Origin: a virus
Reading direction: 5' to 3' (one strand)
DNA length: 64,000 bases
IMG/VR virus record: IMGVR_UViG_3300013099_000021
Coordinates: 6,817 to 70,816 of that record
Each line of letters starts with the position of its first letter. Positions within the stretch are counted from its first letter, which is position 1. The position numbers were made by a program, and so were the translations under genes. The notes beneath the pieces are model-generated. The model had not been told where the DNA came from, searched no databases, and was given only the letters and a program-made list of their open reading frames with translations. Shown piece after piece: positions 1 through 64,000 of the stretch.

Positions 1-58
1 GTGAAGAGTGCGAAGAGACTTGGAGAGAAATGTTCACAATGACAAATATTGACATATT

Positions 59-223
59 ATGAAAACAACCAAAGAAATGCTAACAGCTTTCCGGGATATT
101 CGCAGGATATGTGAAGAACCCGGCAAATGCTCTGATAAACTGGATCTAATCCATTCTCTTGCAGATGATTTTGTGTACGAACTAACAGGAGGTGACAGAG
201 ATCAAACACACACACGGCTATGA
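59..223 (+). CDS. small hypothetical protein (54 aa, MKTTKEMLTAF...), not in ORF track
   Basis: ATG at 59, TGA at 221-223, ATGA overlap with the next ORF. Confidence 0.55.
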   Translation: MKTTKEMLTAFRDIRRICEEPGKCSDKLDLIHSLADDFVYELTGGDRDQTHTRL

Positions 224-486
224 GATTATTCAAATTAAGAAGGCAGACAGCAAAGACTCACCGCATAGGGGCCAGCACCCCTTGTCGGTGGGCAGAGATC
301 ACCACCGATGATATTAAGATAGTCATTGATGGCTGTAAGACGAACAACTCCCTCCTTATACGGGTAGAGGCCAACGGAGTAATATATCAACTCACAGACT
401 CGCTGCTTGAGCTGATGTTGGGCAAGGTAGCGGAGGAGTATTCAAATGAATTTCTAACTTTCAACGTGTACGAGATAAATGGCTAA
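220..486 (+). CDS. hypothetical phage protein
   Basis: part of a tightly coupled + strand ORF run. Confidence 0.6.
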   Translation: MRLFKLRRQTAKTHRIGASTPCRWAEITTDDIKIVIDGCKTNNSLLIRVEANGVIYQLTDSLLELMLGKVAEEYSNEFLTFNVYEING

Positions 487-748
487 ACCGATCAGGATAT
501 ATCTGTCCCAACAACACCAACCCAATATTGGTAAATGGGAGATTTACAGGGAGGGCAAGCCTACCGGTGAGATGGTCACCAACGCCACCATACGCAAGAT
601 CTTGGACCGGGATCAATACAAGGACTTCCTCCTGGGGGATTCTATTTTCTTGATACCAGGGGAGCGGTTCCGGTGCAGGAGTCATAAGGAGAAGGTGGTC
701 AAGGGTGGTAGGACATATCTCAATAAGCGTAGAACCAAAAACAAGTAA
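479..748 (+). CDS. hypothetical phage protein
   Basis: coupled ORF, basic C-terminus. Confidence 0.6.
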   Translation: MAKPIRIYLSQQHQPNIGKWEIYREGKPTGEMVTNATIRKILDRDQYKDFLLGDSIFLIPGERFRCRSHKEKVVKGGRTYLNKRRTKNK

Positions 749-775
749 GTATTATTTAATAAATTGTAGCGGATT

Positions 776-1177
776 ATGAAAAAGATAATGGATATAGAGC
801 TTCCTCTCAGGAAAACTCACAGGCTGCATGGGAGCGATCAGGTTATGCTTGATGTGCTATTCGATATGAAGGTACCGGACATGAACACCCTCTTAGCTAG
901 ACTGAGCAAAAGCGGCACTCCTGCCCTCATCGTTATAAAGGTGGGTGAGCTTAACATCATCATGGTACTGATGTATTTACCACCGGATATATGGCTGGAC
1001 TTTGATAATCAGAAGTATCAGGTGTTCATTGCTCCATCGGTGGAGATGGTCATCCATTACTTTGTTGACCGGAGGATGAGGACCCATGATTCTCTTGAGT
1101 TGAGCATACTAACGAAGATGATCGAATTTCTTCAATCATACATCACAAATCAACAACGGGTATCCCATACGTGGTAA
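776..1177 (+). CDS. hypothetical phage protein
   Basis: 133-aa ORF with AT-rich leader. Confidence 0.65.
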   Translation: MKKIMDIELPLRKTHRLHGSDQVMLDVLFDMKVPDMNTLLARLSKSGTPALIVIKVGELNIIMVLMYLPPDIWLDFDNQKYQVFIAPSVEMVIHYFVDRRMRTHDSLELSILTKMIEFLQSYITNQQRVSHTW

Positions 1178-1191
1178 TATGTGATTCCCTT

Positions 1192-1235
1192 GGGTGGGAA
1201 GGGGTTTGTATTGGTTTCTCCTTCCTGCCCTCTTT
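1192..1235 (+). terminator. putative stem-loop/terminator
   Basis: GGGTGGGAAGGGG...CTCCTTCCTGCCC followed by TCTTT in an intergenic gap. Confidence 0.4.
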
Positions 1236-1249
1236 AAAAACTCAACGCT

Positions 1250-1513
1250 ATGGAAAAAGAGATTAGACCAGGAGTATTCATTTCTGTAATATCGCATGAG
1301 AAGTTTGCTGACAGGCTGATCACCCTAACCGGTGAGGATCTGCACCACTTCATTCTAAAGTGCAACAAGTTCAAGCTATCCATGAAAGCATTAGCGCCAG
1401 TGGGAATAAAACCCTATGAACTTCAAATGGCCTGTGAAGAGTTGGATGATGAATTTGATCCGGAGTACGATTACTTCACGGTGCGAAATGTACCAAACAA
1501 AGAAGGGGCCTAG
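1250..1513 (+). CDS. hypothetical phage protein
   Basis: 87-aa ORF ending at the strand-convergence point. Confidence 0.6.
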   Translation: MEKEIRPGVFISVISHEKFADRLITLTGEDLHHFILKCNKFKLSMKALAPVGIKPYELQMACEELDDEFDPEYDYFTVRNVPNKEGA

Positions 1514-1525
1514 CGCCCCTTTTTT
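1503..1525. terminator. intrinsic terminator at convergence of + and - gene blocks
   Basis: AAGGGGC-ctagc-GCCCCTTTTTT hairpin with T tract. Confidence 0.6.
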
Positions 1526-1983
1526 AATGCCTTGAAAAACCTCTCATTCAGCTTACCGACCTTGGCTGTTTGTTCCAATGGAGAGTATTTATAACCGATG
1601 ATTCCCCCTTGTGTAGTTGGGAAAACCTTCTTATACTCCTTCTTCAATTCTTCCTCCAAAGCCTTTAAAGGACCCCAATCGGCTGATTTAACGTCTAATG
1701 CGTAAGATATTCGGGCTTCTTCTGTGCCTTGGTCCAGTAGAGCGTGTTCTCCGGGCGTTAAAAGCACAATGTTCTTGGCATAATACTTAAAGTAGGGATA
1801 TTTGTTCTGCCCTTTAGCCAGGACATGAGCAAAGCAGTTGAAGAATAGATCTGTATTAACAAACTCCCGGAGGAATAGATTAGATACCATCGATTTCTTA
1901 TTGGAGTTAATCCAAATCTGTTTGAAGATAGCAACCTGGGTTAGCTGCGCTCCCCGGCTTACTCTGTTATACTGGTGGCTCAT
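1510..1983 (-). CDS. degenerate HNH-like nuclease-fold protein
   Basis: FAHVLAKG..YP....NIVLLTPGEH resembles the HNH core; start taken at MSHQY (1983). Confidence 0.45.
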   Translation of the reverse strand: MSHQYNRVSRGAQLTQVAIFKQIWINSNKKSMVSNLFLREFVNTDLFFNCFAHVLAKGQNKYPYFKYYAKNIVLLTPGEHALLDQGTEEARISYALDVKSADWGPLKALEEELKKEYKKVFPTTQGGIIGYKYSPLEQTAKVGKLNERFFKALKKGR

Positions 1984-2227
1984 AACTTGATTTTTCAATA
2001 TCGACTTGAAATAAATGCCTGGTGAATGGGTGTAAGTTAACAAACTCTGATTCGGGAGGAAAGATCTCGGCCATATAAACATCATCAGGACAAAATCTAT
2101 ATCTGGCTGCCTTCATCTCCTTGTAGGAGGGCATAACGCCTCTTGCTGAAATAGACAGGTGCCATCCTCCACCGTCAATAGTGACAATGATAAAACAGCG
2201 ACCCGTCTTAAATACTCCTTCCTTCAT
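1967..2227 (-). CDS. conserved small phage protein (DUF7694-like)
   Basis: WHLSIS..PSYKEM...RF...EIFPPESEFVNLHP..HL pattern. Confidence 0.55.
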   Translation of the reverse strand: MKEGVFKTGRCFIIVTIDGGGWHLSISARGVMPSYKEMKAARYRFCPDDVYMAEIFPPESEFVNLHPFTRHLFQVDIEKSSYEPPV

Positions 2228-2228
2228 G

Positions 2229-2867
2229 CTACAACTTCAAATTATCAGCCGTAGGCTCTATCTTAGCATTAGAGGGATTGTAGCTGTTTGGGTAAGGGTT
2301 AGGCTCATTAAGCCTCTTCAGATCCATTCCCAGCCACATAATAGCCTCCTGTACCTTTGTAATGGCAAGCGACCTCTCCCTGGAACCATGACACCCCTTT
2401 ATGTTTTGCAGTTGAGCGTCCAGGCCAACACGGAGGAGTTTGTCTGCCTTGACATCTTTCCGGTGAGCTTCTTCTTGATCAATAATCCTCTGATCCTCAA
2501 AATTGAAATGAAATGGCTCCTGGACCAGGGAATCGACAATGCTTGCAAACAAGAGATCCTTCTTCTGCTGAAATACAGGTAACTTGTCGAATGTAACGAT
2601 ACAAGGGTGTGTCTTAGCACCGGGATCTTTCACCTCTCCCCACTCCCAACCATCATCAAGTTTATCTTTCACCCAGTTATTGTGCTGCGCTTCATGCCCT
2701 GCTCTCGGATTTTCAAGCCTGAACTGAACACCTTTAATGGCTGAATCCTGTTGCCATTTAGGTGCCTCAAACCAATCTGATTGACTGTCATCACCATTAG
2801 CCTCGCACCATGCCTTGTTAGCCTGGTGGCATACAATGGCCACGTAAATAATCATACTTTCATTCAT
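2229..2867 (-). CDS. RyR-domain protein fused to Acb2/Tad1-like helical hairpin
   Basis: HNNW...GWEWGEVKD..KTHPCIV.FDKLP (RyR); C-terminal SRERSLAITKVQEAIMWL; start at MNES 2867. Confidence 0.65.
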   Translation of the reverse strand: MNESMIIYVAIVCHQANKAWCEANGDDSQSDWFEAPKWQQDSAIKGVQFRLENPRAGHEAQHNNWVKDKLDDGWEWGEVKDPGAKTHPCIVTFDKLPVFQQKKDLLFASIVDSLVQEPFHFNFEDQRIIDQEEAHRKDVKADKLLRVGLDAQLQNIKGCHGSRERSLAITKVQEAIMWLGMDLKRLNEPNPYPNSYNPSNAKIEPTADNLKL

Positions 2868-2888
2868 AATTTGATATTTAAGGTTTAT

Positions 2889-2925
2889 AAAAAAAGGGTA
2901 GTAAGCCATCTCAGCTAACTACCCC
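2889..2925 (-). terminator. rho-independent terminator
   Basis: GGGTAGTTAGC-TGAGATG-GCTTACTACCC-TTTTTTT on - strand. Confidence 0.75.
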
Positions 2926-2967
2926 ATCTAATTGTCATAAGTAAGAGTTCTCTACAAATGTAGGGAA

Positions 2968-4503
2968 TCAAATACTATTTAACAAGGTGTTAATCTCTGC
3001 CGTTGTTGCTTTGTAGCAAAAATCCTCCTTCACCCTGTACTCTTGAAACTGGGGGAACTTGGTTTTAAGCATGGTGTCAAAGACTCCGTTATCAACACCG
3101 GCCACGTTAGCCATCTCTTCGAATAAAGTCTTAACCTGATCAAAACCCCTCTTGCCATCCACCAGGTCAGGAACATCGATGTTGAACTTATTGGTGTCCA
3201 CTCTTTCCTCGATAGGAGGCAAAGGATCTAGTTCCGGCTCTGGTTCCTGATTGCCCACTGGCTCCACCTCGATCTCATCAGTGGTCCTGGACTCATACTC
3301 GGCCTGTTGAGGATCTTCCGGTATCTTCTCTCCTATTGGTGGCATCTTGGCCACTGTGGAAGGATCACTTAGATCTGGATTTGCTGTTGGATCAAACTTC
3401 TCAATCATTCCGACCACATTACCCTCATAGAAGGAAAGGATAATCAACCGGAGCTTCTTATTGGTATTCTTCCCTGGATCAATTTCCCTGGCCTTGGTCA
3501 TCAGCCCATCACACTCAATTATAGTATTGAGATCTGCTGTGTCCATCTCCTTCATCTCCTCCATAGAGTAAACCATTACGAACCCCGGTGTGCCGTTAAG
3601 CATGGTGCCCTTGCTCTCTCTGGCTGGTTGATCGTCCTGGGTAACTGGATATGACTCTCCCAGTGTAGAAGGATACTTCTTCGCCTGACTGTCATCGGGC
3701 ATAGCATCATGCTCTACTGGTGGTGGTGGCTCCAAATCCCCTGCTCTCTTGTCGATCTGGGAATTAGCCTTGCTGGTCAGATCCTCGCTCCTATTCTTGG
3801 AGAAATCCTTATCCGGGATAATAACCTCTGTGCCTTGATTGGTGGTGACTACAACAGTGGTGTCCTGTGGCAGATCCATCGCTTCCTCAGTGGTGTAACT
3901 ACCACTCAGCACATCAGGAAACAGATCCCTGGCAAGGAAGCCAAGCACCCTGTATGCAATCATCCTCTCCGGATACTTGTACCATGCAGATTTAAGGTAC
4001 TTCCAACCATCCTGCCCATTGATCATCTTCTGAGTAATCCACAAGCCTGCTCTCTTAGCCTGGTCTACACCAAAGGTCCTGGACATGGTTTCCTGTGTAT
4101 CGGATCTCTTGGCAGTAATGGTACACTCATAACTTTCGTCACTAAGCGAACCAGTGATAGTTTCTTTCCAAGTTCCCGGGGCGAGCTTACCTGATTTGAA
4201 GATAAGCGTCTTAGCTGCATCTCCCTTGATACTGAGCAGACCGTTCACTGGGATAATGTGCTGCAGAGCTACCAATGGCTTTAGGCCAAGGTCATCACCA
4301 TGCACACAAACCAGGATAACCGAAGCTACATTCCCTTTGGCGTAGTCCGGCTTCCCTTTGTCATTCTTCTCGTAGAAATGATCAGGGGCCAGCCTGCTGT
4401 CCAGTATCATCTGTGCAGCCACCTTCATCTCATCTAGATTTTTAATTGCAGTGTCCAGGAATGTTCCTGTTCCGACTACTGCCACTTTTCTTTCTTGTTC
4501 CAT
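2968..4503 (-). CDS. RecT-like ssDNA annealing protein with long acidic C-terminal extension
   Basis: LGLKPLVALQHIIPVNG...AKRAGLW...WYKYPERMIAYRVLGFLARDLFPDVLSG motifs; partner YqaJ exonuclease in the same operon. Confidence 0.7.
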   Translation of the reverse strand: MEQERKVAVVGTGTFLDTAIKNLDEMKVAAQMILDSRLAPDHFYEKNDKGKPDYAKGNVASVILVCVHGDDLGLKPLVALQHIIPVNGLLSIKGDAAKTLIFKSGKLAPGTWKETITGSLSDESYECTITAKRSDTQETMSRTFGVDQAKRAGLWITQKMINGQDGWKYLKSAWYKYPERMIAYRVLGFLARDLFPDVLSGSYTTEEAMDLPQDTTVVVTTNQGTEVIIPDKDFSKNRSEDLTSKANSQIDKRAGDLEPPPPVEHDAMPDDSQAKKYPSTLGESYPVTQDDQPARESKGTMLNGTPGFVMVYSMEEMKEMDTADLNTIIECDGLMTKAREIDPGKNTNKKLRLIILSFYEGNVVGMIEKFDPTANPDLSDPSTVAKMPPIGEKIPEDPQQAEYESRTTDEIEVEPVGNQEPEPELDPLPPIEERVDTNKFNIDVPDLVDGKRGFDQVKTLFEEMANVAGVDNGVFDTMLKTKFPQFQEYRVKEDFCYKATTAEINTLLNSI

Positions 4504-4522
4504 ATAATTTTGATTTTTAAGG

Positions 4523-5092
4523 TTATTTTACTTGTTTAAATTCGACTACCTCGAACACGCCAAACTCACCCTTATGTTCTGGCCTGTAACTTCCAATACC
4601 AAACATGGTCCCGGCAAACTCTAATATTGACTCAACGGTTTGTTTGGTGATCGTGTCATTCTTCACGTTAATAGTGAAGGAGAGGGATAAATCATTCCAC
4701 CTGGGTCTGATCGCAATGATTCGTGCCTTGACATTCCGGTTTACGGCACTACGCTTGTCAATAGTGTCGAAATCCCTGACAATAATCTCCTCCGGAGAGA
4801 CTGTGAATAGACCGGCAACGATGTTTGTCATGGACTTTCGACCATTGCCGACCTTTGCTTTCACCTGTGTCCCTCCATTTATTAGGGATTGCTTGATGTG
4901 TTCAGAAGGAACGAAACATTCCCCCTTACTGTTGCGATAACAGTGGAACTCTGCACGAACGAGATCCTCTTGGTTTACATCATCTCTCTCAATGATTTTA
5001 CCCCTGTTCTTTTCCCATTCTTCTAATTTCTGATCATCCATCCGATGTTGCATATACTTCTCGGTGTGGATCTTTACTCTAAATTGTTTCAT
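4523..5092 (-). CDS. stand-alone Cas7/RAMP-like protein (about 189 aa)
   Basis: N-terminal beta strand, YRNSKGECFVPSEHIKQSL (RAMP 'IPGSSLKG' equivalent), C-terminal Gly loop GIGSYRPEHKGEFGVFEV; ATG 5092 preceded by TCAAAGCT as in other genes here. Confidence 0.7.
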   Translation of the reverse strand: MKQFRVKIHTEKYMQHRMDDQKLEEWEKNRGKIIERDDVNQEDLVRAEFHCYRNSKGECFVPSEHIKQSLINGGTQVKAKVGNGRKSMTNIVAGLFTVSPEEIIVRDFDTIDKRSAVNRNVKARIIAIRPRWNDLSLSFTINVKNDTITKQTVESILEFAGTMFGIGSYRPEHKGEFGVFEVVEFKQVK

Positions 5093-5114
5093 AGCTTTGA
5101 ATTTTAAATTAAAC

Positions 5115-5474
5115 AAAAAATTACTGAACGAAACTAAACTCTACTTGACCTCACAAAACATCACATAACTAAACTTCAAAATACTGCACCTAACTCGACT
5201 TTACTTTACCTTGCGTTACTAAACATCACATCACACAACAGTACCAAACTTTAAAATACTATACATAACAGGACCCCACTTTACAACACAAAACCAAACA
5301 TCAAAATACTTGACTTCACAACACTTCACAGAACCCAACTTTACATAACATAACAACAAATTACTTTACAAAACTCAACTCAACGGCACATAACGTGACA
5401 CTACCTCACTATACTTTAAAATACTATACCGCACAAGACAATACCCTACCCCACATAACGTCACATGACCCTAC
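5115..5474 (-). ncRNA. 5-nt-periodic (GT-NNN)n guide-like array, six blocks separated by GTAWTTTNNN linkers
   Basis: AC in perfect 5-nt phase on + strand in 65 of 71 slots from 5120-5474; linkers at 5115, 5175, 5250, 5300, 5355, 5415; blocks of 10, 13, 8, 9, 10, 10 units. The repeat is directly seen; RNA function is inferred. Confidence 0.8.
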
Positions 5475-5475
5475 C

Positions 5476-6054
5476 TCAATAGTTTAATTGGTTGTGTTTC
5501 GATGTCCAGTTTCGGTCCCCTGGTGGATTCCAGGGTATTCCCAAAAAGTCAAAGAACGCATATTCAGTATCAAAGACCGGGGGCTTTGTTTCCTTCCCCT
5601 TAAACTCCTTTTTCAGGGTCCATTTAGATGCTTTTTTGTCACATTCAGCCTTACGCCTCAATCCCCACTCGGTACCGCACCATCCTAACCGGTTCCATGT
5701 AATTGCCAGTTTGATATGGCTGAAAGCAGAAGATCCTGTTCTGATTGCCAAAATTCGACCATAATCATGGCGCTGCGCTATATAAAGTTCCACCTGGATC
5801 TTGTCTTTAGGGTACTTAAACCGCTTTAGACGCTTACCATTGACAACCATCCCTGGATACTTTTCATGGAAGAGATTGTCCAGGCTGTTAAAAGCGCTCT
5901 CAGTGCAAACTATCTCAATATCGCCAACCTCCTTACATCCCCTGCGAACACTACCAGCTATCTCCCTGACATCTGTGTATGGTTCGATGAGGATAAGGAA
6001 CCGTCTGGCTACATTGAGTGCCTTTTCTAATTTGATCTTTTCTCCGCTACTCAT
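5476..6054 (-). CDS. minimal PolX-family nucleotidyltransferase
   Basis: IAGSVRRGCKEVGDIEIV, VELYI, RTGS motifs, C-terminal TEYAFFDFLGIPWNPP; start at MSSGEK 6054. Confidence 0.8.
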   Translation of the reverse strand: MSSGEKIKLEKALNVARRFLILIEPYTDVREIAGSVRRGCKEVGDIEIVCTESAFNSLDNLFHEKYPGMVVNGKRLKRFKYPKDKIQVELYIAQRHDYGRILAIRTGSSAFSHIKLAITWNRLGWCGTEWGLRRKAECDKKASKWTLKKEFKGKETKPPVFDTEYAFFDFLGIPWNPPGDRNWTSKHNQLNY

Positions 6055-6730
6055 CTCTGAGCTTTTTCGCAAAGTACGTCTGTCCCTTTCCTGTGATCTT
6101 TGTTGTCCTGCTAGTGAAAGTTTGATCTGCTGCTCCAATGGTTCTCTCAATCACTTCAAATAAACCTTGCTGAACATAGTTCTGATACGGTTCATTGCCT
6201 CTATTAAGGTACCCATTGTCCCGGAACCACTTAAATAACCTGTTCTGGCCTATCTCAAAACCGTCATCGCTCAAAATCTTTGCGAAGTGTCTTGTTAGAA
6301 TAGAGTTATCACTTCCGGAAACAGCATCAGCAAAAACAACCTTTGATCTGTCATTTTCGATTTTCGCTTCAAGGGCAAGTCGCTTTTGATACTCCTCCTG
6401 CCAGTTCTGAACCAGTTTAAGAACTGTCTCTGGATTGGTGAAGTCAATAGCTTTCTGTTCCAGCTCCTCCCACCTACGGTTAATCTTTATCCTTAACTCA
6501 ACACTATACCCAGTCATCAAGTCAAATGTCTGTATCCGGCTTAGAAGAAATTGAGGCTGCTCTTTGTTCTGCTCGTTCCGATAAGAGGACCGCTCAAGTT
6601 TGGGCAGTCCTAATTTCTCGTAGTTAACATTCAGAGTTTCAATATCACGAAGAACGTGCTTGTGTTGCTTCCCTGTCAACTCCGCAATCTCACGGCTTGA
6701 CATCGACTGCTTATTTGCTAATTCTTCCAT
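6047..6730 (-). CDS. Rha-family/ANT antirepressor
   Basis: MSSREIAELTGKQHKHVLRDI (Rha N-term); IGQNRLFKWFRDNGYL...TKITGKGQTYF (ANT C-term). Confidence 0.85.
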   Translation of the reverse strand: MEELANKQSMSSREIAELTGKQHKHVLRDIETLNVNYEKLGLPKLERSSYRNEQNKEQPQFLLSRIQTFDLMTGYSVELRIKINRRWEELEQKAIDFTNPETVLKLVQNWQEEYQKRLALEAKIENDRSKVVFADAVSGSDNSILTRHFAKILSDDGFEIGQNRLFKWFRDNGYLNRGNEPYQNYVQQGLFEVIERTIGAADQTFTSRTTKITGKGQTYFAKKLRDE

Positions 6731-7044
6731 TATTCCCGATCTACGATACAACTGGTGCCTTCCAGGTTAGTGAACCATCTGGCCTTGCCACCGCCATCGA
6801 TGTGCTTCCTCCCTCTCAGGTGGAAATCAATGTTGACCCAATCGCCCTCACGGATATTATTAAGCATATCCATGTTGTCGTTCACAAAATCAAATGCGAA
6901 CTCCTGCTTGTACTTAGACAATACCCACCCTTCCATTACTATGGTGCGCTTCATTAAACTCTCTGTGCCTGGAATTAAACCAGGCATACCGACCCATAAT
7001 ACCTTGCCGGAGATTGCGAACTCATTTACTTGTGTTTTTCCCAT
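6730..7044 (-). CDS. DUF3127-family single-stranded DNA-binding protein
   Basis: KYKQEFAFDF...GDWVNIDFHLRGR...RWFTNLEG, Bacteroidota/crAss-type SSB. Confidence 0.75.
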   Translation of the reverse strand: MGKTQVNEFAISGKVLWVGMPGLIPGTESLMKRTIVMEGWVLSKYKQEFAFDFVNDNMDMLNNIREGDWVNIDFHLRGRKHIDGGGKARWFTNLEGTSCIVDRE

Positions 7045-7080
7045 CGTTACGTTTTTTTAGTGAATGTTAAAATATGTTGC

Positions 7081-7959
7081 TTACTCTATTTCGTTAACAA
7101 ATTTCTTTAATTCTGCCCTGTACTTGACAGTTTCCCGGGCCTGTACCACCTGCATCTGATTGTAGAGATCCTGGTTCCAAATATCCCATATGGCATCCTC
7201 ACACATCTGTTGGAGATCTGCCGGCTCAACAGCATCCAGTTCGACCTGTCCCAGGCCCTCCCAGTTAGCGGATCTGCTATCTCCATCCTTGATGGGTGCC
7301 GGTGGCAACCCTCGCTCGATCACATCAGACTCCATGAGGGCAATCCTCCGAACCTCAACCTCAATGCCCAACCGGTGTAGATTAGCTTCGATACTCCGTG
7401 GAATATCCTCTCCGGATGGATCATAGTCACCGAAGTATAGGATAATAGGACTGAACCCCCCGTTTGCTGCTGCTGAGAACCTTCGTGCAGCATCGTTGAG
7501 AAATGTTAATGATGGATACCCCTTACAGGCTCCCAGGGCAATATCCCATCGACCTGTGACCTTCTGAAATACTCCCTGTAATGCTTTTTTCTCAATGAAC
7601 ACCTCCGGATAGTACGGCTGCACCTCCCAACGGTTCTTTGAATAGAATTTCATCCAAGACTCAATCTGATCTTTGGCAGTTTCTATCGCTTCATCCACAT
7701 CGGTATATTCATTCGTAGTTTCACCGATCATCTCACGGTCATTGTCGGAGAAGGTATCAAAGTCAACACTCCCTTCCCAACGAGCCTCGATCATAGCTGA
7801 CACAACTCGCTTGTAGTGTTGAACGGAATTGGTCATCCCCCGGGAAACAAGCCGATAATGTAAACCCCGGATGGTGAGGATCCCTTTCTCATAGTTCTGG
7901 ATCTCTTCCAGAGCATTAGCCTTAATCCAGGTGCGGGTAAATTCATCTCTCTTTGCCAT
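7081..7959 (-). CDS. TopoVI-A/Spo11-like TOPRIM protein
   Basis: LTIRGLHYRL N-terminal Tyr motif; VFIEKKAL, KGYPS, YFGDYDPSGEDI, VELDA. Confidence 0.65.
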   Translation of the reverse strand: MAKRDEFTRTWIKANALEEIQNYEKGILTIRGLHYRLVSRGMTNSVQHYKRVVSAMIEARWEGSVDFDTFSDNDREMIGETTNEYTDVDEAIETAKDQIESWMKFYSKNRWEVQPYYPEVFIEKKALQGVFQKVTGRWDIALGACKGYPSLTFLNDAARRFSAAANGGFSPIILYFGDYDPSGEDIPRSIEANLHRLGIEVEVRRIALMESDVIERGLPPAPIKDGDSRSANWEGLGQVELDAVEPADLQQMCEDAIWDIWNQDLYNQMQVVQARETVKYRAELKKFVNEIE

Positions 7960-7961
7960 AG

Positions 7962-8399
7962 CTATTTGAACTTATTTAATTTGGTGATCTGAATTTGTAT
8001 GTATGGCTGCTCACCATAGATCTTATCTGAACAGATGTTGCAGATGCAGGAGTCATCCTTCCAGAAGATCCCATTCAGGGCATCGGCAACGAACTTGATC
8101 AGGTTATCAATATCTGGCTTCCCCGTATGCCACTTGGGGGCCACATCTCTCAGCAAATGGGCATTGGCTCCGGTACGGTAATGACCCTTTGGCCGGGAGA
8201 AGCAGAACGTCAGCTTAACGTGCAGTGGCTCATCCAATGGAACCTCTGGCTTATTCGCAATGGCTTTCACCAGGAAGTCTGCCTTATCGCCCTCTGAGGG
8301 ATCGTAGGTGCCCTTGAATTTACCTTTCTGGAAGGAACGGTGACGTTTAAGTGCCTGGGGCTTCCCAGGGATAATGAAATCAATGTCGTAAAAACTCAT
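7962..8399 (-). CDS. rusA: RusA Holliday junction resolvase
   Basis: KPDIDNLIKFVADALNGIFWKDD signature. Confidence 0.9.
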   Translation of the reverse strand: MSFYDIDFIIPGKPQALKRHRSFQKGKFKGTYDPSEGDKADFLVKAIANKPEVPLDEPLHVKLTFCFSRPKGHYRTGANAHLLRDVAPKWHTGKPDIDNLIKFVADALNGIFWKDDSCICNICSDKIYGEQPYIQIQITKLNKFK

Positions 8400-8665
8400 G
8401 GCTTCAATACTTTTATCATTAATATGAAATGCTTCTTGAACTCGCTCTTGGGGATTCTCTCAACCATCCCCATCCCTTTGTAGTTTGCAAGGAAGGTGTT
8501 TCGTGAGATCCGATAGATCCCATAGGTATGTGCCCTGCCCTTCTTCACCCGTCCCTGGTGAATACAGATCTGAATAGCATAATCGTTATCGGGATCAAAC
8601 TGGAAGTAACGCTCACCACGATAACCAAGATACTTTTTCTTTACCCTGTAATATTTATAGCTCAT
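8396..8665 (-). CDS. hypothetical phage protein
   Basis: translationally coupled ORF. Confidence 0.6.
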   Translation of the reverse strand: MSYKYYRVKKKYLGYRGERYFQFDPDNDYAIQICIHQGRVKKGRAHTYGIYRISRNTFLANYKGMGMVERIPKSEFKKHFILMIKVLKP

Positions 8666-8958
8666 CGCTGCTCCTTCCCTACCACCGTAAGATCCGTTGG
8701 TACAAATGATTTGATGATGCCGTTACTTATATGCTGGCAAATGCCAATAGTATATGTAACGGGTGTGCGCTGATTGCTGTCCACCAGGATCTCATAGGTC
8801 AGGCCCCAGTGAAGCAAGTAGTACATTTGCTCCTCATAGGCCAGTTCTTGAATCTTCCTGCTTGGTTCATCCATGATTTCGCCTTCTGTATCAAGGTAAT
8901 TGCCCTCGTTATCAGTCACCGGCTCCATCACTTTCACTACTGTCATAGTTTTTCCCAT
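8662..8958 (-). CDS. hypothetical phage protein
   Basis: coupled ORF. Confidence 0.6.
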   Translation of the reverse strand: MGKTMTVVKVMEPVTDNEGNYLDTEGEIMDEPSRKIQELAYEEQMYYLLHWGLTYEILVDSNQRTPVTYTIGICQHISNGIIKSFVPTDLTVVGKEQR

Positions 8959-9280
8959 CGTCCTCTACGTATTTCCATCTGAAACCTGCGGAGATCCCCG
9001 ACTTGGTTTTCCCCAATGCAGCTTTACTGATGCTTGTTTTGTTCATACTGAAAAATCGGGCAGCCTCAACGCAACTGTTCCAGACCTTGACAGGTGTGAC
9101 CCCATCCCGTTCCAGTTGAACGACAGGCTTCCGCTTGGTGTATTGTAATCGACCCTCATCATACCCTGCAGCCCATACACAGTGTAGGTAGGCCCAAAAG
9201 ATGTCCTCATCCTGCTCTCTCACCAATCCCAGGTCAACCAACTCGCCCAGGACCTTTTGTGCTACGATCTCTTGTCTCAT
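8912..9280 (-). CDS. NUMOD1-domain DNA-binding protein
   Basis: KPVVQL...VKVWNSCVEAAR...ISKAALGK..SAGFRWKY. Confidence 0.7.
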   Translation of the reverse strand: MRQEIVAQKVLGELVDLGLVREQDEDIFWAYLHCVWAAGYDEGRLQYTKRKPVVQLERDGVTPVKVWNSCVEAARFFSMNKTSISKAALGKTKSGISAGFRWKYVEDDGKNYDSSESDGAGD

Positions 9281-9545
9281 TGCCGAATATTGAATATAGG
9301 AACCCGTTGAGATTATGATAATCTCCACGCTTGTCTTTGGTTAAGTTATGGTACCTTTTTGCTTGTGGGAAGAGGTCCATAGTCGTTTTGTCATCAGAGA
9401 TTCGGATCTGCCAGTTCTGGATCATCTTACACTTCAGGCCATAGTCTTTGGCGAATTTATTTATCGCCTTAATGTGCCTGTTCTGCCTGCCCCTCCGGAT
9501 CTCCTTGCCTTTTTGCTGAAACTCTTTCCAATCATCAGTATCCAT
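9234..9545 (-). CDS. hypothetical phage protein
   Basis: ORF in operon. Confidence 0.6.
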   Translation of the reverse strand: MDTDDWKEFQQKGKEIRRGRQNRHIKAINKFAKDYGLKCKMIQNWQIRISDDKTTMDLFPQAKRYHNLTKDKRGDYHNLNGFLYSIFGNETRDRSTKGPGRVG

Positions 9546-9547
9546 CG

Positions 9548-10228
9548 TTACCTCCCTTTGTTTGGAATAGGGGTGATATTGTTCGCCATGTATAAGATCT
9601 TCGTGCTACCGGCTGCCCTGGCCCTGGCCTTGGTCATATCTAAAGCATACTCCCTCCGGGGCCACCTCAACTGACGGAGTGTGACTTTCTCATACTTCTC
9701 TTTCCAGTAAACATTACCAGTTATCAGATAGTTACGCCAATAGGTGTTCCCCCTTCTTCGTAGGTATCGGGGCATATCAACTGGCTCAATCCATGCTCCC
9801 GGAGATAAGTTACACCTAATCACCGCACAATTATACCAGGTGTAAGGATCTCTGGTCATACCGTGTTGAGTCCTAAATAGCCTGGGCTTTACTTTCTTTA
9901 AGTAGGCACCCCTTTCTTCATCAGAGGCGAATACAACAGGAAGCATCCTAAACCAATGGACGGTTTTCGACCAGCCATATTGCAACTTTTTTGTGGCAAT
10001 GAACTCCTCATTTCCCACATTGCAAGCATCGGGCCACCGCTTTTTTGCCATCAGGAGTTTGTACATGATAGGTATGAAAAAGGGATCACCAGTCTTTACT
10101 GTCCACTCACCCATGTTGGAAACAGCATCACCGATCCCATTTGGATAGAACCCATATAGATCTTTTTCCCAGTCGGGTGACTGGTGCCGAAATATTCCAT
10201 GCTCTTCAAAATAGACTGCCTCTGCCAT
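9548..10228 (-). CDS. hypothetical protein (Trp/Arg-rich)
   Basis: 226-aa ORF, TAATG coupling to yqaJ-like gene. Confidence 0.65.
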   Translation of the reverse strand: MAEAVYFEEHGIFRHQSPDWEKDLYGFYPNGIGDAVSNMGEWTVKTGDPFFIPIMYKLLMAKKRWPDACNVGNEEFIATKKLQYGWSKTVHWFRMLPVVFASDEERGAYLKKVKPRLFRTQHGMTRDPYTWYNCAVIRCNLSPGAWIEPVDMPRYLRRRGNTYWRNYLITGNVYWKEKYEKVTLRQLRWPRREYALDMTKARARAAGSTKILYMANNITPIPNKGR

Positions 10229-11331
10229 TAGAATGATTTTTGGTCTAATTTCTCAAATTGCGCTTCGATATAATCTTCAGAAGGATTCTCCTTGGTGCGA
10301 TTGTTATAGGTCCTGCTCTTGGCTCCCTTTCGCTCAGACCAGTTGACAACACCTAACTTGCCGAAGTCGATGCTCTCTGCTCCGTTGTTACCCAGGAATT
10401 GAATAAACTTATTCTTTATGCCGGTACGCTCCTTATCGATCCGACCTTTAATTTTTTTCAGGAAGTTGTCACGCTTGGCTATGGCATACAGTTCCATCGT
10501 GCCATCCACCCTCTCACGCTCCTTAATGAACTTCTCCTCCATAAAGTCCTTATACCCCTCCGAATCGTCTGGATCCGGCTCTACTCTCTGGATCTCGGCC
10601 TCCCATCTCTCACTCTCTGCCACATCACCTTCCATGTCTGCTGTTTCACGGTTTTCTAGCGCCTTTTGGCCCGGGACCACCCGATTGTACCAGAAAGCCT
10701 TAGATATAGTAAGGATCCTCTCAACAAGAGCCTCATCCCGGTCTATCTTCTCTACTTTTAACCGGCCACCATCAACGAGCATTACTATCTCCGCATAGTC
10801 AGCGTCCAAAATGGCCATGTACGTGTGGATCTGTGCCAAATGATAGATAGGCATACCGTCCTCCCACATCTTCGACACCCAGTAGCTCATGTTCTTACAT
10901 TCCAAAATAGCCTCCTTCTCCAATGGTTCTCCGGAGTTCAGATTGAAGCCACCCTCGATGTTGATCAGCCGGTCCAGGGATCCAAACAACCAGGGATAAT
11001 CAGGATTGACAATATACCCGTTGATGCTCCTACACTTCCGTACAATCTTACCATTGGTGCAGTTCTCCACATAACCATCCTGTGTCCCATCGTAATACTG
11101 CCACACCCGGGCAATATTCTCCTCATTGGTCCTTCCCCAAAACATAGCCTCATTATCATTACGTCTGGCAGGTATGGTGCCAATCTTCTCATGGAACAGC
11201 CGGACTGCAGTATCATATTTGTTGATTCCAAGGATCGTTCCCATCTCAGAACCTCCTATCCCTCGCTTCCGGAAGTCATACCATTCGTCAGTGTGATGGG
11301 GTATTGTGTGTATTTCAAGATCTTGTCTCAT
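10228..11331 (-). CDS. YqaJ/lambda-exonuclease-family recombinase nuclease
   Basis: EWYDFRKRGIGGSE, GSLDR, ILECKN, YHLAQIHTYM. Confidence 0.9.
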   Translation of the reverse strand: MRQDLEIHTIPHHTDEWYDFRKRGIGGSEMGTILGINKYDTAVRLFHEKIGTIPARRNDNEAMFWGRTNEENIARVWQYYDGTQDGYVENCTNGKIVRKCRSINGYIVNPDYPWLFGSLDRLINIEGGFNLNSGEPLEKEAILECKNMSYWVSKMWEDGMPIYHLAQIHTYMAILDADYAEIVMLVDGGRLKVEKIDRDEALVERILTISKAFWYNRVVPGQKALENRETADMEGDVAESERWEAEIQRVEPDPDDSEGYKDFMEEKFIKERERVDGTMELYAIAKRDNFLKKIKGRIDKERTGIKNKFIQFLGNNGAESIDFGKLGVVNWSERKGAKSRTYNNRTKENPSEDYIEAQFEKLDQKSF

Positions 11332-11332
11332 A

Positions 11333-11623
11333 TTAATTCTCTTTTACGTTATCCTGAATAGTACGAACATTGGTCGCAATACGCTTTTGGACTTCATCAC
11401 TTTCTACCCACATCTTTTTGTTTCGTATAATAGAAACTTGAATTTGATATTCCTTGCCTGAAACAGGCGAGGTGACTTCTCCTGCTGCGTTCACAAGGTC
11501 ATAATCCATTAACTTTTCTTTCCTGTAAATCTTCCCTTCTACTGAAAAAAGAATGGTGACACATTCTAGTAATGCTTCGGTAAGATTTTTTGCCGCTTTA
11601 AGTTGTTCCGAATCTAATTTCAT
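11333..11623 (-). CDS. hypothetical protein
   Basis: coupled ORF, AT-rich. Confidence 0.55.
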   Translation of the reverse strand: MKLDSEQLKAAKNLTEALLECVTILFSVEGKIYRKEKLMDYDLVNAAGEVTSPVSGKEYQIQVSIIRNKKMWVESDEVQKRIATNVRTIQDNVKEN

Positions 11624-12087
11624 AATTTTTCGATTTGTTTAGGTGGGTTTAAATCCAGTTCCAGGGGCTTGACTGCAGCATATATCCTGAACCAAATAGT
11701 TTGCATGATTTCTTGCTGCTTAACCATTATCTCCACTGGCTGCATACCATGAACGGAGATTTTGTTGTACCACTCAGCATAGATCTCTGTCAGCATATCG
11801 GTTTGCCCCTCATGCGTCATTATCAGGTCTGTCATGGCATGGTGTAATGCGGAGAAGTTAATCAGTTCGCCCTCGATGCGCTTATACTTTGCTACGGCAC
11901 GATCCTTCTCCCCCTTTTTCCACTTGTATTTAGGGTCCTCTAAGATCTTCTGCGCCTCCTCCGCTTTCTTAATAAGGGGATCCAGATAGGTAACCTTAAA
12001 TTGCTGCAGCATCTTGGCTGCTTTCCAGTTATTTACCATGATTGAAAAATATTTGCTCCTCGATGATGAAGTGGTGTTCAACGCCAT
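11620..12087 (-). CDS. hypothetical helical protein
   Basis: ORF in operon; true start may be MVNNW near 12039. Confidence 0.6.
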   Translation of the reverse strand: MALNTTSSSRSKYFSIMVNNWKAAKMLQQFKVTYLDPLIKKAEEAQKILEDPKYKWKKGEKDRAVAKYKRIEGELINFSALHHAMTDLIMTHEGQTDMLTEIYAEWYNKISVHGMQPVEIMVKQQEIMQTIWFRIYAAVKPLELDLNPPKQIEKL

Positions 12088-12283
12088 CGATATTAATTAT
12101 GCTGGCACCCTTGCGTTTGTACTCAACATTATCCCCTTGTGAAGTTATCCTGCAACCAGGACCACAATCCACAACCCTCCCAGTATTGGGTTTATCCTTA
12201 ACAGCGGGATTGATAATGCCCCCCTTGGTCTGCTCCGGAGTCTCATCCGGAAGTATAAGTATTGCTTTGCCTTGTATTTTCAT
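12029..12283 (-). CDS. GroES-like co-chaperonin
   Basis: EQTKGGIINP...GRVVDCGPG...GDNVEY...IDGVEHHFIIEEQI. Confidence 0.85.
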   Translation of the reverse strand: MKIQGKAILILPDETPEQTKGGIINPAVKDKPNTGRVVDCGPGCRITSQGDNVEYKRKGASIINIDGVEHHFIIEEQIFFNHGK

Positions 12284-12289
12284 AGTTTG

Positions 12290-12514
12290 TCAATTAAAAT
12301 ATGCTAACTCAACTTGCAGAACTTCCAACTGCTCCCTCTTTTCTGGTGAATGACCGCCTCCGGAAAAGAACTCTCCGGATCCGACAATAAACGCTTCTGT
12401 TGCGCCTTTCTCTGTGCGATACTCAGTTTTCAGGCATAGAGTTGTTTCACAAATAAATAAACTACCGGCTGATAGCTTCCCCAGTGTCGTTACTTTCTTA
12501 ATAGTCATTTTCAT
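12290..12514 (-). CDS. hypothetical protein
   Basis: ATG preceded by TCAAAGCT. Confidence 0.6.
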   Translation of the reverse strand: MKMTIKKVTTLGKLSAGSLFICETTLCLKTEYRTEKGATEAFIVGSGEFFSGGGHSPEKREQLEVLQVELAYFN

Positions 12515-12523
12515 AGCTTTGAT

Positions 12524-14506
12524 TTAAAATGGTAAGTCATCATCGTCTGGATCATCGAACATCTTTGATTGCTGTATTCGATTATCAGGATGTGCAATTT
12601 CCTCTTCTTTTTCCTCAACTACTTTCTTCGCTCTACTGACAACGGAGAACCTTCCCCACGTACTCATCTCCATCTTCACCCTGTTCTCATGGCCCAGTTC
12701 CTCAAACCGGATCTTCTCAGTCCGTATAATAGTGGGTGCCTTCTCAACGACCTCGTACTTCTCATCCTCATCACAGGTGCCAAGATCAAGCCCCAGTGGA
12801 TTGTAGTCATTGGTGTACTTCTTCATCTTGTACCGGTGGATCAGAACTCCGATGTCAGCTTTCTCCTTCCAGGCAGAGGATCCCTTAATGTCATAAAGTG
12901 ACGGCATCCGGTAATTCTCACCGGTCATCTCGATCTTCTTCGGATGAACAATCACATTACCAAACATCTCCCAGTAATCATTGAAATCGATCATACGGTC
13001 CAGTTGCTCACTGATAAACTGTGTCTCGGTCTGCCACTTTGGTTGTTGATGCTCGATCTTATTCCAGGCATCGATCACATAGCCGAAGATGTTCTCAGTC
13101 TTTTTCAGATAGACCAGATACTTCTGGATGGAGTCAAGGGTGTTCACCTTGTCCGGTGTCAGTTGACCCCCGAAATCCTCATATCGAGTCTTGTTGGGTG
13201 CGATGATGAAGAAATGCTTCTCAGCAAACCGCATGGCTTTCTGATACATCTCATCGCTCATACTGTTGTGCTGGCCCTTCTGGATGGACATCCCTGTTAA
13301 CGCCTCGGCAATCTTAGCATACTCCCTGGCCACTGGCCGGTTCTCCGGAGTGAACATCGCCCACTTCAATCCTAAATCATCATTGTGCTTGATCATCTCA
13401 GTAAGCCACCACCGTACCCACACACTCTTTCCGGATCCCGGAACACCTGTGGTAAACTGGATGAGCTTCTGCTTAACAGTGAACAGGAAATCAACCTCCT
13501 CAACGCCACACCCTAACCCTGGGGTAAACCCTCCATCTCGTAGTTTTTGGAGATCATCACGTACCTGGGAGGCTTTGATCACACCAGCAATAGGTACAGA
13601 TGTGGAATTTTGCATACAGTCATCAACACCTTTCTTCCCCAGTGCAAGCAGCTTCTTTTTCTCATCACCCATAAAGACCTCGTTAATGTCCTTATAGCCC
13701 ACTGGGTACCGGATGATCCTGCACTTGTCCTTGCCCAGTAAGATTGATAGATGGTGCCTCAACACTCTCCCTGCAGCATCATTGTCCACCGCAAGGTAGA
13801 ATATGTCGATGTCCTTCAATATGCTGATCACGTACTTGTCCTCCAACCAAGCAAACTCCTTATCAAAGGTCTTGCTCTTTGCCGATGGCGCTCCCTGGGG
13901 CACTGATACTGTATTGATATAATCACACTCTTTCCAAGTCAACATATCCCACTCACCCTCTGTAATGATCAGTATGTTGTTGTTGTACTTCTGGCCCTGG
14001 TCATTATGGGTTTTAATGTTTTGCAGCCCGAAAGGAATTATCTTGGTGCCAATCTTCTTCGGCAACTGGGTCCACTTAGGATACTTGTTCCCCTTCTTCC
14101 AATCCATGTCCAGGAACTTCACGTTCACCAGAGTCAGGTTCATAAAATAAGGGAACCCGATAATTGTAGCCGGTCCCCTCTGTGATTCATACAATCGAGC
14201 TTCCTTTGCCGTCTTGATGCTGATCCCTCGCTTCATTATATAATCCCGGACCTTCATCGTGAAAGCCTTCTGAACATTCGGGATCTTACTATCCGCCCTC
14301 ACTTGCTCATACTTGTCTTGTGCATCCAAGTTCCCGGACCACCCACAATGATGGCACTTATACCACCTGTTCCCAATCTCATCGTTAACAGTCAAGCAAC
14401 GGGCACCTTTGTGCCTCTCCCTGGTGTTATCGCACTCGGGACAAATCGTGTAATAACGTGTCTGCCCTGTCCTGGTCTGGATCCTTAAATCTTCAAACTG
14501 CATCAT
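12524..14506 (-). CDS. T7 gp4/Twinkle-like primase-helicase
   Basis: Zn finger CPEC..CHHC, TOPRIM EGEWD/DND/KDINE, Walker A GVPGSGKS, GSSAWKEKAD. Confidence 0.92.
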   Translation of the reverse strand: MMQFEDLRIQTRTGQTRYYTICPECDNTRERHKGARCLTVNDEIGNRWYKCHHCGWSGNLDAQDKYEQVRADSKIPNVQKAFTMKVRDYIMKRGISIKTAKEARLYESQRGPATIIGFPYFMNLTLVNVKFLDMDWKKGNKYPKWTQLPKKIGTKIIPFGLQNIKTHNDQGQKYNNNILIITEGEWDMLTWKECDYINTVSVPQGAPSAKSKTFDKEFAWLEDKYVISILKDIDIFYLAVDNDAAGRVLRHHLSILLGKDKCRIIRYPVGYKDINEVFMGDEKKKLLALGKKGVDDCMQNSTSVPIAGVIKASQVRDDLQKLRDGGFTPGLGCGVEEVDFLFTVKQKLIQFTTGVPGSGKSVWVRWWLTEMIKHNDDLGLKWAMFTPENRPVAREYAKIAEALTGMSIQKGQHNSMSDEMYQKAMRFAEKHFFIIAPNKTRYEDFGGQLTPDKVNTLDSIQKYLVYLKKTENIFGYVIDAWNKIEHQQPKWQTETQFISEQLDRMIDFNDYWEMFGNVIVHPKKIEMTGENYRMPSLYDIKGSSAWKEKADIGVLIHRYKMKKYTNDYNPLGLDLGTCDEDEKYEVVEKAPTIIRTEKIRFEELGHENRVKMEMSTWGRFSVVSRAKKVVEEKEEEIAHPDNRIQQSKMFDDPDDDDLPF

Positions 14507-14832
14507 GGTAGCATGGCCTCACTCTTCTCGTTACGAACAATGAACTTAGGACCCATCCCTGCAAGATCAGCAAACGGATAGGTGTAATCCAACTCCGTCA
14601 CCAGTTCCTCATTCCGGTAAGCCGGTCTGGTCTTGTTGGTGATGGTACTCTCCTTAAACCCTGTGAGGTCACTGAACTGCTTCGTGGTCCAGATGTTGTG
14701 TCTCAGGATCTCAGTTATGGCAGCCCTATGCTCATTGTCCAACCCCCTTACATCCATAACCCTGTCGATCAGCTCATCATCTTTCTTGACAAGCCTGATG
14801 GGTGCTTTTACTATTCCAATTTTATGACTCAT
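14503..14832 (-). CDS. putative HTH DNA-binding protein
   Basis: WTTKQFSDLTGFKESTIT HTH-like segment. Confidence 0.5.
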   Translation of the reverse strand: MSHKIGIVKAPIRLVKKDDELIDRVMDVRGLDNEHRAAITEILRHNIWTTKQFSDLTGFKESTITNKTRPAYRNEELVTELDYTYPFADLAGMGPKFIVRNEKSEAMLP

Positions 14833-14843
14833 ATCGTTATAAT

Positions 14844-15284
14844 TTACAGTTTTAAGATTAAACCCAATCCTATACCAAGTAACACTATCCTGGTCCAGAA
14901 ATGAAATGGGAATGGTGGCTGTTTTCCCATCAACTTCCGGAGGAACTTATCATACAATTTCGTTTTACCGATGTACTTCCAATCCAGACCGGCACAAATA
15001 TTATGGATCCAATCAAATAATCCATACCTCAATGCAAGCCATCCAACTACAAGCTGCAAGACCAACCATCTCCAAAAATGCCAAGGGCTTGCCAGATAGT
15101 CATCATAATGATCAGAGTATATCAGGAATAGTATGATTGTAACCATTCCTGTTAGTTTCACCATTTCCACCAGACCAGCAATGGTGCCAAGTCTGGCGCT
15201 TCCTTCATTCTTACCACGCAGGGCCAGCCCCTCATGAATAGCCTCCATGATGGTTAAGAATAATATAATTGTAAGTAATATCAT
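14844..15284 (-). CDS. multi-pass membrane protein
   Basis: 3-4 hydrophobic segments. Confidence 0.6.
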   Translation of the reverse strand: MILLTIILFLTIMEAIHEGLALRGKNEGSARLGTIAGLVEMVKLTGMVTIILFLIYSDHYDDYLASPWHFWRWLVLQLVVGWLALRYGLFDWIHNICAGLDWKYIGKTKLYDKFLRKLMGKQPPFPFHFWTRIVLLGIGLGLILKL

Positions 15285-15288
15285 TTAG

Positions 15289-15319
15289 CAAATGTATTTA
15301 TTATATTCCTTTAAACAAA
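15289..15319 (-). promoter_or_regulatory. Bacteroidota primary-sigma promoter for the replication operon
   Basis: TTTG-N19-TACATTTG matches the -33/-7 consensus (TTTG / TAnnTTTG), immediately downstream of a terminator. Confidence 0.7.
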
Positions 15320-15330
15320 TTCTTTTTGAC

Positions 15331-15361
15331 AAAAAAAAAGGGACCCGAATTGGATCCCCTT
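15331..15361 (-). terminator. terminator ending the late (structural/lysis) operon
   Basis: GGGATCC-AATTC-GGGTCCC-TTTTTTTTT. Confidence 0.8.
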
Positions 15362-15382
15362 GACCGTACCATAATACGCAGA

Positions 15383-16126
15383 TTAACCTCCACCGATTGC
15401 AAACACCGCAAGGATCACCAAGATAACTCCCGTAGTCACCTGCCAAAAGGTTTTCCCTCGACTTTTCTTCTTGATCTGCTCGTCCTGGATCCCTATCATC
15501 TCATCCTTATTTATGATGATACTGTCAAGATCCTGTCTGCTTTCGGCCATAATCATCATTGACTTGGCCTGTTCATAGACAACCGTATCCTTCACTACCA
15601 ACTGGTAATCCTTCTCATCGATCTGAGAAAGGAGGTTCTGGTTCATATCGTACAATGATTCTTTTTCAAGAAATGTAAGATGGAAGCCTTTTACCTGTGG
15701 TTCGTTAAAAGGATACTTCAAATGACCTGGGTACGGGTACGCCTCGTACATCAGGAAGTGATAACTGGCATCCGATGGTATTGTGAGTAGGCTATCGGAC
15801 AAATGCTCGTATTCATGCTCTAATGAGCTATAATCGTATTCAAGATCATCGACACGCATCAGGGATACCCCCAGGCTGTCTTTCAGTTCCTCGATCCGGA
15901 GATCCCGGGCAACCAATAGGCTGTCCCTCTCCTTCACATCCTCAAACAGAATATCGTTCCTGACGTTGAGGCCGGTGATTCTCTCAACCATTTCTTCCAT
16001 ATCTGCTCTGTCGCATCCACTTCGGAATAGTGAGATGACAAAAAACGTGATCAGGACCAATAAGCCTATGGTTTTAATCCTGCCCAGGTTCTTGCCAATC
16101 CAATCTATGATCTTGCCAAGGGTCAT
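15383..16126 (-). CDS. spanin-like coiled-coil membrane protein
   Basis: N- and C-terminal TM segments, coiled coil, located after holin. Confidence 0.5.
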   Translation of the reverse strand: MTLGKIIDWIGKNLGRIKTIGLLVLITFFVISLFRSGCDRADMEEMVERITGLNVRNDILFEDVKERDSLLVARDLRIEELKDSLGVSLMRVDDLEYDYSSLEHEYEHLSDSLLTIPSDASYHFLMYEAYPYPGHLKYPFNEPQVKGFHLTFLEKESLYDMNQNLLSQIDEKDYQLVVKDTVVYEQAKSMMIMAESRQDLDSIIINKDEMIGIQDEQIKKKSRGKTFWQVTTGVILVILAVFAIGGG

Positions 16127-16356
16127 TTGTCTGATGTTACAAGGGTGCCCTCGTTGTTCTCAAACAGATTCTTTAAGAGGTATGCCAATACCGTTGCAAT
16201 AGCAACCATGCCGGCTTTCTTCAGAATCTCAACATCCAGGGGTACTCCTGTCTGGATCATGTTATAGAAGAAAGTGATTACAGCCGTAACAACTGCGAGT
16301 AAGAGGCCCTTCAATAGGTCCCTCCAGTTCAAGGTTAAAAAACTTGATCGTTTCAT
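16123..16356 (-). CDS. holin
   Basis: 77 aa, two TM helices, LNWRDLLKGLLLAV...AYLLKN pattern, next to putative endolysin. Confidence 0.7.
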   Translation of the reverse strand: MKRSSFLTLNWRDLLKGLLLAVVTAVITFFYNMIQTGVPLDVEILKKAGMVAIATVLAYLLKNLFENNEGTLVTSDK

Positions 16357-16397
16357 AGTGATGTTATTTTGGTTTATACAATGTTACAATAAAATAC

Positions 16398-16829
16398 TTA
16401 AACTATCTCAATAGTGATTTCTTCACCCCGCTTTGTGGCAGCCTTCAGTTCCCTGACAATGATTCGTTCGTACCCTGTTGAATAGAGAACCTTCCCCTTC
16501 TCTTTATTCTCTCCGGGTAGAATACATCCATGGGTATCTTTCGCTGTGTTGCCACGGTGGATCCTTATGCCTGTAAAATGTTTCACGTTCAGTACCATTG
16601 GGAGAAGCCTCTTAAACTTTGGTGACATACTCAACTCAACATCATAGGTCCCGAATGGAATAGCTGTCTCGCCAAAGACTTTCCCTTCCCCTGGGTCATC
16701 GAGATCTCCATCCCGGTTCACATCCCTCACCTTGTCCTCAATGGTATCACAGAGATATTTCCCATCAATGGAAAGAGATCCGATTGTGTAATGGGATCCC
16801 TGATACCTCCTTTTTAGCAGAAGTTTCAT
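16398..16829 (-). CDS. DUF5675-family putative endolysin/peptidase
   Basis: YTIGSL..CDTIED..TAIPFGTY..GIRIHRGNT..DTHGCILPG. Confidence 0.8.
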   Translation of the reverse strand: MKLLLKRRYQGSHYTIGSLSIDGKYLCDTIEDKVRDVNRDGDLDDPGEGKVFGETAIPFGTYDVELSMSPKFKRLLPMVLNVKHFTGIRIHRGNTAKDTHGCILPGENKEKGKVLYSTGYERIIVRELKAATKRGEEITIEIV

Positions 16830-16831
16830 AA

Positions 16832-17098
16832 TTAGTTTCTTATCGAGTTAATAATGGCAGCGACTATTCCGGCTATGTTGATTGCCCCGAATATGGTAAC
16901 CCCCCAAGTCACAATTTTATTTTGCTTTTTTTTTATGTCCTTGATACATCCGGTGTTCTTATGCACCTCATCTACCAACCCTCCGTCAGAAGGATCATAA
17001 TTAGGACCACGTAAGCAATTATCCATCTCCATAAGTAGTACCCCCTGCTCCTTTTGAGCAGAAAGGATCTCTGCGATCATCTCTTTTTGTGTTGGCAT
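16832..17098 (-). CDS. small membrane-anchored protein (lysis cassette)
   Basis: coiled coil plus C-terminal TM helix. Confidence 0.55.
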   Translation of the reverse strand: MPTQKEMIAEILSAQKEQGVLLMEMDNCLRGPNYDPSDGGLVDEVHKNTGCIKDIKKKQNKIVTWGVTIFGAINIAGIVAAIINSIRN

Positions 17099-17119
17099 AA
17101 TATTTAAAGTTTACACCGA

Positions 17120-20100
17120 TTAATTACTGGACTTCTTTGCGTCCTTAATATCTTTATTCCCAGACGCCTCCTTGAAAAAGTCCCTTGGCTTCCCTGTCTC
17201 TTCCACTGGAGCGTCCAATGCTTTTCTTATTTCGTGTGCCGTTTTCAAAAGTATTGCTCCCTGCTCTGCCTTTAGATCATAGTCGGACTGTACACCCTCA
17301 CTAAAATAGCCATCCAGGGCAATCCTGAAAGCTACATAATGACCCTCTGCCTTCAGGTGTGGGAATTTATTGTACAAAGTCATAAGATGCTGAACGTGCT
17401 TGGACCCGTAGATCTGAGGATCCTTGTAGATACCCAAATCATCCCACTGCAAAGCTACACTTCTGTTTGGATCATCCAGGATAGGGAGATACTCAAACGC
17501 TCCTATCGGATACTCAGCATAGGTAGAGAACTGTGAAAATAGGAAGTAATCCAACATTCTTGGATCGATGAAGGGATTGTCCTCCTGGTTCCAGGTGATA
17601 GCATCGGACCCCTCCATTAACAGCCTGGAAAACTTACTCGCATTGTGCGTTTCCCGGGATGCGATAGCCAGGTCTTTTTCCGATGGAGGAATAATATGCT
17701 TCTGCCTGAACATATCATAGTTGGCCACCACTCCTATCCCTCCGGAGAACCCACTGGTAATCCCACTTATACTGTAAGGATTCATGCTTGATATGAATGA
17801 GAACCACCACCCATCACTGAAAGCATCCTTATCATTATATAGAGCCATATCCATGCCCCGTTGAGCAACAGATCCTATTCTGCCCAGTTCAAACGGCTTA
17901 GGTATAATAATCCACCCACGGCCAAAAGGATTGGGGAACCGGTAGAACCCATCTCTCAGGTAGTTTGGATGGCTCAGATATTCCTCCCTCTCATCATCCG
18001 TGATATATCCAAGTGACATATACAGACTGTTGAGGATCGATGGTAGCATACTAAATGCAGCTAAGTGAACTGCGAATCGTGCTGGATTCTTCCTCGCTGT
18101 CCTGGCAATCTTTTCCATGCCCCTCACTGCTGCGCTGGTGAAGATCAACACCTTGTTTATCTCCTTGGCTACCGTCCCGGCTGCTGCAAAATCCATCAGA
18201 TCTCTGGCTTGATATGCCGCCCGGACTGCTGCTTCCTGGTGAGTTAATCCATACTTCTTTATACCCTCATTGTATGATGCCATGTATTGAATCCTACGGG
18301 TAGGGCGCTCACTCATGTTAAACTGTCTGTTAACAAACTGAAACCCTTTCCCAACCATGTTATACTTGGTGTTGGGATTCCCTTTCTTCTTGGCTTTCAT
18401 CATATATTGATGATGTGGCAGCTTACTCTCCTTTCTTTGAGATCCAATGATCTTTTTTCTCGGCACAAAACCAAACTGTCCACCACCATACCTCTCAAAG
18501 GCATCGTCAGCCTTTTTGTTTGGTAATATATACCATGGTCGTGCATACCTTTTAGCCGTCCCTACCACTAAGAATTGCCCAAGGTCACGTATCATGTTCC
18601 TGTTGACAAACCTGATGGATTTGGTAATAGCCCTCCGGAGTAGCTGCGGAAAGAAAGAGGCAATCTTCATTCCCAAGCTGTCACTGACAGGCAACAGGTC
18701 TTTCCATGTCTCATAAAGGTACTTATCACCGAACACCAGGTATTTTTTCTTGCCTTTCTCATAAAAGGATATGTTATATCCACTTGGTTCTTTGTAATCC
18801 TGAACCCATGCGATCTCGCCATGCTTAACCACATCCCCTTCGTGCATATTCCTACCCACAGCGCCCCTTTTAAACATATCAGCAAAAGTTTGCACTGAAT
18901 AGTTCATGTCACCAACATCAACCAGGTTCATCCACGACTTTATCATGCTGGACACTGGGTTGTCTATTGGCCTGTCACTACCTTTGAATGGGAATACAAC
19001 TTCTCTCGGCTGCAGCCCTGTTCCTGTTGGCCTCTGCTGTTCTTCAAATTCAAGATCCTTGCCCTCAACCATATCTTTTGGCTCAATAGCCTGCAGACGG
19101 TTCATGGCAACATAGTCCAGGTTCTCGTTCTGAATCTGATCTTTGGTTTCTTTGGATATAAGACCTGCCTGATAAGCGTATTCGGACCATTGCTTGCTGA
19201 TCTCTCTGTATCTCCTCCAAAACTCCTTGATACCATCATAAAGCTCTGGGTCAGTGATCTTCATCGCCTCAAATTCCTTTACGGCTGCAACGGCCACATC
19301 GTAATCCCTCTGTCCAGACTGTGCAACACCAGTGGAAACAACGTCTGTAAAGTCATAACGACCTGGCGCTACTATTTCACCTTTCTTGTTATAGGTTGGT
19401 TCGTTGCTGATCCATACATCGTCAGGATCCAAGACACCCTCATCCATCCTTGTTATGATGTCATTGATCTTCCCGGCCCACATCTCAATGATATGAGGGT
19501 GTTTAGCCAGTATCTTCAAAGGTGGCAGTCTGTCTGTTGTAGTTTCCAAATCATGTCTGAGAAGCCTTGCCTGGTACTTCTTTGGTAATTCAACAGCTCT
19601 CTCCGAAATACCAACCGCCATAGTTATATCTGTATTCTTTTCCCATTGAGCATTACTTGTTCCTGGAATAGCTTCATACATCCAGTCGAAAGTCATAGCC
19701 TGTCCGGTTTTTGGATCAAGTACCCTGCTTTGATCAAAATCCATAACACCTTTGTCCATTAGGTTCTGAAGTTTCACATCGAGTCCCAGGTGGTTCCTGA
19801 CAACGATCTCGAAGTTCTGTAATGGGCTTAGTTGGTTAGGATCGTCAATGTCCGTAATCCCTTGCTGCTTTGCAGCGTATTTGAAAGCCTCAACAAGTGG
19901 ATCTATGAAATACCATATCCTCCTACCCATCTTATCAAAGATGGTTGTTTGGAACTGGCCCTCCTTATTCTCCCTGTTCCAGGCTATACCCTTCCTTCCT
20001 ACCTTGGGATCCAGACGAGCATTGGTGAGTGTCTGGTCAAGTGCAGAGGATCCGTATAACGTCCTGACATCTTCACTGAATTGTTCCAATCCTTCCCAAA

Positions 20101-23100
20101 CCTTTGTGTGAGGCTGCATCTGAGATCTGAACCATTCATAGGTTGTTGGAAATCGGCTCTCCGCTTCTGATGGGTTCACTACCCAGGCCCGGATAAACTC
20201 AGCCATACCCTCAGCCATCCTGTACCTTTCCGGATTCTTATGTCCCCGGGGAGGCTTGCTGCCATACTCCCACAGCTTTGATAACTCCGCTTTCAACTCA
20301 TTGTATATAGGATACGCTTTTGGACCCAGTAACCCGTACTTGTCATCTAAGTAGTGACCTATCTCATGCGCTGCGACATCCTCATCACCAAAATGCTTTA
20401 TACCCAACTTACCAATGGTGGGATCATAGGATCCTACAGCTCTCCTTGCTGATGGCCTGCGAGTGTATTGGATCTTTTTACCAAGAGCTTTGGATATATC
20501 ATCCTGGATCTCCCATAGCTTCTTCGGGGAAAAGCCTGGCTTGGGTGGTTTTGGGCTTGGAACAACCCTGTCTTTGTGGGGCGTATAAATCATGCCCTTC
20601 GTGTCATTATGGGGGTTCGATAACCCTCCCCTGTCTATTGGACCGGTTGATTCTCCTGCTCCATATTCATCCATGGTAGAGGCAGCATCGGTTTGATCAT
20701 TCCCTTTCTGGACCTGCTTATGGTCAACCTCCAACATGGTCTTAAATCGCTCATTAAGGACAGTTAGCAGTGGTTGTAGGCTCTCCTCTGGGAACCTGGC
20801 CACCATCCTGTCGTTGATCTGCTCGAACATACCATTTCTGACAATAGACTTTATGACCTCATTGGAGTAATACTTAGAACCCCTCTGTGTTGAGGCTGGT
20901 ACTTTCAGTTCGTACATCTGCGGGGAGTCGTAATCCATCTTTTTGATTATGATGTCCCTTGAAACATCCTCCACAAAGGTTTTTGGTGCTAGTGCCTTGA
21001 TGATGTTTGCAGCTTTATGGATCGGCATCCTGGCTGTATTGCTTGTCTCATTGATCCAGTTCTCAGGCATGAGGATCCCTTTCACTATACTGCCATCCTC
21101 CATGGAAAACTTTACCAGCCGGCCTTTTTTATACTTGTTCATGCCCTGCAAAATATTTCCGGTAACAAGATACCTGGTTTCCCTGGTCCTGCTTTTCTTG
21201 ATGTTATCCCAGTCCTCCATGATCTCATTGGACTGAGCATTGGAAATGTGATAGCTGTTCCCAATGATTGCGTCCAGGTGATTGTACTTGCTGACGGGGA
21301 TCCGGAACATCTTCCGGCTATCTGTGGTAGCAAACTTTAACATCACATTACTGGGCACCCAGGGATTAGCTTTATTCATGTTCACATCGAAGGAAACAAA
21401 CACTCCTTTGTTCATGCGGACAAGGCCCAGTTGCTCATCATCGGTGAACGGAACCTCTAATCCTTTCCCGGGTTCGAAGAAATCAAAATACTTATTAAAC
21501 TTGGCTTTGTTCAACTGGGACACGACTCTGAGGTTATTGATGCGATCACTCTCCCTCTCATCTATCTCGTTCTTTTTTAGCTCATACTCACGAACCTTAT
21601 CTTCCGGTGACAAGCCGTCTTTATCTTCGATCTTCTGCCTCCACAACGCTCTCGCCTCTTCTGAGCTGCGCTGTACATTTCGTATCTGAGTGTCAAGCTG
21701 AGACTCTATGCCCTTCTCCATGGCGGCCCTTAAATCCTCCACATGGTTGTCGGGAACTTTTTCAAGCTGTTCTTCCAGTTGCGCTTTGGTAAACGGCTTC
21801 CTGGTAACATTCACCTCAGCCTCATTCAATACGGTATCGTCACCAAAGTATGAATACCCTCCATTCCCCTCGATCTCAACGGTGCTTTTCTTGAATACTG
21901 CGTCAAGCTCCTCATTGGTAACCATCAGGTCATTGGTGCCTGTGCTGTTCCGATATTCAATATCGTTCCTGTACCGTTCAGCAACCTCACGATAAAATTC
22001 CTCCTGCATCCTGGATGGAAGGATCTGTATCTTACCTGTAACCCTATGGGCTGCGTTCTGCTTATTGGGATCCTTGCCCCCAATGTTTAAAGGATCACCA
22101 ATTCGCCTGTTAATGTCTGGGTTCTCCTTCAGGTACTCAAACACCACATCATCACCATACTTGTTAAGGAAGTCATCAACATCAGCAAGGCTTTTGCTAT
22201 GCTTTTGGTTCCCAGAGGTGTTGGCATCAAGTGATTTCAGCTTCTTAGCGTTCATCATAAACATTCGTGACTCAGCCGGGAGTGTTGAGGTGACCATGTT
22301 ATATATTGGCTTATTCAACTGGTCTGCCCGATAGATCCTACCAAACAACTGGACCACTACATTTATATCCAAGTCATTTTGCAAGGTCCACATAGTCCTT
22401 TGGCTGACATCAAGGAAGTCTGGCGATGAGTGCATCGATATACCCGTTGATCCCGCCCTATTCACAATGGCTGCTACACCCGGGTTGTTGTTAAATCTGG
22501 CTACCGCCTTGATCTTATCACCCCTGTCATTGGTTACAAATTCCCCCCTGCTTCCATCTTCGTTAAGTTTGAACATAGTGTGGCGGCCTGTGATCTCAAC
22601 AGCCTCGAATCCTGCATCAGTAATCCCTTTTCGTAATATGTCGATAGGGGAGATGGGGATCCCAGTGGTCATCCGTTGGATCTTCTCCATCATACTGTAA
22701 TACCTGGACCTTCCGGTTGCCGTTAGATCCTCGGGGTTCAGGTCTGCCTTAACATCATTACCCTGGGCATCCGTTTCCGTGTACTTCATCACGGTTTCCA
22801 TCCCACGTTTGAGGACATGGGAGAAGTCCAATGGGATAGTTTCCCCCTTCTTCAGTTCTAAGTTCTCTACCATTTTCTGAAACATAGCCTCCATGGTACT
22901 CTTCAGGGCTATGACAGGCTTGCGTCCTGCTTTCAGATCCTCAACGATAAGAGGCACTGCCTCCTTAACCTTGATGGATAGTAATAGCTGGTCAATAATA
23001 TTCCAAACACGGCTGAAGTATGGTGCGTTATTTACCCCTGCCTGAGAGGTGCCTTTCCTCATCCCAACTTGTTTGCCCTCACGCTTAATATCCTCGTTCA

Positions 23101-26100
23101 TTCCTTCCAGGACCGGATTGATAAAATCCCTCTGAAAGTCCACGATCTCTTGTAAGACCCCGGTAATGTTATCGAAGTCCTCAACCATCCTCTTCCCCAG
23201 CTCGGGGTTATAGGTTCTTTGTGAAGGATCTGTATCACCGATCACAACATAATTCATTTCGGCATCCATCTTGAACCCGATCTTGGCGAACTGTCCTGAC
23301 TCAGCTAATTGATGTGTTATGATTTCCTGCAGGGCAGGTCCTCCCGCCAGGATCCCATCAATCATTTCCTCCATGGTCATGTTTGCTTCCTGCAATACAG
23401 TTTTCATAGAGTAGAGCGGCATATTGTCTGGGCGCTTGGCGTAAGTGGCCGAAAGGAATAATCCTCCCTGGGTTCCCAATAACCAATCCTTAAAGAAATC
23501 ACCAGTATTGCTCATGCCACTAGCCTCATGGCTCTCATCCATAACGAATACCACATCGTTATCACGGATCAGTTTATTCAGGAATGATCTCTTCTCTGAA
23601 TCCCGGCCCTCGGTGGTGAACTGAGAATAGGTAGTCATTATCATCTGAGTTCCCTCTGGTAGCTTATGTGTACCTGGTCTTTTCTCAGTTCCAATAATCC
23701 TATTGTTCTCCTGTGGATCCACCTCCCACTTCACATTCCCATCCTTATCAAAGACCCTCGCTTTCTGTCCTGAACTTGCAAACTGCTTGTTCATTATGAA
23801 GGGTTTGTAGTTTGGGGATCCAATATTCACCATGTCCCTGTAAATATCAGTGAACAGGTCAGCGCCTTTGGTAATGAATATGGGTAGCTTGCCGTTTTCA
23901 ATGGCATACCGGATCACTCCTGCAGCTATACGGCCTTTCCCTGTGCCGGTCTGGTGCCCAATGATCATGGCGTTCTTACCCTCAATATTATAGATAGCCT
24001 GACCAATACCATCAACCTGTTCAGCAAACATACCGGTGCCCTTCATCTCATCCAGGCTATTATAATTCAGCTTTTCACGAACATATTCATCGATGTCACC
24101 TATCTCATCACTCAACTGCATTAAGGCATCTTGCATCTCGGATGCTATGGAAGCAGGAACAATAAAGTTCCCGGATCCCAAATCGCTTAATGGTCTGTGA
24201 GATGTTACATCATCAGCACTAATATCACTTATGCCAAGCTCTCGCTTAGTACGCTGATCAGGCTTTCCAATGTTGTTTGTTGGTAGATCGAGCGCACTTC
24301 TTGTTGGCCGAATTTCTCCAAACCGTCCGACCTCTCCCCTTCGTCCCGTCTGATCAGTTCCCCCATCTGATTTATGTATTGTGGACTTGACATTATCTGT
24401 TCCGCTTGCCCTTGTACGTCCGGCTCCGGGATCAGGTCGAGAAGTGAATGGATTAGTGACTCTCTCGTTGTCGGCTGCTCCTTGTTCAGCAGGGAGATCA
24501 GTTTCTTCGGAAACCGTAGGGTCAACTCCTGAACGCTCTGTGGCTGGATTTTGGTCGGTAGCTCTACCGCCCACAAGCGAATCAGTTCCTCGCATGGCAT
24601 CCACTTTTCGTTGTAGGCTATTGTTTTCATTGGCTTTAGTTTTTAATACGGTAATACGTTCACGAACATCGGTCCAGTTCTCCACTGGATTAAAGGCTTC
24701 TGATTGTAATGGAGCTGCACCTTTCTTCTCAGTCTTTCTTCCGTTGACCAGGATAACTTTAACAGGATAGCTTGCGCCCATGGTCTTGTACAGATCCCCT
24801 GGGAGTTGAATCACATCCTCAACATAGTAGTTCTTGTATAACCAGTTGAAAAACTGAAGATCGTTTTTATCGCCAGGCTTTCCGCTTCCTACCATCTGGC
24901 CGTTCGCTTTCCACTTAATATGGCCTCCGGTAATGATGGCTGCTTTTCCTGTGTTGCTCAGTGACTTTAAAGCATGGGCAACCGGCACATATTCACCATG
25001 TAGCCAGTATCCTTCAAAATCTTCAGTGGTCCCGCCAAAAGGAGGATTGATATGTACTGCATCTACGGTCTGGACATCTAATTGGTCCTGTATTCCATGA
25101 GTGCTGTCCTTGTTAAATACCCTATACCCTTGTTCGATAAGGTTTTGATACCTACCCTCATCGATCTCATTGGCCCGGACACCCCTACGGTCTGCACTGA
25201 TCAACAATGCCCCGTTCCCTGCACTGGGATCCATGACATTATCGACACTTTTGGCATTGGTGTACTCTCCCATCAGGAAAGCCAGTGGCACAGGTGTGCT
25301 GTACTGTTGCTTCTCCTTAATGGCACTGGTCCGGTATGATAAGGTTGGAAATGTAGAGTACAATCCCTGGATCCTTGAAAACTGATCAGCTTCATTTATG
25401 GTGTTGTCCATAGCTATGCTACGGGCAACTTCCACCATGGCCAGCTCTGCCCTCTCACGGATGGCAGTCTTGTTGGTGACACCCCACTTGGCAGCTATCT
25501 TGATTAATTCTCTGAAATCAGCAATAGGCTCACCTTTCCAAATACGGTTCTTCACCTCCCAGGTAAATGCTCTCTGACGGATAAGTTTATGCTTTGCCTC
25601 TGTCTCGCCAAGGGACCTGGTGAAAAAAGCTATTGAATCGTCAACCTTTTTCTGTGAAGAATCCTGGTGACCTTTATCCAAGGCCCGGGCATGGGATCCT
25701 ATCCCGTACATAGCCATGATTGGAGATGATGGATAGAACTGGTCAGCCAAATACTTTATTTCCTGTATCCCTTTTCCTGTAAATCCTAACTGAGCAAGTA
25801 TCTTGTGGTGTTCATTGGTCAGTTTAACAAGCCGGTTCAGATCCTCTTTCCTTGCGTTTTTCAATACATAAGGGGTGAGGGGATCCCCACGCTTAACATT
25901 ACTCTCCAGAAGGTCCATTACATTTTCCAGTGTATAGTCCTCCTCAACGGGGATCGGAGCGAATATAATCTTCCCGGTTTGAATATCATCTTGCCGCTTT
26001 TCAAACTCGGCCACCCTTCGCTTGCTTGCGAGATCCTGCTCCCATGCCAACTCAGAACCATCATAAGTTCTTGGCTCCCTATACATCTTCTTTTCAAGCT

Positions 26101-29100
26101 GCTCGGCTTTGGCCATGTCACCTATAGACTTGTAGATGTCAATGATCTTGGTCAGCTCGGTCCTATATTCTTTGTTGTCGAACGGCTCAACCTCAGTGGC
26201 TTTCCCTTTTGCAATCAAATCCCTGAACTTGTCAACGATGACAGCTTTCTTGCTCTCTCCTTTGATTGATACAGGATCCTCTATGATGGCTACGGTCAGC
26301 TTCTCAAACTCTGCAGGAGCTTCACCAAACAATCCTCCCAGATCTTTCACCCTCTGATCCCTGGGGTCCGTCCAATCCTCAACCCGGACTACCTTAACCT
26401 CCTTATTCAATTCAGGAATAAAGAACACCTTACCCACAAGATCTGAATACTCCGACTGTGTAGGGATGGTTGTCTGTCCTGCAGCTTCGTTCCCGGCAGT
26501 AGACTTTGACTGTTCAAGGTTATTAATCTCTCTGTTAATGGCTTCGATCTGAGCATCAAATGGCTGCAACGCTTTCTTGATATTCTCGTCTGATGGATCA
26601 AATGTTTCATCAAACATACCTGGTGCGCCAGTCTCTACTTTGGTGTCACCGAACAGCCCTTTGCGACCAGTAAGTTCGGAATACTTCTTCTGCTTCTGCT
26701 TCTGGATGGTTTGGATCTGATTACGCTTATCCGTGATCTGCGCATCGATTTCGTTGATTACCCTTTCTCTTTCCCTTTTATTTTCTCCGGGTTTTGTGAC
26801 CTTAGCTTCGCCAGTGTCAAGGCGTTCTTCACCAGGCTCGGTGACGGCTGCTTCTTCTGTTTGCTTGATTTCATCTTCGATATTTTTTAGGTAACGACTT
26901 TTTTCCTCCTCCGTCATAAGACCCATCTTAATGGCCTCATCGACATTTTCAGGACTCAGCTCACCAAACTGGTTGGTGAACTCGTCCAGTTTAGCGTCAG
27001 CAATAAGGTTGTCTATTTCCTCAACTGAAACGCTGGTAGCAGGGTGCCTCTTTGTCTTTTTTATTTCGATAGCCCCAACTGCCAATGAATTTTCCAGTGC
27101 ATCAAGTAGCTTATTCGCTGCAACGGTTTTCTTTCCTTCCTCAATATTTTTGATGCCCGAAGCGATTTGACTGGCCTTTAAGTCCACATCATAATCCATT
27201 AAAAATCCGGGATACGTGATGACCTTATTCACAAAATCAATAAACCCCTGATCCTCATATTCGTTGAGTGCAAGGTGCGCATCGATCTCTTCCTTGGGAG
27301 TGCGCATCTCCGTTTGTTTGATCTTCTTGCCATTCTCATCCTTAACAACCATCTGCCCATCTACCATGCCGACAATGTATCCAAGATCCGCAACAGCCCT
27401 GCTTATCTGTTGCATCAGGTCCCCCTTAATCTGAGTGTGAGTGGCTGGCGTTTTGTTCCATTGGGCAACTCGAATTACCAGTGTGTCATGTTTCCTTTCC
27501 CTGGCTTTGGGATCCTCTACTGGTGGAGGTGCTGGTGGTTCTACCGGCTCCTCTGTTGGTGGGGTGGGTTCTTCAAATACTTCCCCGGCCAGGACATTTG
27601 TAATATGATCCTCAATGGAGATGCCTTTATCCATTTCTCCTTTCTGAACAGTAGAAATATCCTGCCACACATACCACATAGCTTTGTCAAACTCCTCATC
27701 GGTGATGGTGGGTGCAAGCTCACGGATCTTCTTCTCAATCGTGGGTTGGATCTTCTGTGCAAATTCGTTTACCTCGTCCTGCCACTGATCAACTGCTGCC
27801 TGCTCATCCTTCTCAATCTTCGCAATCTGATCTTCCAATTTCTTACGATCTTTCTTCTGGTCCAGGCTCAACCTACCCTTAAATTCTTTTTTGAGGCGTT
27901 CTTCGAGATCTGCTTTATCCTTGGTGATCTCCTCCACCTCTGCGGCAACGGCATCCTCCAAGACAACGAACCTCTTATTAACATCGCCCAACTTACCAGA
28001 TAGGATCAAAGCTGGATCCCCAAGGCCCTGGATGGGTTCACCCGTAGGTTCTTCCTCCACAACCTTCTCCACAACAACTGCCCCTGCCGTACCAGGTGGC
28101 TCCTCTGGTGGCTTCTTATCATCCCTGATCTTTCGTGCAAGCTCCATGGCTTTGTACACATTAAGGTCAAGATCCGGCTGTGGTAATCGTTCGATGGGGT
28201 GGATAGACAGGGCCTCTGCCAATTCCTCAATGGAGGCGTAGTCCTGTCCTCCATATCTGATCATGCCTTCCTTCACTGGTGGCATGGCTTTTCTTTCCTC
28301 AATAGCTGTTAAGGATTCCTCTTTTATTGCCTCGGCTTCAGCCCTTAATATTGCATAATCTTCTGGGGTGTTGATTTTATGCCGGCCCGCTCCAAATAAG
28401 CCTATTGAATTATCAACGGTAAGATGATCTTCGGCATTTTTGACGCTGCCAGTTAGACCCTCTTTCTCCATTTTGTCAATAGCTTTAACGACACGATCAG
28501 CCACCTCCGTTCTTTCCTGAAGCTGATATTGGTCCATGAAGGGAGTTTCAACAAACCTCTCAGGTCTTTTCTCAACTACTTCTGGCTTTGGTGGTACTCC
28601 TTCATCAGGCTTTCCCTCGACTCCTTCGGTAATTGTGCTAACTTTAATCTTGTCTGTAAGTTCAACCTCTTCGGTGACGAACTCTCCTTTTTCGGCTTGC
28701 TCATTGATCCTATTATTTAGCTGTGTGATCTCAAATTCCAAGACAGACATCATCTCATCGATCTGCTCCGTAGTCTGCTTACGCTTGGGATCGGACTTCA
28801 GTGCTGCCAGCTTCTTATATTCTCCATAAAGGTTGTCGGCTGCCATCTTCAGCCGGTCATTCATTACAGGCTCTCCCCTGTCAATAGCATCAAGGGTTTC
28901 ATCGGTTGCGTCCTCAATGGTAATCCCAGGTGTATCTGGAATATTGTACTTCTCCTGCTCCTCCTTAATCCGCTTGTCATCAAAGAATTTCCGTTCAGAC
29001 TTCACCTTCTCCACATACTCAGGATCCAGTTTAAGACCGGCTGCTGTTCGTTTTGGTGGTTTTGGTGGTTCCGTTGGTGTGGGTGGTTCCGTTGGTGGTC

Positions 29101-30553
29101 CTGTTGGTGCTTCTTCCCCTGGCTTTGGTTTTGGTACTGCCTTATCGATACCCTTGATAACTGCTCCACCGGCTGTAAAGTATGCTCCACCGGCTGCTCC
29201 TGCCCAGAACGCATCCCAGGCTCCATCCATAGGCTCTGCATCCGGTCTTACGCCAGTGTATTTGTCTGTAAGGTTTTCGCCAACTGCGTTCACAAGTTCC
29301 TCGACTCCTTCCTGTACTGGGGCGGTCCATAAACCAACCTTCATATACATGGACTTTATCCATCCCCTAAGACCGGTCTTAACCAGTTCTTGTGTGGCTT
29401 CCTTCCCAATCTTCTTGATAGACCCTTTGATGAGGTAACCCAGTCCGGCTGTGCCCATTTCTGTACCAGCCTCAATAGTTCCGGTAATGGCTCCATTTAG
29501 TAAGGCCATTCCTTCTGGTGTTCCTTCTTCTATCAGACGCTCATACTTTTCGCCACCGGTCATCAATCCAATGGTAGCTAATCCGGCAGGTCCTCCAAAG
29601 GCAGCCATCATACTCATGGGTAAGCTCTCGGCTCCTTGCAGCATTGCTGCTCCAACAGCTTCCATTTTATCTCCGGCCTTCCACAGCTCAGTAATTGTTT
29701 TATCGTACCGTTCGCTACGCTCCAATAACTTCTTCTCCCTTTCTTCCCAGTTCTTGTAATAATCTGTTTTGGTGTCGATAAGCTCCTTGACATCATTGGA
29801 CGCTTTTAAAGCCTGTACTGGGGAGAATTTGCCAAATCCAACCTTAGCTGCAAACTCCCCGGCCTTATCCGCTTTAGCTGGATTGACCCCTAGTTTTTTC
29901 ATTTCCCAAGCTAATAACCTACCAGGTGCTTCAAGTAGTTTTTCAGCCATCTTGGATCCTTTTTTTGACCATCCGGGCAGCTTGGCCATTCCAGCCAATA
30001 CACGCTCCCCGACATCTCCCATATAAGATCCGGAGTCCGGCTGCCCTTCTTCACTTGGCAGGGAGGCCAGTAAGCCTTCTGGTTCTCCATCAGGCATAAG
30101 AAGTTTGGCTACATCATTGATGTCTAAATTCTTGTCGGGAACGGGTTCTTCTTCGGCTGCAGCCTCTTCCTCTCGCTGCGCCTCTGTCTTGGGCTTCTGA
30201 TTCTTGGGCCAGTCCATAGGAGGGACTGGATCCTCTGGTAGATAATCTTCAAAGGATGGGATGGGGAAAGGATCTATCTCTGATGGTGGTGGTGGGAATT
30301 TCGATGTGAGGTATTTTTCCCTGGCTGAAGCAACCTGGGTGGGGTCAGCCCCTCCCTCCATTTCAATAGGAACCAGGTAATCATCAAAATACTTATTCAG
30401 CCTTTCAGCTTTTTCCTCGTCAGAAGATTGGATGTAAGAGGGGTCATTGAGCATCCTATTCTCGTAGAACTGCGCTTTCTCACGTTCCGACAAACCCCTT
30501 CTTTTTGCAGTAGGGTTGTATTGAGGTTCCTGTAAGGTTTCTTTCTTTCCCAT
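17120..30553 (-). CDS. giant polyvalent virion cargo protein (adenine MTase-like, Strawberry-notch SF2 helicase, zincin HExxH, LPD38-like)
   Basis: DPSAGNG...NPPF (~25040-25235); GHQTGTGKGR and DESH (~23520-23960); STGISMH, QLFGRIYR; HEIGH (~20355); C-terminal IPKPFELG/FAAAG region. Confidence 0.85.
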   Translation of the reverse strand: MGKKETLQEPQYNPTAKRRGLSEREKAQFYENRMLNDPSYIQSSDEEKAERLNKYFDDYLVPIEMEGGADPTQVASAREKYLTSKFPPPPSEIDPFPIPSFEDYLPEDPVPPMDWPKNQKPKTEAQREEEAAAEEEPVPDKNLDINDVAKLLMPDGEPEGLLASLPSEEGQPDSGSYMGDVGERVLAGMAKLPGWSKKGSKMAEKLLEAPGRLLAWEMKKLGVNPAKADKAGEFAAKVGFGKFSPVQALKASNDVKELIDTKTDYYKNWEEREKKLLERSERYDKTITELWKAGDKMEAVGAAMLQGAESLPMSMMAAFGGPAGLATIGLMTGGEKYERLIEEGTPEGMALLNGAITGTIEAGTEMGTAGLGYLIKGSIKKIGKEATQELVKTGLRGWIKSMYMKVGLWTAPVQEGVEELVNAVGENLTDKYTGVRPDAEPMDGAWDAFWAGAAGGAYFTAGGAVIKGIDKAVPKPKPGEEAPTGPPTEPPTPTEPPKPPKRTAAGLKLDPEYVEKVKSERKFFDDKRIKEEQEKYNIPDTPGITIEDATDETLDAIDRGEPVMNDRLKMAADNLYGEYKKLAALKSDPKRKQTTEQIDEMMSVLEFEITQLNNRINEQAEKGEFVTEEVELTDKIKVSTITEGVEGKPDEGVPPKPEVVEKRPERFVETPFMDQYQLQERTEVADRVVKAIDKMEKEGLTGSVKNAEDHLTVDNSIGLFGAGRHKINTPEDYAILRAEAEAIKEESLTAIEERKAMPPVKEGMIRYGGQDYASIEELAEALSIHPIERLPQPDLDLNVYKAMELARKIRDDKKPPEEPPGTAGAVVVEKVVEEEPTGEPIQGLGDPALILSGKLGDVNKRFVVLEDAVAAEVEEITKDKADLEERLKKEFKGRLSLDQKKDRKKLEDQIAKIEKDEQAAVDQWQDEVNEFAQKIQPTIEKKIRELAPTITDEEFDKAMWYVWQDISTVQKGEMDKGISIEDHITNVLAGEVFEEPTPPTEEPVEPPAPPPVEDPKARERKHDTLVIRVAQWNKTPATHTQIKGDLMQQISRAVADLGYIVGMVDGQMVVKDENGKKIKQTEMRTPKEEIDAHLALNEYEDQGFIDFVNKVITYPGFLMDYDVDLKASQIASGIKNIEEGKKTVAANKLLDALENSLAVGAIEIKKTKRHPATSVSVEEIDNLIADAKLDEFTNQFGELSPENVDEAIKMGLMTEEEKSRYLKNIEDEIKQTEEAAVTEPGEERLDTGEAKVTKPGENKRERERVINEIDAQITDKRNQIQTIQKQKQKKYSELTGRKGLFGDTKVETGAPGMFDETFDPSDENIKKALQPFDAQIEAINREINNLEQSKSTAGNEAAGQTTIPTQSEYSDLVGKVFFIPELNKEVKVVRVEDWTDPRDQRVKDLGGLFGEAPAEFEKLTVAIIEDPVSIKGESKKAVIVDKFRDLIAKGKATEVEPFDNKEYRTELTKIIDIYKSIGDMAKAEQLEKKMYREPRTYDGSELAWEQDLASKRRVAEFEKRQDDIQTGKIIFAPIPVEEDYTLENVMDLLESNVKRGDPLTPYVLKNARKEDLNRLVKLTNEHHKILAQLGFTGKGIQEIKYLADQFYPSSPIMAMYGIGSHARALDKGHQDSSQKKVDDSIAFFTRSLGETEAKHKLIRQRAFTWEVKNRIWKGEPIADFRELIKIAAKWGVTNKTAIRERAELAMVEVARSIAMDNTINEADQFSRIQGLYSTFPTLSYRTSAIKEKQQYSTPVPLAFLMGEYTNAKSVDNVMDPSAGNGALLISADRRGVRANEIDEGRYQNLIEQGYRVFNKDSTHGIQDQLDVQTVDAVHINPPFGGTTEDFEGYWLHGEYVPVAHALKSLSNTGKAAIITGGHIKWKANGQMVGSGKPGDKNDLQFFNWLYKNYYVEDVIQLPGDLYKTMGASYPVKVILVNGRKTEKKGAAPLQSEAFNPVENWTDVRERITVLKTKANENNSLQRKVDAMRGTDSLVGGRATDQNPATERSGVDPTVSEETDLPAEQGAADNERVTNPFTSRPDPGAGRTRASGTDNVKSTIHKSDGGTDQTGRRGEVGRFGEIRPTRSALDLPTNNIGKPDQRTKRELGISDISADDVTSHRPLSDLGSGNFIVPASIASEMQDALMQLSDEIGDIDEYVREKLNYNSLDEMKGTGMFAEQVDGIGQAIYNIEGKNAMIIGHQTGTGKGRIAAGVIRYAIENGKLPIFITKGADLFTDIYRDMVNIGSPNYKPFIMNKQFASSGQKARVFDKDGNVKWEVDPQENNRIIGTEKRPGTHKLPEGTQMIMTTYSQFTTEGRDSEKRSFLNKLIRDNDVVFVMDESHEASGMSNTGDFFKDWLLGTQGGLFLSATYAKRPDNMPLYSMKTVLQEANMTMEEMIDGILAGGPALQEIITHQLAESGQFAKIGFKMDAEMNYVVIGDTDPSQRTYNPELGKRMVEDFDNITGVLQEIVDFQRDFINPVLEGMNEDIKREGKQVGMRKGTSQAGVNNAPYFSRVWNIIDQLLLSIKVKEAVPLIVEDLKAGRKPVIALKSTMEAMFQKMVENLELKKGETIPLDFSHVLKRGMETVMKYTETDAQGNDVKADLNPEDLTATGRSRYYSMMEKIQRMTTGIPISPIDILRKGITDAGFEAVEITGRHTMFKLNEDGSRGEFVTNDRGDKIKAVARFNNNPGVAAIVNRAGSTGISMHSSPDFLDVSQRTMWTLQNDLDINVVVQLFGRIYRADQLNKPIYNMVTSTLPAESRMFMMNAKKLKSLDANTSGNQKHSKSLADVDDFLNKYGDDVVFEYLKENPDINRRIGDPLNIGGKDPNKQNAAHRVTGKIQILPSRMQEEFYREVAERYRNDIEYRNSTGTNDLMVTNEELDAVFKKSTVEIEGNGGYSYFGDDTVLNEAEVNVTRKPFTKAQLEEQLEKVPDNHVEDLRAAMEKGIESQLDTQIRNVQRSSEEARALWRQKIEDKDGLSPEDKVREYELKKNEIDERESDRINNLRVVSQLNKAKFNKYFDFFEPGKGLEVPFTDDEQLGLVRMNKGVFVSFDVNMNKANPWVPSNVMLKFATTDSRKMFRIPVSKYNHLDAIIGNSYHISNAQSNEIMEDWDNIKKSRTRETRYLVTGNILQGMNKYKKGRLVKFSMEDGSIVKGILMPENWINETSNTARMPIHKAANIIKALAPKTFVEDVSRDIIIKKMDYDSPQMYELKVPASTQRGSKYYSNEVIKSIVRNGMFEQINDRMVARFPEESLQPLLTVLNERFKTMLEVDHKQVQKGNDQTDAASTMDEYGAGESTGPIDRGGLSNPHNDTKGMIYTPHKDRVVPSPKPPKPGFSPKKLWEIQDDISKALGKKIQYTRRPSARRAVGSYDPTIGKLGIKHFGDEDVAAHEIGHYLDDKYGLLGPKAYPIYNELKAELSKLWEYGSKPPRGHKNPERYRMAEGMAEFIRAWVVNPSEAESRFPTTYEWFRSQMQPHTKVWEGLEQFSEDVRTLYGSSALDQTLTNARLDPKVGRKGIAWNRENKEGQFQTTIFDKMGRRIWYFIDPLVEAFKYAAKQQGITDIDDPNQLSPLQNFEIVVRNHLGLDVKLQNLMDKGVMDFDQSRVLDPKTGQAMTFDWMYEAIPGTSNAQWEKNTDITMAVGISERAVELPKKYQARLLRHDLETTTDRLPPLKILAKHPHIIEMWAGKINDIITRMDEGVLDPDDVWISNEPTYNKKGEIVAPGRYDFTDVVSTGVAQSGQRDYDVAVAAVKEFEAMKITDPELYDGIKEFWRRYREISKQWSEYAYQAGLISKETKDQIQNENLDYVAMNRLQAIEPKDMVEGKDLEFEEQQRPTGTGLQPREVVFPFKGSDRPIDNPVSSMIKSWMNLVDVGDMNYSVQTFADMFKRGAVGRNMHEGDVVKHGEIAWVQDYKEPSGYNISFYEKGKKKYLVFGDKYLYETWKDLLPVSDSLGMKIASFFPQLLRRAITKSIRFVNRNMIRDLGQFLVVGTAKRYARPWYILPNKKADDAFERYGGGQFGFVPRKKIIGSQRKESKLPHHQYMMKAKKKGNPNTKYNMVGKGFQFVNRQFNMSERPTRRIQYMASYNEGIKKYGLTHQEAAVRAAYQARDLMDFAAAGTVAKEINKVLIFTSAAVRGMEKIARTARKNPARFAVHLAAFSMLPSILNSLYMSLGYITDDEREEYLSHPNYLRDGFYRFPNPFGRGWIIIPKPFELGRIGSVAQRGMDMALYNDKDAFSDGWWFSFISSMNPYSISGITSGFSGGIGVVANYDMFRQKHIIPPSEKDLAIASRETHNASKFSRLLMEGSDAITWNQEDNPFIDPRMLDYFLFSQFSTYAEYPIGAFEYLPILDDPNRSVALQWDDLGIYKDPQIYGSKHVQHLMTLYNKFPHLKAEGHYVAFRIALDGYFSEGVQSDYDLKAEQGAILLKTAHEIRKALDAPVEETGKPRDFFKEASGNKDIKDAKKSSN

Positions 30554-30563
30554 GGATTAGAAA

Positions 30564-32195
30564 TTAGGGAGTTTGGTTAAGTTGATTATACATCTCGGCC
30601 ATGCTGCTTTTCAGCTCATTGATCTCATATTCCTCAGCACCCATCTTAGTCAGGAAGGCATTATTGATACTCGACCATGGGGTGATAACTGTCTTTCCAT
30701 GCTTGGAAACATAATCGCTCCATGAAATTGATCCCATCGCTTTCTCTTCCTGTGCTGCACCATATACAGATCGGGTGAGTAGGTATGGCTCGTATGACAT
30801 AGCAATGCCTTGCTTCATTAATTCACGCTGCACCTCCATGGGAATAGGCTTTCCTGGCTTAACGGTGTACTTCTTAACTTTCTTATTGCCTTGTGCGTCA
30901 GTAACCTCTAATTCAACAGGCACATCTCCATCCCCATTATAGGTGGGCATATAAGAAACTGAAGCTGCCTTGTGGGATCCAACCTTCGTTCTGTCTGGCT
31001 CGGAACCGGTGCTGGTGTCTATCGCATCAGCCGGTGTCATAGCGTCAAACACCTCATCCACGCCAGTAAGAGGCATATTGTATGATTCAAACTCCATTTC
31101 TTCTGAACTGGAAGTTTCGGGTGTATCTTCCTTCTTCTTGCCCCTCCAATTCGTTGTATATGTTGCAGGGGTGGTGCTTGATGATTTCATTATTATCGGC
31201 TCCATCATGGCCTGGGTATCGATCACTCCGTCTACCCTGGGGATCCCGGCTCCTAATCCGGAAGGTGTATCTTCATCAGCCTTGGGTAGCCTGGATGTTT
31301 TCTCCGATGTGGTGGTTCCATGTAGACCGGAAAACTTGTTAGCATACCATTCCTTCGCATCCATTACAACGCCATCAGCATTTTTCTTATCGGTAGCTAC
31401 CTCATAAGAAGCGTCTATGGCATTTTTCATGTTAGGCTCGGCCATCTCGTATCCTATCTGGTAGGCTTTGTGTACAATTTTTGGATCAGCACCGGTTACC
31501 TGAGTGGTGGTCATGGTATTTGTGAGAGGATCAATCTTTATATCGCTTCCCATAACCTGTTCTCCCTCAATCATAGATCCAACCTTTTTGGCATAACCGA
31601 TAATATCCTGAGGCTCGGGCCTAAACACTACCAAGGATCCTCCGTTTTCTGCAAATGGTTGAGCAAATTCATCAACACTTTTAGCTTGATTCATGGCTTC
31701 AACATTAGCGTCAGTCAGTTCCCAATCAATCTTCTCTCTGTTGGTTGGATTTCGTATTACCGAAAGATCCTTCTCATAGACATCTGAATAATGTTTATAG
31801 ATAGGTACGTCGGAAGCTACCTTATTCTCCAATCGCCCCATGGCCATTTTAAGATCCTCCCCTCCTTTTGTCTTGGCTAATCCGGACCAATCACCCGCCT
31901 CCTGGTCCTGCTTAAACATACTGCTCAGTTGAACAACATCCTTATTCAGACTCCTTGATATATTAGCGTTAACACCCTCAACGGTAGGCATCCTATCCAT
32001 ATAGTCCATATACTCCTTCTGGTCCATCTGCCTATCCGTAACCTTTTTTATTCGCTTTGTTTCAAGGTTATATCTGATCGTCTGAATAGGATCGTAAGAA
32101 CTCTTACCAAGATCGGGTACGCCTATACCTAAAGGATCAGCACCCGCTGGTACACTGAAATTCACATCGCTATAACTCGTTCCCTTTGTTGCCAT
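30564..32195 (-). CDS. putative internal virion/ejection protein
   Basis: position between muzzle and giant cargo gene. Confidence 0.55.
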   Translation of the reverse strand: MATKGTSYSDVNFSVPAGADPLGIGVPDLGKSSYDPIQTIRYNLETKRIKKVTDRQMDQKEYMDYMDRMPTVEGVNANISRSLNKDVVQLSSMFKQDQEAGDWSGLAKTKGGEDLKMAMGRLENKVASDVPIYKHYSDVYEKDLSVIRNPTNREKIDWELTDANVEAMNQAKSVDEFAQPFAENGGSLVVFRPEPQDIIGYAKKVGSMIEGEQVMGSDIKIDPLTNTMTTTQVTGADPKIVHKAYQIGYEMAEPNMKNAIDASYEVATDKKNADGVVMDAKEWYANKFSGLHGTTTSEKTSRLPKADEDTPSGLGAGIPRVDGVIDTQAMMEPIIMKSSSTTPATYTTNWRGKKKEDTPETSSSEEMEFESYNMPLTGVDEVFDAMTPADAIDTSTGSEPDRTKVGSHKAASVSYMPTYNGDGDVPVELEVTDAQGNKKVKKYTVKPGKPIPMEVQRELMKQGIAMSYEPYLLTRSVYGAAQEEKAMGSISWSDYVSKHGKTVITPWSSINNAFLTKMGAEEYEINELKSSMAEMYNQLNQTP

Positions 32196-32206
32196 TGTTG
32201 TAGAAT

Positions 32207-32884
32207 TTAAGAATATGATGCTTCTGATCCTTTTCCTTGACCTATTAAGGACCCAAGTTCACCGCCTGCATCACCTAATGTACCGGCTATGCCGCCAAAC
32301 GCTTCGGCCCAGGATCCCATTTTATTTTTAAGACCCTCCCACTGTCCCTGACGGCCCATGGTGTCAAGCTGTGCTGCTTTGTTCTGAGCGTTGAGGTATG
32401 GGTCAGCCTCATTCCACCCCCAGGCTTGGTGCTGCCAATCGCCAAGGCCCTCTAAGGCTCCCATGTATTGATCCCTCCTCCCTTCCTTGAATTGAGCGTT
32501 ATCAACACCCAGATTGGATTGTGCATCCATGTTCTGTGCATAGAGATTCGCAACACCGCCAAAAGCCTCTGCACCAGTACCCATCTCCTTCATGGCGTTC
32601 ACACCACTGGCTGTTGCTTTATTGATTTGGTTCGTCATAGTAGTCATCCCGGGCATATTCTCAAATTGACCTCCCCGGGCCATCTCCGTCATCATCTGAA
32701 TAGCCTGTGGGGTTTGCATCTCCGGACGTTGATATGCTGCGGATAAGGTTTGAGCTTCATCCATCATGCCCTGCCCAAGCTGCATTTGCTTCTTCCCCAT
32801 CCTTGAACCCAAGGCTCCCTGTAAGATGCCGGATGTCAGGTCTATCCCTTTACTTATTATAGTTCCCCAAGGTGTTGCTCCCAT
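32207..32884 (-). CDS. Gly/Met/Gln-rich internal virion (pilot-like) protein
   Basis: composition and position typical of podovirus ejection proteins. Confidence 0.55.
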   Translation of the reverse strand: MGATPWGTIISKGIDLTSGILQGALGSRMGKKQMQLGQGMMDEAQTLSAAYQRPEMQTPQAIQMMTEMARGGQFENMPGMTTMTNQINKATASGVNAMKEMGTGAEAFGGVANLYAQNMDAQSNLGVDNAQFKEGRRDQYMGALEGLGDWQHQAWGWNEADPYLNAQNKAAQLDTMGRQGQWEGLKNKMGSWAEAFGGIAGTLGDAGGELGSLIGQGKGSEASYS

Positions 32885-32900
32885 GATATTATTTTTTAAA

Positions 32901-35900
32901 TTATTTGCTTCGTTCGCTTGGTGTTGATATTACTGCAAGGTTAGAGATGGTAACCTTATCAGTGATCCCTACTGCGTTCTGGACCTTCATATCAACTCTG
33001 ATATATAGTCCTCTCATCTCACGGCCATTCATTTCCTTCTCTGCCTGCGTCCCCGGACCAGGGGTATTTATATCTCTCAGGATCTCGCAATAAAATACGC
33101 CTTCCTTTTCCTCAATATTCACATCATAGATGTTGGTTTCCATCTCACCGGAAACGGCTGTTGCCTTCTCGGGTATAGTAATACTATTAAATTGTGGGCG
33201 GCCACCTGTCATGTAGGCATGAATAGCCTTGTAGATTTGAACCTTGGCGGGATCAGAAACTCCATAGAATACCAACTTAGGTGTTCTTGGGACTCCTGTA
33301 ATTCTGTTATAATCTGTCCCGACCCACCATTCATAAATTCTGTCGGAGTTTGTTTGAAATAATCTCTTACCAAACCAGTACATAACCCCTCTCTGAAATG
33401 ATACGTCAATTTGACTCTTCCACCTCTGCTCTGTTTCACTGAACGTAATTATCTCCGGTGTATCGGAACCCGTCCCAAAGAGACAGAATAATTCATCCGT
33501 GGCCATGGAGAATCCAAACTGAACCCACACGTTATGTTGAAAAGGATATGCGGCCAAGGTGTTAGCTTTATCAATGAAATACCTCCGCATTTTCTTGGAA
33601 CTTACATCCTCTGGACCATTGGCCGCATCCCTTACAATGATTGCTTCCGACTCATCCCAAAAGTATAAATGCCTATTGTGAGTTATCACACTATCAGGAT
33701 GCCTTGTTCCCCAGTTCTCCATTGCGGGACGAACTGAACCAAATACTTTATCTGTAAACAGGTATTGAGCCTCACCAGCAGCGGTAAAGGACTCCTGACG
33801 GCTGATGTAGATGCTCACGACCTTCGTGTACTGTACGACCTTTAAAACGAACCCTACAAGGCGTAGGCCCTCGATTGGACCATGCTCATCTTTCAGGTCC
33901 TTATAATCATCAAACTCAAACTCTGCAAGACGATTCAACTGGGATCCGATACTGACCTTCCCACCATGCCTTAATCGCTTCGTTAAAACATTCTGTTGCT
34001 GACTATCGATATTTGGTATTGGATTACCTTGTGAGGTGAGTTTATTTGTCAGATAGAAATCAGACGCATACTCGCTCTCACAGTATATTGGAAAATCGGC
34101 ATTATCAAATACGTTCCTGAAATTCCTCCAATACTTCCAGTTATCGTGAGATGTGTTGTTGATCGATGCAGGCGTTAGCGGATAACCACTTGAATTTAGA
34201 ACTTGATTTACATCCCCCCTGTGATACTTATTACCATACACATCTACGCCAATAGCGAAGGTCATTCCTGTAGTGAAATACAGGTTTGACTCAGTTACGA
34301 ATGGACGATAGATCTCTACCCAAAGATTATCAGGCCATATATTTGGTGAGGATCCCGATGCCGGGGTGAATGTTATATCATTATTCATTGGGAAATACAA
34401 CCACTGATCAGTTGTCTCAACAGCGCTTGTTCCATCACCAATATCATTCTCGTTTTCAATATCATCGAAAATAGCTACGATCTCCACATCGTAGATTGCA
34501 TCATTGATCTCTGTAAGCACCCCAGAAGTGTTAACCTTCCCCATAATCCTGATCCGGTCACCTTTCTCCCACACATACTCTTCAACGGACCAGTTTAATA
34601 GACTATCCCGGGTAAGCTCTTGTGGTTTCTTTACACGGATCCTAAAATAGTCAGATGAGGTTGCGGGGGAGCCGGCAATTTCATGGTTATCTCCTTCTTT
34701 ACCATACGCAAAGTTGTATCCCAGTAATTGTAGGTGCCATGAGGTTGACTTATTTCCTGCATAAACAATCTCGTAGCTTGCGGCTTGTGGAGGGGGCAGA
34801 TGGCTTAGTTTGAATGTTATCTCCGGTCTACGCCCTACATTACTATCTGTGCTTTCTGTTGGGAATGGAATATATTTCGTCATTTCCGTTACACCGTTGA
34901 GAGGCGTAATCCTCCCCACAATGTCCCTGTAGATTACCGCCCAAGCATGAGTCGCCCCGGTCTTTAGTTGAGGGTACTTATCAATTTTATTTATCAGGGC
35001 CTCGTAATAAAACTCATAGCTCCATGTTTCGTATGGCAATGGAGCGTGTGGACCTTCAAAGAACCATGCACATAAAATATAACCTGACGGGGGAGATGCA
35101 AAACAGGTATCTACTGCGCCAGGGTAACTTGTGTTTATTGCGTTCTGGATCCCTGTTTTTACTGTTGAGGGATAAGCGTCTGTCCCGTTGTAGATGTAAT
35201 TGATATAATGCCAAGTGTCTATGGCAGAGAATTTCATTCTGATCTTAAACGTACAGGCACCAGGATTAGATGACGGTATAGTGAATTGTAAAAGGTGTTC
35301 CCAATCATCAGCCGGTCCTACCCATCTCATCACTGGATGGACGTTTAGCCACACGGTCTGCAGTGTGATAGCTGATAGATCCTGCCACGCCAGCTCAATC
35401 TCCGCATCGACACCAATACGGCTATATCCCTCTGTTATGTGAGCAAACGACAGACGGTTACCCTCGATCAACTCCATGTGCTTTGCCCGGATGGGCACAT
35501 AATGGAATAGATTAAATACATCGACTGACGGAATTACTTGTCCAGACTTGTCGTTGTAGAAGTACACATACATATTAATCCCCGCAGCCCTCACTCTATA
35601 ATCCTTATCATTGACAACATAAATCTCATCGATGACGAACCAGGTGGAAGGATCCTCTGATGTTCTAGCCACTACCCGAATGGATCTGACTTGCTCATTC
35701 CCGGTATTTATCTGTAAGCGGATGGTGTTGTTGTGTGAAGGATCCGTTTCAGGTTTCCCATTTATTCCTTCCTCCTGTGATGGTGCAGGGACAAGGCTTG
35801 GTGGGGCGTATGTGCTTCTGCGGTAATCCATGTACACATACTGGTATGAAAACTGCCATGTCCTCCCTTTCAGTTGGTTCACGGCCACCGATGGGGTAGG

Positions 35901-36650
35901 CATATACTGGGCCAGTGGAGAAATCAGTGGAGGTAGTGCTGCCAGTGTGAAATTATTCGGATCTATTGGATCCAGGTACACATCAACCACTGTTGCAATA
36001 GGATCATAATATGCGGGTGCGTTAGGTGGATAATCGCCTTGGTATTGGGTGTTCTGAAGAATATCATAAACATAGTCTTGATAATAAACAATATCCCCTA
36101 CATTATACCCGACACCCTGGGCATAGCCGTAGTCGTAATACACCACAACTTTATGGATCCCTGCATCCCAAGTTGTTTCCATCTTCTCCACATCGATCTG
36201 ACGAATATCATTCACATTGTCCGTGAAGATCAATCGGCCATCAACGATCCGTGGGTTGTAGCACTTTTGCATATCAGCATCCCAGGCTTTGATATTCCAA
36301 TCGTCTGCCAATCCCTGAAAAATGATCTTAAATGTGTTGTCCAGGATGTTGTGCTTATAGATGACAAATTGCCCTATACTAGACACCTCTCCATAGACCA
36401 ATAGATATGCACGATCATTCTCCTCATCAAGGGCTACCCCCAAATGAAGCCATTCGCTTGTGGAGCTTCCCATGTTAGGGAGGTACAAATCTAAAGAAGA
36501 TTTAATTGAAGATATTAATCCCTCATCACCCTGTTGCTGTGTCACGCCAGAGCGTAGGTTCCTCATCTCCTCATAATCACCTTTTTCAAAGTGTCTGGGA
36601 TCATCATCGGTGTTAAGACCACCTATCGGAATAATATCTTCGTTACGCAT
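32901..36650 (-). CDS. tail muzzle/stabilization protein (crAss-like)
   Basis: N-term GGLNTDDDPR..GDY...NLR, WQFSYQYVYMD, C-term NGREMRGLY; follows ring genes. Confidence 0.75.
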   Translation of the reverse strand: MRNEDIIPIGGLNTDDDPRHFEKGDYEEMRNLRSGVTQQQGDEGLISSIKSSLDLYLPNMGSSTSEWLHLGVALDEENDRAYLLVYGEVSSIGQFVIYKHNILDNTFKIIFQGLADDWNIKAWDADMQKCYNPRIVDGRLIFTDNVNDIRQIDVEKMETTWDAGIHKVVVYYDYGYAQGVGYNVGDIVYYQDYVYDILQNTQYQGDYPPNAPAYYDPIATVVDVYLDPIDPNNFTLAALPPLISPLAQYMPTPSVAVNQLKGRTWQFSYQYVYMDYRRSTYAPPSLVPAPSQEEGINGKPETDPSHNNTIRLQINTGNEQVRSIRVVARTSEDPSTWFVIDEIYVVNDKDYRVRAAGINMYVYFYNDKSGQVIPSVDVFNLFHYVPIRAKHMELIEGNRLSFAHITEGYSRIGVDAEIELAWQDLSAITLQTVWLNVHPVMRWVGPADDWEHLLQFTIPSSNPGACTFKIRMKFSAIDTWHYINYIYNGTDAYPSTVKTGIQNAINTSYPGAVDTCFASPPSGYILCAWFFEGPHAPLPYETWSYEFYYEALINKIDKYPQLKTGATHAWAVIYRDIVGRITPLNGVTEMTKYIPFPTESTDSNVGRRPEITFKLSHLPPPQAASYEIVYAGNKSTSWHLQLLGYNFAYGKEGDNHEIAGSPATSSDYFRIRVKKPQELTRDSLLNWSVEEYVWEKGDRIRIMGKVNTSGVLTEINDAIYDVEIVAIFDDIENENDIGDGTSAVETTDQWLYFPMNNDITFTPASGSSPNIWPDNLWVEIYRPFVTESNLYFTTGMTFAIGVDVYGNKYHRGDVNQVLNSSGYPLTPASINNTSHDNWKYWRNFRNVFDNADFPIYCESEYASDFYLTNKLTSQGNPIPNIDSQQQNVLTKRLRHGGKVSIGSQLNRLAEFEFDDYKDLKDEHGPIEGLRLVGFVLKVVQYTKVVSIYISRQESFTAAGEAQYLFTDKVFGSVRPAMENWGTRHPDSVITHNRHLYFWDESEAIIVRDAANGPEDVSSKKMRRYFIDKANTLAAYPFQHNVWVQFGFSMATDELFCLFGTGSDTPEIITFSETEQRWKSQIDVSFQRGVMYWFGKRLFQTNSDRIYEWWVGTDYNRITGVPRTPKLVFYGVSDPAKVQIYKAIHAYMTGGRPQFNSITIPEKATAVSGEMETNIYDVNIEEKEGVFYCEILRDINTPGPGTQAEKEMNGREMRGLYIRVDMKVQNAVGITDKVTISNLAVISTPSERSK

Positions 36651-37414
36651 TATCGTTTCGCTGTTTGTTTAGTATGCTTCCAAACGTGTCTGAGGTATTC
36701 CTCTTTCGTAAATGCACTCTGGAAGAAATCAAGTGCATGGACCTGCTCCTCATACTGGTCCTTCTTTCTCTCCTTCTCAGTGGCAGACACCTTGCTGTCA
36801 TTCTCGATCAACTGCCACAATGCAAATGCCCTCAACGCAGAAACAGCTTCCCGTGGGATAACCGTGGTTCCTTGCAGCTTTATACCGGTGGAGATGTATT
36901 CTAAAACGATCTCTGCCCGGGGAATAGATCCTGAGAATATAATCGTTCTCATCTCCCTGTCTATCCGGTAGAACGCCTGATCAACTCCACCAGACAGCCC
37001 ATACAGTCCACCTATGAATTGGCCGTTCCGGAAGTGATCTGTGAAATACATGAACTCCCCGGATCCGGAATCATCATCGGTATTGCCTACTGGGGCACCA
37101 TCAGCAAAGGTTCGGGGGAATAGGATCTGCTTATGGTTGGTCAACACTCTCAGCTTCCCACCCATGGGCACCCCTATTCTCAACCAATCAACAAAATCCG
37201 CAGGGAGATCAACGGTCTTTGCATCAGACATCCTCAGATATACAACCTCGATGTTATCCAGGTGCCAAAGGTTGAGATCCGAATAACCCTCGATGATGAT
37301 CTGTTCCAGGAAGGAATAATGTCTCATGGAGTAATCCCTTAACCTATTCAACACACTCATCACAACATAGGTGATAGTAGTTGTTCCTGTGGTTTTTGGT
37401 GTCGTTAAGCTCAT
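36650..37414 (-). CDS. tail ring/connector protein
   Basis: TVDLPADFVDW.RIG, IVLEYISTG, AVSALRAF pattern; position. Confidence 0.65.
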   Translation of the reverse strand: MSLTTPKTTGTTTITYVVMSVLNRLRDYSMRHYSFLEQIIIEGYSDLNLWHLDNIEVVYLRMSDAKTVDLPADFVDWLRIGVPMGGKLRVLTNHKQILFPRTFADGAPVGNTDDDSGSGEFMYFTDHFRNGQFIGGLYGLSGGVDQAFYRIDREMRTIIFSGSIPRAEIVLEYISTGIKLQGTTVIPREAVSALRAFALWQLIENDSKVSATEKERKKDQYEEQVHALDFFQSAFTKEEYLRHVWKHTKQTAKR

Positions 37415-38037
37415 TGCTGTCTGGCTTTATTGTCGTTTACAGTATCCTCTGGTGGCTTCTCCCTCATCAGAGCGATCACCCCATCGATCAGTTGTTTCTC
37501 CTTTCCTGCAGGAATAGATATTGTGGCGAAATCATCCACCGCATCGAACGGCACAATCATCTTCACCAGAACGGAAGTAACCCCATCCGGGACCAGGGCC
37601 ACCTGTAATAAGTGGGAATGGTTCCCGGATCCCGCATTTTGTTCCAGGTAGAAGTTCGGCTTCGTGCTGACCGATCCCACATCCAGGGCATTGAATACCG
37701 CATTGGAATTGGTTTCCCGGTATGCAAACACATTGGTTAAATCATTGCCACACGCCACTTGCAGGATCCCCATACCGTTCGGCAACTGTACCGGTGGATA
37801 AGGTAATGGAACCATATTGTTCGTAATGTTGATGGTATGATTCAGTGCCCATGCGTCCAGGACACTATAATCGCTGTGCATCTTGCCTTCCATATAGGCT
37901 GACATAACAACATCGTTATAGGCCAGTGCAAGTAGGTTGGCTATAACCTCTGGGTGGTACTTGCCCCTTACATCATCCGGGGCATCACCACCGGCTAGGT
38001 GATCCAACACTAATTCGATGAGTGTGATCTTTCTCAT
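37411..38037 (-). CDS. tail ring protein
   Basis: position and size in the ring-gene cluster. Confidence 0.55.
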   Translation of the reverse strand: MRKITLIELVLDHLAGGDAPDDVRGKYHPEVIANLLALAYNDVVMSAYMEGKMHSDYSVLDAWALNHTINITNNMVPLPYPPVQLPNGMGILQVACGNDLTNVFAYRETNSNAVFNALDVGSVSTKPNFYLEQNAGSGNHSHLLQVALVPDGVTSVLVKMIVPFDAVDDFATISIPAGKEKQLIDGVIALMREKPPEDTVNDNKARQQ

Positions 38038-38141
38038 TATTTCCGCTTTTTAGTGGACCTTTTTGGGGTCTTTTTAACTGGGGGTTTTTTCTTTGGAACC
38101 GACCTGACCCTGTGCTTTATTCCTTTTTTAGTACACCCCAT
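38037..38141 (-). CDS. 34-aa very basic peptide (MGCTKKGIKHRVRSVPKKKPPVKKTPKRSTKKRK), not in ORF track
   Basis: ATG 38141, TAA overlapping next ATG (TAATG); fills the gap exactly. Confidence 0.6.
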   Translation of the reverse strand: MGCTKKGIKHRVRSVPKKKPPVKKTPKRSTKKRK

Positions 38142-38143
38142 GA

Positions 38144-38521
38144 CTACCTCCTTTTTTTACGTGAGATTACCTTCCCCTTACGGCTTACATACTTACCGGG
38201 ACCATGACCGGATGCTGGTACTGTCCGGTAGGCTTTCTTTTTGATCTTGGCTTTAGGCTTTGGATTGGCCATAGCTTTCGACCCTTCACGGATCTTCACA
38301 TCAGCGTCCATTGCTTTATACCTGACTCTCTTTGATGGGGACTTGCCTTTGCTTACCTCACGAGAGGAGGCTGCGCTTGCTTTATTCCTCTGCTTCACCC
38401 CTTTTTCAGCCGTTTTTAAACCCTTTTTGTAGGTCTTAGTGGATCCCTTGAGGTACTTTTTTGTTGCTGCAGCCTTAGCCTTAGCTGCTCTCTTAATCGG
38501 TTTACTAGGTTTTGCTCGCAT
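38144..38521 (-). CDS. histone H1-like Lys/Ala/Arg-rich protein
   Basis: KRAAKAKAAATKK... composition. Confidence 0.65.
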   Translation of the reverse strand: MRAKPSKPIKRAAKAKAAATKKYLKGSTKTYKKGLKTAEKGVKQRNKASAASSREVSKGKSPSKRVRYKAMDADVKIREGSKAMANPKPKAKIKKKAYRTVPASGHGPGKYVSRKGKVISRKKRR

Positions 38522-38538
38522 AATATTGAGTTTTATGG

Positions 38539-39237
38539 TTATACTCCCTGTGCTTTGTGCTGTTCAGCATACTGCTCCAACTGCTGTTCACGGATATTTA
38601 TACCGATGTAACCAAGGATCATCATTGTGAGATCCCGATGAAGATGTTTGGGCCATTCATACTCCGTAGGGGATGCCCCTTCGGTGATATATCCCGTTTC
38701 TTGCACATAGTCGAACACTGGGTCCACTGGGTACCTGATGTACGAGAAATCGACCTGTGGTATAGCTGTGGGGTACACGTAGATCCCATCACTACGGATG
38801 AGGCATACGGGATTCTTTACCGTTGGCTCCTTGATGGAGTTCCCAGCCCTATCTGAATATTCATCCTCCGTCATCATCTCAACTGGCTTCCAGATAACTT
38901 TTGCTGCTCCATCCACCTGTCGTTGATAACCGTAGCGCATAGCATCAAACCTGAAATAATTTGCAGGAAAGGCTACAATGCCACTCGCTACGGGCTGTGC
39001 TGCCACTCTTTGCTTCAGGAACCTGGTTTCATCGGTCAACCGTTGAGTAGCATCAAGGTATTGCCGTGAGATAGGTGCGCCCAGTTGATAATCTTCAGGC
39101 AACCCCATCTTCACCTTGAACAGGTCCAGGTTAACAACTACGCATAGCTGCTTGAATCTGTCAGGTGCAATCACATTACCCTCATAGTCCTTATTGGCTA
39201 TGTAATTCACCAATCCCCATTGCTCAAAAAGTGTCAT
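38539..39237 (-). CDS. head-tail adaptor/ring protein
   Basis: VNYIANKDYEGNVIAPDRF, FSYIRYPVDPVF; crAss-like ring protein position. Confidence 0.65.
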   Translation of the reverse strand: MTLFEQWGLVNYIANKDYEGNVIAPDRFKQLCVVVNLDLFKVKMGLPEDYQLGAPISRQYLDATQRLTDETRFLKQRVAAQPVASGIVAFPANYFRFDAMRYGYQRQVDGAAKVIWKPVEMMTEDEYSDRAGNSIKEPTVKNPVCLIRSDGIYVYPTAIPQVDFSYIRYPVDPVFDYVQETGYITEGASPTEYEWPKHLHRDLTMMILGYIGINIREQQLEQYAEQHKAQGV

Positions 39238-39245
39238 AGTTTCTA

Positions 39246-39761
39246 TTATTTTGTGTCATCCACCATCCAAAAGATCAGGTCCATAGTCGGTTGCGGACAT
39301 TTCTCATGTGCTTCCATAAGGGTGAGGGGCACCATGAATGTTTCGTATTCAGAAACATCATCCAGAAACTCCTCATTATACTTTTTCACCTTCGCCTCAT
39401 GCTTCTCGATCTCCTCCTTGAATTTCTTCTCCACCTTGGTCAGGTCCTTACGATAAGCACTTTTCTCATCGTTCTGCCCCTCGATGTCATAGATCATCTG
39501 AATCTCCCCTGGGTTCTTCCCTGGAACTTTCTTCAGTTTAGGCTGACCATTATCATCATTCACACAATGCTTCTTCGCCAATTCCTCCCTCTCCTTGGTA
39601 AACTTCTTCATCTCATCGGATTCGGCAACAGCCTTCTCCATATCATCAATTACCTCCTGCACCAAACGCTTGTTTTTGTTGACAGCATAAGTAACCCTGG
39701 GGTGTTCAAATTTTGCCGATTTTAAGCCTCTCATAAACGCATACAAATCTCTTTTTTTCAT
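39246..39761 (-). CDS. putative tail-fibre assembly chaperone (DUF1617-like)
   Basis: VTYAVNKNKR...EREELAKKH...D.NGQP, downstream of fibre. Confidence 0.45.
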   Translation of the reverse strand: MKKRDLYAFMRGLKSAKFEHPRVTYAVNKNKRLVQEVIDDMEKAVAESDEMKKFTKEREELAKKHCVNDDNGQPKLKKVPGKNPGEIQMIYDIEGQNDEKSAYRKDLTKVEKKFKEEIEKHEAKVKKYNEEFLDDVSEYETFMVPLTLMEAHEKCPQPTMDLIFWMVDDTK

Positions 39762-39796
39762 AGTCTGAATTTTTGTTGATTAATAATATTATAAAG

Positions 39797-42700
39797 TTAC
39801 GAATTTTCTAATTCTAATACTCTGGCTTCAAGGCTCGCAATCCTGCTCTCCTGCGACTCCTGTACTGCATCAACCTCTACCAATGACTTGACGATATATG
39901 GAATAAGTGCCGTATCAGCGTACATCGGAACGTCAACCCCATTCTCATCTACCCGGTGTCTGATTGCTTCGGGAAAGTTTATTTCCAGATCTTCTATTAC
40001 GAACCCAACCAGTTCCGCTGGATCACCTCCTCTGGCTGCGATCTCGTCCTTCTCCCTCTGTGAACGACCAATATAATTGTACCGCTTGGGCTGTGATCTT
40101 ACGTCCCGAAACTTTGCCATTGATGATTCTGTCAATTCACGGATGTTGGCCTTATAATTCCGTGAGGAAACTGCATTGTAAAGCCTGAAACTGGTTGTGT
40201 CGGCAAGGAGCGTTCCGACAGTCGTTCCGTCCCCATCAACACACCATAGGTAAGTATTATCGGAAGTGGTCAAGGTGTCGAGTCCGGCCTGGATATAGAT
40301 GCCATGCGCTCCTACTATATTCCCGTCTGAATAAAGTTTCAATGCGTAATGAGTACCAGAAGCGTTACTGTCATAGATATACAGCTTATCATTGGTGTTT
40401 GGAGCAGCGCCCAGGCCGATATGACCGTTGAGATCTATCTGAAAGTCGGCTGATGTGCTAAAGGCTGTTGATGAATGAATCTGAAACCTGGAAACTGAAT
40501 AGTCGTATCCCATGAAGAACCTGGTCGTGGTATCATTACGAAAACGAATAGTTGAATCAGCGGTGGAGGCTGCTGTAAGATAAATATTCGCTGTTGATGA
40601 TGCAGCGTCAATAGCTAATGATGATGTGGTTGAACCAAATATGGTAAAGCCAGTGGCGGTTTGAGCCGTCCTTGCTGTTGAGGCAAGTGATGTCCCAATG
40701 GCCGACACAAACGCCAATGCGGAATGATCCCATCCGGTTACTGCCTTTGTGGTGGTAACCTGCCTGTAAAAAATTGCTGCGTCAGTTGTCGCTGAATATG
40801 AGGATACAAATGCCGAAGCGGCTCCAATGGAGCTTTTCACATAAAGAGTACCGTCTATTGTAGCTGAGATTCCACATCCAAAGGATCCGTTTACCTCAAG
40901 ATCGTATGCTGGTGAATCCGTTTCAATTCCAAACCTTTTATTGCTTGCATCGTAAAAGAGACCATTATCCGCTACGTTACTTCCAATCCTAATATCATCA
41001 TAGTCTGATACTCCGTCCCAGTAATAAACACCACCCCAAGTGGTTCCTGGGGCCAGTGTTATCCTTTTGGTTCCAGAATAAACATTAACGGAGCCAGTAA
41101 CAGTAAATGCCGATCCATCCCATTTTAAGGAGGATGAATAATCGAAGTTCAGACCGTCAGTCTGCATATAGGGAATGTAGGTTGCAGTACCGAAATCAAC
41201 GGATGTTCCAGCTAATGTAGATACTGCTCTTTTTGTAAGTAATCCTGTGGCATCATCAATAGCAATTACATGATCCTCGGTGTCATCATCGCCTAATCCA
41301 ATCCAATATGAAGCTGTAGCATCAATTTTAATATATCGAGTTGTGGAGTATCCTAGTTCGACAGCTCCTCCAACAGAAACGTGTGCATTTTGATATGACA
41401 TTGTAACATAAGGATCCCCTGTTGAAATACCTACTTTACCCCATACACTTGCGCCTACTTCAACACCCATGTAAAATCCAGTTTGACCCATTACAAACCG
41501 ATAATCATTACTGGAACTATCCTCTAATCGAAAATCATAAGCAGAGGCATCATAGGTAATTACCATGTCCTGAGTAGATGTCCCCCCCAGGCTAACGGCC
41601 CCGCCTGATTCTGTTACTCCTCCTCCGAAAGTGTATCCTGTTCCGGCTCCTGTGAGAAGAGTCCCGTCAGAATAGGCATTACCCGCATAGTCTACATAGA
41701 ACTTTGAGGTGCCTGCGTTTCTTAATTCAAGGAGTTTAGACCCGGCAGTTGATAAGGTATTCTCAGTATCAAACATATACCCTATTGCAGAAGCTCCATC
41801 GGCAACATGGGGGAACATTGATATTCTATCCGTTGCCCCACGCCTATAACGAATTGTTTGGTTAGTAAGACCACCGGCAACAAAGCTCATAGAATCGTAT
41901 AGATCAACCATTATTCCTGCCACATCATAACCAAGATCTGCACCTGTACGACTCATATAAAAAAATGGAGAACTGTATGTACCTGATATTGCACCAAGAC
42001 TACTACTGAAATAATATGGGGCAGTAGTAGTATTTGTTGTGTTAGCACGAATCCCTCCTGATAATCCAAATATATCTGGACCACCGGAAGATGACCCAGT
42101 AAATACATATATGGCAGGATTAGACCCCTGGCCTCCTATGTACATATTACTGGCAGTTCCTACGCCTAGATTAAGAATACCATTACGCCTAAGTGTCATA
42201 CTATTACTAAGAGATCCGCCATCCATGGTAGAAAACTCCATGTAAACCTCTTCATCGGAAGCAGTAATATCTGTCCACTTAAATGCAATCCTACCGACAT
42301 CTTCTATCGCTCCCGCTAAGTTTTCCAAACCAAAATTCACAGCTACACCTAAACCTGTGGCTGCGGTTGTTGAGGTGGTTGTTGTTAGTTTAAGAACATC
42401 TAAGATGGTATTTCCAGCAGCATTATCAGCCGTTAAATACAATGTCTGAGCGGTTGTATCAACATAGAACTGGCTACTTGATTGAATATCACCTGAAGCG
42501 GAACCAAAAACTAAATATTGGTTTGTTGCTGTCCCCCAGGATAGATTTCCACCAGTTCCGTAACTCAGTTTCCCTGTCGAAGGATCGTAAAAAACCACAT
42601 CCGTTTCGGAACCAACTGCTGGAAGATGTCCTGTTCCCCCCGTTCCTAAATAGAAATTACCATACGTGGTATCCCTTTGAAAGTAGACATTCCCTCCGGC

Positions 42701-43183
42701 TGACACTCCGGCCCCTGCTTTCAATGTAATATCGCCTGCCCCTGCTGCGCTGTTTGTTCCGGTGACAATATCGATACTCGCCTTAAAAGCTGAGGCGGGT
42801 GTGTAGATCTGATACGTGGTGGCTGCTGCTGTGAACACAATACCGTTACCGGCACCGATCAATAGGCCCTGTGTGGTGTTGTAGGTTAGGTTTGCTTCTG
42901 CGTTTAACGCATCGGCAACAGCCGTAGCTGTAATGATTCTGTCATTAGCCTGGTTAGCCACCGTAACACCTGTAAGAGTTCCAGGATCGATCCATTTCAG
43001 ACCTGTCGTTTCAATATCATCTCTGGCTAATATGTACCCATCAGTACCTCCAGCTAAAACGGCAGGCACATTAGACCCATCGGCAGACAACAAATCTCCC
43101 TTAGATATATTAACAAACTTCTCTGAATACTCAATCAGAGTAGCGTGTACGTTCTGCGTTAATAATAGATCGTATTGTGCCAT
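39797..43183 (-). CDS. tail fibre/spike with C-terminal S74-type intramolecular chaperone
   Basis: Thr/Gly/Ser-rich beta repeats; SSRNYKANIREL...GFVIEDL..FPEAI...LIPYIVKSLVE plus terminal coiled coil. Confidence 0.8.
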   Translation of the reverse strand: MAQYDLLLTQNVHATLIEYSEKFVNISKGDLLSADGSNVPAVLAGGTDGYILARDDIETTGLKWIDPGTLTGVTVANQANDRIITATAVADALNAEANLTYNTTQGLLIGAGNGIVFTAAATTYQIYTPASAFKASIDIVTGTNSAAGAGDITLKAGAGVSAGGNVYFQRDTTYGNFYLGTGGTGHLPAVGSETDVVFYDPSTGKLSYGTGGNLSWGTATNQYLVFGSASGDIQSSSQFYVDTTAQTLYLTADNAAGNTILDVLKLTTTTSTTAATGLGVAVNFGLENLAGAIEDVGRIAFKWTDITASDEEVYMEFSTMDGGSLSNSMTLRRNGILNLGVGTASNMYIGGQGSNPAIYVFTGSSSGGPDIFGLSGGIRANTTNTTTAPYYFSSSLGAISGTYSSPFFYMSRTGADLGYDVAGIMVDLYDSMSFVAGGLTNQTIRYRRGATDRISMFPHVADGASAIGYMFDTENTLSTAGSKLLELRNAGTSKFYVDYAGNAYSDGTLLTGAGTGYTFGGGVTESGGAVSLGGTSTQDMVITYDASAYDFRLEDSSSNDYRFVMGQTGFYMGVEVGASVWGKVGISTGDPYVTMSYQNAHVSVGGAVELGYSTTRYIKIDATASYWIGLGDDDTEDHVIAIDDATGLLTKRAVSTLAGTSVDFGTATYIPYMQTDGLNFDYSSSLKWDGSAFTVTGSVNVYSGTKRITLAPGTTWGGVYYWDGVSDYDDIRIGSNVADNGLFYDASNKRFGIETDSPAYDLEVNGSFGCGISATIDGTLYVKSSIGAASAFVSSYSATTDAAIFYRQVTTTKAVTGWDHSALAFVSAIGTSLASTARTAQTATGFTIFGSTTSSLAIDAASSTANIYLTAASTADSTIRFRNDTTTRFFMGYDYSVSRFQIHSSTAFSTSADFQIDLNGHIGLGAAPNTNDKLYIYDSNASGTHYALKLYSDGNIVGAHGIYIQAGLDTLTTSDNTYLWCVDGDGTTVGTLLADTTSFRLYNAVSSRNYKANIRELTESSMAKFRDVRSQPKRYNYIGRSQREKDEIAARGGDPAELVGFVIEDLEINFPEAIRHRVDENGVDVPMYADTALIPYIVKSLVEVDAVQESQESRIASLEARVLELENS

Positions 43184-43196
43184 AATTCGCTATTTA

Positions 43197-44318
43197 TTAG
43201 GTCCAATTTGTTGCCAGTGGCGCTCTCCTCCATGTGTCGGTTGCTACACACACATAGATGTAGTCCTCATCATAGGCTATCTGATCAACTGTTCCTGTTG
43301 ATGTTGGGGTGGCCGGTGCTGTCTGCCACAGGATCCCCATCACCTCGGTTGCTGTCAGCGCATCGATATTCCCGGATGTTACCCTTCCAACGATAGTCTG
43401 CTCTGCCACTGTCAACGCCACTGGTGTATTGTCCGTGGTGGCATACAGGATGGTGTGAGCATTAAACGTAGCCTGGGCCACATAGGTCGTTGCTGCGTTT
43501 GCGGTGGTCAGGTAATCGGTGGCTGTCTCATAAGCCATCGTCCCGGGGGCACCCGCACCATCTTTGATTAACGTTCCGGTTGTTCCGTCCCAAATGGCGA
43601 AATATCCGTCAGTGGAACTGGCAGGTCCAGTAACGGCACCATCAATATTGGTTTGGACAATATCCCAGTTCGCTCCAACAGTGGCATGATCACCGGTTGC
43701 TGTGCTGTCGGTGTTACAAAGAAGCCAATCACCTACCTCAACATTCACACCAGACGCTCCACCGATCTTTCCTGCCACACTTACGACATACAGATCCCCT
43801 GCATCGGCAGCCGGATAATCCGGGTTGGTAGAACAATCGATCACACCCTTATAGACCAGGGCGTTGTTGTCACCAAGAATACCGTCCACATAGGTTTTGT
43901 TGGCGAGATCTGATCCTGCGGAAGGGGCGGTTACAACAGTTGCTTTGGCGAAGGTAGCGTCCTTGGCCTCGATGTCAGCGTAGGTCGCTCCACCATTCAC
44001 CTTCACTCCAAACTTGGAAGCACTCTCGGCTGTCAGCTCAATCTGGAAACCATCGTTGTCCAGTTCAAAGGTTAAGGAGGTTGTTCCGGTGTCTGTGTTC
44101 TGAGTGTGACCGGCTGCTATAACCACCCACTTTAAACCGGTTAACTCGGCATCATCACGGACGAGCATATACCCGTCTGTGCCAGCGGCTAAGACAGTGG
44201 GAGTCTGATTCGCTATTGCTGACAGAACATCTCCCTTGGATAGGTTCACAAACTTCTCTGAATATTCTACCAGAGTAGCGTGAACATTTTGGGTTAAAAG
44301 AATATCATACTGAGCCAT
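43197..44318 (-). CDS. tail fibre-associated protein
   Basis: N-term paralogous to 39797-43183; ANKTYVD, YKGVID, C-term YIYVCVATDTWRR. Confidence 0.7.
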   Translation of the reverse strand: MAQYDILLTQNVHATLVEYSEKFVNLSKGDVLSAIANQTPTVLAAGTDGYMLVRDDAELTGLKWVVIAAGHTQNTDTGTTSLTFELDNDGFQIELTAESASKFGVKVNGGATYADIEAKDATFAKATVVTAPSAGSDLANKTYVDGILGDNNALVYKGVIDCSTNPDYPAADAGDLYVVSVAGKIGGASGVNVEVGDWLLCNTDSTATGDHATVGANWDIVQTNIDGAVTGPASSTDGYFAIWDGTTGTLIKDGAGAPGTMAYETATDYLTTANAATTYVAQATFNAHTILYATTDNTPVALTVAEQTIVGRVTSGNIDALTATEVMGILWQTAPATPTSTGTVDQIAYDEDYIYVCVATDTWRRAPLATNWT

Positions 44319-44343
44319 GATTCATGTTTTTATGTTAATTTAT

Positions 44344-47300
44344 CTAAGGACTTTGCAATAATGCCGTTTGTTTCCATACTGCGCTGCCGGCTGATCCAGC
44401 CACAACACAAACGTAAAGGTAATCATCATCTACCGAAAACTCACCAAGCGCACCCGCATCAACTGAGCTTTGTTTGGCACCATAATTTGAATAAAATACA
44501 CATCTAGTTCCGTCTGCAAGGGCATACTGGGGGTGATCATCATCGGCTAACCCCGTCAGGCCACCATGGTCTGTAATTCCACCACCACCTCCCAGTTGGG
44601 GCAGCAACCTTAGTACAGCATAGTCAACCTCAATGTAATGAGAGGTGTTTCCGGCCCCATTGTGATAGATCCTTAATGTGGACTCATTACTACCGTTCAT
44701 ATAGTCAGTATCCAGGGCAATAGGAATATCTATGATCGTAAACGCTGTTTGGTCTGTAAAGGATCCAATGGTGTCCCATCCAAGGGTGTCGTAGTTGTAA
44801 AGCTGAATAAGTACATCATGCGTTGCTCCACCATGGTAATACAGGTATAGGAACACATTGTTGAAATCAGTTACATTGATGTACTCAAACCGGATCTCAA
44901 ACCCTGGATCCCCACTTTCTTCCTCAACTTGTATGACATCACCATCAAGATCCTGCACATCGCTTACCGTTCCGGTGTACCCATCAGAGGTGACTACATC
45001 TAGTACATCCGGTGGGTAAATGTATGTCAGAGCTAGACTGTCCACATAATCCTTTGTGGCGTAGATCTCGGTGTCCAACACCCATGTATCGATGGCTGTC
45101 TTTTTCAGGAAAGAGACTGAGGCGAACCCCAGTGCTGCTATGGCTGTAAGGTCTGCATCAAGTAGTTGATACAACCCTGCATGGTCACCCCATGAATAGG
45201 CATCATCCCAATTTGATGACTTGGTATCATACTCTGTTTTCCATGCTGCAATATCCACTCCATCAACCACTCCGGTAATAATGAGATCCCCGTTCACTTC
45301 AAGATCGCTATCGATCAGGATCCCTGCACCCGTTACAAATGATTTGAGTACCACGTTTCCGGAAGCATCGATCCCAATGTGCCCCTGCTCATCGCCATCG
45401 TTATCCTGGAAGGCAATAAGGTTTATTCCTCCCTCTGGTGTTCCCGGGGCAGATCCTGCGCCTATCTGCTTTATGATCAGTGGCCGGTCTGTTGAGGTGG
45501 CTATGGTGACTTGGCCAGTAAAGGTTCCTCCTGTTACAGGAACAAATGCTGCAGCAACAAATTCTACTGCATCGGCTCCTGGGTTGACGGCAAGGAAATA
45601 TCCAGCGAACCCTGTGTATGTGGAAGGAGTATCCGGTAGGTCAACAAACGCTGTTGTATCTCCGTAGGTAAGCTCTCCGGTAGTCTTGTTGTAATAGATT
45701 ATTGAAGTATTTGTTCCTGTACCTCCGATAGTTGGGAGATAGACTTCATCGTTGATAGTTACTCCTGCTGCTGCGGTAAGTTCTCCTATGGTATCTACAT
45801 GAAAGCCAGTGCTAAGTATGTTTGCGATTAAAGTTCCTGCTACCGTAGTTGTGCTGGATCCAATATAAAATTGAATAGTTGTGGCTGCATTATAACGTGT
45901 ATCGCCTCCTCCAATCTGTAAAAGATTGTTAACAGGCAAAGAAGCTACATAAATGCCTATAATATTTTCTTCCGAATTAGTATAGTGTGGGAATACAAGG
46001 GCTCCATCTTTAAGTGTATTATCTGTCCTTGAAAGATGGTCTGTAAAATCCGACCCCAATAGTATGTCACGCCCATACTGATCCAGGTATACTGCATTAG
46101 CCAGGGTTAGTTTTGAACCATCATACGTAAAGCCTGCTGAATAATCAAAGTCCGATAACCCTGCATTTGTATATGGGATCTGATATTGTGCTGTACCAAA
46201 TGTTATGTTGCCAGTAAGTCCATCAACATAATCCTTATTGACCAGGGATAGACCAGTATAACCGGATGAATAATCCGATGCTTCGACTAATCCATCTACC
46301 GTCACATTATAAATTTTGTTATTGGCAGGTGTTATGCTATCGATCACCTTTAGTTCTACTCCACTCGGTATAACGCTGACACTACCCTCTGTGGTGCCAT
46401 TCCCGGACTTCTGTACAATACCACCCGATGCTGATATGCTTTGGCTGACGGTGTTTCCTGCATCCGTACCGGAGAACAGTACCTCGTTCCCAACCATGTT
46501 GATCGTGGTGGGCTGTGTTATTGTTCCTCCCCAAACGACATTGCCACCCCCCTCTGTGAGCGCATTGGAGAACGTATATGAGCCTCCCACTCCTCCACCG
46601 GTCCATGGTGGGCATGGCACCACTAACTCTGATGTAGATCCTCCGCAGATGCCTGCACCGGTGTATTCGACCTGCTCCTGAATGATATAAGCCTGTTCAT
46701 CGGCCTCTTCTGCATCTCCGGACCAGTATGCCTCATTGAGGAGGTGCCAGGCAGTATTGACAATCACCAGGCGTTTTTGATATGCTTCCTGATTGTTGAG
46801 GTTGCAGGCCATCGCCTCACGGTAATATGTGAGCATGGTGTCTATGGCATCATACATCGCTCCAATACAGCCTCCGTACACACAATGGGTAAACTCCCCC
46901 TCACCTTCCCAGTAGATCCTGAGTAGATCTGGGTTGCGATACTCGACAAAGGAGTTGATAAGTATGGCCCACTCATTCGTGTAGATGGGTGTGACCTGTA
47001 CCTGGGCGTTTGAACTGACCACATCCGGAGGTGGAACGGCCAGTTGTGTTGGGTACTGTATCCTATGCTCACGTATGATCTGGTGAACATTGGGTCCATA
47101 CTCTGTCGTGTCTGTTGAGGTTAGAACACCGGTATATGGCCCGGAAGTGGTTGTATTGGCAATCGTGGCCGGATCCAGGATGTACTGGTATGTTTTCAGG
47201 AAATTGTAATACTCATCCAGGGTGGAATTATACCAGGCAATTTTCAGCGTATAATTCCCTTTCAGAATATTCGCATAGTCTGTCAGTGGATCCAGGGGCA

Positions 47301-47595
47301 GGGTAATCGTTTTGTTGAGGTATCTACTGGTGGCAGGAACAATGTCCGGATCTCCAAAATCCTCGTTCCGGTAGATCTCTCCCTCCGGGCCGATTAGTAT
47401 GATCGTGGCCACGGCATCGTTAATATTCCATCCCAGTACACCGTAATCCAGGTTGTCCTGAACGATGATGATCGGGTGGTCTGGTCTTAGATCGATGGTA
47501 AAAACAGCATCCCCGGCTGCCTGTGCTGCATTGACCAGTACACCAGACGTTCCAAACGAACTGTTAATGGTACCTGATATGTTTAATATTGCCAT
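44344..47595 (-). CDS. tail fibre/hub structural protein
   Basis: fibre motifs NKDYVD, DADLTAIAAL, DHGGLTGLADDDHPQY, C-term YLYVCV. Confidence 0.7.
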   Translation of the reverse strand: MAILNISGTINSSFGTSGVLVNAAQAAGDAVFTIDLRPDHPIIIVQDNLDYGVLGWNINDAVATIILIGPEGEIYRNEDFGDPDIVPATSRYLNKTITLPLDPLTDYANILKGNYTLKIAWYNSTLDEYYNFLKTYQYILDPATIANTTTSGPYTGVLTSTDTTEYGPNVHQIIREHRIQYPTQLAVPPPDVVSSNAQVQVTPIYTNEWAILINSFVEYRNPDLLRIYWEGEGEFTHCVYGGCIGAMYDAIDTMLTYYREAMACNLNNQEAYQKRLVIVNTAWHLLNEAYWSGDAEEADEQAYIIQEQVEYTGAGICGGSTSELVVPCPPWTGGGVGGSYTFSNALTEGGGNVVWGGTITQPTTINMVGNEVLFSGTDAGNTVSQSISASGGIVQKSGNGTTEGSVSVIPSGVELKVIDSITPANNKIYNVTVDGLVEASDYSSGYTGLSLVNKDYVDGLTGNITFGTAQYQIPYTNAGLSDFDYSAGFTYDGSKLTLANAVYLDQYGRDILLGSDFTDHLSRTDNTLKDGALVFPHYTNSEENIIGIYVASLPVNNLLQIGGGDTRYNAATTIQFYIGSSTTTVAGTLIANILSTGFHVDTIGELTAAAGVTINDEVYLPTIGGTGTNTSIIYYNKTTGELTYGDTTAFVDLPDTPSTYTGFAGYFLAVNPGADAVEFVAAAFVPVTGGTFTGQVTIATSTDRPLIIKQIGAGSAPGTPEGGINLIAFQDNDGDEQGHIGIDASGNVVLKSFVTGAGILIDSDLEVNGDLIITGVVDGVDIAAWKTEYDTKSSNWDDAYSWGDHAGLYQLLDADLTAIAALGFASVSFLKKTAIDTWVLDTEIYATKDYVDSLALTYIYPPDVLDVVTSDGYTGTVSDVQDLDGDVIQVEEESGDPGFEIRFEYINVTDFNNVFLYLYYHGGATHDVLIQLYNYDTLGWDTIGSFTDQTAFTIIDIPIALDTDYMNGSNESTLRIYHNGAGNTSHYIEVDYAVLRLLPQLGGGGGITDHGGLTGLADDDHPQYALADGTRCVFYSNYGAKQSSVDAGALGEFSVDDDYLYVCVVAGSAGSAVWKQTALLQSP

Positions 47596-47596
47596 G

Positions 47597-48139
47597 TTAG
47601 TTCATTTTAACCGCCAACTGATTATAGTTAAACTGGGCCTGATCGCCAGTGTTTATATCAACCGGTGACGGAAGTTCTTTTTTGAATAACATATTTCCAT
47701 CTATCAACGAATCCATAATAGCAAAATGAGTGACCGTTACAAGCGGATCGTCATTCGGCTGCCATGTGGCAACGGGAATGTTCTTCGCTCCTTCATCTTT
47801 GTACTCCCATCCTGACAGCCCTCTCACGATGGGAACCCGGGTATAGCCATCGTAGGCCGCCTCCACGTTCTGATCTCCACTTTCGCCCGGATCCCCAGTG
47901 AGCAATGCGATGTACAGGTTCCCTTCAATGTCGGAACCTTTCAGTCCATTCTGATCACCTAAACCCACAAGATCTTCATTCATAAACAACAACTCAATAA
48001 CTGCCTGTTCCATATAGTCGGTGGCATCATCAGCACCAATGCCTCCACCCGTACCTGTGTTAGGGCTTCCTAGCAACTCCCGGATCGTTCCGGATGAAAG
48101 TGTAGACGCTATTAATATTTGTTCTCTTACCGTTCCCAT
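47597..48139 (-). CDS. small virion structural protein
   Basis: LYIALLTGDPGE..EAAYDGYTRV..VTHFAI..GNMLF; paralog of 52730-53164. Confidence 0.65.
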   Translation of the reverse strand: MGTVREQILIASTLSSGTIRELLGSPNTGTGGGIGADDATDYMEQAVIELLFMNEDLVGLGDQNGLKGSDIEGNLYIALLTGDPGESGDQNVEAAYDGYTRVPIVRGLSGWEYKDEGAKNIPVATWQPNDDPLVTVTHFAIMDSLIDGNMLFKKELPSPVDINTGDQAQFNYNQLAVKMN

Positions 48140-49347
48140 TACGGTGCATTTTGATTGTCCAACAATTCAAGTGCATTTTCTTCTGCTGTTGGTATAGCCT
48201 CCAAGCTCTGTTCAAGTAAATAGAACTTATATGCACTTGTCTCGTTAAGAATAGTTACCCCATTCCATAATCCTGTGGGAATATGATCTCCATTAACATC
48301 AATAAGTTTTCCCTCTCCTCTGGCTACGATACTTCCTCCGGTAACAGTGTTTTCAAGCACTGCCTGTCCACTTGCAAGGTCGATGCTTACAGATTCACTT
48401 CCTGTTTTGTTTCTTAGAGTTATTCCTCCGTTGTACCCCCTTATCGCTAACGACTGACCGCTTCCCCCCATGTCTATTACTGGTGTTCCAACTCCCGGAA
48501 CCCCTGACCAACAATCGAGAAAGTGAGCTGTTTCTGATCCTCCCAATGTGATTACCCCTGCTGTAAGTACGCATGATTCTATATATCCTTTAATGTAGGT
48601 CAAGTTATCAATAAGACAACCGCTCAATCTTGAATTTCCATCAAGCGTTCCTCTTAGGTGAGCATCAAAATATGCACAATCCTCAACGTCGGCAATAGCA
48701 TCAATATCTATAATAGATCTATCCATCCCTTCGCCAATAAAAGTGTAAAATTTTAGAGGTGGTGTAGCAGATGTAATACTTGTGTCTTTTATAACATAAA
48801 TAACTTTAGGTAATCCTTGTGATTCCTGAACGGCTACAACAGAGACGTAGTCTTTTGCTGGGTTTACCGGTGTGCCAACATCGTAATCGCCTCCTACTGT
48901 TCCCAGTATTTCATCTAATGTTATACCTCCGTTATATGATGCGAACTGTATAGCCACAAGCTCCTGAAGTGTTGCTGACGAGCTGTTGGCCAAAACAATC
49001 TGTGTAAAAGCGGTTGGAAAAATAGGGCTGCTGACAGGATCTCCGTTTGAGTCAACCGCCACAAGGTTTCCACCAGACACGTTACACTGTGTATATGCCG
49101 GCCCTGATCGTGCCTCAAATGCCAATAAAGCATTATTCAAGGTCAGGGTAAGCCCAACCACCACACCGCCACCCAAAGGCTCTTTACCGGCTCCCGCTAT
49201 GATGCGGGGTTCATCCACCTGTACCACTTCTTCTGTGCGGAGGGTGTCATACAAATCCTGCATGGTGACCTCAATCGAAGGAGCATCTACTGTGATAATC
49301 CTTGGACTCAAAGACCAGTCAATCGATATATCATTTCTTACGGCCAT
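48139..49347 (-). CDS. virion structural protein
   Basis: TMQDLYDTLR N-term, beta-rich, in tail cluster. Confidence 0.6.
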   Translation of the reverse strand: MAVRNDISIDWSLSPRIITVDAPSIEVTMQDLYDTLRTEEVVQVDEPRIIAGAGKEPLGGGVVVGLTLTLNNALLAFEARSGPAYTQCNVSGGNLVAVDSNGDPVSSPIFPTAFTQIVLANSSSATLQELVAIQFASYNGGITLDEILGTVGGDYDVGTPVNPAKDYVSVVAVQESQGLPKVIYVIKDTSITSATPPLKFYTFIGEGMDRSIIDIDAIADVEDCAYFDAHLRGTLDGNSRLSGCLIDNLTYIKGYIESCVLTAGVITLGGSETAHFLDCWSGVPGVGTPVIDMGGSGQSLAIRGYNGGITLRNKTGSESVSIDLASGQAVLENTVTGGSIVARGEGKLIDVNGDHIPTGLWNGVTILNETSAYKFYLLEQSLEAIPTAEENALELLDNQNAP

Positions 49348-49498
49348 TTTGTTTGATCTTCTTTATGCCATCCTCAAGTCTATCGGTAATAGCTCTAAGC
49401 TCCATTGGATGGAATGTACCGTGTAATTCTATCCAGTGCTGTCCGGGTAGGACGTTCCCTACCCGGTCCTTCTTCTTTACAGGTTTCAGGTTAGCCAT
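49331..49498 (-). CDS. 55-aa hypothetical protein (MANLKPVKKKDRVG...), not in ORF track
   Basis: ATG 49498, TGA 49331-49333; fills the gap between structural genes. Confidence 0.5.
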   Translation of the reverse strand: MANLKPVKKKDRVGNVLPGQHWIELHGTFHPMELRAITDRLEDGIKKIKQNGRKK

Positions 49499-49500
49499 TA

Positions 49501-51195
49501 TCAAGTGGCCTGTGGATCGTCTGCAAGAATCGGTGTGAACGGTAATCCGTTGGCCGCAAACTGCGCATCCTGGGTATATGGCTTATAACCATATTTCCGA
49601 GTAACAGTTCTGCACCAGAACGGAGTTCCGCTGTAAATGATATTATCAGAAGATTCTGAAGCAGCATCGGCCAACACATCTAGGAGAGGAACATAAACAT
49701 CAGCATCATCCGCTTCTCCTGTTGGATCGGTAGTAACGGTGAAGATGCTTCCGGTAAAAGAAGTATAGACATATTGCGTATCGCCAACCCTTACAATCCC
49801 TGTCTGTGGAGTCTTGTTGATGTCAATAGCCTCATTGACTTCAAGGTGAGTAGCATCGGAAGCTGGTTGATTATGAGTGTATTGATCTTTGATAATCGTT
49901 CCCCCATCACCCGTAATCTCTGCAACAAACACATTCGTTGTAGAAAGATTGGTGTGAGAGGCAATGACCTTCTGGTAATCAGGTGGTGCCTGCTGATCAC
50001 CGTCAGCATCGATCAGAACGAAGTCGGCAGTAGTATAATCAGATAACCAGATACCTCTTGCTCCGTAAAAAGTGGTTCCGGCAAGTGTACCGAATGGTGC
50101 AACCTTTACATCGGCATAGGTTCCTTCAAGTGCTGACCGATATTCTTGTCCTTCATCTGAATTAACAGTTGAAGCAGAAGCGTATCGCACGATCCACTTC
50201 AGCCACTCATAGTGCTGCTTCATTGTAGCACCGTTACCATCCACATCTGCCTTGTAAGGCTGTAGGCCGTCACCATTGTTCAAGTCTCTGGAAATATCAG
50301 CGAATACGGGTAATACTAGAGTATATCCGGCAACCACATCTGTAAAAGCGGTGGCTCCATCATTGGTGGTTGATTGCCCGGTTGCTGTCTGTGCCTCCCG
50401 GTCACTATATTCAGTCAAGGTTTCAGATATTACAAATGGTCCTCCCCTAACAGCGTTCAGGTAAATATCATTAGTAACAATCTTCTCAATCTTACCAACA
50501 GCCCCGGATGTTCCTCCGACAACAAATGTTCCAGCAACAAAACCTGCAGCACTGGTGACGCTCAGGTAAAGTTCGCCAGAATCATTGTTACCGTCCTTTG
50601 AGGTGTTTATACCAACAGGGGTCCTACCATTTGAAATATCGGCAAAGTTGTGGTCGTAGAAATCACCAAACTCTCTGGCAAATAACCAAATCCCCCCTTC
50701 AATAGCTGCTCCTGCAGCATTGTTTGATTCAATCCAGACACCAGTATCTTTTACCAGAACCAATATATCTACGTTGCCTGTTATCCACCAAGGAGTCACT
50801 TCAGCATCATCTTGAATAAGATAGATCTGTGTTCCCTCAGTTTGATCTCCAATGGAATAAGCATTGGACCAGAAAGAGTCTGCTGTGGCAGTTCCAGAGC
50901 CGGCAGGATCCTCAATATCTCCCCCTTCCAGGTACTTGAAGTCATCTGCATGGCCGAAGGTCCAACCATTCAGCCACTTAAACACTGTCGGGGTTTGAGA
51001 TTCAATACCATACGCATCATCCATCTGGGCTGTTGCGGCAAACTCCCCCGCCAGCCATTGGAAAAATTCAAGTATAGGCCCTACGTAGGTGTTATCACCA
51101 AAGGCAGCGGGTAGATTAGTCCCTGTGCCCGAATCATCATTTGTGACTGTTTTAGCGTCATAGTCTATCGCCCAATCCGCTGAGTTAAATGCCAT
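49501..51195 (-). CDS. virion structural protein
   Basis: 564-aa acidic beta-rich ORF in tail cluster; C-term RKYGYKP shared with neighbour. Confidence 0.6.
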   Translation of the reverse strand: MAFNSADWAIDYDAKTVTNDDSGTGTNLPAAFGDNTYVGPILEFFQWLAGEFAATAQMDDAYGIESQTPTVFKWLNGWTFGHADDFKYLEGGDIEDPAGSGTATADSFWSNAYSIGDQTEGTQIYLIQDDAEVTPWWITGNVDILVLVKDTGVWIESNNAAGAAIEGGIWLFAREFGDFYDHNFADISNGRTPVGINTSKDGNNDSGELYLSVTSAAGFVAGTFVVGGTSGAVGKIEKIVTNDIYLNAVRGGPFVISETLTEYSDREAQTATGQSTTNDGATAFTDVVAGYTLVLPVFADISRDLNNGDGLQPYKADVDGNGATMKQHYEWLKWIVRYASASTVNSDEGQEYRSALEGTYADVKVAPFGTLAGTTFYGARGIWLSDYTTADFVLIDADGDQQAPPDYQKVIASHTNLSTTNVFVAEITGDGGTIIKDQYTHNQPASDATHLEVNEAIDINKTPQTGIVRVGDTQYVYTSFTGSIFTVTTDPTGEADDADVYVPLLDVLADAASESSDNIIYSGTPFWCRTVTRKYGYKPYTQDAQFAANGLPFTPILADDPQAT

Positions 51196-51220
51196 AATTT
51201 CTATTTTTAAGGTTCATTTT

Positions 51221-52729
51221 TTATGTTTGTTGTGGATCAACTATCAATGTTACTGGTATATCCTTTGTGCCTGTGGCTGGTACATCAGCAATAGCCACCC
51301 AGGGTTTGTATCCATATTTTCTTACTCTCCATGTCGCTCCTGCTACCGCACCATCTGTATGGGATACCTGAGCTATCCCTGTGGTTACATTTGTTGTGGT
51401 GTTCATTATATATGGAACGGCATTATCATCATCAATATATGCAAAAGCACTCCCAACAGGATCGCCAGCTTCATCCCTCACGGTAAGTATCAGGGTAGAT
51501 GAACTGGAAAACGTAACAGTATCTCCACCCGGATTGTATGAGTTTCCATTTGATGTTCCGGAAAGAGCAATCGTAACAGCACCACCAGAAGTATTATTCA
51601 CATCATAATCACTGGCATTGTCATCATGCACAATATTGCTAAAAGCGGGAGTGGCATCACTACTAGCATCAATCTCAATATCTTCATCACAAATAGCAAA
51701 TGTAAGATCTGAAATATTTGTATCACTGGATGGCCAAAGTACAGCACCACCTTCTGTTCCCGCATAGTTATTTATATTATTATATTTAAATGTTCCGGTA
51801 CTTGGGTCAATCTGAAAGCAATCATTAAATACTGCTGATTGTATATCACTAGTTGAAGCAAAATTGATAAGTCCTGCTCTTGTACAATTCATTCCATTAA
51901 TAGTAACATCTGCAGTAGCATCACTGGCATCAAATAAAAATCTATATGTATCAGCCGTACCAGAAGCTCTTAATGTCAAAGCATTTATAACAGTTGTATT
52001 CCCTGATCCCTGTAGCTTAAACTGGTAAGATCCAGCTTTAATATAAGGTTCCTCTTTAAATACAAGAACTTCATTAGTTGAATTAAATGTAGTGGTAGTG
52101 GCTCCATTACCAATAAGTATCTGCCCTTGAGAAAAGATTATATCTTGTATATTCTCTAATACCCCATATTGGTTTGCTTCTAATTGATCGATTGCAGCAA
52201 TATCAGTTATATCAAAATCTGTTCCGGTAACAGTTAATCCTGTACCATATCGCATAACATCAATCCAGTTATTAATAACTGAACGAATATTCCCAGAAGA
52301 ACTATTATCAACAATAATATCTATATCATTTACATTACTACTAACAAAAGTTCCAATCTCTGTACCACCAGCAAGATCAAGCACAAAACACTTCCATGCT
52401 CCATTCCATATCTTTGTTGTCTGATTAGCTATTTCATATTCCCGATAATTTCCTGCAGTTGATATAATCTGAACCTTGACAGTAGTATAATAGTTTGTAA
52501 GGTCAGATTTAAACCATAGATATAAATGAGTATTTGTTGCACTCATGTCATGTGAGCTTCCATCATTCCATGCAGCGGTTTCAGAAGAATTTTTACTTAC
52601 CTGCCATGATTCAGAATTGGTTCCTTGAATATGTGTATTATAAGCATCAGCACCATCGGTCCCACCCCAGTTGCCACTGTTATCATTATTATCTAGCAAA
52701 GTTAAATTTGCTGTTACTGCTGCTGCCAT
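51221..52729 (-). CDS. virion structural protein, AT-rich gene
   Basis: Asn/Thr-rich beta protein; C-term RVRKYGYKP...DPQ. Confidence 0.6.
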   Translation of the reverse strand: MAAAVTANLTLLDNNDNSGNWGGTDGADAYNTHIQGTNSESWQVSKNSSETAAWNDGSSHDMSATNTHLYLWFKSDLTNYYTTVKVQIISTAGNYREYEIANQTTKIWNGAWKCFVLDLAGGTEIGTFVSSNVNDIDIIVDNSSSGNIRSVINNWIDVMRYGTGLTVTGTDFDITDIAAIDQLEANQYGVLENIQDIIFSQGQILIGNGATTTTFNSTNEVLVFKEEPYIKAGSYQFKLQGSGNTTVINALTLRASGTADTYRFLFDASDATADVTINGMNCTRAGLINFASTSDIQSAVFNDCFQIDPSTGTFKYNNINNYAGTEGGAVLWPSSDTNISDLTFAICDEDIEIDASSDATPAFSNIVHDDNASDYDVNNTSGGAVTIALSGTSNGNSYNPGGDTVTFSSSSTLILTVRDEAGDPVGSAFAYIDDDNAVPYIMNTTTNVTTGIAQVSHTDGAVAGATWRVRKYGYKPWVAIADVPATGTKDIPVTLIVDPQQT

Positions 52730-53164
52730 TTAATCAAGGTTTACTGTCAATGTGTTAGGTCCAAATTGGGGTTGTACTTCAATCGAAATGAGTGCGGGTG
52801 CGGGTAGCTCACCATGGTAGATCATATCATCACCAGATAGTGTCTTGCATATCCCAAAATGGGTGTCCGTTTCTGATCCACCGGTACATTCGGGGAAATT
52901 CACATCTGCAAAGTTCCTCGCCTGTCCGTTGGCCTCTGTCCATCCGGTTCCTCCCCTGGGTACTGCTACCCGGGTATATCCACCCCAAGCAGCTTCATTG
53001 GTAATATCACCAGCCTCTCCGGGATCCTGGCTTAATAGACAGATATAGACATCCCCGGGGACTACTGATGGGAGTAGGCCGCCTGCATCGCCCAGGTTGG
53101 TAATGGCCTCATTCAGTAGGATATGTCTGAGGACTTCTGATTCAAAACTGTTTGTTGCTCCCAT
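52730..53164 (-). CDS. small virion structural protein
   Basis: paralog of 47597-48139 (DPGEAG..EAAWGGYTRV..THFGI). Confidence 0.65.
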   Translation of the reverse strand: MGATNSFESEVLRHILLNEAITNLGDAGGLLPSVVPGDVYICLLSQDPGEAGDITNEAAWGGYTRVAVPRGGTGWTEANGQARNFADVNFPECTGGSETDTHFGICKTLSGDDMIYHGELPAPALISIEVQPQFGPNTLTVNLD

Positions 53165-53186
53165 GTCTGTTTACTTTATGTAAGTA

Positions 53187-53215
53187 TGCCGTACCCCTAC
53201 TTGAAGGATACGGCA
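53187..53215 (-). terminator. intergenic hairpin
   Basis: TGCCGTA-CC...GG-A-TACGGCA inverted repeat; T tract weak. Confidence 0.4.
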
Positions 53216-53239
53216 CAAAGAACATTCTATTTATCGACT

Positions 53240-54163
53240 CTACTCCGGAGTTGCATCCAGAACAGGTTCCTCTGCTCCTTCTGCCGGGACAAATGATTGT
53301 CCTTTCAGGGCTGCAGCAATTTCCTGTGCAAACTTCCTGTTCCCAAGATAGTATGCGTAAAGAGCTTCGTAAGGGTCTTTCGATGCTCCAATCTCAGCAA
53401 AGGGTAGATTCTTCTTTCCATGCTCAGTCACCCAGGCCCAGGTTTTCTTTGGGACTGTGTAGATAATGATCTTCTCATCGACAGCTTGTTGTAAACTTGC
53501 CCTAACATCTAAGGCTTGTTTGGCATCAACGAGTTTGAGGAATTTAGAAATGCCCTCTCTTTTATCCGTGTTGATCACGCTCTCTACAGCCAGCTTAACC
53601 TGGGGCAATGACAGCTCATCAACATCGGTAATGAAATAAGCCTTTGCGATTTTCCTCAACCGGTCCTCTCCCAAGCCCAGCTTGGTTGAATAGATAAGGG
53701 CCTTCACATCGGCCAGGGCCTCTTCCTTTTTTGCTTTTTTGAAAGCATCACCAACCAGATCCTCAAAGATGCACTTAGATACCTTTCCATTGAAGTTATC
53801 TCCTCCCTCCAAGAAGGGGCAGCAATATTGCAGCCAGTAGACAAGTTCAATATCTGTATCGAGCAATAACCTTGTTCCTCTAAGTATCAGGTTGTATGGT
53901 GACCAAATAGTACGTCCATCTGTACCTGTAATCTTATTCTCAGCATAACGCCAACTCTCAGTACCGGTTTTCGTCTTGACCGTTGCGGACATTGGAAAGG
54001 ATATTGAGTTTGGTTTGTCCGGGCGAGTATTATGCTTGCTCCGGCTTTTCTTTATCCGATTTTGCGGATATACTAACCGAATGGGGAACTTGGGAAACTT
54101 CTTCTTCAGCTTCGCTAGGTCCGCCATTGTTAACTTGTAGATCTCGTCATTCCTATATAACAT
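53240..54163 (-). CDS. conserved capsid-module protein (crAss-like, follows MCP)
   Basis: position after MCP; LRKIAKAYFI..VDELS motif. Confidence 0.55.
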   Translation of the reverse strand: MLYRNDEIYKLTMADLAKLKKKFPKFPIRLVYPQNRIKKSRSKHNTRPDKPNSISFPMSATVKTKTGTESWRYAENKITGTDGRTIWSPYNLILRGTRLLLDTDIELVYWLQYCCPFLEGGDNFNGKVSKCIFEDLVGDAFKKAKKEEALADVKALIYSTKLGLGEDRLRKIAKAYFITDVDELSLPQVKLAVESVINTDKREGISKFLKLVDAKQALDVRASLQQAVDEKIIIYTVPKKTWAWVTEHGKKNLPFAEIGASKDPYEALYAYYLGNRKFAQEIAAALKGQSFVPAEGAEEPVLDATPE

Positions 54164-54189
54164 AGCTTTGAAAATTTAATGTAAAGTGA

Positions 54190-54217
54190 AAAAGGAAGGG
54201 GTATTGCACCCCCTCCT
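54190..54217 (-). terminator. terminator after major capsid gene
   Basis: AGGAGGGGGT-GCAAT-ACCCCTTCCT-TTTT. Confidence 0.75.
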
Positions 54218-54231
54218 CTAAATTGCATTTA

Positions 54232-55614
54232 TCATGCAGGCTCCATCAAGACAAACTGGTTTCCACCACGGAAATGCGCACCGACATGGCATCTCTGATA
54301 TGTGTCACGCTTGTCAAACTCAGTAACCTTCAGTCCTTCTCCGGCACCACCAACTTGCCAGGCTTCCATTCTACGATTATATCGACCAAGGCCACGGTAC
54401 CTGGTACCAATGGACTCAACCATATTTCCGGAAACTGGATCCTTCTTCTTGTTGATAGGCATGAACAGACCAAGTTTGGGTCCAATATTCTCATACCCTG
54501 CTGCACCGTACAACTTGGGGTTGTTGAGAACACCCATCCGCTTGAACAAGAATGTTCTTTCGGATTTGGTCAGATACTTGAAGTTCACGGAAGCGGCCAG
54601 TGACTCGTTTGAGTTAAACAGAACCTCATTCGCTGTTTTATGAGCGAAGATAATGTTGGTGTCTGTAAAATAGGTTTTTAAGCTATTCTCAATGTCCTGG
54701 TGCAACTTGATCCCAAGTAATCCAAGGATATAGTTACCTGCTCCTTCACGGTCAAGGGTATTGTCCATCTCGTCAAATTCCAGAACATCAAATGCTCCGG
54801 CAGTGTACGATTGCTCATTTCCTACCCTACGGGTATAAGGAATCATTCCCTCAGTGGTCTTAATCGGGCGACCAGTATCAGGATCGATAAGCAATGCGTT
54901 GACGGTTCTCTTACCATACAGTAGCGCACCATCGATGCGCAGGGCAGTACGATAATCAATATCTACTTGACCAAGGTGATAGTACGCAGGGATCTTCACA
55001 CCCTGAGTAGTCACATTGAACCAGGTTTGATTTACCATTTCAGAACCAGTGTACCCGATTGTCTCTTTGATGATCTGAGCATCGTTCTCATACTCCCAGG
55101 TTCCCCTGATAGCAGATTCCGGCTGTCCCGATCCCTCTGAGAAGGCGTTGGTGATGATGATCAACTCCTGCAATGCTGTGAGTGCGGGGAATTGCTCTGT
55201 ATCATCATTAAGCCTTACGGTTACTGATGGTGCTGCTGGCGAACTCACATCGATGTCGATAACCGATCCGGTCACTTCATTGGGGAATAGGATAATATCC
55301 CATTTCCTCAGATAGAAGTTGTTGTTGGCATCCAAAGAGTTGGCATCGATTACAAACACAATGTTCGCTCCGATTGCCGGCTGCGCCACGATTGCGTCAA
55401 CGATGATAACTTCATGGATTCGATTCTCTTCATAATGTGAGTACGTATCGAGTGATACTTCCTTCTCAAATCCCATGGACCTGAGCAGTTGGAAGTAGGA
55501 GGCACCCTGATCACCATAACGGCTGAACAGGACGTTCATTTTCTCCGGCTTGTGAATATCGAAACCGGAAACGATGTCTGAGGCGTATATTTGCGCAATA
55601 GCATCTGGATTCAT
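54232..55614 (-). CDS. major capsid protein
   Basis: 460 aa after portal/scaffold; SHYEENR, TNAFSEGSGQP, IKTTEGMIP typical of Bacteroidota phage HK97-fold MCPs; followed by terminator. Confidence 0.8.
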   Translation of the reverse strand: MNPDAIAQIYASDIVSGFDIHKPEKMNVLFSRYGDQGASYFQLLRSMGFEKEVSLDTYSHYEENRIHEVIIVDAIVAQPAIGANIVFVIDANSLDANNNFYLRKWDIILFPNEVTGSVIDIDVSSPAAPSVTVRLNDDTEQFPALTALQELIIITNAFSEGSGQPESAIRGTWEYENDAQIIKETIGYTGSEMVNQTWFNVTTQGVKIPAYYHLGQVDIDYRTALRIDGALLYGKRTVNALLIDPDTGRPIKTTEGMIPYTRRVGNEQSYTAGAFDVLEFDEMDNTLDREGAGNYILGLLGIKLHQDIENSLKTYFTDTNIIFAHKTANEVLFNSNESLAASVNFKYLTKSERTFLFKRMGVLNNPKLYGAAGYENIGPKLGLFMPINKKKDPVSGNMVESIGTRYRGLGRYNRRMEAWQVGGAGEGLKVTEFDKRDTYQRCHVGAHFRGGNQFVLMEPA

Positions 55615-55663
55615 AATATTTCAATTTTTAGTTAAACATAATACACACCTCTTACTTACTCAA

Positions 55664-56869
55664 TTACTGGTTATAAGCATCCATCTCTGCATTAAAAATA
55701 TCATCCTGTATCTTCTCATCATCGGAAAGAACCGGTGCTGGTGTTACAGGTGGAGTATCATTATTGCGGTCAGGTGATGGATTTGCATAGACAGCATGGA
55801 CCTCTTCCTCCGTCATTCCCCTCGCTTTCTCAAATACGGAATGTACGATGTCTGGCAGCTTATTAATCATCAACTGGTTATAAACCATAGTAGAGATTGT
55901 TTTCACGTTTGTTTCGTTAAGTTCCATACGGTTCTGAACGGCATAACCTTTGACAAACTCAGTGATCTCCTTTTGTTCGGATTCTGAAACTTCATAGTCC
56001 AGGAGAGCCTCTTTACTGTCCTTGATGGGTATTTTCAGCTTTGCCAGTGCGGTACTGACGTTTTGGCCCACACTATTCCAACCTGACTCTAAGGTTGCTT
56101 TCGCCTCCGGGGTTAACTCCTTTGGCTGTTGAGGATCATCGTCTGGTGTCGGGACAATTAACTTGTCCTTCAATTCTTGTAATGCCCTCTTTGCGGTGGC
56201 TCCATCTGCCTCCATTCCAATTTTATTGACTTCAAGATCAGACTCGTCAACCTGGTCTGGATCCACGTTGTACTTCTTCTCGAAATACTTGCGTATCTGT
56301 GGCTCCTTACCAGAAAGTTCGGGGTGATCGAGTACGTATTTGGTTGTTAACGCTTCCATGGAATCCATGGTCGCAACCTCCGCACTGTTGATCTTACTAA
56401 AAACCCCATAATCGCCTGTGCCAGTTTCTTTCACGAACTCGTTAAATAAAGCCATCTCGTCATTTGCGAAATTTGTTTTGGGCTTCGACTCAAGTTTGCT
56501 TTCAAGATCAGTCTTTGTCTGTCTCAGACTCACGACCTCATCCATTAAACCGACTATATTGGCACTCTTGGCCTCATCTACCGTCTTAAAACGATCTCCG
56601 AAAATCTCTTTCAGCATATCGCCTTGCGGTGGACTGGCCGGATCTACTACTGGTGGTGTTGGTGTTGGCGGATCTCCTATTGGAGGATCTGCTACCGGTG
56701 GATCCGGTGTTGGTGTTGGAGGATCTGCCACTGGCGGATCTGCCACTGGCGGATCTGCTGGTTCGCCTCCTGCTTGCTCTACCAAATTCGCTGCATCGAT
56801 TCCTTCAATATCCTGAAGGGCTGCGAACTCAGGGTTGTTCTGGATTTCACTAAATGATTGTTTTGTCAT
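55664..56869 (-). CDS. putative scaffolding protein
   Basis: acidic, Pro-rich N-terminus, between portal and MCP. Confidence 0.65.
   Translation of the reverse strand: MTKQSFSEIQNNPEFAALQDIEGIDAANLVEQAGGEPADPPVADPPVADPPTPTPDPPVADPPIGDPPTPTPPVVDPASPPQGDMLKEIFGDRFKTVDEAKSANIVGLMDEVVSLRQTKTDLESKLESKPKTNFANDEMALFNEFVKETGTGDYGVFSKINSAEVATMDSMEALTTKYVLDHPELSGKEPQIRKYFEKKYNVDPDQVDESDLEVNKIGMEADGATAKRALQELKDKLIVPTPDDDPQQPKELTPEAKATLESGWNSVGQNVSTALAKLKIPIKDSKEALLDYEVSESEQKEITEFVKGYAVQNRMELNETNVKTISTMVYNQLMINKLPDIVHSVFEKARGMTEEEVHAVYANPSPDRNNDTPPVTPAPVLSDDEKIQDDIFNAEMDAYNQ
56640..56765. repeat. coding tandem repeats (DPPVA/DPPTPT)
   Basis: GGATCTGCCACTGGC-type 15-bp units in scaffold gene. Confidence 0.8.
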
Positions 56870-56871
56870 AA

Positions 56872-59172
56872 CTAAGCCGTTTTTTGTGATTGTTCTGCTT
56901 GTGCAGCATCGAAAGATTTCTCCAAGCTGATTTGTTGCATCTTCCTTTCATGCTCATTATTGTTGTTGCGATCTTCCAGGTCCAACTTATTTGTGTCCTG
57001 TTGAATTTTAAGGTCGCTCTCAAATTTCTTTGTCTGACGATCCTGGTCACCTTTGGTGGCGGCTGTCTGTTGTGCGTTCTTAGCGTCCAGGTCCATATTC
57101 TCCCTCTGGATCTTTAACTGACGATCCTTATTTTTCTTGCTGCGGAAGTTTAATACAATCTCTGCCAGCTTCTCATTGCCAGCCTCCAACATCCTTTCGA
57201 TCATCATAAAGTCAGCCTCCTCGATGCCCACGAACCCATCCTTGTCGGGCTGCATAGATTTCATGGCTGCCTCCATAATCATCTGCTTGCGCTGTGCGGT
57301 AGGCTTCGCTTGTATCTGGATCTCCCAATCAGCATCCAATACCTCTGTGCCGATAGAAAGGATCTTCACCCCGGCACCACCCACAACAGGGATATACCCC
57401 TCATAGGCTTTCTTGTCGTGCCTGACAAGCAACTGGATCCTTATAGCTGCTGCCCGGGCCACCAGTTCTTTCAACCTGATGTATCCGGCATATATTGGTT
57501 TAAGGGCATTGGCGGTGGCCGCAATAGCCATCTCAGCGCCTCCTACGCTCTGGTTGGGGTCTGGGTTACTGGCATCGGCAACCTGATTGATACCTGTCAG
57601 GTCACGGATAAAGTTGAGGTTCAAATCAAAGAGTGTAATAAATTCCTGCAGTTGGGGTCCTATGCCACCGACAAGTTCCTGGATGGGCCTCATGCCACCT
57701 GGGACATTTGGTTTACCCATGTGGGTAGTTGTCTTGTAGATCAGGTCACCGGTGTCTCTCCGGATGGAAAGAATATCCAATGGCTCCATTTTCTCTCCCC
57801 CCAGCTTCATATTCATCAGGGAGGTGTATTCAACGGCTATCCCGGAGTTGGCAGACATAGCCAGGGCGTTCTGCATCTTCAACCAGGTCAACTGGATCTG
57901 GTCCAGGTTGGGAACGGAAAGACTTACGATACTCCGTCCAGGAAGTTTATAGAACTTGTAAGACAGCTCGACTTCTTTCTTCCCTTTGCGAGGTACATCG
58001 TACTGTAACCCATAGTCGTAGACGAACTCAGTGCCAACGATCCATTTGGCCCGATAGACAACCTTATACTCATTGGTAGTGGTCTTTCTGGTGGAATTGT
58101 CGTAAAATTTGTCATCCTCTTCTTCATATTTCCTGGACTCCCCCCGGGCATTGGTGCGGGTAGTGAAGTTCTTTGAGTTAATGGAGAACCATTCGGCATC
58201 CATTATGTCGATCATAAAATTGTCATACTTCCAGCCACCACCATTGATTTGCAGGTCCTCCTCTGTCCAAGAAGCAAGGTTTTGATTGGCGTTGCGCCCG
58301 TTATAGAATTGGGCCAGCTCACGTAGTTTTGTTTCTGAGATACCGGTGTTCTTCCGGATATTGGAGATAGATTCAGAAACTATCTCTCCACCATATTCTG
58401 AGTTGCGGTGGTCCCAGTGCTTTGAGTATTGCATGATCAGCCTGACAGGATCGACCCATCGTGCTTTCACCTTGCGGGTGTACTGATCCGTAAAGTCTTT
58501 TACTGCAGCACAGTTGATTGTGGCAAAGTCATCGAGCATCTTGCGCTTGATCTCCTTCCAATCAGAGATATACATCGTGTAGCTAAGGCCCTGCTCGATC
58601 TCTGTTTCTTTGGCCAGCTTAAAGCCTCCTACCTGTTGGTACATCTCCAACTCGTCCACTGTCTCAGGGATCCACTCTGGCTCTGGCTTGTAACCGGAAA
58701 ACTCATTCACTGCATCCAGGATGGGCTTGTACCGGCCCTTGAACCACTTGCGCAACTTCTCAACATCCCTCTCTTTATTACTTGTGGGATCTACTGCCGT
58801 TGCTACGATGGAGTGTTCCTGCTCCTCAAATATCCCCCTGATAATGTGGAGAAATTTGGGCATAACTGAAAAAATCTCCCAATCAACATTTAAGTATCCT
58901 GTAAGATCTCCGCCCTCCTCTGATTCATCCAGAAGTATGTCTTGATATTTGATGACATTCTGGGTCCCGGAAGCGTATCTGCGTAACTCGATTAGCTCCT
59001 CTATTGATGAATATGGAACTCCTGCCCTATCCGTGACGTAGGCTGCATACATCGCCTGACACCACTTGCGGGACCATTCCGCACCCTTTTCCTTGTTAGG
59101 TATCTGATCCTTTGGGAATGGGTACGATCCTCTCTGAAAAGAACTTATGGTATTTAAAGTTACATTAGCCAT
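56872..59172 (-). CDS. portal protein
   Basis: LRRYASGTQ..KY, YLNVDW...MPKF, IRDLTGINQVADAS, C-terminal coiled coil; after terminase. Confidence 0.85.
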   Translation of the reverse strand: MANVTLNTISSFQRGSYPFPKDQIPNKEKGAEWSRKWCQAMYAAYVTDRAGVPYSSIEELIELRRYASGTQNVIKYQDILLDESEEGGDLTGYLNVDWEIFSVMPKFLHIIRGIFEEQEHSIVATAVDPTSNKERDVEKLRKWFKGRYKPILDAVNEFSGYKPEPEWIPETVDELEMYQQVGGFKLAKETEIEQGLSYTMYISDWKEIKRKMLDDFATINCAAVKDFTDQYTRKVKARWVDPVRLIMQYSKHWDHRNSEYGGEIVSESISNIRKNTGISETKLRELAQFYNGRNANQNLASWTEEDLQINGGGWKYDNFMIDIMDAEWFSINSKNFTTRTNARGESRKYEEEDDKFYDNSTRKTTTNEYKVVYRAKWIVGTEFVYDYGLQYDVPRKGKKEVELSYKFYKLPGRSIVSLSVPNLDQIQLTWLKMQNALAMSANSGIAVEYTSLMNMKLGGEKMEPLDILSIRRDTGDLIYKTTTHMGKPNVPGGMRPIQELVGGIGPQLQEFITLFDLNLNFIRDLTGINQVADASNPDPNQSVGGAEMAIAATANALKPIYAGYIRLKELVARAAAIRIQLLVRHDKKAYEGYIPVVGGAGVKILSIGTEVLDADWEIQIQAKPTAQRKQMIMEAAMKSMQPDKDGFVGIEEADFMMIERMLEAGNEKLAEIVLNFRSKKNKDRQLKIQRENMDLDAKNAQQTAATKGDQDRQTKKFESDLKIQQDTNKLDLEDRNNNNEHERKMQQISLEKSFDAAQAEQSQKTA

Positions 59173-59206
59173 GACGAGAAGTGTTTGGGTCAATATAATG
59201 AATTAA

Positions 59207-61456
59207 TCATCGCCTGTAAACCCTCTTTCTGTGAAACTTGCTCATATCAACCTCTTCATTTTCTAATTCAGCTATCTCATCATATATACCGGCAGTACCC
59301 AGGAGGGCATATCCGGCAGCCGAAAACAGGTCATAATCGGTCATCTCCTCCGGGCCTCCAATGTCTCTACACTCCTCTAATAGCTCGATATGGTTCTCCT
59401 CATCAGCCTCAAATTCGATGAAGTTCATGTACTCACCAAAGATGTCCTGTTTGATCTTGTCATTAGTATTCGCACCAGGGGTCTTTCCTTGTTCAAAAGT
59501 TTTTGGATCAACACGGTACAGCAGAAATGCTGAATATCCACGTTGCTCGAAGTAATCCCACAACAGATCGATGTTAATTTCGGGGAACATTTGCACCCCG
59601 TAGTACACGCACATCATCAACATATCCTCCGCATATTCGTACTTGTCGTAGGTACGATTGGAGTATGTGCAGACGAACTTGCGCTTCATGGAAAAATCAC
59701 CGTCCTTGATTTTCCCCTTCCGCACAACAGCGCCTCCACCTTTTGATTTTCGGTTACCCTCTGTTTTGTTGAATTTAAAGGGGTCACCCCCGGCCACGCC
59801 CCAGGTTGTGTTGCCGGCTTTCCAGGATGTCGTTTCATCATCCCAGTATTTCCGGTTGCTCTCATCATCATTCAACTGGTGGGATACCCTGAACTTACCA
59901 CCCTTACGTGCGACAAACTCCACCCGGGTATCCCTGTCGTTATTCACCCACCGGAAGTCACCCTCAATAGGTAGATCGCTATGATCCTTGAACCTCAGCT
60001 CATCGATGTAGGTTTCAAGTTTCTGCATATTGAACCCGGAGGACTTGGCAGCCGTCCGAAAACACTCTGTAAACGATGTGGGGTATAGTCGCACCTCCTC
60101 AGACAACCCTTCATAGTCACCCGCATCGATGTACCCTTTCCTTCTGTTGAGGAGATATTCTTTTGCTCCTATCTTACGGCCAATAAATGCAGCCTGCTCC
60201 TTTGTTGGCTTATCGATCACCGACATACCGTACCGGTCAATAAACCCCTGCAGCCCCTCAAAGGCAGGGATGAATAGTGTGGCCAGACCAGATCTCGTCT
60301 GCCCGTTGGGTGTGCGCACGAAGTAGTCACTCATCTCGCACTGGTGCTTAAAGGCTTTACCTCCCCCTTTCTCCATCTCACCCACTGTTGAGGTTTTGAT
60401 GGTGAACCCAATTATCTCGGATCCCATTACCAGGCACTCCTTCACTACCAGGTGCCGGTCCCAACAGGACAGCCCCTTCTTCAGCTTACCCACCTCATCG
60501 TCATGGTGGACATACAGCTTGTCACCGTCATAAGCACTGGGGTCTGCCGGCCCGAAGTTGATCATCGATTCAAGACCTATCTCTGAGGTGGCGATAGATC
60601 CTTTGCTGGACAACCTACGTGCCGGTGGTGAGAATGAGATCTCTGTCTTGGGGGAGGTGGATCCCTCGTAGTTGGGTCGGAAGAAGAATGGTAGTTTTTT
60701 CCATGGACCGACCAGGTGTTTTAGGAAACACTTCCTGCCCTGGACCTCATTCATCGATTGGATACCACCCCAGGCACCAATGGTCCGTGAAATGATCTCG
60801 TAACTGATGCACTCCGCTTTGTATGTCGCTCCCTCCCGCCTATGCTTGGGGTAGTTGAATCCGTAGAACACCCGGCCACCGGTGTCTATGAAATCAAAGT
60901 ATCCAGTTTCCTCGTTCCGGATAGCATCTCCTTTGTCGGTGATAAATTTGAAGGTGTGTTGCTCGTTGTAGATGTGTCGGGCAAAGATGAAGAACTTCCG
61001 GTCCCTGTCCCGGAACTTGGGTAGGCCGACATCGATCTTCCACCACGCTATGTAGAAGTAATTCCATCCATCGATAAAAGTTGGCTTGCCATTGTTGAAG
61101 AACCAGTACCCATTAAGCCGATGGTACCACGCCTTCTTCATAAACTTGATCTCTTTCTCGTAGATTTCCTGGTTATTATTCAGGTCATCCCAGATCTCAT
61201 CGATAGTCTCATGCTTGCGCTGCAGCTCCTTTAATCTGCGGGGTATCTTGGGTGGGATCCAAAACTGCTCTTTGGCTTTTTTACCGAACCCCTCTATTTC
61301 GTGATACTCGGGGCACTGGGGTAGGTCTATGCGAAGTGGTACCTGATCTTTGTCATTGATGTTGACCCACAGAAAGCGATCAGGCTTTTTGTACTGTGCA
61401 AGGATCCCGGGGTTAACCTCGTCACCGTATTTCTTTATAAGTGACAGGCTGTTCAT
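59207..61456 (-). CDS. terL: terminase large subunit
   Basis: PKHRREGAT (Walker A variant), HDDEVGK (Walker B), GGDPF RNase-H-like nuclease, YDLFSAAGYAL. Confidence 0.88.
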   Translation of the reverse strand: MNSLSLIKKYGDEVNPGILAQYKKPDRFLWVNINDKDQVPLRIDLPQCPEYHEIEGFGKKAKEQFWIPPKIPRRLKELQRKHETIDEIWDDLNNNQEIYEKEIKFMKKAWYHRLNGYWFFNNGKPTFIDGWNYFYIAWWKIDVGLPKFRDRDRKFFIFARHIYNEQHTFKFITDKGDAIRNEETGYFDFIDTGGRVFYGFNYPKHRREGATYKAECISYEIISRTIGAWGGIQSMNEVQGRKCFLKHLVGPWKKLPFFFRPNYEGSTSPKTEISFSPPARRLSSKGSIATSEIGLESMINFGPADPSAYDGDKLYVHHDDEVGKLKKGLSCWDRHLVVKECLVMGSEIIGFTIKTSTVGEMEKGGGKAFKHQCEMSDYFVRTPNGQTRSGLATLFIPAFEGLQGFIDRYGMSVIDKPTKEQAAFIGRKIGAKEYLLNRRKGYIDAGDYEGLSEEVRLYPTSFTECFRTAAKSSGFNMQKLETYIDELRFKDHSDLPIEGDFRWVNNDRDTRVEFVARKGGKFRVSHQLNDDESNRKYWDDETTSWKAGNTTWGVAGGDPFKFNKTEGNRKSKGGGAVVRKGKIKDGDFSMKRKFVCTYSNRTYDKYEYAEDMLMMCVYYGVQMFPEINIDLLWDYFEQRGYSAFLLYRVDPKTFEQGKTPGANTNDKIKQDIFGEYMNFIEFEADEENHIELLEECRDIGGPEEMTDYDLFSAAGYALLGTAGIYDEIAELENEEVDMSKFHRKRVYRR

Positions 61457-62063
61457 TGTTCGCTAATTTTAAAGCTATATCCTCTGGGCGAAGTTGCAAC
61501 CGCTCCTCCTCCACATACCGTAGAATAGCATCCTTGATGTAGGGGTTGTTATCCTCCGTCAATATCTCGGCCATAGTATCTTCCAGCTCCTCCTGGATGG
61601 ATCGTAGATCAGGGATCCTCTTTGTCTCACCACTCATCACCTCCTGCATCACATTGTAGTAGCTGGCCTCGATGGTTACCAGGTAGGTGTACTTGAATGA
61701 CCGGTGGATCCGTACAAACTCCACAATCTTTCGGTTCACAACATCATTGTTCCCCTTCATCATGTCCTCCACTGGGTCCTCAAAGTTTCCTTTATTGTCC
61801 AGGACAAAACCTACATCATGGGCAATCTCAATCTTTCGCTTCAAAACATCAGTGTACTTGCCACGGTAAGGTGTGGACTTGTCGTACATACAAAAGATGT
61901 ACAGCATTGTGAGATCATTACTCAACTCTGGCCCGGGGGACTTTTTGAAGATGGAATATTTCTTCATCCCGGGAAATATTTTAAAAACCGATTCACCTTC
62001 GGGCACTTTGGAAGGATTGTACATCATCCCCCTGAACTCGATATTTGTGAATTGGAGGTTCAT
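61422..62063 (-). CDS. hypothetical protein, candidate terminase small subunit
   Basis: directly upstream of terL; IFCMYDKSTPY, helical C-term. Confidence 0.45.
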   Translation of the reverse strand: MNLQFTNIEFRGMMYNPSKVPEGESVFKIFPGMKKYSIFKKSPGPELSNDLTMLYIFCMYDKSTPYRGKYTDVLKRKIEIAHDVGFVLDNKGNFEDPVEDMMKGNNDVVNRKIVEFVRIHRSFKYTYLVTIEASYYNVMQEVMSGETKRIPDLRSIQEELEDTMAEILTEDNNPYIKDAILRYVEEERLQLRPEDIALKLANNEQPVTYKEIR

Positions 62064-62332
62064 GCTTGCACAAACATTATATCCGATTGATCGATCAGTA
62101 AGAGATCCTTCCCTTCCAGGTGAAATTCCGTGCCCAGGTTCTTTCCATACTGCACAATATCACCAACAGAAACCTCCATCGGCTCATGGGGTTTGTCGGC
62201 ACCCACTAACAGGACCTTGCCTGAACTGGGCTTCTCCCTGACTGAATCCGGGATAATAATCCCACTCTTTGTCATCCCATCCAAATCAATAGGCTTGATA
62301 AGCACTTTCCCTGCAAGAATTTTACCCTCCAT
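62060..62332 (-). CDS. GroES-like co-chaperonin
   Basis: TKSGIIIPDSVREKPSSGKVLLVG...VSVGDIVQYGK..GTE. Confidence 0.9.
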   Translation of the reverse strand: MEGKILAGKVLIKPIDLDGMTKSGIIIPDSVREKPSSGKVLLVGADKPHEPMEVSVGDIVQYGKNLGTEFHLEGKDLLLIDQSDIMFVQA

Positions 62333-63038
62333 AACTGTTGTTTAAGATTGCTAAAATGTCGTGTCTCTGTATCCTGTACAGCTTAGATCCATCATCGATC
62401 TTCGCATGGTACTCATACTCCACTGGTATGTCACGGATCCTTTTCATCACAACGGTATCACCCAGGTACTCATCATGGAACTGGTCCGACTTATAATCAT
62501 CAGCATAATCCTGGTTGGGCTTGCCGGCATACTTAATCTTCCCATAGGTGACATCTGTTTTGGACAGATCCCGGGTATCGACTTGCTCCATACCGATGCG
62601 CTCATACTCCTTCTGCATCCGTAGAAACTCAGGATCCTCCACCGGCTCCACAAACAAGTATCCATTGATAGGCTGAATATCTTTGTCCAGGATGATTGCG
62701 TAGATGTTGTGGTACTTGATAGAGATCCATGTGGTGTTGCCCTCACGCCAGTAGGTCTTTCTCTCTGGGCGTAAGCAGTTCTGAATGGCCAGGAAGTACA
62801 TCACCACCCTATCACCCACTTTAAGCTCCATGGTTGTTTTCCATGGGTAGCCACTCTTGCCATGGTGGTAGATCAGTTCCTTGGGCACAGCCTCCACCGT
62901 TCCTATCCGTACAACGTGCTTCTCTGGCTCAAAAGAGGTGTCCACATAAAGCTGCAGACCTGATCGTGTTTTGATCATCTTGTTATCCGGATCCAGTTTT
63001 ACGATGACGTTATTTCCCAGTGTCAGCTTTGCCTTCAT
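62322..63038 (-). CDS. tandem double GroES-like protein
   Basis: two GroES-like halves (KTRSGLQLYV..GTVEAVP..VGDRV; QPINGYLFVEPVE..GKIKY..GDTV..DILA). Confidence 0.7.
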   Translation of the reverse strand: MKAKLTLGNNVIVKLDPDNKMIKTRSGLQLYVDTSFEPEKHVVRIGTVEAVPKELIYHHGKSGYPWKTTMELKVGDRVVMYFLAIQNCLRPERKTYWREGNTTWISIKYHNIYAIILDKDIQPINGYLFVEPVEDPEFLRMQKEYERIGMEQVDTRDLSKTDVTYGKIKYAGKPNQDYADDYKSDQFHDEYLGDTVVMKRIRDIPVEYEYHAKIDDGSKLYRIQRHDILAILNNSYGG

Positions 63039-63327
63039 AGTCTTTGTTTTTTACGCAGGTCATTTTTCCCTCGATCTCAACAAACTTCAATTTACCCTTT
63101 CGGACCATTACCTCGAACCTACGTGCCATAGCTCTTTTATCCGAACGTGCCATAGCCTCAAATGCGGCTACCTCATGGTTCCGTAGATTGACCCACTGGC
63201 CTTTGTACTTGATACAGGTGTAGAGATGTTTGACCTCGGTGGCCTTAAACGGTTCCGGCTCATCCGTGGGGGTGGTCCAGAACAAGTTCTTTAGGAAAGA
63301 AACAATCTGCCGAATTATCTGCTTCAT
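63010..63327 (-). CDS. hypothetical protein
   Basis: ORF in operon. Confidence 0.55.
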   Translation of the reverse strand: MKQIIRQIVSFLKNLFWTTPTDEPEPFKATEVKHLYTCIKYKGQWVNLRNHEVAAFEAMARSDKRAMARRFEVMVRKGKLKFVEIEGKMTCVKNKDYEGKADTGK

Positions 63328-63339
63328 AGCGTTTGATTT

Positions 63340-63386
63340 AAAAAAGGGGGGAGGCTTTCGCTGTACTCAGCTTACCGACCTCCCCC
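63340..63386 (-). terminator. putative terminator
   Basis: GGGGGAGG...CCTCCCCC stem followed by T tract on - strand. Confidence 0.55.
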
Positions 63387-63400
63387 GCACCCCAACAATA

Positions 63401-63916
63401 TTATGTGGCTGGTGTTGTAAATGTTTTCAGCTCACTGAAGATTGTTCCAGCGGCACTGAGAGCCTTGATCCTGTAATAATACTGCGTCCCGGCAGTCAGT
63501 CCGGTAAGCAGACAGGTGACGGCTGTTGGCGCATCTCCTGATAGTGGTGATTGGGTTGCTGCCTGAGATGATCCCAACTCCTCTGTTACTCCATACTCGG
63601 CAGTCACAACAGTGGAAACACCCTGGTCATCAACAATTCCAGGAACCGTTGCTGTTGTGGTTGCAACAGTCACAACGGCCTGTGCTGTAACCTCTGGTGG
63701 CTCACTGGCGGATAACTCCCACTGACGGGCGATTACTGGGATTGCATCAGCAACAAATCCAGCTATATCGGCTTTGTCCCCGACATAATGGACTTTCTTA
63801 GTCTCGCTCACTACGAAAAGATTCCTTTCGTAAGGGCCTCTCTGTGTGGTACCCACTTTAGGGTTTACAGGTTTTGCTGTAACCTTTACCACGATGTCTA
63901 ATTTGAAGTCTTGCAT
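63401..63916 (-). CDS. fibronectin type III-domain protein (possible decoration protein)
   Basis: LTGLTAGTQYYYRIKA...FTT FN3 signature. Confidence 0.75.
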   Translation of the reverse strand: MQDFKLDIVVKVTAKPVNPKVGTTQRGPYERNLFVVSETKKVHYVGDKADIAGFVADAIPVIARQWELSASEPPEVTAQAVVTVATTTATVPGIVDDQGVSTVVTAEYGVTEELGSSQAATQSPLSGDAPTAVTCLLTGLTAGTQYYYRIKALSAAGTIFSELKTFTTPAT

Positions 63917-64000
63917 TTGTCTAAGTTTTTAAAGTTGATACTAAGGTATGAATTATTTTCTCTTCCTGATTAACCAGTGCAACCACCTTGGGAGGCATCC

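What the first reader, a model, noticed from the sequence alone, without database searches (positions are those of the whole stretch)
4523..5474. Compact RNA-guided-like system: solo Cas7/RAMP-like gene plus a GT-NNN pentamer array
Seen: from 5120 to 5474, AC recurs in exact 5-nt phase (65 of 71 slots, one GC variant, five linker slots) while the other three bases vary freely. On the sense (-) strand this reads (GT-NNN)n. The array starts 1 nt after the PolX-like stop and ends about 20 nt before a 189-aa ORF with RAMP hallmarks (VPSEHIKQSL; Gly loop GIGSYRPEHKGEFG). No cas1/2/5/6/8/10 and no classical repeats are in the window. Known: Cas7 proteins polymerise on RNA with a fixed nucleotide step. 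Inference: each subunit binds one pentamer through the constant GU and displays the variable bases, giving a non-contiguous guide. From memory, unverified, this resembles recently reported viral 'VIPR' systems with GGY/NN units; here the constant part is only GT, so it may be a distinct variant.
Basis: partly seen in the sequence, partly recalled or inferred. Interest (0 to 1): 0.97.

Follow-up and report, generated by a model that had tools for sequence, protein, structure and literature searches.

The report
Phage VIPR system with GY-NNN guides
A sediment phage carries a small Cas7-like protein gene preceded by six guide RNAs written in five-letter repeats, a member of the VIPR RNA-guided DNA-silencing systems first described in 2026, and its guides hint that this branch reads three letters per repeat instead of two.

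Summary

This is a VIPR system, a family in print since April 2026. Its repeat is N-G-Y-N-N, the "YNNNG" alternative named in that paper's Methods. It holds six head-to-tail guides of 9-14 units, joined by 5-nt U-rich linkers. No partner gene is conserved across 19 loci.

Beyond the papers' main texts: guide 1 spells, codon for codon, the conserved motif RHDYGRILAI of the PolX-like gene 297 nt upstream, using other synonymous codons. Two relatives show the same pattern with neighbouring genes. The third variable base gives the right amino acid at 17 of 18 informative codons (P about 3e-4). It therefore seems target-matched, though no exact target was found.

This scan has noted VIPR loci in at least 640 other genomes.

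The parts
4523..5092 (-). vipr gene, 189 aa (P0001), stop codon included
5093..5120 (-). A/T-rich leader between array and vipr start; includes the last linker slot (5116-5120, TTTTT) and one stray TGTTT unit (5111-5115)
5121..5475 (-). vrRNA array: 71 pentamer slots in one phase, register N-G-Y-N-N, six guides
   Evidence: It is the only such array in the 70.8-kb record. It is identical in contigs of three other public runs.
5421..5475 (-). guide 1 (11 units). Units 1-10 decode, as N4N5 plus N1 of the next unit, to codons for RHDYGRILAI
5361..5415 (-). guide 2 (11 units), preceded by linker 5416-5420 (TTTAA)
   Evidence: no target found.
5306..5355 (-). guide 3 (10 units), preceded by linker 5356-5360 (TTTGT)
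   Evidence: no target found.
5256..5300 (-). guide 4 (9 units), preceded by linker 5301-5305 (TTTGA)
   Evidence: no target found.
5181..5250 (-). guide 5 (14 units, one with G-C instead of G-T at slot 53), preceded by linker 5251-5255 (TTTAA)
   Evidence: exact NNx scan of IMG/VR gave 0 hits.
5121..5175 (-). guide 6 (11 units), preceded by linker 5176-5180 (TTTGA)
   Evidence: exact NNx scan of IMG/VR gave 0 hits.
5743..5772 (-). Site in the phage's own PolX-like gene that encodes the same 10 residues as decoded guide 1, with different synonymous codons
   Evidence: 17 of 20 first and second codon bases match, 10 of 10 residues match, and 3 of 10 third bases are identical.
5476..6054 (-). 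PolX-like (DNA polymerase beta thumb/palm) gene, 192 aa from the ATG at 6054. A neighbour, not a conserved part of the system
   Evidence: Pfam PF14791 E 3.7e-5, 23.9 bits, just under the 25-bit cut-off. 344 homologues, mostly 192-195 aa. A homologue is present in only 1 of 18 related records.

Best explanation
This is a VIPR (Viral Interference Programmable Repeat) system of an uncultured 71-kb phage from sediment-type metagenomes; relatives sit in Bacteroidota-labelled assemblies.

By homology with SUSP1 VIPR, the stretch 5475-5121 is transcribed with or just ahead of vipr. It yields six vrRNAs of 9-14 pentamers. Vipr protomers polymerise on each RNA, one per pentamer. They hold the constant G and pyrimidine, and present the variable bases to double-stranded DNA. 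This silences genes of rival mobile elements.

The branch differs from the published type II systems in four ways:
- Only G2 and Y3 are constant (the YNNNG consensus).
- The guides are joined head to tail, in phase, by 5-nt U-rich slots that lack the G. Each guide ends in AGTAW rather than a long structured tail.
- No accessory gene is conserved.
- Probably all three variable bases are matched to three consecutive target bases.

Guide 1 is most likely aimed at another allele of the PolX-like gene carried by related phages. The phage's own copy, 297 nt away, differs at 10 of 30 bases, all synonymous.

Shown here: the array, the homology, the fold, the gene-array linkage across relatives, and the codon-like third base.

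Inferred: transcription, processing, filament formation, DNA binding, silencing and the identity of the targets.
For: Array:
- 65 of 72 slots carry GT in one phase.

Protein:
- Sequence hit to SUSP1 Vipr, E 6.1e-6. The family profile scores E 2.3e-13 over the full length and is the only PDB hit.
- Model pLDDT is 83.4.

Linkage of array and gene:
- 14 of 15 IMG/VR relatives have G-Y period-5 arrays touching the gene on the same strand.
- In 16 whole records (1.13 Mb, both strands), all 34 array calls lie inside the vipr loci.

RNA-contact residues named by the cryo-EM paper, aligned:
- H17, R138 and R179 are kept (H16, R129 and R170, invariant in 32 sequences).
- W178 becomes Y or F.
- D177, which reads the first G, is an invariant Ser. 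This fits the loss of that G: G in 13 of 66 units here, and 14% of 731 units in 17 genomes.

Third base:
- An NNx scan of 50 guides against 16 genomes gave three stand-outs under 1-nt skip, each in the guide's own genome. Shown over the full guides, they match 18/22, 20/22 and 20/24 NN bases. They lie 297, 83 and 493 nt from the guide.
- In all three, N4N5 plus the next N1 reads as sense codons of the neighbouring gene.
- N1 gives the same residue at 17 of 18 informative codons. The composition null gives P 3.2e-4. Only 21 of 100,000 within-guide shuffles reach this. Slid registers give 7/18, 10/18 and 7/16.
- N1 equals the self third base at only 7 of 25 sites.
- Guide 7 of G001 matches the window's vipr better at N1 (6 of 11) than its own vipr (4 of 11).
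- Its decoded 11-mer peptide occurs in 4 of 120 listed Vipr homologues but not in its own Vipr.
Against: - No exact target was found for any window guide. NNx scans of IMG/VR for guides 1, 5 and 6 gave 0 hits. A 9-unit guide-1 scan of the metagenome collection gave 2 hits, both unrelated GC-rich DNA.
- Guides 2-6 have no match above background in 19 related genomes.
- With 8-unit windows, the 1-nt-skip rule gives 28 hits at 15/16 or better, against 17, 22 and 26 for the control rules. Beyond the three cases, the signal is weak.
- Over all 50 guides the N4N5N1 frame is not depleted of stop codons (30 stops; N1-shuffle mean 28.6). Most guides therefore cannot be shown to be sense coding copies.
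- The third-base argument rests on three guide-gene pairs.
- No RNA run holds the locus, so expression and processing are unseen.
- The self sites pass the published 80% NN threshold (82-91%). Under the published rule they would count as self-targets.
- Supplementary tables and figures of the papers, which may classify this clade and its repeat, were closed.
Confidence: 0.85

Rival explanations
1. The system is canonical VIPR with the published two-base, 1-nt-skip code, and the self-matching guides are autoregulatory. Each RNP binds a site a few hundred bases from its own array and roadblocks transcription through the locus as feedback. The first unit base is ignored.
For: The three self sites match at 82-91% of NN positions, above the 80% threshold used in print. 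All three lie within 500 nt of the guide. In the window, the site lies upstream of the array and vipr on the same strand, where a roadblock would lower their transcription. Silencing by binding coding DNA on either strand is shown for SUSP1.
Against: If N1 were ignored it should drift. Yet it is synonymous with the gene at 17 of 18 informative codons, while being identical at only 7 of 25 sites. The papers report no self hits at 80% or above for the P. fulva clade, type III or type V guides. Guide 7 of G001 fits foreign Vipr alleles better than its own, both in peptide and in third bases.
Confidence: 0.2
2. The self-matching guides are evolutionary leftovers. Each was copied from the neighbouring gene by an unknown local process and is now drifting, with no present target.
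For: The guides lie 83-493 nt from their cognate genes in three unrelated loci. No external target was found.
Against: A drifting guide would lose codon-likeness at N1 as fast as the gene changes its synonymous sites, yet third-base identity is already at chance (7/25) while synonymy is 17/18. No mechanism is known that inserts G-Y after every third base. The array is identical in contigs of three further runs.
Confidence: 0.05
3. The system is a Cas7-based RNA-targeting effector, like type III or type VII CRISPR backbones, acting on transcripts rather than DNA.
For: The closest solved folds are Csm3 and type VII Cas7. SUSP1 filaments can pair with ssRNA in vitro.
Against: All three cognate sites have the same sense as the guide, so the guide cannot pair with those mRNAs. 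The protein is closer in sequence to SUSP1 Vipr, a dsDNA binder, than to any Cas7. No CRISPR repeats, Cas1 or Cas2 are present.
Confidence: 0.04
4. The periodic stretch is not an RNA gene. It would be a compositional or replication-slippage artefact, or a protein-coding remnant.
For: No RNA evidence exists. Tandem Repeats Finder does not call it.
Against: The phase is kept over 355 nt with two invariant positions and three free ones. Equivalent arrays with unrelated variable bases flank the homologous gene in 14 of 15 relatives and nowhere else in 1.13 Mb.
Confidence: 0.01

Closest known systems
VIPR type II of Escherichia phage SUSP1 and the Pseudomonas fulva prophage (bioRxiv 10.64898/2026.04.26.720920 and 10.64898/2026.04.26.720927; PDB 36pp). 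I read the Results, Discussion and three Methods sections of the first paper, and the first part of the Results of the second.
   Same: A small, phage-borne, stand-alone RAMP protein homologous in sequence (E 2e-13, full length). Tandem pentamers next to the gene. 9-14 units per guide. G and pyrimidine constant. Contact residues H17, R138 and R179 conserved. No cas genes or CRISPR array.
   Different: The first G of GGY is not conserved, and its reader D177 is Ser. There is no long pseudoknotted tail. Guides abut in phase with 5-nt linkers. No conserved vap gene in 19 loci. The third variable base looks target-matched, whereas the published code skips that target base.
Alternative vrRNA consensus 'YNNNG' and 'staggered' arrays of other VIPR types (same paper: Methods 'VIPR type classification', and the legends of figs S17 and S18)
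   Same: G-Y-N-N-N read cyclically is YNNNG. Guides that follow one another without spacers resemble the staggered arrays described in the legend.
   Different: I could not see the figures or data tables, so I cannot say which of the seven types this clade is, or whether a decoding rule for YNNNG units is given. The main texts apply the NN/1-nt-skip rule throughout.
vipr-targeting vrRNAs of SUSP1-family phages (bioRxiv 10.64898/2026.10.15.759431; I read the abstract, section 8 and passages found by search)
   Same: A relative's guide (G001, guide 7) spells the 3' end of vipr. It fits foreign alleles, including the window's, better than its own.
   Different: In print, these are mostly solo guides in phages that have lost vipr, and wobble bases are skipped. 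Here the guide sits in a vipr-positive phage directly after its own vipr, and carries codon-like third bases.
Cas7 backbone subunits of class 1 CRISPR effectors (Csm3 of type III-A, Cas7 of type VII)
   Different: Sequence identity is 8-15%. There is no second RRM, no partner Cas proteins and no CRISPR repeats. The step is 5 nt with constant bases inside the guide, rather than 6 nt on a free spacer.
Phage homing endonucleases with marker exclusion, and the homing guides of CRISPR-associated transposons (recalled, not read here)
   Same: A targeting element sits next to a resistant copy of the very sequence it recognises in relatives.
   Different: This is only an analogy for the linkage seen here. 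No nuclease or transposase belongs to the locus, and no transfer is shown.

Membership tests
VIPR system | Vipr protein homologous to characterised Vipr proteins | tested here: met
   phmmer hit to PDB 36pp_D SUSP1 Vipr, E 6.1e-6. The profile of 32 clade members scores E 2.3e-13, aligning 1-186 to 1-190, and is the sole PDB hit.
VIPR system | Tandem pentanucleotide array with constant and hypervariable positions beside vipr, on the same strand | tested here: met
   65 of 72 slots. 14 of 15 relatives. Found only at vipr loci in 1.13 Mb.
VIPR system | Canonical GGY/NN (YNNGG) unit | tested here: not met
   The first position is G in 13 of 66 units here, and in 14% of 731 units from 17 genomes. 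The unit fits the alternative YNNNG consensus that the paper lists.
VIPR system | 9-16 repeats per vrRNA | tested here: met
   Guides of 11, 11, 10, 9, 14 and 11 units between linker slots. Boundaries are inferred from sequence, not from RNA ends.
VIPR system | Invariable structured 3' tail (a pseudoknot in the SUSP1 clade) | tested here: not met
   Guides end in AGTAW followed by one U-rich 5-nt slot. The array as a whole is not unusually structured: z -1.78, with 5 of 100 shuffles folding as well. Relatives L012 and L014 do have conserved 35- to 50-nt spacers. No Rfam ribozyme was found in 19 loci.
VIPR system | Accessory vap gene next to vipr | tested here: inconclusive
   Same-strand ORFs of 70 aa or more within 3 kb were clustered. 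Only vipr is shared by all 19 loci, and the next cluster covers 3 loci. The paper names six vap genes for seven types, so a vap-less type may exist.
VIPR system | Carried by a virus or provirus, without CRISPR array or adaptation genes | tested here: met
   IMG/VR virus record, 96% complete. No Cas1 or Cas2. No CRISPR-like repeats.
VIPR system | vrRNAs expressed and bound by Vipr | not testable with these tools
   No RNA run holds the stretch. The laid runs are DNA contigs.
VIPR system | Targets recognised by NN pairing with a 1-nt skip, wobble-aligned in coding DNA | tested here: inconclusive
   Three guides match neighbouring genes at 82-91% of NN positions, wobble-aligned and in sense. The skipped base is mirrored by a codon-like N1. 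No external target was found.
CRISPR-Cas class 1 (type III or VII) effector | Cas7 backbone together with CRISPR repeats, a large subunit and other cas genes | tested here: not met
   Only the fold is shared. No repeats, Cas1 or Cas2. cas5/6/8/10 were not searched individually.

The most novel reading that the evidence does not exclude
In this Vipr clade the code would be G-Y out, N-N-N in: three consecutive guide bases pair with three consecutive target bases, so nothing is skipped. That would let a phage aim guides at a rival's allele of a gene it also carries, telling self from rival by synonymous differences alone. Selection would then keep each such guide tightly linked to the resistant self allele. 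This is a poison-antidote or homing-like arrangement, which would explain why the cognate genes lie 83-493 nt from their guides in three unrelated phages.
Probability: 0.35. Interest if true: 0.85.

Novelty: new member of a known kind. Interest (0 to 1): 0.58.

Why it matters
VIPR is a months-old class of RNA-guided DNA binders, and only type II has been studied at the bench. This locus is a compact, partner-free representative of a large clade: 690 homologues at E <= 0.001. Its constant part is reduced to two bases.

If the third variable base is really read, the family holds at least two codes. One skips wobble bases and resists synonymous escape. The other reads them and can discriminate between alleles. 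That bears on how such codes evolve and on specificity when the proteins are used as tools.

The pairing of guides with nearby self genes also gives a concrete, testable model of self versus rival discrimination between related phages.

Tried and rejected
**Target searches that found nothing**
- Exact 1-nt-skip patterns in IMG/VR: guide 1 (10 units), guide 5 (12 units) and guide 6 (10 units) each gave 0 hits.
- Guide 1, 9 units, in the metagenome collection gave 2 hits. Both are unrelated GC-rich DNA with 2-3 of 9 third bases matching.
- The pattern of G001 guide 7 in IMG/VR gave 2 hits: its own record and an unrelated contig.
- Guides 2-4 were not scanned in public collections.
- Mismatch-tolerant scans found nothing beyond the three self cases. 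These covered all window guides under skip 0-3 against the own genome, 18 loci, 16 genomes, and 19 genomes with 8-unit windows. Several 15/16 window hits, such as G011 guide 27 on G009, sit at background level and I do not count them.

**Other negatives**
- The stop-codon test over 50 guides showed no depletion in the N4N5N1 frame.
- G-U wobble pairing as an explanation of N1 differences: rejected by eye, because the changes go in both directions (table).
- Megablast of 6.1 kb against GenBank phages: no match.
- Hammerhead or other ribozymes between guides: none at Rfam gathering scores in 19 loci.
- Sigma-70-type promoter scan: one 9/12 site just upstream of the array (5508-5481, minus strand). 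The scan found 10 sites against 4.9 expected, and Bacteroidota promoters are not covered, so I do not use it.
- RNA evidence: no RNA holder is listed.
- Laying four runs showed only identical or unrelated pieces and no variant alleles of the PolX site.
- A second IMG/VR scan with another alignment added only one locus: L107, 36% identity, also with GT-NNN units.
- Complex prediction was not used; the tool text advises against filaments.
- The papers' supplements were closed, so the VIPR type and any published treatment of YNNNG units could not be checked. 'Not in the main text' rests on reading, and on library searches.
Full report
**1. The observation**

On the minus strand the stretch 5475-5116 reads as pentamers N-G-T-N-N. 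GT occupies positions 2-3 in 65 of 72 slots in one phase, against 0, 0, 3 and 2 in the other four phases. Slot 72 is TTTTT.

The U-rich slots keep the 5-nt phase. They cut the array into six blocks of 11, 11, 10, 9, 14 and 11 units, and every block ends in AGTAT or AGTAA.

The array begins 1 nt after the stop of the upstream ORF and ends 28 nt before the ATG at 5092. The ORF 4523-5092 gives 189 aa. Its start is confirmed by 31 aligned homologues.

With a criterion of at least 11 of 14 slots carrying G-Y, this is the only array on either strand of the whole 70,816-base record. The RNA is not unusually structured: z is -1.78, and 5 of 100 shuffles fold as well.

**2. The protein**

Pfam gives nothing above its cut-offs. 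PHROGs gives a family of unknown function (phrog_4652, E 3e-15).

Against all PDB sequences, the protein alone hits 'SUSP1 Vipr protein' (36pp_D) at E 6.1e-6. A profile of 32 clade members hits it at E 2.3e-13 over the full length, and it is the only hit.

The AlphaFold model (pLDDT 83.4, pTM 0.78) has a Cas7 fold:
- Foldseek E is 1.2e-6 to type VII Cas7 and Csm3.

**3. Context**

The window is part of an IMG/VR virus record, 96% complete by CheckV. It has no near match among GenBank phages.

Neighbours on the same strand are:
- a PolX-like gene (5476-6054);
- an Ant/Rha anti-repressor;
- a 511-aa RecT-like gene;
- a gene with RyR and Acb2/Tad1-hairpin domains.

There is no Cas1, no Cas2 and no CRISPR-like repeat.

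Pieces identical to the locus, array included, occur in contigs of three further public runs labelled sediment, hydrothermal vent and marine metagenomes. No RNA run holds it.

**4. Relatives**

The protein has 690 homologues at E <= 0.001 among near-length proteins. None of the 120 listed has a Pfam domain.
- Fifteen loci were found in IMG/VR.
- Three were found in contigs of GTDB assemblies labelled Cyclobacteriaceae, Draconibacterium orientale and Bacteroidales.
- A second scan added one more distant locus.

G-Y period-5 arrays touch the gene on the same strand, upstream and/or downstream, in 14 of 15 IMG/VR loci. L007 has none at this threshold, and one weak call lies on the opposite strand in L014.

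I then fetched the 15 records whole. All 34 array calls in 1.13 Mb, on both strands, fall inside the vipr loci.

Architecture varies between relatives:
- L016 has the same compact in-phase array with TTTNN linkers.
- L012 and L014 separate guides by conserved 35- to 50-nt spacers.
- Many guides end in AGTAW AGTTY T.

Across 731 units from 17 genomes:
- position 2 is always G, by construction of the search;
- position 3 is T in 88% and C in 12%;
- position 1 is A 40%, T 33%, G 14%, C 13%.

No Rfam ribozyme lies in the 19 loci. No neighbouring gene is conserved: only vipr is shared by all 19 loci.

**5. What it is**

The discovery preprint (10.64898/2026.04.26.720920; Results, Discussion and three Methods sections read) defines VIPR systems by these features:
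- a stand-alone phage RAMP (Vipr);
- usually one accessory gene;
- vrRNAs of 9-16 YNNGG repeats, whose NN bases pair with dsDNA while every third target base is skipped.

Its Methods also list alternative repeats NNNGG, YNNNG and NNNNG. The figure legends mention staggered arrays in which one vrRNA ends where the next begins.

The locus here meets the protein, fold, array, repeat-number and viral-context criteria. Its unit G-Y-N-N-N is the YNNNG form.

The cryo-EM preprint (10.64898/2026.04.26.720927; first part of Results read) names the contact residues in SUSP1:
- the first G is read by H17 and D177;
- the second G is read by R138 and W178;
- the pyrimidine is read by a pocket that includes R179.

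In the HMMER alignments and the clade alignment:
- H17, R138 and R179 are kept, and are invariant in the clade;
- W178 is Y or F;
- D177 is an invariant Ser.

That is a simple structural reason for the lost first G. It is an inference from alignment, not a test.

**6. Targets**

Exact 1-nt-skip patterns for guides 1, 5 and 6 found nothing in IMG/VR. A 9-unit pattern for guide 1 found only two unrelated sequences in the metagenome collection.

In the phage's own genome, guide 1 has its best 1-nt-skip match (18 of 22) at 5741-5772, inside the PolX-like gene. Only 1 of 300 unit-order shuffles reached 18.

A note left by the first-stage reader on the same window (e1-6212129) pointed out that this block decodes to the peptide of that gene. 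I tested this:
- I decoded each guide as a continuous string of its three variable bases.
- I translated it in six frames and compared it with the six-frame translation of the genome.
- Guide 1 scores 10 of 11 residues (RHDYGRILAI). The other 35 guide-frames score 4-7.
- The frame is N4N5 plus the N1 of the next unit, in the sense of the gene.
- The motif DYGRILAIRTGS is the most conserved stretch of this protein family.
- The full RHDYGRILAI occurs in 4 of 120 listed homologues.

**7. The same pattern in relatives**

I extracted 50 guides, later 58, and scanned them against all fetched genomes. [quoted passage not shown]

| Guide | Site | NN match (full guide) | Distance |
|---|---|---|---|
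| Window guide 1 | PolX-like gene | 18/22 | 297 nt |
| G001 guide 7 | last codons of its own vipr | 20/22 | 83 nt |
| G009 guide 21 | PDDEXK-like gene | 20/24 | 493 nt |

In the peptide scan, only the N4N5N1 sense frame produced these hits (9/9, 9/9 and 8/9).

Among codons where N4N5 match and the third base matters, N1 gives the gene's amino acid at 17 of 18:
- the exact composition null gives P 3.2e-4;
- 21 of 100,000 within-guide shuffles reach this;
- taking N1 from neighbouring units instead gives 7/18, 10/18 and 7/16.

Yet N1 is identical to the gene's third base at only 7 of 25 matched codons.

In guide 1 the three NN mismatches within units 1-10 are Arg, Arg and Leu codons switched between six-fold families. 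The fourth NN mismatch is in unit 11, the terminal AGTAT unit.

So the decoded guides look like diverged, synonymous copies of the neighbouring genes. That is what is expected if they match another phage's allele at all three positions.

In line with this, G001 guide 7 fits the window's vipr better at N1 (6 of 11) than its own vipr (4 of 11). Its full 11-residue decode occurs in four listed Vipr alleles but not in its own.

A neutral, unread N1 should have lost codon-likeness as fast as the genes changed their synonymous sites.

**8. Limits**

- The argument rests on three pairs.
- Over all 50 guides, the N4N5N1 frame is not depleted of stop codons.
- Outside the three cases, the 1-nt-skip rule is barely better than control rules.
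- The DNA of the candidate rival alleles could not be fetched (closed; one search found none).
- The self sites pass the published 80% NN threshold. Cis autoregulation under the published code therefore remains a live rival. It explains the proximity, but not the codon-like N1.
- The October 2026 preprint (10.64898/2026.10.15.759431; abstract, section 8 and passages read) already reports vipr-targeting guides, wobble-aligned targets and lower self-match scores in SUSP1-type phages. Guides aimed at rivals' VIPR genes are therefore in print.
- A read third base is not mentioned in the main texts I read, nor in library searches. Supplements were closed.

**9. Verdict**

This is a genuine VIPR locus and a new member of a family published in 2026. 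It belongs to a large clade with a G-Y-only scaffold, compact head-to-tail guides and no conserved partner gene.

The part that goes beyond print is the evidence that the third variable base is matched to the target, and that some guides sit next to a synonymous self copy of their target. It is statistically clear, but it rests on three cases and is untested at the bench.

This scan has already noted VIPR-type loci in at least 640 other genomes.

Noticed in passing
window 2229-2909 (-): A 226-aa protein with a RyR domain (E 4.9e-9) and an Acb2/Tad1 hairpin match (E 8e-6, 26.4 bits, just under the 27-bit cut-off). It is a candidate anti-defence nucleotide sponge. An earlier first-reader note (e1-6212127) also flags it.
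   Followed up: no
window 2968-4503 (-): A 511-aa RecT-like annealing protein (Pfam RecT 25.7 bits; phrog_561 E 9e-24) starts 20 nt after the vipr stop. It is not conserved next to vipr in relatives.
   Followed up: partly
all arrays; window 5121-5475: The three variable positions are poor in C: 4, 7 and 7 of 66 units here, and 12-14% in 731 units. The sense strand of the genome has about 20% C. This may serve to avoid pairing with the constant G.
   Followed up: no
L002:2170-2799 (G001): A GIY-YIG domain gene (28 bits, above cut-off) lies directly upstream of the array and vipr in the closest IMG/VR relative. It suggests a mobile-gene neighbourhood.
   Followed up: no
L006:4123-4526: A full-length tmRNA gene (90.8 bits) lies about 550 nt downstream of vipr in a 121-kb phage record. 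tRNA genes lie near vipr in L016 and L019.
   Followed up: no
L007 and L017 (G006, G016): Two near-identical phage contigs carry an intact vipr but no G-Y array at the thresholds used, anywhere in the contigs.
   Followed up: partly
L015:3001-3594 (G014): vipr appears split into two ORFs of 107 and 73 aa, and only one 7-unit array is detectable. It may be a decaying locus.
   Followed up: no
G013, minus strand, 43877-43946: A short 8-unit G-Y period-5 run lies on the strand opposite to vipr, about 900 nt beyond the main array.
   Followed up: no
window 4400-6200 in public runs: Contig pieces identical to the locus, array included, occur in runs labelled sediment, hydrothermal vent and marine metagenomes from different studies. 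The guide set appears stable across samples.
   Followed up: partly
window 6047-6751 (-): An Ant/Rha anti-repressor gene (KilAC E 2e-27) overlaps the TTG-extended reading of the PolX-like ORF. Homologue lengths favour the ATG at 6054 as the PolX-like start.
   Followed up: partly

What the first reader, a model, noticed from the sequence alone, without database searches (positions are those of the whole stretch)
5425..5772. First array block decodes to a synonymously recoded copy of the neighbouring PolX gene
Seen: dropping each GT from block 5474-5425 gives AGG CAT GAC TAT GGG AGG ATT CTT GCG ATA = RHDYGRILAI. The PolX-like gene at 5772-5743 encodes the identical peptide as CGC CAT GAT TAT GGT CGA ATT TTG GCA ATC. 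That is 10/10 amino acids but 20/30 nt, and all 10 differences are synonymous. At codon positions 1-2 the match is 17/20, and the three mismatches fall only where a synonymous first-base change is possible (two Arg AGR/CGN, one Leu CTN/TTR). Inference: the guide targets the polX allele of a related phage in codon register, and this phage's own copy is immune by recoding. This strongly supports the array carrying target information.
Basis: partly seen in the sequence, partly recalled or inferred. Interest (0 to 1): 0.95.

Follow-up and report, generated by a model that had tools for sequence, protein, structure and literature searches.

The report
Phage VIPR guide aimed at polX
This is the first guide RNA of a phage VIPR system (a CRISPR-related DNA silencer described in 2026); it spells a conserved piece of the neighbouring polymerase gene as related phages write it, while the phage's own copy differs at three silent positions.

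Summary
Dropping GT from the ten minus-strand pentamers at 5474-5425 gives triplets that translate to RHDYGRILAI, the PolX-like residues encoded at 5772-5743. The match is 20/30 nt and 17/20 at codon positions 1-2.

It is not a new kind of system. It is guide 1 of a six-guide VIPR vrRNA array (bioRxiv 10.64898/2026.04.26.720920) of the published 'YNNNG' repeat variant. It sits beside a Cas7-like vipr gene (4523-5092). The published code reads two bases and skips the wobble base, which explains the codon register.

Array plus vipr form a cassette between polX and recT. Relatives without it have polX next to recT.

Among 61 polX alleles from relatives, none matches 20/20. Thirteen match better than self (five at 19/20, eight at 18/20). 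Seven match perfectly over guide units 2-10, and self scores 16/18 there. 'Aimed at rivals' is therefore supported. 'Immune by recoding' is plausible but unproven: Arg/Leu codon-family switches are common in this gene, and no mismatch tolerance is known.

The third variable base looks codon-like (stop triplets depleted, P=0.005). The published code does not explain this.

This scan has noted the 'guide beside own mismatched allele' layout at least eight times on other DNA.

The parts
5425..5474 (-). Guide B1: ten GTNNN units (G2-Y3-N4-N5-N1 in VIPR numbering). N4N5 spell codon positions 1-2 of the polX segment.
5415..5424 (-). In-phase 10-nt U/A-rich linker (GTAWT + TTRAW type) that closes block 1. 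The same kind of linker follows each of the six blocks.
5115..5474 (-). Whole vrRNA array. Six guides of 10, 10, 9, 8, 13 and 10 units: B1 5474-5425, B2 5414-5365, B3 5354-5310, B4 5299-5260, B5 5249-5185, B6 5174-5125. Each is followed by a 10-nt linker.
4523..5092 (-). vipr gene: a 189-aa single-RRM RAMP (Cas7-like) protein, phrog_4652.
5476..6054 (-). PolX-like (Pol beta-type) gene of 192 aa. Its stop codon lies 1 nt before the array.
5743..5772 (-). Self near-target: codons 95-104 (RHDYGRILAI). NN match to B1 is 17/20, with mismatches in units 1, 6 and 8.
2968..4503 (-). RecT-like gene, the downstream flank of the cassette. In cassette-less relatives it directly follows polX.
5481..5508 (-). 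Weak sigma-70-like promoter match (9/12) just upstream of the array. A consensus hit only.

Best explanation
Block 1 is the first guide of a VIPR (Viral Interference Programmable Repeat) vrRNA array of the YNNNG repeat variant. The array is probably transcribed on the minus strand with polX and vipr, then cut at the 10-nt linkers. Each guide would be coated by one Vipr (Cas7-like) protomer per pentamer. By homology with the solved SUSP1 complex, G and T of each unit, and probably the base before them, are held by the protein. The two bases after GT pair with DNA while every third target base is skipped. B1 has the same sense as polX mRNA, so it can only pair with the template DNA strand, not with the mRNA. 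Its read-out is the family-consensus spelling of the most conserved polX segment (..DYGRILAI..). It would therefore bind and silence the polX/recombination operon of related, mostly cassette-less phages during co-infection. The carrier's own allele differs from the guide at the only three positions where a silent change can alter a read base (Arg, Arg, Leu). Two of these are internal and 3'-proximal (units 6 and 8), which plausibly spares it. Shown: the anatomy, the homology, the cassette insertion and the match statistics. Inferred: transcription, processing, binding, silencing and self-sparing.
For: System identity:
- Vipr AF2 model has pLDDT 84.4. All Foldseek hits shown are CRISPR-Cas effector complexes (type VII, type III Csm/Cmr, Cas7-11), best E 2.4e-6, TM about 0.5; that the matched chains are the Cas7-family subunits (Cas7, Csm3, Cmr4) is my recollection, since the listing gives complex titles only.
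- BLASTP gives 25% identity over about 190 aa, E 4e-11 pairwise, to a Felixounavirus (phage tootiki) protein. tblastn against the phage database gave E 1e-3.
- That tootiki protein is flanked by canonical GGTNN arrays.
- Same-strand G[T/C]NNN arrays abut the vipr homologue in 13 of 15 viral loci.
- The published code and the alternative YNNNG repeats are described.

Target:
- B1 scores 18/18 over units 2-10 in 7 of 61 alleles and 16/16 over units 3-10 in 29 of 61.
- 13 of 61 alleles score above self.
- The guide-type pair AG+CT is the majority state (30 of 61), against the self-type CG+TT (9 of 61).
- A hypothetical self-copy guide would reach >=18/20 in only 3 of 57 full-length alleles, against 11 of 57 for B1.
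- The footprint lies on the most NN-conserved part of polX (rank 5 of the 9-codon windows; invariant D97-S109).

Cassette:
- polX abuts recT in L022, L030 and L024.
- The window, L019 and L026 carry array+vipr there.
- vipr is more conserved than its flanks: 96% and 89% aa, against polX 85% and 66% and recT 57% and 48%. Third-position identity is 0.70, against 0.53 and 0.31.

Mismatch placement:
- The published filament assembles 3' to 5' and its 5' repeats are flexible.
- Self mismatches sit at units 6 and 8. The mismatches of the best relatives sit at units 1-2.
Against: - No 20/20 polX target was found in any collection.
- The discrimination margin is small (17 against 18-19 of 20), and 20 of 61 alleles tie with self.
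- Self at 85% NN passes the authors' >=80% target cut-off. They reported no such self hits in their sets.
- No mismatch-tolerance data were found in the parts of the three preprints that I read.
- L019 and L026 carry the cassette at the same site without any polX guide, so the arrangement is not a conserved feature of the cassette.
- L019 has the self-type codons without the guide.
- Arg/Leu family switches are frequent elsewhere in polX, so selection for recoding is not demonstrated.
- B2-B6 have no target above shuffled controls in anything I could search.
- The polX alleles were ascertained with peptide patterns that include DYGRILAI. This inflates the apparent conservation of the site.
Confidence: 0.6

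Rival explanations
1. Autoregulation. B1 is meant to bind the phage's own polX through a deliberately imperfect match. That would place a tunable roadblock about 270 nt upstream of the array and vipr in the same transcription unit, giving negative feedback on the system.
For: The self match is 17/20 = 85% NN, above the >=80% level used in print to call targets. Target, array and vipr are co-directional and adjacent. Published VIPR silences from either strand within a transcription unit.
Against: 13 of 61 foreign alleles match better than self. The self mismatches fall exactly where silent escape is possible. Neither of the 2 other cassettes at this site (L019, L026) has a polX guide.
Confidence: 0.12
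2. Whole-codon code or templated origin. In this YNNNG clade the third variable base (the G1 position) also carries target information. Either it pairs with the 'skipped' base, or guides are born as GT-interleaved copies of a coding sequence. On this reading the true target is an allele spelled exactly like the decoded 30-mer, and self (20/30) is strongly protected by silent recoding.
For: - All ten B1 triplets are synonymous with the target peptide (P about 0.018, post hoc).
- A guide in L111, found by NN-only scanning, matches a gene about 500 nt from its own array at 18/20, and all 8 matched units are synonymous (six constrained codons, about 0.02 by my arithmetic).
- Sense stop triplets are depleted among N4N5N1 triplets of the three sister arrays: 6 observed against 12.4 +/- 2.3 with N1 shuffled (P = 0.005). 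For L019+L026 alone the figures are 3 against 7.7 (P = 0.008). The antisense control shows no depletion (14 against 12.1).
- The Asp that reads G1 in the solved complex (D177) aligns to an invariant Ser here.
- A guide in L026 matches an intergenic site of this genome 16/16 at NN and 6/8 at N1.
Against: - N1 matches the wobble base of real polX alleles only 2-7 times in 10, about what codon-compatible chance gives.
- Over all 17 arrays the stop depletion is not significant (35 against 40.6, P = 0.11).
- The signal rests largely on an excess of TAT, and homologous guides are not independent.
- His16, the other G1 contact, is conserved, so the base is probably still held by the protein.
- No allele with the exact 30-mer was found.
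Confidence: 0.15
3. Homing or gene-drive-like spread. Vipr-B1 bound to polX of a cassette-less co-infecting relative, about 270 bp from the empty site, stalls replication or transcription. This stimulates recombination (the RecT, YqaJ and RusA genes are nearby) that copies the cassette and the linked resistant allele into the rival.
For: The cassette occupies the same polX-recT junction in three diverged backgrounds, and vipr is less diverged than its flanks, including at third positions. The target lies in the flank next to the insertion site. The recombination module is shown.
Against: The inserted segment contains only the array and vipr, with no nuclease. Neither of the 2 sister cassettes has a flank-targeting guide. 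Ordinary phage mosaicism explains the identity pattern equally well.
Confidence: 0.08
4. Relic guide. B1 is a decaying or hitch-hiking guide with no present function, and its likeness to polX reflects past targeting only.
For: No perfect target is known. Guides turn over fast between sister arrays: array nt identity is 79% and 70%, with different guide sets.
Against: All nine core units still equal the family consensus (18/18 in 7 alleles), and the GT scaffold is intact in 10 of 10 units. Contigs laid from four runs (three studies) match at about 100% with no listed difference in the array or at the target site, though only X3 covers the whole array and X6 has no cover at the target site.
Confidence: 0.05

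Closest known systems
VIPR systems (Vipr RAMP + vrRNA); experimental exemplars are type II of Escherichia phage SUSP1 and a Pseudomonas fulva prophage (bioRxiv 10.64898/2026.04.26.720920 and 10.64898/2026.04.26.720927)
   Same: - A small Cas7-like protein next to same-strand pentamer-repeat arrays.
- Guides of 8-13 units (published 9-16).
- Two read bases per unit and a one-base skip aligned to the wobble position.
- Phage-borne.
- The target is a conserved gene of related mobile elements.
- The G2 and Y3 contact residues (R138, aromatic 178, R179) align to R129, Y169 and R170.
   Different: - The repeat is N-G-T-N-N (the paper's 'YNNNG' alternative), with the first G not conserved and D177 replaced by Ser.
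- There is no structured 3' tail or pseudoknot, only 10-nt in-phase linkers.
- The inserted segment has no vap gene.
- A self near-match of 85% NN lies in the adjacent gene, whereas the authors found no self hit >=80%.
- The third variable base looks codon-like.
Solo and vrRNA-targeting vrRNAs of SUSP1-family phages (bioRxiv 10.64898/2026.10.15.759431)
   Same: Guides aimed at close relatives, with self-match scores lower than non-self scores, which the authors read as avoiding autoimmunity. Targets are wobble-aligned so that silent escape is hard.
   Different: There the targets are vipr genes, vrRNAs and satellites, not the gene flanking the cassette. Escape through six-fold-degenerate Arg/Leu codons is not discussed in the parts I read.
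Free-standing phage homing endonucleases with a polymorphism-protected flanking target (known from T4-type phages; recalled, not from a call)
   Same: A mobile cassette sits beside the gene that it recognises in cassette-less relatives, and the carrier's allele is protected by sequence differences at the site.
   Different: The cassette has no nuclease. Recognition is by RNA guide. Cleavage and gene conversion are not indicated.
Class 1 CRISPR-Cas Cas7 backbones (type I, III and VII)
   Same: The RAMP fold and periodic base flipping along a guide.
   Different: There is no repeat-spacer array and no cas1 or cas2. The period is 5 nt with 2-3 flipped bases rather than 6 nt with 1. The target read-out is gapped.

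Membership tests
VIPR system | Vipr protein: a small (about 20 kDa) single-RRM RAMP with G-loop and thumb | tested here: met
   189 aa. AF2 pLDDT 84.4. All Foldseek hits shown are CRISPR-Cas effector complexes (type VII, type III Csm/Cmr, Cas7-11), best E 2.4e-6; that the matched chains are the Cas7-family subunits is recalled, as the listing gives complex titles only. BLASTP E 4e-11 to the tootiki protein that is flanked by GGTNN arrays, with the G-loops aligned.
VIPR system | vrRNA: tandem pentanucleotide repeats with a constant GGY-type scaffold and variable NN | tested here: met
   67 of 73 units are G[T/C]NNN in one register. G2 and Y3 are constant and G1 is variable, which is the published 'YNNNG' alternative.
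VIPR system | Array adjacent to vipr and on the same strand | tested here: met
   The array ends about 30 nt before the vipr start codon. The same holds in 13 of 15 homologue loci.
VIPR system | One-base-skip targeting, with skips on the wobble positions of coding targets | tested here: met
   B1 against polX is in frame. It scores 18/18 over units 2-10 in 7 of 61 alleles, above all 280 shuffled windows.
VIPR system | Conserved structured 3' tail (a pseudoknot in type II) | tested here: not met
   Only 10-nt A/U-rich in-phase linkers separate the guides. There is no Rfam hit. The paper allows other architectures, such as staggered arrays. I could not see its figures S17-S18.
VIPR system | Accessory vap gene | tested here: not met
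   The segment absent from cassette-less relatives holds only the array and vipr. The next gene is the resident recT-like gene.
VIPR system | vrRNA expressed and bound by Vipr; DNA binding and silencing | not testable with these tools
   No RNA run holds the locus.
VIPR system | No self-target at >=80% NN (reported by the authors as a control, not a definition) | tested here: not met
   The self match is 17/20 = 85% in the adjacent gene, against the statement quoted.
Homing endonuclease cassette | A site-specific nuclease encoded in the cassette | tested here: not met
   No Pfam family matched vipr at E<=0.01 and its only PHROG hit is a family of unknown function (phrog_4652); no other ORF lies in the insert.
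CRISPR-Cas | Repeat-spacer array with an adaptation module | tested here: not met
   There are no direct repeats of CRISPR type and no cas1 or cas2 among the neighbours scanned.

The most novel reading that the evidence does not exclude
In this YNNNG branch of VIPR the third variable base of each pentamer is not a free scaffold position. It carries the wobble base of the target codon, so guides are whole-codon, GT-interleaved images of rival coding sequences. This would mean one of two things. Either the code has three read bases and no skip, in which case silent recoding of the carrier's own linked allele (20/30 here) gives robust self-immunity. Or guides are made by an undescribed templated process that copies target genes into pentamer format.
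Probability: 0.3. Interest if true: 0.75.

Novelty: new member of a known kind. Interest (0 to 1): 0.45.

Why it matters
The system itself (VIPR) was published in 2026, so the codon-register 'decoding' is not a discovery. Three points go beyond the preprint parts I read.

1. A guide is physically linked to the carrier's own near-target allele, like a weapon kept beside its antidote. This contrasts with the authors' report of no self hit at >=80% NN. This scan has now noted the layout repeatedly on other DNA.
2. The own allele differs exactly at the six-fold-degenerate Arg and Leu codons. That is the one loophole in the published argument that wobble-skipping defeats silent escape.
3. The third variable base of YNNNG repeats appears codon-like. 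If real, this bears on how the variant code is read or on how guides arise, and the origin of guides is an open question for VIPR.

All three can be tested directly with a two-plasmid reporter.

Tried and rejected
- **Chance.** Rejected by shuffled-guide controls.
- **Antisense RNA against polX mRNA.** Rejected because the guide has the same sense as the mRNA.
- **Quintuplet decoding, or a duplicated polX fragment.** Rejected once the VIPR papers explained the 5:3 geometry.
- **Targets for B2-B6.** Nothing rose above shuffled controls in the own genome, in four whole relatives or in about 0.75 Mb of loci. The exact NNx patterns of B2 and B6 had 0 hits in viral contigs.
- **Full B1 pattern.** It had 0 hits in viral contigs. 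It had 1 hit in genome contigs, in a Desulfovibrio MAG, in a stretch that I recognise from memory as hisH-like and not polX. About one chance hit is expected for 20 fixed bases in 596 Gb.
- **L026-guide pattern.** It hit two viral contigs with the same sequence inside a 28-aa ORF, which is chance level for 18 fixed bases. The L111-guide pattern had 0 hits.
- **Expression.** No RNA holder was listed.
- **Laid contigs.** They show the same phage at about 100% identity. No variant allele and no cassette-less joint was seen.
- **Promoter and terminator scan.** It gave only a weak 9/12 promoter-like site. Rfam gave nothing.
- **Supplements.** The supplements of the three preprints were not available. 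Figures S10, S12, S17 and S18 and the data files could bear on mismatch tolerance, YNNNG arrays and self-matches.

Full report
**What is there**

On the minus strand, one nucleotide after the stop codon of a 192-aa PolX-like gene (5476-6054), the sequence enters a strict 5-nt register of GTNNN units. This register runs to about 5115, some 20 nt before the ATG of the next gene. My caller scored 67 of 73 units as G[T/C]NNN. Units lacking GT come in pairs of the type GTAWT + TTRAW. These pairs divide the tract into six blocks of 10, 10, 9, 8, 13 and 10 units.

Block 1 (5474-5425) translates, once GT is dropped, to RHDYGRILAI. The window encodes that peptide only at 5772-5743, inside the PolX-like gene. 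The next best six-frame match is 5/10. The three position-1/2 mismatches are AGR/CGN at units 1 and 6 and CTN/TTR at unit 8. These are all the codons in this peptide that allow a silent first-base change.

**What it is**

Notes of this scan pointed me to VIPR, which I then read. The vrRNAs are tandem pentamers G1-G2-Y3-N4-N5. A Cas7-like Vipr protomer holds GGY. N4 and N5 pair with DNA, and every third target base is skipped. Natural targets are mostly coding, with the skip on the wobble position (10.64898/2026.04.26.720920; Results, Discussion and methods sections 20 and 27 read). The structural paper gives the contacts (G1: H17 and D177; G2: R138 and W178; Y3: R179 and others). It also shows 3'-to-5' assembly and flexible 5' repeats (10.64898/2026.04.26.720927; Results read).

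The gene after the array (4523-5092, 189 aa, phrog_4652, no Pfam) folds with pLDDT 84.4. All Foldseek hits shown are CRISPR-Cas effector complexes of types VII and III and Cas7-11 (best E 2.4e-6); that the matched chains are the Cas7-family subunits is my recollection, because the listing gives complex titles only. It aligns at 25% identity over about 190 residues (pairwise E 4e-11, database E 1e-3) to a protein of Escherichia phage tootiki that is flanked by textbook GGTNN arrays.

In that alignment tootiki residues H17, R138, D177, W178 and R179 carry exactly the published numbers. They pair with H16, R129, S168, Y169 and R170 here. S168 is invariant in 35 clade members. Loss of the Asp that reads G1 fits a repeat in which G1 has become N. 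That repeat is the paper's 'YNNNG' alternative. That tootiki numbering equals SUSP1 numbering is my inference.

Same-strand G[T/C]NNN arrays abut the vipr homologue in 13 of 15 viral loci. The codon register is the published rule, not a new code.

**Cassette**

In the relatives L022, L030 and L024, the recT-like gene starts 8 to 60 nt after polX. In the window, L019 and L026, array plus vipr (about 970 nt here) sit between them. Vipr is 96% and 89% identical in L019 and L026. Over the same pairs polX is 85% and 66% identical and recT 57% and 48%. For L019, third-codon-position identity is 0.70 for vipr against 0.53 for polX and 0.31 for recT. The cassette has therefore moved among diverged phages, or recombined with its flanks, at a fixed site. 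It contains no vap gene and no nuclease.

**Does B1 aim at relatives rather than self?**

I collected 61 distinct polX alleles with DNA. No allele scores 20/20. Five score 19, eight score 18, twenty score 17 (as self does), and 28 score lower. Over units 2-10, 7 alleles are perfect (18/18), where self scores 16/18. Over units 3-10, 29 alleles are perfect (16/16), where self scores 14/16.

The guide carries the majority spelling at the two switchable codons: AG+CT in 30 of 61 alleles. The self spelling CG+TT occurs in 9 of 61. A guide copied from self would reach >=18/20 in 3 of 57 full-length alleles, whereas B1 does so in 11 of 57. L022 and L044, both 18/18 in the core, are cassette-less.

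The footprint sits on the longest invariant block of the protein (D97-S109) and on the most NN-conserved stretch. There is an ascertainment caveat: the loci were fished with DYGRILAI-type patterns.

Self mismatches are internal (units 6 and 8, the fifth and third from the 3' end, where the published filament nucleates). The mismatches of the best relatives lie in the flexible 5' units 1-2. This supports 'aimed at rivals'.

**What is not shown**

- The margin is small, and I found no mismatch-tolerance data in the text I could read.
- Self at 85% NN passes the authors' >=80% cut-off. They report no self hit at that level for 96, 63 and 39 guides.
- Arg and Leu family switches are common at other conserved polX columns among ten close alleles.
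- L019 shares the self-type codons yet has no polX guide.
- So 'recoded under selection' cannot be told apart from 'a guide that happens to fit the majority allele'.
- Autoregulation of the polX-array-vipr transcript by an imperfect self match remains possible. However, neither of the 2 sister cassettes has such a guide.

**The third base**

By homology N1 is held by the protein and should be uninformative. Against real alleles it matches the wobble base only 2-7 times in 10. Several results nevertheless point the other way.

- All ten B1 triplets are synonymous (P about 0.018, post hoc).
- An L111 guide found by NN-only scanning matches an in-frame gene about 500 nt from its own array at 18/20, and all 8 matched units are synonymous.
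- Sense stop triplets are depleted among N4N5N1 triplets of the three sister arrays. After removing duplicate guides there are 6 against 12.4 +/- 2.3 with N1 shuffled (P = 0.005). For L019+L026 alone there are 3 against 7.7 (P = 0.008). Antisense-stop triplets are not depleted (14 against 12.1).

Over all 17 arrays the effect is not significant. It also leans on an excess of TAT, and homologous guides are not independent. I leave this as the most novel open reading.

**Other evidence**

Contigs laid from four further runs (three studies) match the phage at about 100% identity, with no listed difference in the array or at the target site. Only X3 covers the whole array. Three of the four runs cover the target site at least in part, and X6 has no cover there.

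**Prior work and earlier notes**

The October preprint reports guides whose self-match is lower than their non-self match. It also argues that wobble alignment blocks silent escape (10.64898/2026.10.15.759431; sections 8 and 17 and passages read). I did not find the flank-linked layout or the Arg/Leu loophole in what I read. My searches were made, and the supplements were closed.

Notes of this scan describe the 'guide beside own mismatched allele' layout at least eight times on other DNA. These are AI notes that I did not check.

**Verdict**

The system is a known one (VIPR) in a new member with a tail-less YNNNG array.

Noticed in passing
L111:3560-3620 and L111:4053-4082: In a distant vipr locus, a ten-unit guide just after vipr matches an in-frame gene about 500 nt downstream at 18/20 NN. 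The two mismatches are non-synonymous (E/N, D/H), and all eight matched units are synonymous. This is a second 'guide beside own near-target' case in this Vipr family.
   Followed up: partly
G000:C1:3172-3198 (own genome, about 3.6 kb before the window start): A guide of the sister array in L026 matches this intergenic site 16/16 over its first eight units and 6/8 at the third base. The site lies about 135-160 nt upstream of an 83-aa gene. The window's own homologous guide B2 scores 12/22 there. On NN alone the hit is of borderline significance.
   Followed up: partly
window 4523-5092 versus L019 and L026: vipr is far more conserved than both flanking genes, also at third codon positions. This suggests recent lateral movement of the array+vipr cassette among diverged phages at one fixed junction.
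   Followed up: partly
window 4523-5092, residue S168: The Asp that reads the first G of GGY in the solved Vipr complex aligns to an invariant Ser in this clade, while the G2 and Y3 contacts are kept. This gives a structural rationale for the relaxed N-G-Y repeat.
   Followed up: partly
L113 (G004:C1:6070-12642): The relative G004 lacks the polX-side cassette but carries its own vipr (53% identical) elsewhere. That copy has four arrays with conserved A/U-rich 3' ends. Rival phages of this family are therefore each armed with different VIPR loci.
   Followed up: no
window 2229-2909 (-): A 226-aa protein with a RyR domain (E 4.9e-9) and a weak Acb2/Tad1 hairpin match (E 8e-6, just below the cut-off).
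   Followed up: no
window 5115-5474: All three stop-like triplets of this array (TGA, TGA, TAG) lie within the last four units of their guides (B2, B5). The 3' ends of guides may be less codon-like than their 5' parts.
   Followed up: no
window 3500-6500: Contigs from sediment, hydrothermal-vent and marine metagenome runs match this stretch at about 100% identity. The only listed differences are five single bases, and none lies in the array or at the target site.
   Followed up: partly

What the first reader, a model, noticed from the sequence alone, without database searches (positions are those of the whole stretch)
5115..5424. Five further guide-like blocks with U-rich linkers: a multiplexed target list
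Seen, decoded sense strings: E ATAGAGAGTCACTATGCCTGATGATTTAAA; D TATTATAAATGGTCTGAAGTTGAACAA (YYKWSEVEQ); C TTGTTTGTTAAAGGGCCTTATATA (LFVKGPYI); B TTGACTTGTGATGATTTAAACAAGAAAAAACGATAGGCA; A TTATATGATTTTGAGCAAAGATTATTCTCA (LYDFEQRLFS). Each block ends in a 10-nt phase-preserving linker (GTATTTTAAA, GTAATTTGTT, GTATTTTGAT, GTATTTTAAA, GTATTTTGAA, GTAATTTTTT), a likely processing or boundary signal. Block D reads like the C-terminal YYK.SEV motif of excisionase-type HTH proteins of Bacteroidota mobile elements (inference). I found no convincing in-window target for these five by eye.
Basis: partly seen in the sequence, partly recalled or inferred. Interest (0 to 1): 0.75.

Follow-up and report, generated by a model that had tools for sequence, protein, structure and literature searches.

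The report
Phage VIPR guide-RNA array
This stretch is a head-to-tail array of short guide RNAs written in five-letter repeats, lying beside the small Cas7-like protein of the recently described phage system VIPR, which viruses use to silence rival viruses; it is a new example of a known kind.

Summary
On the minus strand, window 5474-5110 is 73 in-phase pentamers, 66 of them GTNNN, cut into six blocks by 10-nt GTAWT-TTNNN linkers. Nothing else in the window resembles it. It is the guide array of a VIPR system (bioRxiv preprints, 2026). The gene directly downstream (4523-5092, minus) folds as a Cas7-like RAMP and aligns with the Vipr protein of a canonical GGTNN locus (hhalign 98%). Of 86 relatives, 83 carry a co-oriented G(T/C)NNN array. 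The repeat is the non-canonical WGU/NN (YNNNG) form, and the Asp that reads the first G in the solved Vipr is Ser here. Local searches support the published register, in which one pentamer reads three target bases. The neighbouring block 0 matches a related phage's PolX gene 18/18 and its own PolX 17/20, and relatives' guides hit this phage. For the five blocks of the finding, no target was found in the genome or in 5 Mb of related sequence. Their targets remain unknown and the excisionase guess is untested. The third variable letter tracks the target codon (20 of 23), which the published two-letter code does not predict. Verdict: a new member of a known kind.

The parts
4523..5092 (-). vipr gene: a 189-aa Cas7-like RAMP, the protein partner of the array
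   Evidence: phrog_4652, function unknown. No Pfam, NCBIfam or PADLOC family. 690 homologues, all unnamed or 'hypothetical protein'. AF2 model with pLDDT 84.3. Foldseek top hits are Cas7 of type VII, Csm3 and Cmr4, E 7e-7 to 1e-4. hhalign against the Vipr of phage tootiki: probability 98%, E 1.8e-13.
5110..5474 (-). whole vrRNA array: 73 in-phase pentamers forming six guides head to tail. It starts 2 nt after the stop codon of the upstream gene and ends 17 nt before the vipr start codon.
5425..5474 (-). block 0 (10 pentamers), outside the finding. It is a guide matching PolX genes.
   Evidence: 18/18 two-letter match over pentamers 2-10 to the PolX gene of related phage G003. 17/20 to the phage's own PolX at 5743-5772. 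Shuffles reach at most 16.
5365..5414 (-). block E (10 pentamers), followed by linker 5355-5364; the preceding linker is 5415-5424
   Evidence: Related guides occur in L141 and L142. No target found.
5310..5354 (-). block D (9 pentamers), followed by linker 5300-5309
   Evidence: A related guide in L141 differs at third letters. No target found.
5260..5299 (-). block C (8 pentamers), followed by linker 5250-5259
   Evidence: No target found.
5185..5249 (-). block B (13 pentamers, one of them GCNNN), followed by linker 5175-5184
   Evidence: No target found.
5125..5174 (-). block A (10 pentamers), followed by linker 5115-5124 and one last pentamer at 5110-5114
   Evidence: Identical block with the same linker in L141, whose Vipr is 96% identical. 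No target found.
5743..5772 (-). self-like site of block 0 inside the upstream PolX-like gene (residues RHDYGRILAI)
   Evidence: 10/10 residues, 20/30 letters and 17/20 two-letter positions match. The three mismatches are the first bases of two Arg codons and one Leu codon.
4550..4576 (-). site near the 3' end of this phage's vipr gene that is matched by a guide of another phage
   Evidence: The downstream vrRNA of L126 matches it 18/18. The same guide matches the vipr genes of L142 and L144 at 22/22.

Best explanation
The region is the vrRNA array of a VIPR (Viral Interference Programmable Repeat) system carried by a phage of Bacteroidota. The array is transcribed on the minus strand, the strand of the vipr gene just downstream (inferred). 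Each of the six blocks would be one guide. One Vipr protomer binds one pentamer, holds the constant G-U with the letter before it, and presents the variable letters. The filament then binds double-stranded DNA in which each pentamer reads three consecutive target bases, and it blocks transcription there. These steps are taken from the SUSP1 and P. fulva systems and are not shown here. The U-rich 10-nt linkers mark the 3' boundary of each guide (inferred).

The targets are most likely genes of closely related or co-resident phages and other mobile elements. This is shown for block 0 and for relatives' guides. It is not shown for the five blocks of the finding.

The system belongs to a non-canonical clade. 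The repeat is WGU/NN (also written YNNNG) rather than GGY/NN. There is no structured tail and no conserved accessory gene.
For: 1. Array. 66 of 73 in-phase pentamers are GTNNN, and the pattern is unique in the window.

2. Partner protein. The model has pLDDT 84.3 and pTM 0.79. The best PDB folds are Cas7-family RAMPs, with 85 matches at E <= 0.001. The G-loop columns G161, G165, G167, S168, R170, P171, G175, F177 and G178 are invariant in 33 sequences.

3. Homology to a canonical system. Phage tootiki (MN850647) has GGTNN pentamer runs on both sides of a two-gene cassette. Its protein aligns with the clade profile at 98% probability, E 1.8e-13, over 178 columns. The RNA-contact residues named in the cryo-EM preprint (Results part 1 read) map as H17 to H16, E71 to E64, R138 to R129, W178 to Y169 and R179 to R170. 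D177, which reads the first G, is Ser168 here. That fits the relaxed first letter.

4. Association. A blind DNA-pattern scan of IMG/VR for ten GT at period 5 returned 120 loci, and 23 of them carry a homologue of this protein. Of 86 de-duplicated loci found through the protein, 83 have a G(T/C)NNN array within 2.5 kb on the same strand. In these loci, 196 arrays within 2.5 kb are co-oriented and 1 is opposite.

5. Repeat logo over 2100 pentamers: G 97%, T 95% or C 4%, then three variable letters, the third being A or T in 76%. This equals the 'WGT/NN' class (passages read) and the 'YNNNG' class (Methods read).

6. Register. 235 arrays were searched against about 4 Mb in 10-pentamer windows. 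The rule 'two letters plus one skipped, step 3' gave 5 hits at 20/20 and 5 at 19/20, against 0 and 2 for reversed guides. Five other rules gave 0 hits at 20/20. Three letters at step 3 gave 4 hits at 26-28 of 30, against a control maximum of 25. Steps 4 and 5 gave none above 25 for real guides.

7. Targets among kin. Block 0 matches the G003 PolX gene. An L142 guide matches this phage's genome at 3175-3204, 20/20. An L126 guide matches vipr genes.

8. Close relatives keep the architecture but change the guides.
Against: No RNA data exist, so transcription, strand, processing and guide ends are all inferred.

None of the five blocks of the finding has a match above shuffles. Best matches in the phage's own genome are 65-75% of two-letter positions. 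The same negative result holds in 5.0 Mb of both-strand sequence, which includes five whole related contigs.

The register test rests on few independent cases. Four of the five perfect hits come from one guide hitting homologous vipr genes.

The canonical consensus (GGY) and the structured 3' tail are absent. The array RNA folds little better than shuffles, z -1.66, with 5 of 100 shuffles folding as well. No accessory gene is conserved; the commonest neighbour family occurs in 6 of 86 loci.

Block 0 matches its own genome at 85% of two-letter positions. The first preprint reports no self-match at or above 80% in its sets.

I could not see the preprints' supplementary figures and data. They may already show this clade, its type and its array form.
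Confidence: 0.87

Rival explanations
1. The array does not guide this phage's own Vipr against rivals. It instead acts as a decoy or redirecting RNA, like the solo vrRNAs of satellites that send another element's VIPR complex to harmless sites. Alternatively it regulates the phage's own operon.
For: Solo vrRNAs with decoy roles are described (abstract and section 8 read). Self-like matches exist here: block 0 matches the gene just upstream at 17/20, and two L126 guides match their own locus at 20/22 each. Under the two-letter rule, 12 hits fell in the guide's own locus against 5.9 expected from size, all within 2.4 kb.
Against: The array is adjacent to and co-oriented with an intact vipr gene, so it is not 'solo'. 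Self-matches score lower than matches to other phages: 16/18 against 18/18 for block 0 over pentamers 2-10, and 20/22 against 22/22 for the L126 guide. That is the pattern described for avoiding autoimmunity. Eight of the 12 same-locus hits are at 17/20, and seven of these look like chance.
Confidence: 0.07
2. The pentamer periodicity is a DNA-level signal and not an RNA. It could be a replication origin, a packaging site or a protein-binding iteron field in the replication module.
For: The region lies among replication and recombination genes: RecT, an SSB-like protein, a topoisomerase-like protein and a PolX-like protein. The strand composition is strongly skewed.
Against: The array travels with the vipr gene and not with the replication genes. 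The four PolX loci without vipr have no array. L126 has the array next to a GIY-YIG gene instead. Arrays are co-oriented with vipr 196 to 1. The variable letters match coding sequences of other phages in a 5-to-3 register, which no iteron model predicts.
Confidence: 0.03
3. The blocks are read as protein: short peptides made by an unusual five-base decoding or after removal of the GU dinucleotides.
For: With GT dropped, block 0 spells exactly ten residues of the neighbouring protein. Third letters are synonymous in 20 of 23 informative positions.
Against: Blocks E and B contain stop triplets. TAA and TGA are not depleted among 3726 pentamers: 104 against 111 expected, and 58 against 61. No mechanism for such decoding is known. 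The VIPR code explains codon-register matches without translation.
Confidence: 0.01

Closest known systems
Type II VIPR systems of Escherichia phage SUSP1 and a Pseudomonas fulva prophage (bioRxiv 10.64898/2026.04.26.720920 and 10.64898/2026.04.26.720927)
   Same: A small (~20 kDa) RAMP protein sits next to co-oriented runs of 8-16 pentamer repeats with constant and hypervariable letters. Five guide letters correspond to three target letters. Matches fall in the codon register of genes of rival phages, including rival vipr genes. The RNA-contact residues H17, E71, R138 and R179 are conserved in the alignment.
   Different: The constant part is G-U preceded by a mostly A/T letter, not GGY. The Asp that reads the first G is Ser. 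There is no ~40-nt structured tail or pseudoknot, only U-rich 10-nt boundaries. No vap gene is present. Six guides are fused in one phase directly upstream of vipr. The third variable letter carries codon information. The host is Bacteroidota, from sediment and vent metagenomes.
Non-canonical VIPR-like arrays: 'WGT/NN' and others in bioRxiv 10.64898/2026.10.21.760802, 'YNNNG' repeats and 'staggered arrays' in the first VIPR preprint
   Same: The same repeat class. A head-to-tail layout in which the end of one guide is the start of the next, as the legend of fig. S18 describes. A Vipr-like fold lies next to the array.
   Different: I saw only text passages and legends. No figure, locus or sequence was available, so I cannot say whether this clade is among those shown. 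In the text I read, neither paper states the targeting rule, the targets or the role of the third letter for this class.
Class 1 CRISPR-Cas backbone (Cas7, Csm3, Cmr4 filaments on crRNA)
   Same: The same fold: RRM core, G-loop and thumb. One protomer binds per fixed number of guide bases, with periodic interruption of pairing.
   Different: There are no 23-50-nt direct repeats or spacers, no Cas1/Cas2, no Cas6, Cas5 or large subunit. The period is 5 and not 6. It is encoded by a phage.
TIGR-Tas systems
   Same: Phage-borne tandem guide arrays with short periodic conserved letters, beside a small effector.
   Different: The period is given as 18 nt in the passage read. The Nop-domain effector is recalled from memory. 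No Pfam family was found in the protein here, and its fold is a RAMP.

Membership tests
VIPR | Vipr protein: a single-RRM RAMP with a glycine-rich loop and a thumb | tested here: met
   AF2 model, pLDDT 84.3. Foldseek hits to Cas7, Csm3 and Cmr4, E down to 6.6e-7. Invariant G-loop columns in 33 sequences.
VIPR | Sequence homology to a Vipr protein of the experimentally studied type II clade | tested here: met
   hhalign of A1 against the protein of phage tootiki gives probability 98%, E 1.8e-13. That protein carries the residue numbers cited for SUSP1 Vipr and is flanked by GGTNN runs. That tootiki belongs to the SUSP1 clade is my inference from those numbers and from the locus layout.
VIPR | Runs of tandem pentanucleotide repeats beside vipr and co-oriented with it, with constant and hypervariable positions | tested here: met
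   66 of 73 pentamers in the window. 83 of 86 clade loci. 196 arrays co-oriented against 1 opposite. Logo.
VIPR | Canonical repeat consensus GGY/NN | tested here: not met
   The first letter of the trinucleotide is A 39%, T 37%, G 13.5%, C 10%. This fits the published non-canonical classes YNNNG and WGT/NN, so it does not exclude membership.
VIPR | 9-16 repeats per vrRNA | tested here: met
   Blocks of 8-13 pentamers, or 9-14 when the GTAWT pentamer of the linker is counted.
VIPR | Conserved structured 3' tail (a pseudoknot in the SUSP1 clade) | tested here: not met
   Only 10-nt U-rich linkers are present. The clade-wide boundary consensus is GTWTT followed by T/A-rich letters. Whole-array fold z is -1.66. 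The preprint describes other array forms without such tails.
VIPR | Noncontiguous code: five guide letters read three target letters | tested here: met
   Only step 3 gives perfect or near-perfect hits above reversed-guide controls. The data set is small, with about five independent guide-target families.
VIPR | Natural targets in competing phages or mobile elements, with self-matches lower | tested here: inconclusive
   Met for block 0, for one L142 guide and for one L126 guide. Not met for the five blocks of the finding, for which no target was found.
VIPR | vrRNA expressed and bound by Vipr; DNA binding and silencing | not testable with these tools
   No RNA holder is listed among public runs. 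This needs bench work.
VIPR | Accessory vap gene (typical, not universal) | tested here: not met
   The commonest neighbour family occurs in 6 of 86 loci. Stand-alone vipr genes are reported.
CRISPR-Cas | Array of long direct repeats with unique spacers, plus cas genes beyond a single RAMP | tested here: not met
   No such repeats in the window. The neighbours are RecT-like and PolX-like genes. There is no PADLOC hit.

The most novel reading that the evidence does not exclude
In this GU/NNN clade the third variable letter is not a fixed, protein-held base as in GGY/NN systems. It is specified by the target, so each protomer would present a three-letter word, one whole codon, with a 'soft' third position. 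The guides are aimed at near-kin alleles of the genes flanking the cassette. The phage's own alleles are protected only by synonymous first-base switches at Arg and Leu codons, the one kind of silent change that a wobble-blind code cannot ignore.
Probability: 0.3. Interest if true: 0.65.

Novelty: new member of a known kind. Interest (0 to 1): 0.5.

Why it matters
VIPR was described only in 2026. Its mechanism is known from two closely related proteobacterial systems with the GGY/NN repeat.

This locus and its roughly 690 protein relatives show the same machinery in phages of Bacteroidota from sediments and vents. It appears here in stripped-down form: one gene, no accessory gene, no structured tail, and six guides fused in phase.

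The locus offers a compact natural multiplex array and a variant protein pocket (Asp to Ser) that goes with a freed repeat letter. If that letter is read, the code would hold three letters per protomer instead of two, which bears on design rules for programmable DNA binding.

The self-like guide, with mismatches only at six-fold-degenerate codons, gives a concrete and testable case of how a phage tells its own allele from a close relative's under a code built to ignore wobble changes.

Tried and rejected
1. Contiguous decoded strings against the 70.8-kb genome gave nothing above 100 shuffles for any of the six blocks.

2. Decoded peptides against the six-frame translation matched only for block 0, at 10/10. 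The other blocks reached 5-6 identical residues at best.

3. The two-letter code was tried for the five blocks against the phage's own genome (200 shuffles each). It was also tried against 5.0 Mb of both-strand sequence made of all fetched loci plus the whole contigs G001-G005 (20 shuffles each). The best scores were E 17/20, D 16/18, C 13/16, B 20/26 and A 16/20. Each lies at or within one of the shuffle maxima, so I do not treat any as a target.

4. Rfam gave 0 matches at gathering score in the window.

5. blastn of 4523-6150 against GenBank phages found no match.

6. I considered the upstream PolX-like gene as partner of the array. I rejected it because the four PolX loci L001-L004 have no array.

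7. I considered a planted or synthetic sequence because of the recoded peptide. I rejected this because the same architecture occurs in other public contigs and the array is identical in independent runs.

8. I asked whether the linkers are Bacteroidota -7 promoter boxes (TAnnTTTG, a consensus recalled from memory). There are 0 matches in the array, since the linkers are one T short.

9. I tested for stop-triplet depletion as a sign that third letters are codon letters. TAA and TGA are not depleted; TAG is, at 15 against 38 expected. This is inconclusive.

10. I compared third-letter changes between homologous guides of different loci (14 unique pairs). Two-fold boxes showed 12 transitions and 4 transversions; four-fold boxes showed 8 and 4 (Fisher p 0.69). 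This is not discriminating.

11. No RNA holder is listed among public runs.

12. No conserved accessory gene was found.

14. Scans of the large collections with patterns derived from the blocks were not run; see the next steps.

Full report
**What is there.** The region between two minus-strand genes is read here on the minus strand. It is a single run of 73 pentamers in one phase, window 5474 down to 5110. Of these, 66 are GTNNN, one is GCNNN and six are TTNNN. Each TTNNN pentamer follows a GTATT or GTAAT. The array starts two bases after the stop codon of the upstream gene and ends 17 bases before the start codon of the downstream gene. Period-5 AC (the plus-strand view) reaches 19 of 20 only here and never exceeds 8 of 20 elsewhere in the 64 kb. 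The window is bases 6817-70816 of a 70,816-bp virus record, and my detector found no second array in it.

**An early puzzle.** Dropping GT and translating gives, for the block just outside the finding (block 0, 5425-5474), ten residues that are exactly RHDYGRILAI. This is a stretch of the protein encoded immediately upstream, at 5743-5772. Only 20 of the 30 letters agree, and every difference is synonymous. That looked artificial, so I checked whether the feature is natural. It is. A homologue of the downstream gene in another IMG/VR contig (L005) has the same kind of array in the same place. Metagenome contigs with 96%, 89%, 80% and 71% identical proteins do too, with different guide content. 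Contigs from two other studies carry this very array without a single difference.

**What it belongs to.** The array goes with the downstream gene and not the upstream one. Four loci with the upstream (PolX-like) gene lack any array. Starting from the protein, 98 loci were fetched. After removing duplicates, 86 loci have a protein at least 45% identical, and 83 of these have a G(T/C)NNN array within 2.5 kb on the same strand. Within that distance, 196 arrays are co-oriented with the gene (135 downstream, 61 upstream) and one is opposite. The three genome-collection loci are MAG contigs labelled Cyclobacteriaceae, Draconibacterium and Bacteroidales.

**The protein.** The protein has 189 residues and matches phrog_4652, which has no known function. 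It has no Pfam, NCBIfam or PADLOC family. It has 690 homologues in the large protein collection, and none of the 120 listed carries a name beyond 'hypothetical protein'. Its model (pLDDT 84.3, pTM 0.79) matches Cas7-family RAMPs: type VII Cas7, Csm3 and Cmr4.

**The literature.** A full-text search found the VIPR preprints.
- First preprint. I read its abstract, Results, Discussion, two parts of the Methods and some legends. It describes phage-encoded Vipr proteins as ancestral RAMPs. Their vrRNAs consist of 9-16 pentamer repeats, with GGY constant and NN variable, and they bind double-stranded DNA so that each pentamer reads three target bases, the third being skipped. Targets lie in competing phages and satellites. 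Its Methods mention alternative repeats NNNGG, YNNNG and NNNNG, and a legend describes 'staggered' arrays in which one vrRNA ends where the next begins.
- Structural preprint. I read the abstract and the first part of the Results. It shows one protomer per repeat and names the residues that hold G1, G2 and Y3.
- Language-model preprint. I read only passages. It lists non-canonical repeat classes, including WGT/NN, next to Vipr-like folds.
- Fourth preprint. I read the abstract and section 8. It describes vrRNAs that target rival vipr genes, with self-matches scoring lower than non-self matches.
- I could not see any supplementary figure or data file. These may already show this clade.

**Membership.** Phage tootiki, the best GenBank hit, has a canonical locus. 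GGTNN runs with a hairpin tail lie upstream and downstream of a two-gene cassette; the record annotates them only as repeat regions. Its protein carries exactly the residue numbers cited for SUSP1 Vipr. The clade profile aligns to it with 98% probability (E 1.8e-13). In that alignment H17, E71, R138 and R179 are conserved and W178 becomes Tyr. D177, one of the two residues that read G1, is the invariant Ser168 here. The repeat logo fits this: G 97%, then T 95% or C 4% (the published G2 and Y3). There is no structured tail. Boundaries across the clade are GTWTT followed by T/A-rich letters, and the whole array folds little better than shuffles. No neighbouring gene is conserved.

**The code, tested on local data.** I searched 235 arrays (4530 pentamers) in 10-pentamer windows against about 4 Mb of fetched sequence with the arrays masked.
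- Taking the first two variable letters with a target step of 3 gave five hits at 20/20 and five at 19/20. Reversed guides gave none and two.
- The other letter pairs, and steps of 2, 4 or 5, gave no 20/20 hit.
- All three letters at step 3 gave four hits at 26-28 of 30, against a control maximum of 25. Steps 4 and 5 gave none above 25 for real guides.
- The evidence is thin. Four of the five perfect hits are one guide, the vrRNA just downstream of vipr in L126, matching homologous vipr genes. It matches L142 and L144 at 22/22, its own gene and L141 at 20/20, and L145 and this window (about 4550-4576) at 18/18.
- The remaining convincing cases are four. A guide of L142 (Vipr 89% identical) matches this phage's genome at 3175-3204, outside the window and apparently intergenic, at 20/20. 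Block 0 matches the PolX gene of G003 at 18/18 over pentamers 2-10. Two guides match genes in their own loci: L126 at 20/22 and L207 at 18/20.

**Block 0 and self.** Against its own PolX gene, block 0 matches 17 of 20 two-letter positions. One of 200 shuffles reached 17. The three mismatches are the first bases of two Arg codons and one Leu codon. The phage has CGC, CGA and TTG where the guide has AG, AG and CT. At the second Arg, five of five relatives (L001-L004, L142) have AGG. At the Leu, four of five have CTN. The guide thus fits an allele that encodes the same peptide with the relatives' codons. The phage's own allele differs only where a silent first-base change is possible. I read this as targeting of near kin with self spared (inference). 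An alternative is weak self-regulation, because the site lies upstream of the array and vipr on the same strand.

**The third letter.** Perfect two-letter matches carry few identical third letters: 2/11, 5/11, 3/10, 7/10, 3/9 and 6/9 for the vipr-targeting guide, and 3/9 for block 0. The letter is therefore not needed for a match, as the published code says. Two other results point the other way.
- In the four in-frame guide-gene pairs, the third letter falls in the synonymous set in 20 of 23 split codon boxes, against 12.0 expected (simulated P 1.6e-4).
- The one apparently non-coding target has 8 of 10 identical third letters.
- Two further tests were uninformative.
- Either the letter is read softly, or guides are copied from real coding sequence and keep its third base. 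The text I read predicts neither.

**The five blocks of the finding.** None has a target in the genome, where best matches are 65-75% of two-letter positions and no better than shuffles. None has one in 5.0 Mb of related sequence, including five whole related contigs. Block A with its linker is identical in L141, and blocks D and E have recognisable relatives in L141 and L142. The guides are therefore maintained among close relatives. Their targets probably lie in elements not represented in what I could hold locally. The decisive search of large collections needs patterns derived from the blocks and was left out. The excisionase reading of block D stays a guess. It is in line with the kinds of genes VIPR is reported to hit, an excision recombinase and lysis-lysogeny regulators, but nothing here tests it.

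**Verdict.** It belongs to a family published in 2026, in a non-canonical and minimal form.

Noticed in passing
window 5476-6054 (minus): The upstream gene encodes a 192-aa protein with weak Pfam hits to the DNA polymerase beta thumb (3e-5) and palm (3e-3), both below the curated cut-offs. It looks like a minimal PolX made of palm and thumb only. Homologues 58-78% identical occur in four IMG/VR contigs. It is not part of the VIPR cassette but is the self-like match of block 0.
   Followed up: partly
window 2229-2909 (minus): A 226-aa protein with a RyR domain (4.9e-9) and a hit to the Acb2/Tad1 hairpin domain just below the cut-off (8e-6). It is a candidate anti-defence nucleotide sponge, two genes downstream of the VIPR locus.
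   Followed up: no
genome G000 3175-3204 (outside the window, upstream of base 1): A guide in contig L142, whose Vipr is 89% identical, matches this site 20/20 at two-letter positions and 28/30 overall. The site lies in a gap of about 450 bp between ORFs. So this phage is itself a likely target of a relative's VIPR.
   Followed up: partly
window 4550-4576 (minus): The 3' end of this phage's vipr gene is matched 18/18 by the vrRNA that lies just downstream of vipr in L126. The same guide matches four other vipr genes at 20/20 to 22/22, its own among them.
   Followed up: partly
clade loci, within 2.4 kb of the guide: Under the two-letter rule, 12 hits at 17/20 or better fell in the guide's own locus against 5.9 expected from size. 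All were within 2.4 kb and 10 were on the same strand. Four are convincing in-frame matches to neighbouring genes (L126 twice, L207, this window). The first preprint reports no self-match at 80% or more in its sets.
   Followed up: partly
L005/L126, upstream of the array (L005 2170-2799): In this relative the gene upstream of the array looks like a GIY-YIG homing endonuclease, judged by eye from its N-terminal motif. This suggests the cassette sits at a recombination-prone spot.
   Followed up: no
window 5185-5249 and 5365-5414: The decoded strings of blocks B and E share a 12-letter stretch, but shifted by one letter relative to the pentamer frame. Under the two-letter code it is not a shared target.
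   Followed up: no
L241 (phage tootiki, MN850647, record 10139-10191 and 11405-11446): The GenBank record annotates the canonical GGTNN vrRNA runs only as 'repeat_region', and the vipr and accessory genes as hypothetical proteins.
   Followed up: no
window 56655-56755: A 51-nt tandem repeat of two copies with an inner 15-nt period, G/T-rich.
   Followed up: no
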